In this document: positions 1-10,245 of the stretch, in pieces
How positions within the stretch are numbered: position 1 is the stretch's first letter
Layout: the number at the start of each line of letters is the position of its first letter
Source: a virus
Lineage: Duplodnaviria > Heunggongvirae > Uroviricota > Caudoviricetes
Length of the DNA: 10,245 bases
Virus record (IMG/VR): IMGVR_UViG_3300022188_000009
Direction: 5' to 3' (one strand)
Translations under genes and position numbers: made by a program
Notes under the pieces: generated by a model
Database searches by the model: none
What the model was told of the DNA's origin: nothing
What the model saw: only the letters and a program-made list of their open reading frames with translations

Positions 1-9
1 AGTAAGCTA

Positions 10-249
10 ATGCGGAAAAAAGTAGATGCTATTATTGAATCGTTATACAATATGCCAAAAGATCGATTCGGGGAGTATGAAGGGAAGGTGGAATCAGTGG
101 AAACAGATTTTACTTTAAAAAAAGTTTGTAAGAAGTGCAGATATTGGACTGGTAAGAAGGAGCATAAATCTTATAAATGTTATACAAAAAACTGTCCTGC
201 ACATAAACGTGGACAATTAATATTAGAAATAAAAAGTAGAAAAAAATAA
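10..249 (+). CDS. Hypothetical basic protein (79 aa) with Cys motifs (CKKC...CYTKNCPAH), possibly Zn-binding
   Basis: ORF track; same strand as all neighbours; TAA stop 1 nt before the next ATG. RBS would lie outside the window edge. Confidence 0.55.
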   Translation: MRKKVDAIIESLYNMPKDRFGEYEGKVESVETDFTLKKVCKKCRYWTGKKEHKSYKCYTKNCPAHKRGQLILEIKSRKK

Positions 250-250
250 T

Positions 251-463
251 ATGAGTACCAAATCAATGTTTCATAAAGAATATTATTCTTATCTCCCTGT
301 TGCAGATAATCTAGATGATGAAGCAACAAAAGCTATATTACCAGTATTTGAAAAATATGTGGATAAAGGATACAGTCCACGTGAGGTATCTCAGATTATT
401 CAGATAGCTGTTGGTATGATAGAATGTCAAGTCATACTTGATACAAATAATAATAATAATTGA
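251..463 (+). CDS. Hypothetical protein (70 aa)
   Basis: ORF packed against the upstream gene. Ends in (AAT)5 = NNNNN (446-460), and its TGA stop lies inside the 5' arm of the 455-549 hairpin. No recognisable family. Confidence 0.55.
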   Translation: MSTKSMFHKEYYSYLPVADNLDDEATKAILPVFEKYVDKGYSPREVSQIIQIAVGMIECQVILDTNNNNN

Positions 464-549
464 GCAGTGAGAGATTTCGGTTACTTCTAATGGATAAAAG
501 CACCGAGTCTTATTTTTCTCTCAATTATTCGTTTCGTTAGTACAAGTAA
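455..549 (+). ncRNA. Structured motif RNA, candidate minimal Y RNA (copy D)
   Basis: Perfect 10-bp outer stem AATAATTGAG(455-464)/CTCAATTATT(540-549); CAGTGAG 465-471; inner stem AGATTTCGGT/ACCGAGTCT; TACTTC 482-487; TTCT 536-539. Same architecture as 5442-5521 and 5559-5635. Confidence 0.65.
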
Positions 550-612
550 TACCATGTTCGATCCGTCGTCATTGTAATATCTTAGAAAATGAAACAAAAA
601 AAATAAATTATA

Positions 613-620
613 AAGGAGGT
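613..620 (+). promoter_or_regulatory. Shine-Dalgarno site of the split csp gene
   Basis: AAGGAGGT 6 nt upstream of ATG 627. Confidence 0.85.
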
Positions 621-626
621 GTTTTA

Positions 627-668
627 ATGGCTGACGGAATCGTAAAATGGTTTAACGATAGCAAGGGT
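627..668 (+). CDS. cspA: Cold-shock domain protein, exon 1 (MADGIVKWFNDSKG)
   Basis: Strong RBS, then 14 codons matching the CspA-family N-terminus (G.VKWFN..KG). The frame hits TAG at 669-671, the first bases of the intron. The symbol is family-level only. Confidence 0.93.
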
Positions 669-974
669 TAGTTAACCAAGGCTCTTGTAAAACTGGATAA
701 ATTGCTGGAATATTCTTTCGAGAACAATCAGCAGCCAACCCGTGCAAGTAAGTATAAACGCACAACCAAGCCCAGAGGCACGGAAGGTTCAGAGACTAGT
801 CCCCGAGCGAAAGCAGTAATGGGGCCACGAACATCCAGATCTTGTAATAAACGTTTCGGAAAAGATGAATATGCAATAAAATTTCCACTCTTACAAGATA
901 AGATATAGTCCGACCTGCATATAATACATAAATTGCAGAATCATGGGATAAAGAGCCCGTGAGATAACATAATG
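669..974 (+). mobile_element. Group I self-splicing intron, 306 nt, no homing endonuclease ORF; probably subgroup IA
   Basis: 5' exon ends in U668 and the intron ends in G974. P1 AAGGGT(663-668)/GCTCTT(681-686) with U.G at the splice site; P10 AACCAAG(674-680)/TTTGGTT(975-981); P3 CTGGAT(693-698)/ATCCAG(833-838); P4 TTGCTG(702-707)/CAGCAG(729-734); P5 with a UUCG loop; R element GGTTCAGAGACTA(786-798); S element AAGATATAGTC(900-910) forming P7 GACTA/TAGTC; extra hairpin between P7 and P3' (P7.1-like); P8 ATCTTGTAA(839-847)/TTACAAGAT(891-899); P9 CTGCA/TGCAG; TCATGGG/CCCGTGA. Confidence 0.95.
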
Positions 975-1133
975 TTTGGTTTTATTCAACGTGAAGACGA
1001 AGACGATGTATTCGTTCATTTCTCTGCAATTGCAGCGGATGGTTTTAAATCTCTCGCAGAAGGCGACAAAGTTACTTTTGGTATTGAGCCTGGGGCTAAA
1101 GGCCCAGCTGCTACCAATGTAGTAAGAGTTTAG
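975..1133 (+). CDS. cspA: Cold-shock domain protein, exon 2 ([52 protein letters not shown])
   Basis: Joining 668 to 975 gives an in-frame 66-aa CspA-type protein with RNP1 KGFGFI, RNP2 VFVHFS and the C-terminal KGP.A.NV motif; TAG at 1131-1133. Confidence 0.95.
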
Positions 1134-1147
1134 AATAAACTTGTAAA

Positions 1148-1207
1148 GCAGTGACAGATATTATCAAGCTATACTTCTAGTAAGTTAGCTGGCTTGTATA
1201 TTCGTCA
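1148..1207 (+). ncRNA. Diverged copy of the GCAGTGA...TACTTC hairpin motif (copy E)
   Basis: GCAGTGA 1148-1154 and TACTTC 1172-1177. TACTTC lies 3' of a stem arm (AGCTA/TAGCT, CAAGC/GCTTG); TGAC/GTCA closes the element. It lacks the CGGT/ACCG core and the long outer stem. Confidence 0.4.
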
Positions 1208-1210
1208 TAT

Positions 1211-1247
1211 ACCCCCTACTGGTGTAATAACTGGTAGGGGGTTTTTT
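1211..1247 (+). terminator. Rho-independent terminator after the csp gene
   Basis: 12-bp stem ACCCCCTACTGG/CTGGTAGGGGGT (two G.U pairs) followed by a T run. Confidence 0.85.
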
Positions 1248-1255
1248 ATTGCACA

Positions 1256-1441
1256 ATGGGGATAGTACATATGATAAAAGAAAATGGAGTTACTGTTAGA
1301 TGTCCTAAATGTAACAGTTTAAAAGTAACTAATGTACACCCGTTTGATTATGTCAAGCAGTGTGAAAATAATAAGTGCCCTTACTATGTAAAAAACAATA
1401 AGGGCTGGAGATATCAATTCTCAACTGGAATACATAATTAG
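1256..1441 (+). CDS. Small Zn-ribbon-like hypothetical protein (CPKC...CENNKCPYY); true start may be ATG 1271
   Basis: ORF track; two Cys pairs; GGGGAT upstream of ATG 1271. Confidence 0.6.
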   Translation: MGIVHMIKENGVTVRCPKCNSLKVTNVHPFDYVKQCENNKCPYYVKNNKGWRYQFSTGIHN

Positions 1442-1453
1442 AAGGAGGTATTC

Positions 1454-1708
1454 GTGAGTACACTTAGTTACGAAGATTGTAAGGTGGGTATGCGGGTTTT
1501 ACTAACACACCCTCTCAAGAGCTACTCTATAGGGACAAATAACCCTGCTACTAATACAAAATGGGAATGTGTAGGTACTATAATTGAAAAAAGCGATCAT
1601 AATATCGATGTTGCTTGGAATAATGGACATAACAATATTTATGGTCCAAATGAGTTATCACTAGTTAAAAGTGGTATTTGTATAGACATTTGGCAAGAAA
1701 TAGGCTAA
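1454..1708 (+). CDS. Hypothetical protein (84 aa), paralog of the next gene; possibly a small SH3-like beta-barrel
   Basis: AAGGAGG 1442-1448 then GTG; shares KVLLTHP-like, NNPATNT.WEC.G.I.EK, W..G..N.Y...ELS and IDIW motifs with 1730-1972. Confidence 0.8.
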   Translation: MSTLSYEDCKVGMRVLLTHPLKSYSIGTNNPATNTKWECVGTIIEKSDHNIDVAWNNGHNNIYGPNELSLVKSGICIDIWQEIG

Positions 1709-1729
1709 TAAACAGTAAAGGAGGTATTG

Positions 1730-1972
1730 GTGGGAAGGCTTAGTTGTAAAGAGTGTAAAATAGGTATGAAAGTGTTATTAACACATCCAGATAATTGCTA
1801 CGAAATAGGACCGAATAACCCTGCTACTAATACAGAATGGGAATGTACTGGTATTATAGTTGAGAAAGGTAGTCAAAGTATCGGAGTTACTTGGAGTAAA
1901 GGATACCGTAATATGTATAGAGGTGGTGAATTATCTGCTGCTGAAAATGGTTCCTATATTGATATTTGGTAA
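1730..1972 (+). CDS. Hypothetical protein, tandem paralog of 1454-1708
   Basis: AAGGAGG 1718-1724. GTG 1730 gives the same 5-nt spacing as the paralog (the track starts at TTG 1727). Clear similarity along the whole length. Confidence 0.8.
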   Translation: MGRLSCKECKIGMKVLLTHPDNCYEIGPNNPATNTEWECTGIIVEKGSQSIGVTWSKGYRNMYRGGELSAAENGSYIDIW

Positions 1973-2019
1973 GACATAGATTAATAAATAACTAAATAAA
2001 CTATAGAAAGGAGGACTAT

Positions 2020-2250
2020 ATGTTAGAATACCAAGACGCTAAAGCAGTTATTAGTCACACAGATAGTACTGGTAAAGAATTAGGACTTTTTACTACATGG
2101 CGTGGGGATTTTATCGAAGAAATACTCAAAGGAGGCAACTGCCTTAACTCAGTAAAATCTGGAGATAAAGTTATTATCACAATCGAGATCAATAAGATTT
2201 CAAAAGGCAATATTAATCAGATCGATGATGCTACTACAGTCGGTTGTTAA
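2020..2250 (+). CDS. Hypothetical protein (76 aa)
   Basis: AAAGGAGG RBS directly upstream of ATG; no recognisable family. Confidence 0.7.
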   Translation: MLEYQDAKAVISHTDSTGKELGLFTTWRGDFIEEILKGGNCLNSVKSGDKVIITIEINKISKGNINQIDDATTVGC

Positions 2251-2275
2251 AATCTCTCATAAGGAGGAGTGAACC

Positions 2276-3895
2276 ATGGCTATTAATAGTAAAAGAGTAA
2301 TCCCATTGAAATTTGATAAAATGAAAGAGGAAGCTCATGTAAACTTTATGGGCGGACCTTCATATGATGTTAAATCCCCTCTGTTGAGGCTTATATGCAT
2401 GTCAGCGTCGTCTTTCTTCGGAGAACCGTCTTACTATAAGGGTATGCGGTCTGAACGTAAAAAACAGCATTTATTGGTTTCTCATAAACAATTACCATAC
2501 GTTGAGCGAAAACATATCCGCGAAGTACTTAATGCAATTGATGATTATGGGTGGAGAAATCTTTCCACGGCCGAATCAATGGAGAAAGCAGTTATGGAAG
2601 CTTTGGACTATGACCCTGAAGCCACTCTCCAGTGGGCAGTGACATTACGACGTGATGAGTTTATACGTACTACACCGCAAGTAATACTTGTTATGGCCGC
2701 AAATCATCCAAAAGTAAAAGGTACTGGGCTGATTCGAAAATATGCCCCTGGAGTTATTGCCAGAATGGATGAGCCTGCTGTACAGCTTGCATACCAGCTT
2801 GATAGGTTTGGAAAACCGATCCCTAATGCTCTTAAAAGGGCTTGGGCAGATGCGTTCAATAAAGCAGGAGAGTATCAGTTATCAAAATACCGTATGGAAA
2901 ATCGTATTGTGAAAACGGTTGACGTAGTAAATATGGCTTTTGGAAAAGGTGCGTATGGATTTGAAAATGCTGTTGGTAAACTCGTGCGTAATGAGCTATC
3001 TCTCGGTGATGGTTACCAGACATGGGAGTCAATCCGTTCTGGTGGGGGTTCGTGGGAAGAAGCTATTAAAGTGATGGGGCACATGGCTTTACTTCGTAAT
3101 ATTCGTAACCTTGTTAGTGCTAAAGCTCCCACTGAACTGTGGTTGAAAAAGCTCGTTGCTACTGCTGCCGGTGGTAAACAACTTCCATTTCGTTACTTAT
3201 CTGCACATAATGCAAATAAAGAAGCACCTGGACACGTTTTGGACGCTATCGAAGAGTGTATGGAGATTTCCGTAGGTAATTTGCCAACTCTTAATGGACG
3301 TTCTCTTATACTGACAGATAATTCTGGCTCTACTCACGGAGGCTCTGTGTCAGAGTTAAGTACGATGAGTGTAGCTCAAATTGGAAACCTTATGGGAGTA
3401 CTTACTGGTATGGTTTCAGATGAAGGTGTAATGGGTATATTCGGTGATAAACTTGAGTACTTACCTGTTCGTAAAAAAGCCTCTATCATGGATCAAACTA
3501 ATGAGGCCACTCGTATTGGTAAGAACATTGGTGGAGGTACTGAAAATGGTGTGTGGTTAGCTCTTGATGATGCGATCCGAAATAAAAAGCATTGGGATAA
3601 TATCTTTATTTATTCAGATATGCAGGCAGGCCATGGTGGATTGTATGGAAAAAATCCTGATAACTACCGAAAATATTGCCTTGGTACCAGGTATATTGAT
3701 GTGCCTTTACTTATCCATGATTATCGGGCGAAAGTAAATTCGAAAGTTAACGTATTTCTTGTTCAGACTGCTGGGTATGAAGACACCTTGCTACCTGAGT
3801 ATTACGACCGTACGTACATCATTGGTGGTTGGTCTGGAAATATTCTCAAGTTTGCGAAGAGGATGATTGACACCGCAGATCAATTTTTACAGTAG
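2276..3895 (+). CDS. rsr: Ro60/TROVE-domain RNA-binding protein with C-terminal vWA domain (Rsr-like), 539 aa
   Basis: AAGGAGG RBS. TROVE-type motifs (N-terminal NFMGG, HMALLRNIRNL, KQLPFRYLSAH), then a vWA MIDAS DxSxS (LTDNSGS), GGGT and IFIYSDMQ. Length typical of Ro60 orthologs. Confidence 0.92.
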   Translation: MAINSKRVIPLKFDKMKEEAHVNFMGGPSYDVKSPLLRLICMSASSFFGEPSYYKGMRSERKKQHLLVSHKQLPYVERKHIREVLNAIDDYGWRNLSTAESMEKAVMEALDYDPEATLQWAVTLRRDEFIRTTPQVILVMAANHPKVKGTGLIRKYAPGVIARMDEPAVQLAYQLDRFGKPIPNALKRAWADAFNKAGEYQLSKYRMENRIVKTVDVVNMAFGKGAYGFENAVGKLVRNELSLGDGYQTWESIRSGGGSWEEAIKVMGHMALLRNIRNLVSAKAPTELWLKKLVATAAGGKQLPFRYLSAHNANKEAPGHVLDAIEECMEISVGNLPTLNGRSLILTDNSGSTHGGSVSELSTMSVAQIGNLMGVLTGMVSDEGVMGIFGDKLEYLPVRKKASIMDQTNEATRIGKNIGGGTENGVWLALDDAIRNKKHWDNIFIYSDMQAGHGGLYGKNPDNYRKYCLGTRYIDVPLLIHDYRAKVNSKVNVFLVQTAGYEDTLLPEYYDRTYIIGGWSGNILKFAKRMIDTADQFLQ

Positions 3896-3902
3896 GAATA
3901 AT

Positions 3903-3933
3903 GGGGCTGTGGGTTCCTCAGTCCCTTTATCTT
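3903..3933 (+). terminator. Probable intrinsic terminator after the TROVE gene
   Basis: GGGGCTG(3903-3909)/CAGTCCC(3919-3925) stem followed by TTTATCTT, 7 nt after the stop codon. Confidence 0.6.
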
Positions 3934-4696
3934 ATGCAAAATTGAAGGTTGTGGAGGGTTTTGAGGCGGACTTTGAAACCGTTGTGAAATCCAAATGGTT
4001 ACTCAGGAGGGAACAGAAACTTTAAGTAATGATGAGTAGTATGCTTGCGTTTCAACGCGGAGGAAGGGAAGGGTATTCAGGACATTTCGACCTGAAGAAT
4101 TAGCATTCGAAACTTGTAACTTAAGAGTTCTCTCGGTAACTGTATATTATATGTGGCAAATCATTAGACAACAAGTGACTACTTTACCACTAAGCTACAA
4201 TGTTATTAACGTATGTATATGTGTGTAAAACTTCAATGGGTTTGAGCATTTATGGAAATTTAATTTTTTATTATGTTTATTCGGAGATCAATATAATTAT
4301 ATTAAATTAATAAATTTACTTGTGAACGCAAAAGAAATTCGTATCAGTGAAACATATGTACAGCGTAATATATGAGTAGTTTGAGGTATCAGAAAGCGAT
4401 GTCGATACCTGATATTTTATATTAGGGATGGTTTGTAAAATAACTACCAGATAGCATAGACAAGGGATAATGCGTCTGATGAGCGTAATCATTTTGTAAT
4501 TAAGTGCCTTCTGTGGGTTTCTTGTCAGTTCCTGGCCCACTTTTTAATAGAAAGACCGGGGTACCCCTTGGTCAATCTGATATTTACATAAAAGGGAAAC
4601 TGTCTGATTACTTGATGATTTTTGTTGGAAAAAGCGTGAGTTCGAATCTCGGCAATGGTAGAATAAATTTTTTCACATATGTAATGTACGCCAAAA

Positions 4697-4855
4697 TGTG
4701 GAGTATGTCAGAGCATTTGAGGGTAAAACATTTCAGTAGACTAAAACCGGAAAATCCACCAACAAGAGATGCCGGACTACTGGGGCCTGAAAAGTAAGTT
4801 CTCAAGGATGGGGCATGGCTATTTACAGATCAGGGTTCGAATCCCTGCTCCACTA
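4697..4855 (+). ncRNA. tRNA-like structured RNA with a large domain in place of the D-loop and no anticodon arm
   Basis: Perfect T-arm CAGGG-TTCGAAT-CCCTG (4831-4847) followed directly by CTCCAC (4848-4853), which pairs with GTGGAG (4698-4703). T8/A9, then D-stem TGTC(4706-4709)/GGCA(4812-4815) and A14/G15. No CCA is encoded. Confidence 0.5.
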
Positions 4856-4872
4856 AAGAAGGAGTAAGAAGT

Positions 4873-5175
4873 ATGAGTCAAGAAAAATATATTACCGGCA
4901 CCGGACAAGTAATTTCTGTACATACTGCAGATAAATGTGCCGGCAGACATTGTGTTATACATAACCCGTCAAATCATTTAATGAAAGATTGGCCTACTCA
5001 TTGGAGGGCAGACAGGGGTATAATGGAAAGAATGTGTTCTTGTGGTGTAGGTCATCCAGATCCGGACGACTTAGCTTACAAGAAAGCTGTTGCAGAAAGA
5101 GATGGAAAGAAATATTATGATACTGGTATACATGGTTGTTGTGGTTGTTGCATTGGTAAGAAAGCACCTGGGTAG
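4873..5175 (+). CDS. Cys/His-rich hypothetical protein (100 aa), probable metal binder
   Basis: AAGGAG RBS; motifs C...C..H.P..H, C.CGVGHPDPD and HGCCGCC. The stop codon overlaps the tRNA 5' end. Confidence 0.8.
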   Translation: MSQEKYITGTGQVISVHTADKCAGRHCVIHNPSNHLMKDWPTHWRADRGIMERMCSCGVGHPDPDDLAYKKAVAERDGKKYYDTGIHGCCGCCIGKKAPG

Positions 5176-5253
5176 GTGTGCCGAATGGTGAAGGCAGCGG
5201 ACTGTAAATTCGTGACAATAGAAACGTTGGAGGTTCGAATCCTCCCCCGCCCG
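5170..5253 (+). tRNA. tRNA-Tyr (anticodon GTA), class II; CCA not encoded
   Basis: Acceptor GGGTAGG/CCCGCCC (one A-C mismatch); D-arm TGCC-GAATGGTGAA-GGCA; anticodon arm GCGGA-CTGTAAA-TTCGT (GTA 5204-5206); 15-nt variable region; T-arm GGAGG-TTCGAAT-CCTCC; G at the discriminator. Confidence 0.8.
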
Positions 5254-5441
5254 CACGGCGTTCAAAATAGAATGCTATGACAGGCCCTGGTTATGGATTT
5301 TTAATACACATACTAGGGCCAATTGTTTTTTGCCACGTATGAAAAGGCGTGGCACAATACATAATATCTTTTTATAAGTTGTTTGTTGTATTACCTCCTT
5401 TTGAACAGGTAAGTATGTCTGTCTCGGCCATGCTTACCACA

Positions 5442-5521
5442 AGGGCGAAGTGAAGGAAACGGTTACTTCATTAGACATTTAATCTAAATAGATCATCTAC
5501 CGTCTCCAATTTTCTCGCCTT
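5442..5521 (+). ncRNA. Structured motif RNA, candidate minimal Y RNA (copy A)
   Basis: Outer stem GGCGA(5444-5448)/TCGCC(5515-5519) extended by G.U and A-U pairs; AAGTGAA; inner stem GGAAACGGT(5455-5463)/ACCGTCTCC(5499-5507); TACTTC 5464-5469; internal hairpin TTAGA-7nt-TCTAA; TTCT. Confidence 0.65.
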
Positions 5522-5558
5522 ACAAGTTTAACAAGTACAGAAGAGTACTTATATTACC

Positions 5559-5635
5559 TTTATAGACGCAGTGAGCTACGCGGTTACTTCATTTTTGGTA
5601 TGATAACACACCGCATGCGTGTTCTCGTCTATAAA
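5559..5635 (+). ncRNA. Structured motif RNA, candidate minimal Y RNA (copy B)
   Basis: Perfect 10-bp outer stem TTTATAGACG(5559-5568)/CGTCTATAAA(5626-5635); CAGTGAG; GCGGT(5580-5584)/ACCGC(5610-5614); TACTTC 5585-5590; TTCT 5622-5625. Confidence 0.7.
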
Positions 5636-5653
5636 CTTTCAAGAAAAAATAAT

Positions 5654-5745
5654 GAAAAGGTTCGCGGTTTAAATATTCTCACCAATCGGTTGCTTAGTCC
5701 GGCTAATATGGACTCGGGGTACCGCACCCGTTATGGAACCTTTTC
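5654..5745 (+). ncRNA. Structured RNA, possibly a diverged third member of the tandem cluster (copy C)
   Basis: Perfect 10-bp outer stem GAAAAGGTTC/GAACCTTTTC; CGGTTGCTT (5687-5695) resembles CGGTTACTT; hairpin AGTCC/GGACT; ACCG at 5721-5724. No CAGTGA. Confidence 0.5.
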
Positions 5746-5766
5746 GAATTTAGATAGGAGGACGTG

Positions 5767-6249
5767 ATGGTCAAAACCAAAGTAGGTTTCGATTTTCATG
5801 GAGTAATTGATCAAGAACCAAACTTCTTCGCATTTTTATCTTATACATTAAGAACTGAAGGACATGAGGTACATATTATAACTGGTCAAGAACTTTGTGA
5901 TGAGCTGTTTACCAAACTCAACAAACACAACATCGAATACACACGGATTTTTTCAATCACCTCCTATCACAAAAAGATAGGAACATACATCACATACAAG
6001 GATGGTGATAAGACACAACCTCTAATTGCTCCCCCAATATGGGATAAAACAAAAGCAAATTATGCAGCCGAACAAGGACTGCATTTTCATATAGATAATT
6101 CTAAAAATTATGAAGAGTATTTTAAAGACATTACAACACAATACCTCCTATATACGCCCGAATTACGGGCATTACTGTTTCAGCTGATGGGCTGGTCTGA
6201 TCGGTTTAGTTCTAAATTATTATCGATCTTAAGACCTATATACAAATAA
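5767..6249 (+). CDS. HAD-superfamily-like phosphatase/nucleotidase with atypical motifs
   Basis: GGAGG RBS (the track starts at GTG 5764; ATG 5767 fits the RBS better). Motif I-like VGFDFHGVID, motif II-like HIITG, motif III Lys (WDKTKA) and motif IV-like HIDN. Confidence 0.65.
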   Translation: MVKTKVGFDFHGVIDQEPNFFAFLSYTLRTEGHEVHIITGQELCDELFTKLNKHNIEYTRIFSITSYHKKIGTYITYKDGDKTQPLIAPPIWDKTKANYAAEQGLHFHIDNSKNYEEYFKDITTQYLLYTPELRALLFQLMGWSDRFSSKLLSILRPIYK

Positions 6250-6264
6250 GGGAGCAGTGCATTT

Positions 6265-6660
6265 ATGATGGAGCCTTACTGGCATGATGAAGGTTGGGAA
6301 GAAGACTATGGAGGCAATTCTAGAACAGCAGAAGAGTCTATGTCTGAAAATCCTGGAGTCTTTGATACATATGACCGTATCATTGATGAAACTGAGTTAG
6401 ACAATGAAGAATTCGATTTAGAAGGGGATTCTGGCATGTCCTCAGAACATTGGGGCATGACGTTTGCCCTGGCTGATGAACTTGCAGATGAAAAAAGTAG
6501 TAAGTACAGTCTTGATGAAAATACAGATACTGAAAACCTTAAACAAGCTATGAGACAAAACCCTCCAAATACAAATGGAGACAAAGAACTCAGACCGTTT
6601 GAACAAATCATCAATGATATCTGCAAAGGCCAAAGAAGTTTATTTGATACAAATTATTAA
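6265..6660 (+). CDS. Highly acidic hypothetical protein (131 aa)
   Basis: GGAG RBS; D/E-rich composition; closely follows the HAD gene on the same strand. Confidence 0.7.
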   Translation: MMEPYWHDEGWEEDYGGNSRTAEESMSENPGVFDTYDRIIDETELDNEEFDLEGDSGMSSEHWGMTFALADELADEKSSKYSLDENTDTENLKQAMRQNPPNTNGDKELRPFEQIINDICKGQRSLFDTNY

Positions 6661-7257
6661 TAGATTAGCCGGTATGGCCACATACTAACTGACAGAGGGT
6701 TTAAACAACGACACCCATCAGCAAGAAACATCTGTGTAATTAAAAAATGTGCGTGGTCCTGCCGAAAAGAATTAGCTATAAAAAAGAATATCTTTTGATT
6801 CGAGTGTTAACTAAATTACTCCAATAAGAGAAGTTCTTTTTTACCATGTAATAAAATATACTTTGTGGAGAATAATTACCTTTATTACTACATTATTAGT
6901 TTTAAATATACAACGTTGACGAAGCTTAATTTGCCTCTAATAACATGATAGTGAAAACTATTAACATTCTTAGTTGCTGCCTAGTTCTCCGTTACAATTA
7001 TAAACAATTTTGCTAGAAATAAGTTAAGCATTCTATGAAGCAAAGGATTTTTATTATAGATCCATTTGGCGAGTAGGAAAATCACGGCGTGATACCCGAA
7101 TGCTAAGTGTATGTGTTACCGTTTATGATGTAATTTTGCTTACGACATAAAATACATGACAATATATATAGGTTATTACTATATTTACAATGTTAAAAAC
7201 AGCAAGAAAACTGATTAAGCACAGTGTACGCGTGGGAAGGGGTGGGCATAGTTTTAA

Positions 7258-7346
7258 GCTGAATACGCCGGATGATTATGATGCAGGTTGAATAAACCTG
7301 TTAGTTATACCGGCAGTTCAGCACAAGAAGACTCAATAGAGAGTCT
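7258..7346 (+). promoter_or_regulatory. Structured leader or small RNA upstream of the 7376 gene
   Basis: Nested stems GCTGAA/TTCAGC, GCCGG/CCGGC and GCAGGTT/AACCTGT, then hairpin AGACTC/GAGTCT (7329-7346), ~30 nt before the GTG start. Confidence 0.35.
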
Positions 7347-7375
7347 AACTTTTTCAAAGTGCGGAGGGAGGTGAA

Positions 7376-7573
7376 GTGGGGGTTAAAAAGGTACTCAAAA
7401 TTCATTGGAAAGAAGCAGTTCTCTGTGTTGTATCATTACTATTAGTTTGCTTACTATCTTTTTCAGCTATTTGTGTGATAAAAAAAAGTATAGATGATGG
7501 AACAGCACGTCAAGGTATAGTTGAAATGGGTAAAGGTATTAAAGGTATTATGGAAGATATTAATAAAGACTAA
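7376..7573 (+). CDS. Small single-pass membrane protein (65 aa)
   Basis: GGAGGGAGGT RBS then GTG; hydrophobic stretch AVLCVVSLLLVCLLSFSAICVI. Confidence 0.7.
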   Translation: MGVKKVLKIHWKEAVLCVVSLLLVCLLSFSAICVIKKSIDDGTARQGIVEMGKGIKGIMEDINKD

Positions 7574-7614
7574 AATTAACTGTAAGACAAACGAGACATA
7601 GAAAGGGGAATAAC

Positions 7615-8223
7615 ATGTTAAAAAGATTACTACTGGTTTTCTTAATTTTATTTGTTTATTCAAACGTATATTCTGCCGAAGAAAAATTTATTGAAAAAGT
7701 AGGAATAGATTACCGGTACTACGAGGATAGTATGTTTAAAGGCAGTTTCGTCTCTAAACATGCAGCAAATTCAGCAGAAGTGGTCTCTCTAAGAGCAGAG
7801 AGTAAGAAGTTATACGAGCACTATAGATTACAGTTTGAAATTCAGTGTTCCGATCATAAAGCAGACGAACACCCTGATCTAGGACAAGATACTGGGTTCC
7901 AGGAATACTCTACTCTTGTAATGGTTAAACGTCATTTTGCAGTATTAAATGATGCTTATGTTGGAGTGTTTGGTGGCTTTGGTTACATAAGTAATTTTCC
8001 TAAATTTGAAAACAGAGATTGGGCTGACAGAGATTTGGAGTCTAACATAGGTCATTCACATATCACAGGTAATATAGGTATGGCAATTGGGAAAGATTGA
8101 CATGTGTATAAGAGTTGGGATATAAGAACTGAAATACGTGCAATACATTTGTCTGATCCTTTATCAACAGATAGAGGGAAGAACTTAATGGGTGGCTCAA
8201 TAGGGCTAACTTATCATTTGTAA
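7615..8223 (+). pseudogene. Secreted outer-membrane beta-barrel, PagL/acyloxyacyl-hydrolase-like, with one in-frame TGA (8098-8100)
   Basis: Signal peptide MLKRLLLVFLILFVYSNVYSA. After the TGA the same frame continues for 40 codons (HVYKSWDIRTEIRAIHLSDPLSTDRGKNLMGGSIGLTYHL) to TAA 8221-8223 and contains the HxS...D.G.N...G.Y C-terminal pattern recalled for PagL-type barrels. Confidence 0.6.
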
Positions 8224-8252
8224 AAACTATTTTAAATAAATGGATAAATATA

Positions 8253-8423
8253 ATGTTAATTACTGTTTGTGCTTATTGTGGTAAAGTTATAAAAACTGAA
8301 AAAGTTAATATAGAAGACAGTGTAGAGAAATCTCAAGTATCTCATGGTATTTGTAAATCTTGTTATAAACCAGTAATGGTAGAGATTGATAACATGATAA
8401 AGATTTCTTCGGTCGGAAAATAA
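8253..8423 (+). CDS. Small Zn-finger-like protein, 56 aa (CAYC...SHGICKSC), below the ORF-track cutoff
   Basis: Manual translation MLITVCAYCGKVIKTEKVNIEDSVEKSQVSHGICKSCYKPVMVEIDNMIKISSVGK; two CxxC pairs; fills the gap between neighbouring genes. Confidence 0.7.
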   Translation: MLITVCAYCGKVIKTEKVNIEDSVEKSQVSHGICKSCYKPVMVEIDNMIKISSVGK

Positions 8424-8452
8424 TTTAATATTTAATAGGTAATAGAAAGGAG
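8421..8452 (+). repeat. 32-nt direct repeat, copy 1 (includes the RBS)
   Basis: TAATTTAATATTTAATAGGTAATAGAAAGGAG; 31/32 identical to 8987-9018. Confidence 0.9.
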
Positions 8453-8458
8453 TATAAT

Positions 8459-8977
8459 ATGAAGTATCAAATTAAACTTGCTTTGATCGTGATTTTTGCA
8501 GTTTTTACCGGATGTGTCGGACTACAACAGGTAAAAAATACAGACAATACGTTTAATGTAATAGTCGAGGCTCCTAAGTGTTCCAAAGAACAAATCTTTA
8601 ATGGCACAAAAATTTGGATAGCAGAGAACTTTAGCTCAGCAAAAGCAGTTCTTGAATATGAAAATAAAGATTCAGGGATAATAATAGGTAATGGTGCCAT
8701 TCCTTACCCATGCAGTGGGCTAGAGTGCATGGCCACAGGAGCTTGGAAAATACCCTTCACAATGCGAGTAGATATTAAAGATCAGAGATTTCGTCTAACA
8801 TTTAGCAATATTAAACTTGTATGCCCACCTTCAAATAGTGGAATGTTTGTTAGCTCTGGGTATAATGGGCCTATAAACACTCAAAGCAGGTTTGACTCAG
8901 TTAAACTTGAACTTTTAGAATTTGGTAATGAAGTTTTATGCTTTCTCAGTAAAGAAAACAACCAGAAAGATTGGTAA
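8459..8977 (+). CDS. Lipoprotein (172 aa), DUF4468-like
   Basis: Signal peptide with lipobox-like FTG-C at residue 19. The segment SKEQIFNGTKIWIAENFSSAKAVLEYENKDSGIIIGNG resembles DUF4468 (recalled, not searched). Confidence 0.75.
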   Translation: MKYQIKLALIVIFAVFTGCVGLQQVKNTDNTFNVIVEAPKCSKEQIFNGTKIWIAENFSSAKAVLEYENKDSGIIIGNGAIPYPCSGLECMATGAWKIPFTMRVDIKDQRFRLTFSNIKLVCPPSNSGMFVSSGYNGPINTQSRFDSVKLELLEFGNEVLCFLSKENNQKDW

Positions 8978-8986
8978 AGGCTAAAT

Positions 8987-9018
8987 TAATTTAATGTTTA
9001 ATAGGTAATAGAAAGGAG
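8987..9018 (+). repeat. 32-nt direct repeat, copy 2 (includes the RBS)
   Basis: TAATTTAATGTTTAATAGGTAATAGAAAGGAG; one mismatch to 8421-8452. Confidence 0.9.
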
Positions 9019-9025
9019 ATATACT

Positions 9026-9427
9026 ATGTATAAATTTATAACAGAAGATGGACGAGACATGTTTATTAAATTTTATCATAAAGGCGGTAAACGTGGTAAT
9101 AATAAAAAGTCAGGAAAAGCTCCAAAAGCAACATTATGCGTTATCAGTGATGGTGGTGGGGTAAAACAATCTGATGGATTTTCCAAGCCGGCACAAGAGA
9201 TAATAAAACCAATATCTGACGGCATGAACCCAAAATATGTTCATCTGCATTACGGAAGCCGCTTCATTCGTTTGCTTAAAACTGAAGAAGGAAAACAGTT
9301 GGTTGCATTACGTGGAGATACCTTTTGTAAAGCCATTGGCCGGAAAAAAGCACTCGGTAAAGCTCTTACAAGTTTTAATAAAGCAAGCCGTACCAATGCC
9401 TGGGCTTCCATGCTCAGTACAGCATAG
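9026..9427 (+). CDS. Basic hypothetical protein (133 aa)
   Basis: AAAGGAG RBS. The C-terminal GDTFCKAIGRKKALGKAL resembles a D.F.K..GR..A...A pattern of small phage proteins (recalled only). Confidence 0.75.
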   Translation: MYKFITEDGRDMFIKFYHKGGKRGNNKKSGKAPKATLCVISDGGGVKQSDGFSKPAQEIIKPISDGMNPKYVHLHYGSRFIRLLKTEEGKQLVALRGDTFCKAIGRKKALGKALTSFNKASRTNAWASMLSTA

Positions 9428-9514
9428 ACCGTGGTTAAATAAGCATCGAGAGTTATTAATTAATGTTAAAAAGCTAAGATTATAAATTTAAAAAAAATAA
9501 TATGGAGGGGCACC

Positions 9515-10147
9515 ATGCCTATACGAACAATACTTTATGGTGGTGCTTTTGATATGCCTCATATTGGTCATAAGAATATGGCAACACAGACTTTAAGGTT
9601 TATGTCAAAAGTTAGTGGTTACAAGGAATTATGGTTTTTACCGCGTTCTTCAGATACACTAGGAATTAAAAAACCAGTAGCAGATAACCACAGAGTGGCA
9701 ATGTTAGAAATTATGACCAAAGAGATGCTTAACTCTCCCCTTTTTAGTGTATGTACTGACGAACTTGAAATGACAAGTAGAGCAGGTACTTATGCTGTAG
9801 TTAAAGAGTTAATAAGAAATTATCCAGAAAGAAAATTCTGCTATCTTATGGGTAGTGATCAGGCTAAGTCTATTAGGTCTTGGAGGAATAGTAGGAAACT
9901 TATTATGACTATACCCTGTGTGGTTGTTCAACGTGCTGGTATATCTAACTGGAATCATAATTATTGGTATTATAGAGCCCCACATACTTATATTGACGGT
10001 AAACCAACTAAGACACCAATGTCTTCTTCTGCAATCCGTCATGATTTTAATAACAACTGGGATAAGTTGAAAGCAGATAGACATATACATTTACTTCGTA
10101 ATATTCATAAATATATTGTAAAAAATAAATTGTATCAAGAAGCTTAA
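9515..10147 (+). CDS. nadD: NadD-like nicotinate/nicotinamide mononucleotide adenylyltransferase (HIGH nucleotidyltransferase), 210 aa
   Basis: GGAGG RBS; GGAFDMPHIGH (HxGH), R.AML, LMGSDQ..SI.SWRN and MSSSAIRH (SxTxxR-like) motifs in NadD order. Confidence 0.85.
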   Translation: MPIRTILYGGAFDMPHIGHKNMATQTLRFMSKVSGYKELWFLPRSSDTLGIKKPVADNHRVAMLEIMTKEMLNSPLFSVCTDELEMTSRAGTYAVVKELIRNYPERKFCYLMGSDQAKSIRSWRNSRKLIMTIPCVVVQRAGISNWNHNYWYYRAPHTYIDGKPTKTPMSSSAIRHDFNNNWDKLKADRHIHLLRNIHKYIVKNKLYQEA

Positions 10148-10200
10148 TAACACCGCTTAATTATAATTTTTAATACCCTATCTAACTAGCCACTCAGATA

Positions 10201-10232
10201 TACTAGACTCTTTATATTAAGGGAGTCTAGTA
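10201..10232. other. Long inverted repeat downstream of nadD
   Basis: TACTAGACTC(10201-10210)/GAGTCTAGTA(10223-10232), extendable by three further pairs; no T run on either side. Confidence 0.5.
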
Positions 10233-10245
10233 CTCCTAGTACAAT

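Follow-up and report, generated by a model that had tools for sequence, protein, structure and literature searches.

The 10,245-nucleotide stretch of DNA from an uncultivated huge phage (Caudoviricetes) analyzed here (IMG/VR record IMGVR_UViG_3300022188_000009, hereafter the window) encodes a protein of the Ro60/TROVE type and raises the question of whether this protein has RNA partners encoded nearby and, if so, what kind of RNAs these are. An earlier note on this DNA had proposed that three hairpin elements around the gene are multicopy Ro60 partner RNAs. Based on comparison of the elements with their relatives in other phages, the three are most likely genes for small RNAs that belong to a phage-specific branch of YrlA/YrlB-type Y RNAs and are partners of the neighboring Ro60.

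The presumed protein partner is encoded at positions 2276 to 3895 (+ strand; 539 amino acids). It matches Pfam TROVE (PF05731) with 29.2 bits against a cut-off of 23 (E 7e-7) and is 41% identical to Bacillus phage G gp540, annotated as "RNA-binding protein"; a 55%-identical homolog carries the source name "60 kDa SS-A/Ro ribonucleoprotein." The best solved structure for residues 112 to 376 is the phage phiLo Ro60 (9KOP/9L5Y, E 3e-10). Compared with phiLo Ro60, the window protein retains the RNA-contact helix motif ALK(K/R)A, and the equivalent of phiLo R137 is a proline, which counts against the partner reading. A search for related loci in IMG/VR with this single Ro60 protein found none.

The three elements in the window

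All three elements that had been described are present, on the + strand, at 455 to 529, 5442 to 5521, and 5559 to 5635. They share a scaffold that runs from an outer stem (P1) through a bulged base, an A-U and a G-C pair, and a UGA loop facing UU, to an inner stem (P2) with a CGG/CCG end; this is followed by an invariant UUACUUC, a variable head, and a UUCU that closes P1. The bounds first given for the second and third elements hold, while the first, drawn as 455 to 549, ends at 529. Likewise, outer stems of 10 bp are found in the first and third elements as described, and the middle one, put at about 7 bp, has 6 to 7. The "G-(C/A)" written before AGTGA in the first layout is the last P1 pair plus the bulged base, and two pairs, A-U and G-C, join AGTGA to TTCT.

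A covariance model (R1), built on an alignment of 20 relatives, matches exactly these three elements in the window and no others. Gene 1 (455 to 529, 75 nt; 56.4 bits, E about 1e-11) has P1 at 455 to 464 paired with 520 to 529, a bulge at C465, AGUGA at 466 to 470, the 5' strand of P2 at 471 to 480, UUACUUC at 481 to 487, and a short hairpin as its head. The 5' strand of its P1 overlaps the stop codon of the open reading frame at 251 to 463, and its ortholog at L003:4218-4288 is also matched by R1. Gene 2 (5442 to 5521, 80 nt; 63.9 bits, E about 4e-13) has P1 at 5442 to 5447 paired with 5516 to 5521, AGUGA at 5449 to 5453, and UUACUUC at 5463 to 5469. Its head contains an anticodon-arm-like hairpin with a 5-bp stem and the 7-nt loop CAUUUAA; in its orthologs (L003, L004, L006, L007, L008, and L010), the stem is kept and the loop triplet is altered. 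Gene 3 (5559 to 5635, 77 nt; 62 bits, E about 1e-12) has P1 at 5559 to 5568 paired with 5626 to 5635, a bulge at C5569, AGUGA at 5570 to 5574, and UUACUUC at 5584 to 5590, and its head is a single hairpin of 5 bp with a 7-nt loop, in which UUCA of the invariant word takes part. The heads of the window copies are 14 to 29 nt long and none of the three has a T or D arm, in agreement with the earlier claim that they lack a tRNA-like domain.

The window contains 5 instances of the word pair AGTGA..TACTTC, compared with 0.15 expected, and none of 200 shuffles reached 5. Two of the matches, at 1150 to 1177 and, within the Ro60 open reading frame, at 3070 to 3095, are nonmembers, as the covariance model rejects both with filters off. 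The former lies in a hairpin at 1139 to 1207 (+ strand), between the csp stop codon and a terminator, that contains both words, lacks P1, and is not matched by R1 with filters off. We do not count this hairpin as a family member; it is possibly a decayed relative. True members are found at the same position, after csp, in L006:2565-2705 and L007:398-537. A promoter reading of the two words was rejected, since the distance between them ranges from 10 to 17 nt. Readings of AGUGA/UACUUC as a self-cleaving ribozyme, K-turn, or T-loop were dropped as well, since there is no match to an Rfam ribozyme family and the words stand in the context of covarying stems.

A covarying handle next to phage Ro60 genes

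When each element is folded alone, the gain over shuffled sequences is moderate (z = -1.0, -3.5, and -2.8), and the main structural support is therefore comparative. No GenBank phage matched the window by Megablast. R1 matches 71 copies at 25 phage loci; two further loci obtained with a strict 23-nt pattern (L001 and L002) were chance matches that the model rejected. Of the 18 pairs in the alignment of 20 sequences, 12 have compensatory changes. Over the 71 copies, 87.8% of cells are paired, compared with 61.9% in shuffles, and the covariation score is 0.653, compared with 0.177 for shuffled and 0.08 to 0.15 for slid controls. Covariation backs both P1, formed by the paired 5' and 3' ends, and P2, the two parts of an interrupted stem, and A-to-G substitutions in AGUGA are matched by compensating U-to-C substitutions in UUCU. 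The conserved handle thus delimited consists of P1, the bulged base, the A-U and G-C pairs, the internal loop in which UGA faces UU, a P2 of 8 bp, and a CGG-UUACUUC junction that does not vary. About 20 of its positions are invariant across loci whose Ro60 proteins are just 28 to 32% identical, although the invariance of AGUGA and CGGUUACUUC is partly built in for directly matched copies, because the discovery pattern fixed part of the handle. The comparative evidence indicates that RNA structure is under selection in this family, as the earlier note had argued from the three copies.

In the window, the RNA genes lie 1.75 kb upstream and 1.55 to 1.66 kb downstream of the Ro60 gene, all on its strand and inside the ~4 kb that is typical of bacterial and phage Y RNAs. 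Co-occurrence with TROVE genes, a check that had been proposed earlier, was examined on 14 RNA-carrying phage contigs found by DNA pattern and covariance model, independently of Ro60. In this small sample (14 carriers and 5 controls), 13 of the 14 carriers encode a Ro60 homolog (28 to 73% identity), while none of 5 pattern-only control contigs (116 to 170 kb) does. Genome-wide searches of four IMG/VR records of 122 to 163 kb (G001 to G004) placed all 17 model matches 0 to 9 kb from Ro60 and on the same strand, and at 9 syntenic loci, 35 of 35 matches have the same orientation as Ro60. No neighbor of the handle RNAs other than Ro60 is constant. A large covarying family beside phage Ro60 genes is therefore most likely a family of Ro60 partner Y RNAs, and the proposal of multicopy candidate partners for the adjacent Ro60 is borne out to this extent.

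An alternative is that the handle is read by some other host or phage factor as a processing or stability element of tRNA operon transcripts, and that closeness to Ro60 is a by-product of tRNA and RNA-repair islands. Family members are often within or adjoining tRNA genes, many directly preceded by tRNA 3' ends and some without a promoter of their own; a tRNA-Tyr(GUA) gene is found in the window at 5170 to 5254 (+ strand; ARAGORN and Rfam). The locus in this phage clade further encodes a CCA-adding enzyme, Csp, an Rnl-type RNA ligase, and tRNAs, and just 2 of 75 copies have the published Ro-contact motif, GNCGAA(N)G, one of them at window positions 5444 to 5450. We nevertheless consider this explanation improbable. 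Of five near-complete genomes with both Ro60 and the RNA, none has a match to the CCA-adding enzyme and one has the RNA ligase, 40 kb away; tRNA-rich control contigs without Ro60 have no model match; and in G001, G002, and G004 (within 122 to 163 kb), every copy immediately precedes Ro60.

Even less probable, in our view, is that the elements act in cis on neighboring messages such as csp or the open reading frame at 5764, which they would control or stabilize as 5' leaders or 3' trailers. The csp start codon does follow element 1 by 98 nt, a motif-bearing hairpin follows the csp stop codon, and no terminators were found after elements 2 and 3. Against this, the handle stays constant though its neighbors vary from phage to phage, and it occurs in tandem arrays of 3 to 5 copies with spacers of merely 6 to 20 nt. 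Several copies also have their own promoter-like site ending 3 to 9 nt before P1: a sigma-70-like promoter is predicted at 5528 to 5555 (+ strand; TTAACA, 16 nt, TATATT), with 3 nt between its end and P1 of gene 3, and a like arrangement (TTGACA, 16 to 17 nt, TAtAnT, 3 to 9 nt to P1) precedes orthologs and further members (L004:14756, L008:12863, L004:4102, and L017:5480). These promoters are pattern matches, and window-wide promoter counts equal those in shuffles. Finally, stems that close the 5' end on the 3' end are a usual trait of stand-alone small RNAs.

Variable heads and comparison with known Y RNAs

The family is modular, with a constant handle and heads of differing length (64 to 183 nt). 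Long members with the same handle (among them L010:16405-16551, L034:177-311, and L122:1979-2115) have a permuted tRNA-like body, whose V, T, acceptor-like, and D arms are arranged as in YrlA. The Rfam YrlA model (RF02553), proposed earlier as a check, finds nothing in the window at E<=1 and does not match the short members. It does match the long relatives with 28 to 44 bits (best relative 43.7, E down to 1e-6), below the gathering score of 69 bits, which no family member reaches. The cmscan alignment of a long member places P2 on the first YrlA stem with several nonstandard pairs and is unfit for mapping Ro-contact nucleotides. In the interval from 3896 to 4870, a search for a YrlA-type member revealed no handle (covariance model, filters off) and no YrlA match at E<=10. 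Because long relatives combine the same handle with a YrlA-like body, the window copies appear to be head-reduced relatives of YrlA-type Y RNAs.

The least probable of the explanations that we weighed is that they are decaying YrlA or tRNA gene remnants, head-deleted pseudogenes with no function today: the tRNA-like body is indeed missing and the copy at 1139 to 1207 looks decayed, but compensatory changes preserve both stems in short copies, the invariant handle positions persist across highly diverged Ro60 proteins, short and long forms stand side by side in most arrays, and the heads contain 33 ordered hairpins of 5 bp with a 7-nt loop, compared with 4.4 in shuffles. In the anticodon-arm-like heads, the loop positions flanking the triplet are kept (C-U before, A-A after), and the central triplet differs among orthologs (GCU, UGU, GUU, UCU, CAU, and UUU).

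YrlA, which mimics tRNA, is a Y RNA of bacterial Rsr/Ro60 and of mycobacteriophages (Chen et al. 2014, PMC4201824). Like the handle RNAs, it is encoded on the Ro60 strand no more than a few kilobases away, its 5' and 3' ends form a long stem with an internal loop, its arms follow the same permuted order as in the long handle members, and its V loop starts with a conserved YUAY (PMC4201824), where the handle family has UUAC after the inner stem. The differences are that a bulged base and then AGUGA stand in place of GNCGAA(N)G (CGAA is found in 4 of 75 copies), that UACUUC is invariant, that the three window copies lack the tRNA-like body, and that there are up to 6 to 8 copies per locus rather than the approximately 2 reported. 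With the published motif in so few copies, the handle is a variant of the published Ro-binding module.

Short hairpin Y RNAs have been published as well, namely, YrlB of Salmonella and M. smegmatis and Yrn2 of D. radiodurans (PMC4201824) and the two Y-like RNAs Yrl1 and Yrl2, which are encoded beside phiRo60 and bound by it (PMC12135203; PDB 9KOP and 9L5Y); the novelty first claimed for the window elements was thus too strong. These RNAs are likewise small stem/internal-loop/stem structures without a tRNA-like domain that lie beside Ro60 and coexist with other Y RNAs. In contrast to the window family, with its different conserved handle and its ordered anticodon-arm-like heads, they are defined by the CGAA motif and have pyrimidine-rich loops. 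What is new here is the variant handle; short hairpin Y RNAs without a tRNA-like domain were already known. This is a known kind of system whose putative docking module departs from the published one.

Metazoan Y RNAs (RF00019) are bound by Ro60 at a terminal helix in which one pyrimidine bulges from the 5' strand ahead of two pairs and an internal loop, as in the Xenopus Ro-Y RNA structure. The window elements share with them the variable remainder and the several paralogs per genome and may have a comparable bulged terminal helix, but there is no sequence similarity and no Rfam match. Dictyostelid Class I RNAs have a short terminal stem, a conserved single-stranded word of ~11 nt with near-universal T, C, C, A, and A at positions 3, 6, 9, 10, and 11, and a variable remainder (PMC7919456). 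Counted from the GG of GGUUACUUCA, the handle has U, C, C, and A at positions 3, 6, 9, and 10. We consider this resemblance too weak to use, since it amounts to four letters in a chosen register. There is no Rfam match, and neither P1 nor the bulge nor the UGA loop is present in Class I RNAs.

Possible function and significance

In the mechanism that we propose, the conserved handle, formed by the paired 5' and 3' ends of each RNA, would be the Ro60 docking module, and the variable head would engage a second factor. Together, the RNAs of a set may thereby give one Ro60 several adaptors or gates. This is by analogy with the Rsr-Y RNA-PNPase system of D. radiodurans and Salmonella and with phage phiLo Ro60-Yrl-PNPase; phiLo Ro60 together with Yrl1/Yrl2 attenuates host PNPase (PMC12135203). 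The heads span a spectrum from the short or anticodon-arm-like hairpins of the window to the full permuted tRNA-like body elsewhere. By the same analogy, their role is most likely to steer or block the host exoribonuclease (PNPase) and tRNA-handling enzymes during infection, and the gene content of the locus (CCA-adding enzyme, Csp, Rnl-type RNA ligase, and tRNAs) is compatible with RNA maintenance or repair. A more speculative and, in our judgment, unlikely idea is that the anticodon-arm-like heads are programmable baits, mock anticodon loops with which the Ro60 particle would capture host enzymes that target anticodons, such as tRNA-cleaving defense nucleases or modification enzymes, or lead them astray. 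If so, the array would be an RNA-based repertoire for counterdefense and not a generic cofactor of RNA quality control.

Particles of Ro60 and Y RNA are found from bacteria through to humans as a conserved system, and this family supplies dozens of natural constructs that combine a handle with an exchangeable head. A single handle is kept across Ro60 proteins that are ~30% identical, while the heads go from a bare hairpin to an anticodon-arm look-alike to a whole permuted tRNA body. It thus becomes testable what each head recruits and which nucleotides of the handle are read by Ro60, the published CGAA motif not being the ones here. The current Rfam YrlA model misses this large phage branch; phage Y RNAs are therefore under-annotated, and some may pass for odd tRNAs or repeats.

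Layout and covariation of the Y-like RNAs

The Y-like RNAs form a covarying, modular family linked to Ro60 genes; its long forms are homologous to YrlA. All three elements flagged in the earlier note are present in the window, and comparison with relatives gave the layout described here. Element 1 is real, but the span first claimed for it (455-549) is wrong and should be 455-529; elements 2 and 3 are at 5442-5521 and 5559-5635, and all are on the + strand. From the 5' end, each has an outer stem (P1, 6 to 10 bp), a single bulged base (mostly U or C), and two further pairs, to which AGUGA contributes its A and G and UUCU its C and U. An internal loop (UGA on the 5' strand, mostly U on the 3' strand) separates these pairs from the inner stem (P2, ~8 bp, with a terminal CGG/CCG), which is followed by UUACUUC and then by a variable head. 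After the head, the 3' half runs through ACA, the 3' strand of P2, UUCU, and the 3' strand of P1. We call the part that encloses the head the handle.

The pattern AGTGA..TACTTC is overrepresented in the window (5 occurrences; 0.15 expected); the occurrences at 1150 and 3070 (the latter within the Ro60 ORF) are not family members. It recurs, on the gene strand every time, in nine syntenic loci obtained via Ro60 homologs (64 to 95% identity). A clean alignment of twenty short copies has compensatory changes in 12 of 18 predicted pairs, and the covariance model made from these copies (R1) gives exactly three matches in the window (E 1e-11 to 1e-13), with none beyond these even with filters off, and 35 copies in the syntenic loci. 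For 71 copies from 25 loci, paired cells are 87.8%, compared with 61.9% after shuffling, and the covariation score is 0.653, compared with 0.177 for shuffles and 0.08 to 0.15 for slid partners. Four copies have GGUG for AGUG, and the same four have UUCC for UUCU. Some 20 handle positions vary little or not at all, among them the G-U-G of AGUGA and the whole UACUUC; this is partly built in by the search pattern for directly matched copies, and array neighbors found by the model alone show the same invariant positions.

Association with Ro60 and the surrounding locus

A pattern scan of IMG/VR that was blind to Ro60 and filtered with R1 gave ~18 positive contigs, 14 of which were searched for Ro60. 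Homologs (28 to 73% identity) were found in 13 of the 14. A motif distribution independent of TROVE genes, which the earlier note had named as a refuting result, is not what was observed. The sole contig lacking Ro60 is a 27-kb fragment, rated 26% complete. None of five pattern-only contigs of 116 to 170 kb has a Ro60 homolog. Over four whole genomes (122 to 163 kb), R1 gives 17 matches, all on the same strand as Ro60 and 0 to 9 kb from it, and in three of these genomes the matches lie directly upstream of it. Other RNA-handling genes of the clade locus are not constant partners of the RNAs: among five near-complete genomes, none has a CCA-adding enzyme and one has a PF09414 RNA ligase, 40 kb away.

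The window Ro60 gene (2276-3895, +) encodes 539 aa and matches Pfam TROVE above the cut-off. Its product is 41% identical to gp540 of Bacillus phage G, and its closest solved structure is the Ro60 of Thermus phage phiLo (9KOP/9L5Y; E 3e-10), which binds two Y-like RNAs, both short hairpins, from genes upstream of its own (PMC12135203). In the alignment, the phiLo RNA-contact helix ALKKA is ALKRA in the window protein, K141 and K142 correspond to K and R, and R137 corresponds to Pro.

In five related loci (L004, L006, L007, L010, and L011), the conserved gene order around Ro60 is RuvB-like AAA, sigma-70-like factor, CCA-adding enzyme, csp, tRNAs, NUDIX, Ro60, Rnl-type RNA ligase, and an NAD salvage set (isochorismatase-like, NAPRTase, NMNAT-like, and NAD synthase). 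The window also contains small ORFs, a tRNA-Tyr (5170-5254), and, at its 3' end, a nicotinate-nucleotide adenylyltransferase-like gene. In the 95% relative, L003, ARAGORN found no tRNA, though the tRNA-Tyr region of the window is otherwise conserved there (~8900-8990). A group I intron (Rfam RF00028, 54.3 bits, match 631-930) divides the window cold-shock protein gene (csp; 627-1133, +); at its position in L004, L006, L007, L008, L010, and L011, the CSD gene (66 aa) is uninterrupted. Downstream of the csp stop and ahead of a strong terminator (1211-1242) is a hairpin (1139-1207, +) with AGTGA and TACTTC and without the outer stem. Because true family members occupy this position in L006 and L007, this hairpin may derive from a copy that has decayed or may belong to the 3' UTR.

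Another RNA with conserved structure, separate from the family, maps to 5654-5750 (+), between the last Y-like gene and the ORF at 5764-6249. It can be aligned to L004:14858-14970, L008:13287-13358, and L011:16213-16275; 9 of its 24 predicted pairs have compensatory changes, in an alignment of only four sequences. It has no Rfam match. It contains CGGUUGCUU, which faintly resembles the CGGUUACUUC of the Y-like family, but its architecture differs. Possible roles are as a leader for the ORF that follows or as an additional partner RNA.

The ~970 nt of noncoding DNA 3' of the Ro60 gene (3896-4870, +) can be aligned to L004 at 68 to 69%. It includes a T arm (4633-4652), for which L004 has a compensatory change, followed by a D-loop-like AAUGGUAGA; a hairpin (~4733-4783) that covaries with L004 (CAGUAG..CUACUG versus CAGCAG..CUGCUG); and a tRNA-like end composed of acceptor strands 4698-4704 and 4845-4851 and a T arm at 4829-4845. 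Neither ARAGORN nor Rfam called it. The region could encode an atypical RNA that is tRNA-like or tmRNA-like, or a large structured one.

Heads and kinship to YrlA

Total RNA length ranges from 64 to 183 nt across the family and is set by the heads, which are of three kinds. The first is a single short hairpin, often using UUCA of the invariant word. In the second, a 5-bp stem stands apart and closes a 7-nt loop of anticodon-loop form (C/A-U-NNN-A-A/C), in most cases with a GC-rich hairpin after it. The third is a full permuted tRNA-like body consisting of V arm, T arm, closed acceptor-like stem, and D arm (e.g., L010:16405-16551, L034:177-311, L031:4637-4771, and L122:1979-2115), which is exactly the architecture given for YrlA by Chen et al. 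2014 (PMC4201824). Ordered hairpins with 7-nt loops are strongly enriched: the anticodon-loop-like ones number 33 in the heads, compared with 4.4 in shuffled heads, and T-loops number 14, compared with 0.12. Members with the third kind of head match Rfam YrlA (RF02553) with E values as low as 1e-6; their scores, 28 to 44 bits, fall short of the gathering score (69). The UUAC of the family is at the site of the conserved YUAY of YrlA, at the start of the V loop (PMC4201824). Based on the shared architecture of the long members, the RF02553 matches, and the UUAC/YUAY position, we conclude that the three window RNAs belong, with reduced heads, to a divergent YrlA-like family.

Phage and bacterial Ro60 proteins with several Y RNAs, including short ones that lack the tRNA-like domain, are a known kind of system. 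This family differs in its distinct, highly conserved handle, which the Rfam YrlA model misses; a limited literature search, which is weak evidence of absence, found no published description of it. The family also differs from known Ro60-Y RNA systems in its large arrays (3 to 8 copies within 20 kb) and in its anticodon-arm-like heads, in which the central triplet varies among orthologs (GCU, UGU, GUU, UCU, CAU, and, in the window, UUU) while the stem is constant.

Proposed expression and function

In some copies, a sigma-70-like promoter sequence ends 3 to 9 nt ahead of P1, as does the promoter-like site at 5528-5555 before the RNA at 5559. The 16-nt spacer of that promoter-like site is a 5-bp inverted repeat (approximately 5534-5549; L004:14728-14743; L008:12838-12853) whose arms covary between phages (AGTAC/GTACT and AGCAC/GTGCT); the repeat could serve as an operator or form a small hairpin at the 3' end of the RNA that precedes it. 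Other copies are directly 3' of tRNA genes, and processing of the tRNAs would release them.

The handle is probably the Ro60 docking site. Just 2 of 75 copies contain GNCGAA(N)G, the contact motif described in the literature. This branch of Ro60 either recognizes another handle or makes contact chiefly with shape (the bulged helix) and backbone, the mode that the phiLo cryo-EM structure suggests. The candidate contact sites are the two invariant blocks, bulge-AGUGA/UUCU and CGG-UUACUUC. phiLo Ro60 and its Y-like RNAs bind and attenuate the host PNPase (PMC12135203). If Rsr-Y RNA-PNPase and phiRo60-Yrl-PNPase are a guide, second factors would be engaged by the heads, and several RNAs would then provide several adaptors or gates for one Ro60.

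Follow-up and report, generated by a model that had tools for sequence, protein, structure and literature searches.

The window, i.e., the whole stretch of 10,245 nucleotides of viral DNA analysed here, is phage-like: its sizeable ORFs all lie on one strand and several of them match PHROG families. It harbors a csp gene whose coding sequence is interrupted by an insertion that we assign, from its sequence, to the group I introns. The csp locus comprises the following features.

466-487 (+ strand), 5449-5469 and 5570-5590: copies of AGTGA-N7-8-GGTTACTTC, a candidate phage promoter or regulatory element
615-619, + strand: Shine-Dalgarno sequence GGAGG, 7 nt 5' of the csp ATG, read off the sequence
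627-668, + strand: csp exon 1, 14 codons (MADGIVKWFNDSKG); its last U is the U of the P1 U.G pair
669-974, + strand: group I intron of 306 nt, beginning with an in-frame TAG and ending with G974; no endonuclease domain
672-908, + strand: intronic open frame of 78 codons plus stop, a remnant overlapping the ribozyme core, with homology to the C-terminal end of HNH endonucleases from related introns; contains ORF 702-908
674-686, + strand: internal guide sequence; 674-680 is the P10 partner of exon 2, 681-686 the P1 partner of the exon 1 end
975-1133, + strand: csp exon 2, 52 codons plus TAG (FGFIQRED...VVRV), with a Pfam CSD match
1211-1242, + strand: intrinsic terminator closing the csp transcription unit, a 13-bp stem followed by a T run

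The csp gene and its neighbourhood

Joining of 627-668 to 975-1133 yielded, in frame, a CspA-type protein of 66 amino acids. Exon 2 alone matched the Pfam CSD profile (PF00313) at positions 14-65 of 66 with an E-value of 6.6e-21; since the match begins at CSD position 14, the absent part equals exon 1 exactly in length. The predicted spliced product aligned gap-free over positions 1-66 of a profile made from 87 uninterrupted csp homologs of 65-67 amino acids, and scored 131.9 bits as compared to 98.2 bits for exon 2 alone. The exact, in-frame 66-residue join proposed in the initial annotation is thus confirmed by a fit from end to end. The predicted product contains RNP1 (KGFGFI) and RNP2 (VFVHF) within a full-length CSD and is, by this domain, assigned to the CspA-type RNA-binding proteins. 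An uninterrupted homolog, P0003, has the same first 18 residues, including the 14 encoded by exon 1 and the junction; over exon 2 both proteins are 81% identical. Neither exon is disrupted by a stop or a frameshift, and the TAG at 669-671 is in frame with exon 1.

The claim that the ORF list misses this gene entirely had to be corrected: exon 2 is listed as an ORF of 53 amino acids (972-1133), which starts at the last three bases of the intron, ATG. Public gene calls contain exactly this truncated protein (P0001). Automatic annotation systematically mis-calls intron-split csp genes in this way, with a 53-amino-acid product that opens at the final intron triplet.

Three copies of AGTGA-N7-8-GGTTACTTC were counted in the window, compared to zero expected from 200 shuffles, and each copy is located upstream of a gene. 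The first copy, with a spacer of 8 nt, lies at the start of a conserved long csp leader, and a similar sequence was found 5' of csp in two contigs of other phages, L001 and L006. The motif is a candidate for a phage-specific promoter or regulatory site. Furthermore, the Rfam cspA thermoregulator was considered and rejected. It scored 79.9 bits in L001 and 52.3 bits, under threshold, at window positions 915-1195; the model covers coding sequence and therefore provides no evidence of a thermosensor leader.

Upstream of csp, a gene for a CCA-adding enzyme was found in the source contig and in relatives. Downstream, positions 2276-3895 encode a Ro60/TROVE-like RNA-binding protein of 539 amino acids (also found in L010:47-1456), which matched Pfam TROVE with 29 bits and phrog_850 with an E-value of 2e-33. 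A tRNA-Tyr gene with anticodon GTA and a long variable arm is located at 5170-5254. Together, csp and these three genes resemble a module for RNA metabolism in a large phage.

Additionally, T-arm-like sequences (GTTCGAATC) were observed downstream of the Ro60-like gene at 4632-4655 and within 4698-4853. The second one reads CAGGG-UUCGAAU-CCCUG, and the CUCCAC behind it is able to pair with GUGGAG at 4698. The element 4698-4853 received no call from ARAGORN or Rfam apart from a weak mascRNA-like match (E = 0.9), and a search for a Y-RNA-like gene beside the Ro60-like gene gave nothing significant; the element could be a tRNA-like Y RNA of the YrlA type. The predicted ORF 4504-4797 may be spurious. 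Two adjacent ORFs, 1454-1708 and 1727-1972, are small paralogs with 54% identity which match PHROGs of unknown function. Two stretches of 600-700 nt, 3896-4503 and 6661-7375, contain no coding-strand ORF of ≥60 amino acids, no RNA family, and no notable repeat. Positions 8459-8977 encode a DUF4468 protein (TBP-like fold) and positions 9515-10147 a cytidylyltransferase-like protein that may be a nucleotidyltransferase acting in NAD metabolism.

Limits and fold of the intron

The search with Rfam Intron_gpI (RF00028) suggested in the initial annotation gave 54.3 bits at an E-value of 8.3e-12 over positions 631-930, a small margin of about 4 bits over the gathering score of 50. Rfam placed P1 at 635-654, within exon 1. 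This assignment was rejected, as the pairing 663-668/681-686 gives a U.G pair, a contiguous guide, and an exact exon join; because of the misplaced P1, the limits of the Rfam match are not those of the intron. P1 is formed by AAGGGU (663-668) and GCUCUU (681-686), its splice-site pair being U668.G681, and P10 by UUUGGUU (975-981) and AACCAAG (674-680) with 7 bp. The last intron base, G974, is invariant in all nine aligned members. Four observations set the limits at 669-974: the exons join exactly, a related phage has the site empty, U668.G681 and G974 mark the 5' and 3' ends, and a single contiguous guide serves P1 and P10. The insertion point lies between codons 14 and 15, within the RNP1 motif (KG/FGF, with the slash marking the junction). 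Judged by these sequence properties, 669-974 is a group I intron in csp.

The initial annotation had also recommended a search for csp genes broken at the same position. Eight further csp introns were found at the same KG/FGF boundary in other uncultured phages; they form, together with the window copy, the nine-member alignment used for covariation analysis. The core helices have the following positions in the window.

693-698/833-838, + strand: P3, enclosing P4, P5, P6, P6a, the 5' strand of P7, and P7.1/P7.1a
703-708/728-733, + strand: P4, from unguided RNAalifold
713-716/721-724, + strand: P5, from unguided RNAalifold
734-736/786-788, + strand: P6, from unguided RNAalifold
740-745/778-783, + strand: P6a, from unguided RNAalifold
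792 and 794-798, + strand: P7, 5' strand, within the region enclosed by P3
800-803/821-824, + strand: P7.1, extra hairpin
807-808/813-814, + strand: P7.1a, inner GC/GAAA/GC hairpin
839-847/891-899, + strand: P8 with an internal extension (region 839-899), from per-sequence folds
906-911, + strand: P7, 3' strand UAGUCC, preceded by the conserved J8/7 AAGAUA; the core segments fit the Rfam consensus
915-919/934-938, + strand: P9
941-947/956-962, + strand: P9.1, with the family-wide motif GGAUAAAGAGCC as its loop

Unguided RNAalifold of the nine members recovered P3, P4, P5, P6/P6a, P7.1, P9, and P9.1, with compensatory changes at 25 of 53 pairs. A manual model, which adds the P7 pseudoknot and P10, consists of standard pairs in 459 of 469 cells (97.9%) and shows compensatory changes at 27 of 56 pairs. 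Neither the pairing nor the compensatory value of this model was attained in any of 1000 column shuffles, a control which overstates the significance because the nine introns are related. When the 3' partners were slid by one or two columns, pairing fell to 31-42%. The structural call of the initial annotation, a group I intron in the RNP1 motif with P1 and P10 derived from one guide, is correct and now backed by comparison of relatives.

Per-pair counts revealed compensatory changes in P3, P4, P5, P6a, and P7.1, in the latter at all four pairs. The P10 pair 977-678 follows the Phe codon: it is U-A in members with UUU and C-G in most of those with UUC. P1 varies on one side only (GCUCUU vs. 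GCCCUU) because its exon side is invariant. Five pairs of P7 are invariant; the pair 792-911 is G-C in four members, G-U in one, and A-U in four. P8 varies in length, and its outer stem is kept by compensatory changes; for example, U843-A895 of the window is C-G in L020, L017, and L242. Two members with a short core, L016 and L259, carry a 5-bp hairpin in the place of P8; the window copy is of the long-core type. In the window copy itself, every listed pair is a standard one, P2 is absent, and J1/3 is GUAAAA. The folding energy of the single window sequence was no better than that of shuffles (z = -0.80) and is uninformative. Conserved core helices P3 to P9 including the P3/P7 pseudoknot were found with support from covariation. 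Subgroup IA is marked by an additional hairpin between P7 and P3'; by its P7.1 hairpin at this place, the window intron is classified as phage subgroup-IA style.

Related introns, empty site, and endonuclease

The truncated csp product was used as search query, and other CSD proteins of 53 amino acids starting with MFGF revealed further split csp genes. These contigs contain a 14-codon exon 1 ending with AAGGGT, the insertion, and then TTYGGNTTY. The insertions at this site comprise about 247 nt (L259), 254 nt (L016), 306 nt (window), 686 nt (L006), 756 nt (L242), 769 nt (L020), and 772 nt (L017); partial copies were found in L261, L014, and L235. Translation of the joined exons gave a 66-amino-acid product in five of five cases (window, L016, L006, L020, and L017). 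The window intron was identical in contigs from four samples, and its core showed 82% DNA identity to that of L020. An exact 23-mer of the intron core was absent from IMG/VR, and no phage record nearly identical to the window was found. At the gathering threshold, Rfam missed two relatives with ORFs, L006 and L009, which were therefore recognised by alignment. A junction-specific pattern gave 10 matches in IMG/VR, two of them real csp introns on contigs of 127 and 189 kb. The same pattern gave 64 chance matches and no real csp intron in 185,579 species-representative cellular genomes, which is weak evidence of absence since the pattern is narrow.

The 141-kb IMG/VR contig L001 of a related phage carries an uninterrupted csp with a similar leader, and its counterpart of exon 2 is 75% identical. 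Direct DNA comparison showed the same bases as in the window across the junction, AGCAAGGGT/TTTGG, and the L001 record gave no RF00028 match. With L001 and P0003, both intron-containing and intron-less alleles of one site were found among related genomes.

The P1 loop of L020, L017, and L242 contains an ORF of 214-216 amino acids, confirmed by Pfam as HNH in L020 and L017 (E about 1e-10). The ORF continues through the guide and the entire core and ends at a TAG in J8/7; therefore, about 75 of 216 codons, roughly one third of the endonuclease, are written over the ribozyme core. In L006 (2318-3003), the P1-loop insert is reduced to a remnant, and a different HNH ORF of 150 amino acids, confirmed as HNH, is located in the P5 loop. 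This arrangement suggests that endonucleases invaded the intron twice, one after the other.

In the window intron, the frame 672-905 showed 62% amino acid identity to residues 142-216 of the L020 ORF, i.e., to its last 75 residues. The frame 672-908 gave no Pfam match and contains no HNH domain; rough arithmetic with uniform codons gives a chance of about 0.02 for an open frame of 79 codons. The sequence TTAAC is found on both sides of the insert in L020 and once at that place in the window. Because the window frame is still open and resembles the tail of the L020 enzyme without its HNH part, we infer that the window intron arose by deletion from an ancestor with an endonuclease, a direction of loss read from the compared sequences. 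A domain search of the window detected no HNH, GIY-YIG, or LAGLIDADG gene near the intron. Relatives at the same site encode HNH enzymes and the window copy encodes none; the lineage would therefore be mobile and the window copy a non-autonomous derivative.

The P9.1 hairpin with the loop GGAUAAAGAGCC followed by GAUAA was found in at least 116 IMG/VR contigs and at least 120 metagenome contigs. Its stem had at least four of five pairs in all 247 matches listed, with stems that covary and differ in sequence, and among these matches only two (L235 and L242) precede csp exon 2. More than 230 group I introns (L023-L258) share this hairpin and GAUAA near the 3' end and reside in many different genes; csp is a rare target of this family. 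The HNH ORFs in relatives, the intronless csp of L001, and this large family in many genes point to the csp intron as a selfish mobile element.

Splicing, mobility, and relation to known introns

Taken together, the insertion in csp is very probably a selfish group I intron of an HNH lineage, predicted to splice, whose window copy has lost the HNH part. We infer splicing of the window intron and homing of its lineage from its sequence and that of its relatives. After transcription, the guide 674-686 would pair with the end of exon 1 to give P1, including U668.G681, while P10 would form with the first bases of exon 2. Transesterification initiated by guanosine would then remove 306 nt and ligate AAGGGU/UUUGGU, which would restore the CspA-type protein. 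Unspliced mRNA would be translated for 14 residues up to the TAG at 669-671. The lineage would home by means of its intron-encoded HNH endonuclease; after loss of the HNH-coding part from the P1 loop, the window copy would not be mobile by itself and would still shield its site from cleavage.

That two unrelated csp fragments merely lie on either side of spacer DNA has practically no probability. The Rfam score, barely over the gathering threshold, would be compatible with such a chance arrangement; the E-value of that match, the exact join at a codon boundary, and homologous insertions with covariation at the same site in at least eight other contigs argue against it, and the unguided fold and the covariation counts have effectively refuted it already. 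It also appears very unlikely that the intron is a decayed remnant, dead for splicing, and csp a pseudogene in the window phage. Loss of the endonuclease part is what would be expected at a late stage of the homing cycle, and the unremarkable folding energy would fit as well. However, decay is hard to reconcile with a core in which all pairs are standard and J8/7, P7, and the terminal G are intact, with exons of full CSD score flanked by an intact Shine-Dalgarno sequence and terminator, and with an intron sequence that is unchanged between four independent samples.

The initial annotation had called splicing an all-or-none switch for the protein. The in-frame stop holds; the switch is generic to any intron in a coding gene, and nothing indicates regulation. 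We consider it very unlikely that splicing is gated by temperature or by RNA chaperones, possibly Csp itself, such that Csp synthesis is controlled. In assays of group I intron folding, CspA family members work as RNA chaperones (PMC3017892), csp has a long conserved leader, and the intron persists unchanged in four samples without an endonuclease, all of which would suit gating. On the other hand, no sequence feature sets the window intron apart from ordinary selfish introns, and bacterial and phage group I introns commonly have an in-frame stop close to their 5' splice site (PMC3984707). Same-site relatives carry homing endonucleases, a related phage has the intronless allele, and the intron family occurs in many unrelated genes, with csp accounting for two of the 247 matches listed. 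Coupling of chaperone production to RNA folding, in which the intron would misfold in the cold unless assisted by Csp proteins of host or phage and would thereby gate or feed back on Csp synthesis, is likewise very improbable. If true, it would explain the retention of an endonuclease-less copy in csp; a feedback loop between a chaperone gene and a chaperone-sensitive ribozyme is attractive, albeit unsupported.

With the selfish, splicing-competent intron as the preferred reading, csp, a small RNA-chaperone gene, joins the phage genes known to harbor group I introns. Several steps of the homing cycle are represented at one csp site: empty, with an HNH ORF in the P1 loop, with a remnant plus an HNH ORF in the P5 loop (L006), and ORF-less. 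The csp introns constitute material for studying the co-evolution of intron and endonuclease; a new mechanism is not revealed by them. Among bacterial and phage group I introns, both ORF-less ones and ones whose endonuclease ORF overlaps the core have been described (PMC3984707). No intron in a csp gene was known to the initial annotation, and full-text literature searches likewise found no published csp group I intron; csp is not among the host genes in a 2014 review of bacterial and phage group I introns (PMC3984707).

Several other phages carry introns with DNA similarity to the window intron. The psbA intron region of cyanophage S-SRM01 matches intron bases 9-80 with 78% identity, and TerL introns of Streptococcus thermophilus phages as well as introns of crAss-like phages match P9.1 and the 3' end domain with 72-88%. 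In all of these, similarity is confined to ribozyme parts, and the introns reside in genes other than csp.

Subgroup-IA introns of phages are located in conserved protein genes, as in td, nrdB, and nrdD/sunY of T4 and in Staphylococcus phage Twort, and the DNA polymerase intron of Bacillus phage SPO1 carries the HNH enzyme I-HmuI. No DNA similarity between the window intron and introns of this type was detectable in the phage collection, where the matches were to other phages. The window intron resembles them in its compact ribozyme, the extra hairpin between P7 and P3', the stop just inside the intron, its position in the best-conserved part of a protein gene, and the HNH endonucleases of its relatives. 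It differs from them by its location in csp and by the absence of P2 and of an endonuclease. The intron is of a well-known phage kind, in a host gene, csp, for which the literature searches found no earlier report.
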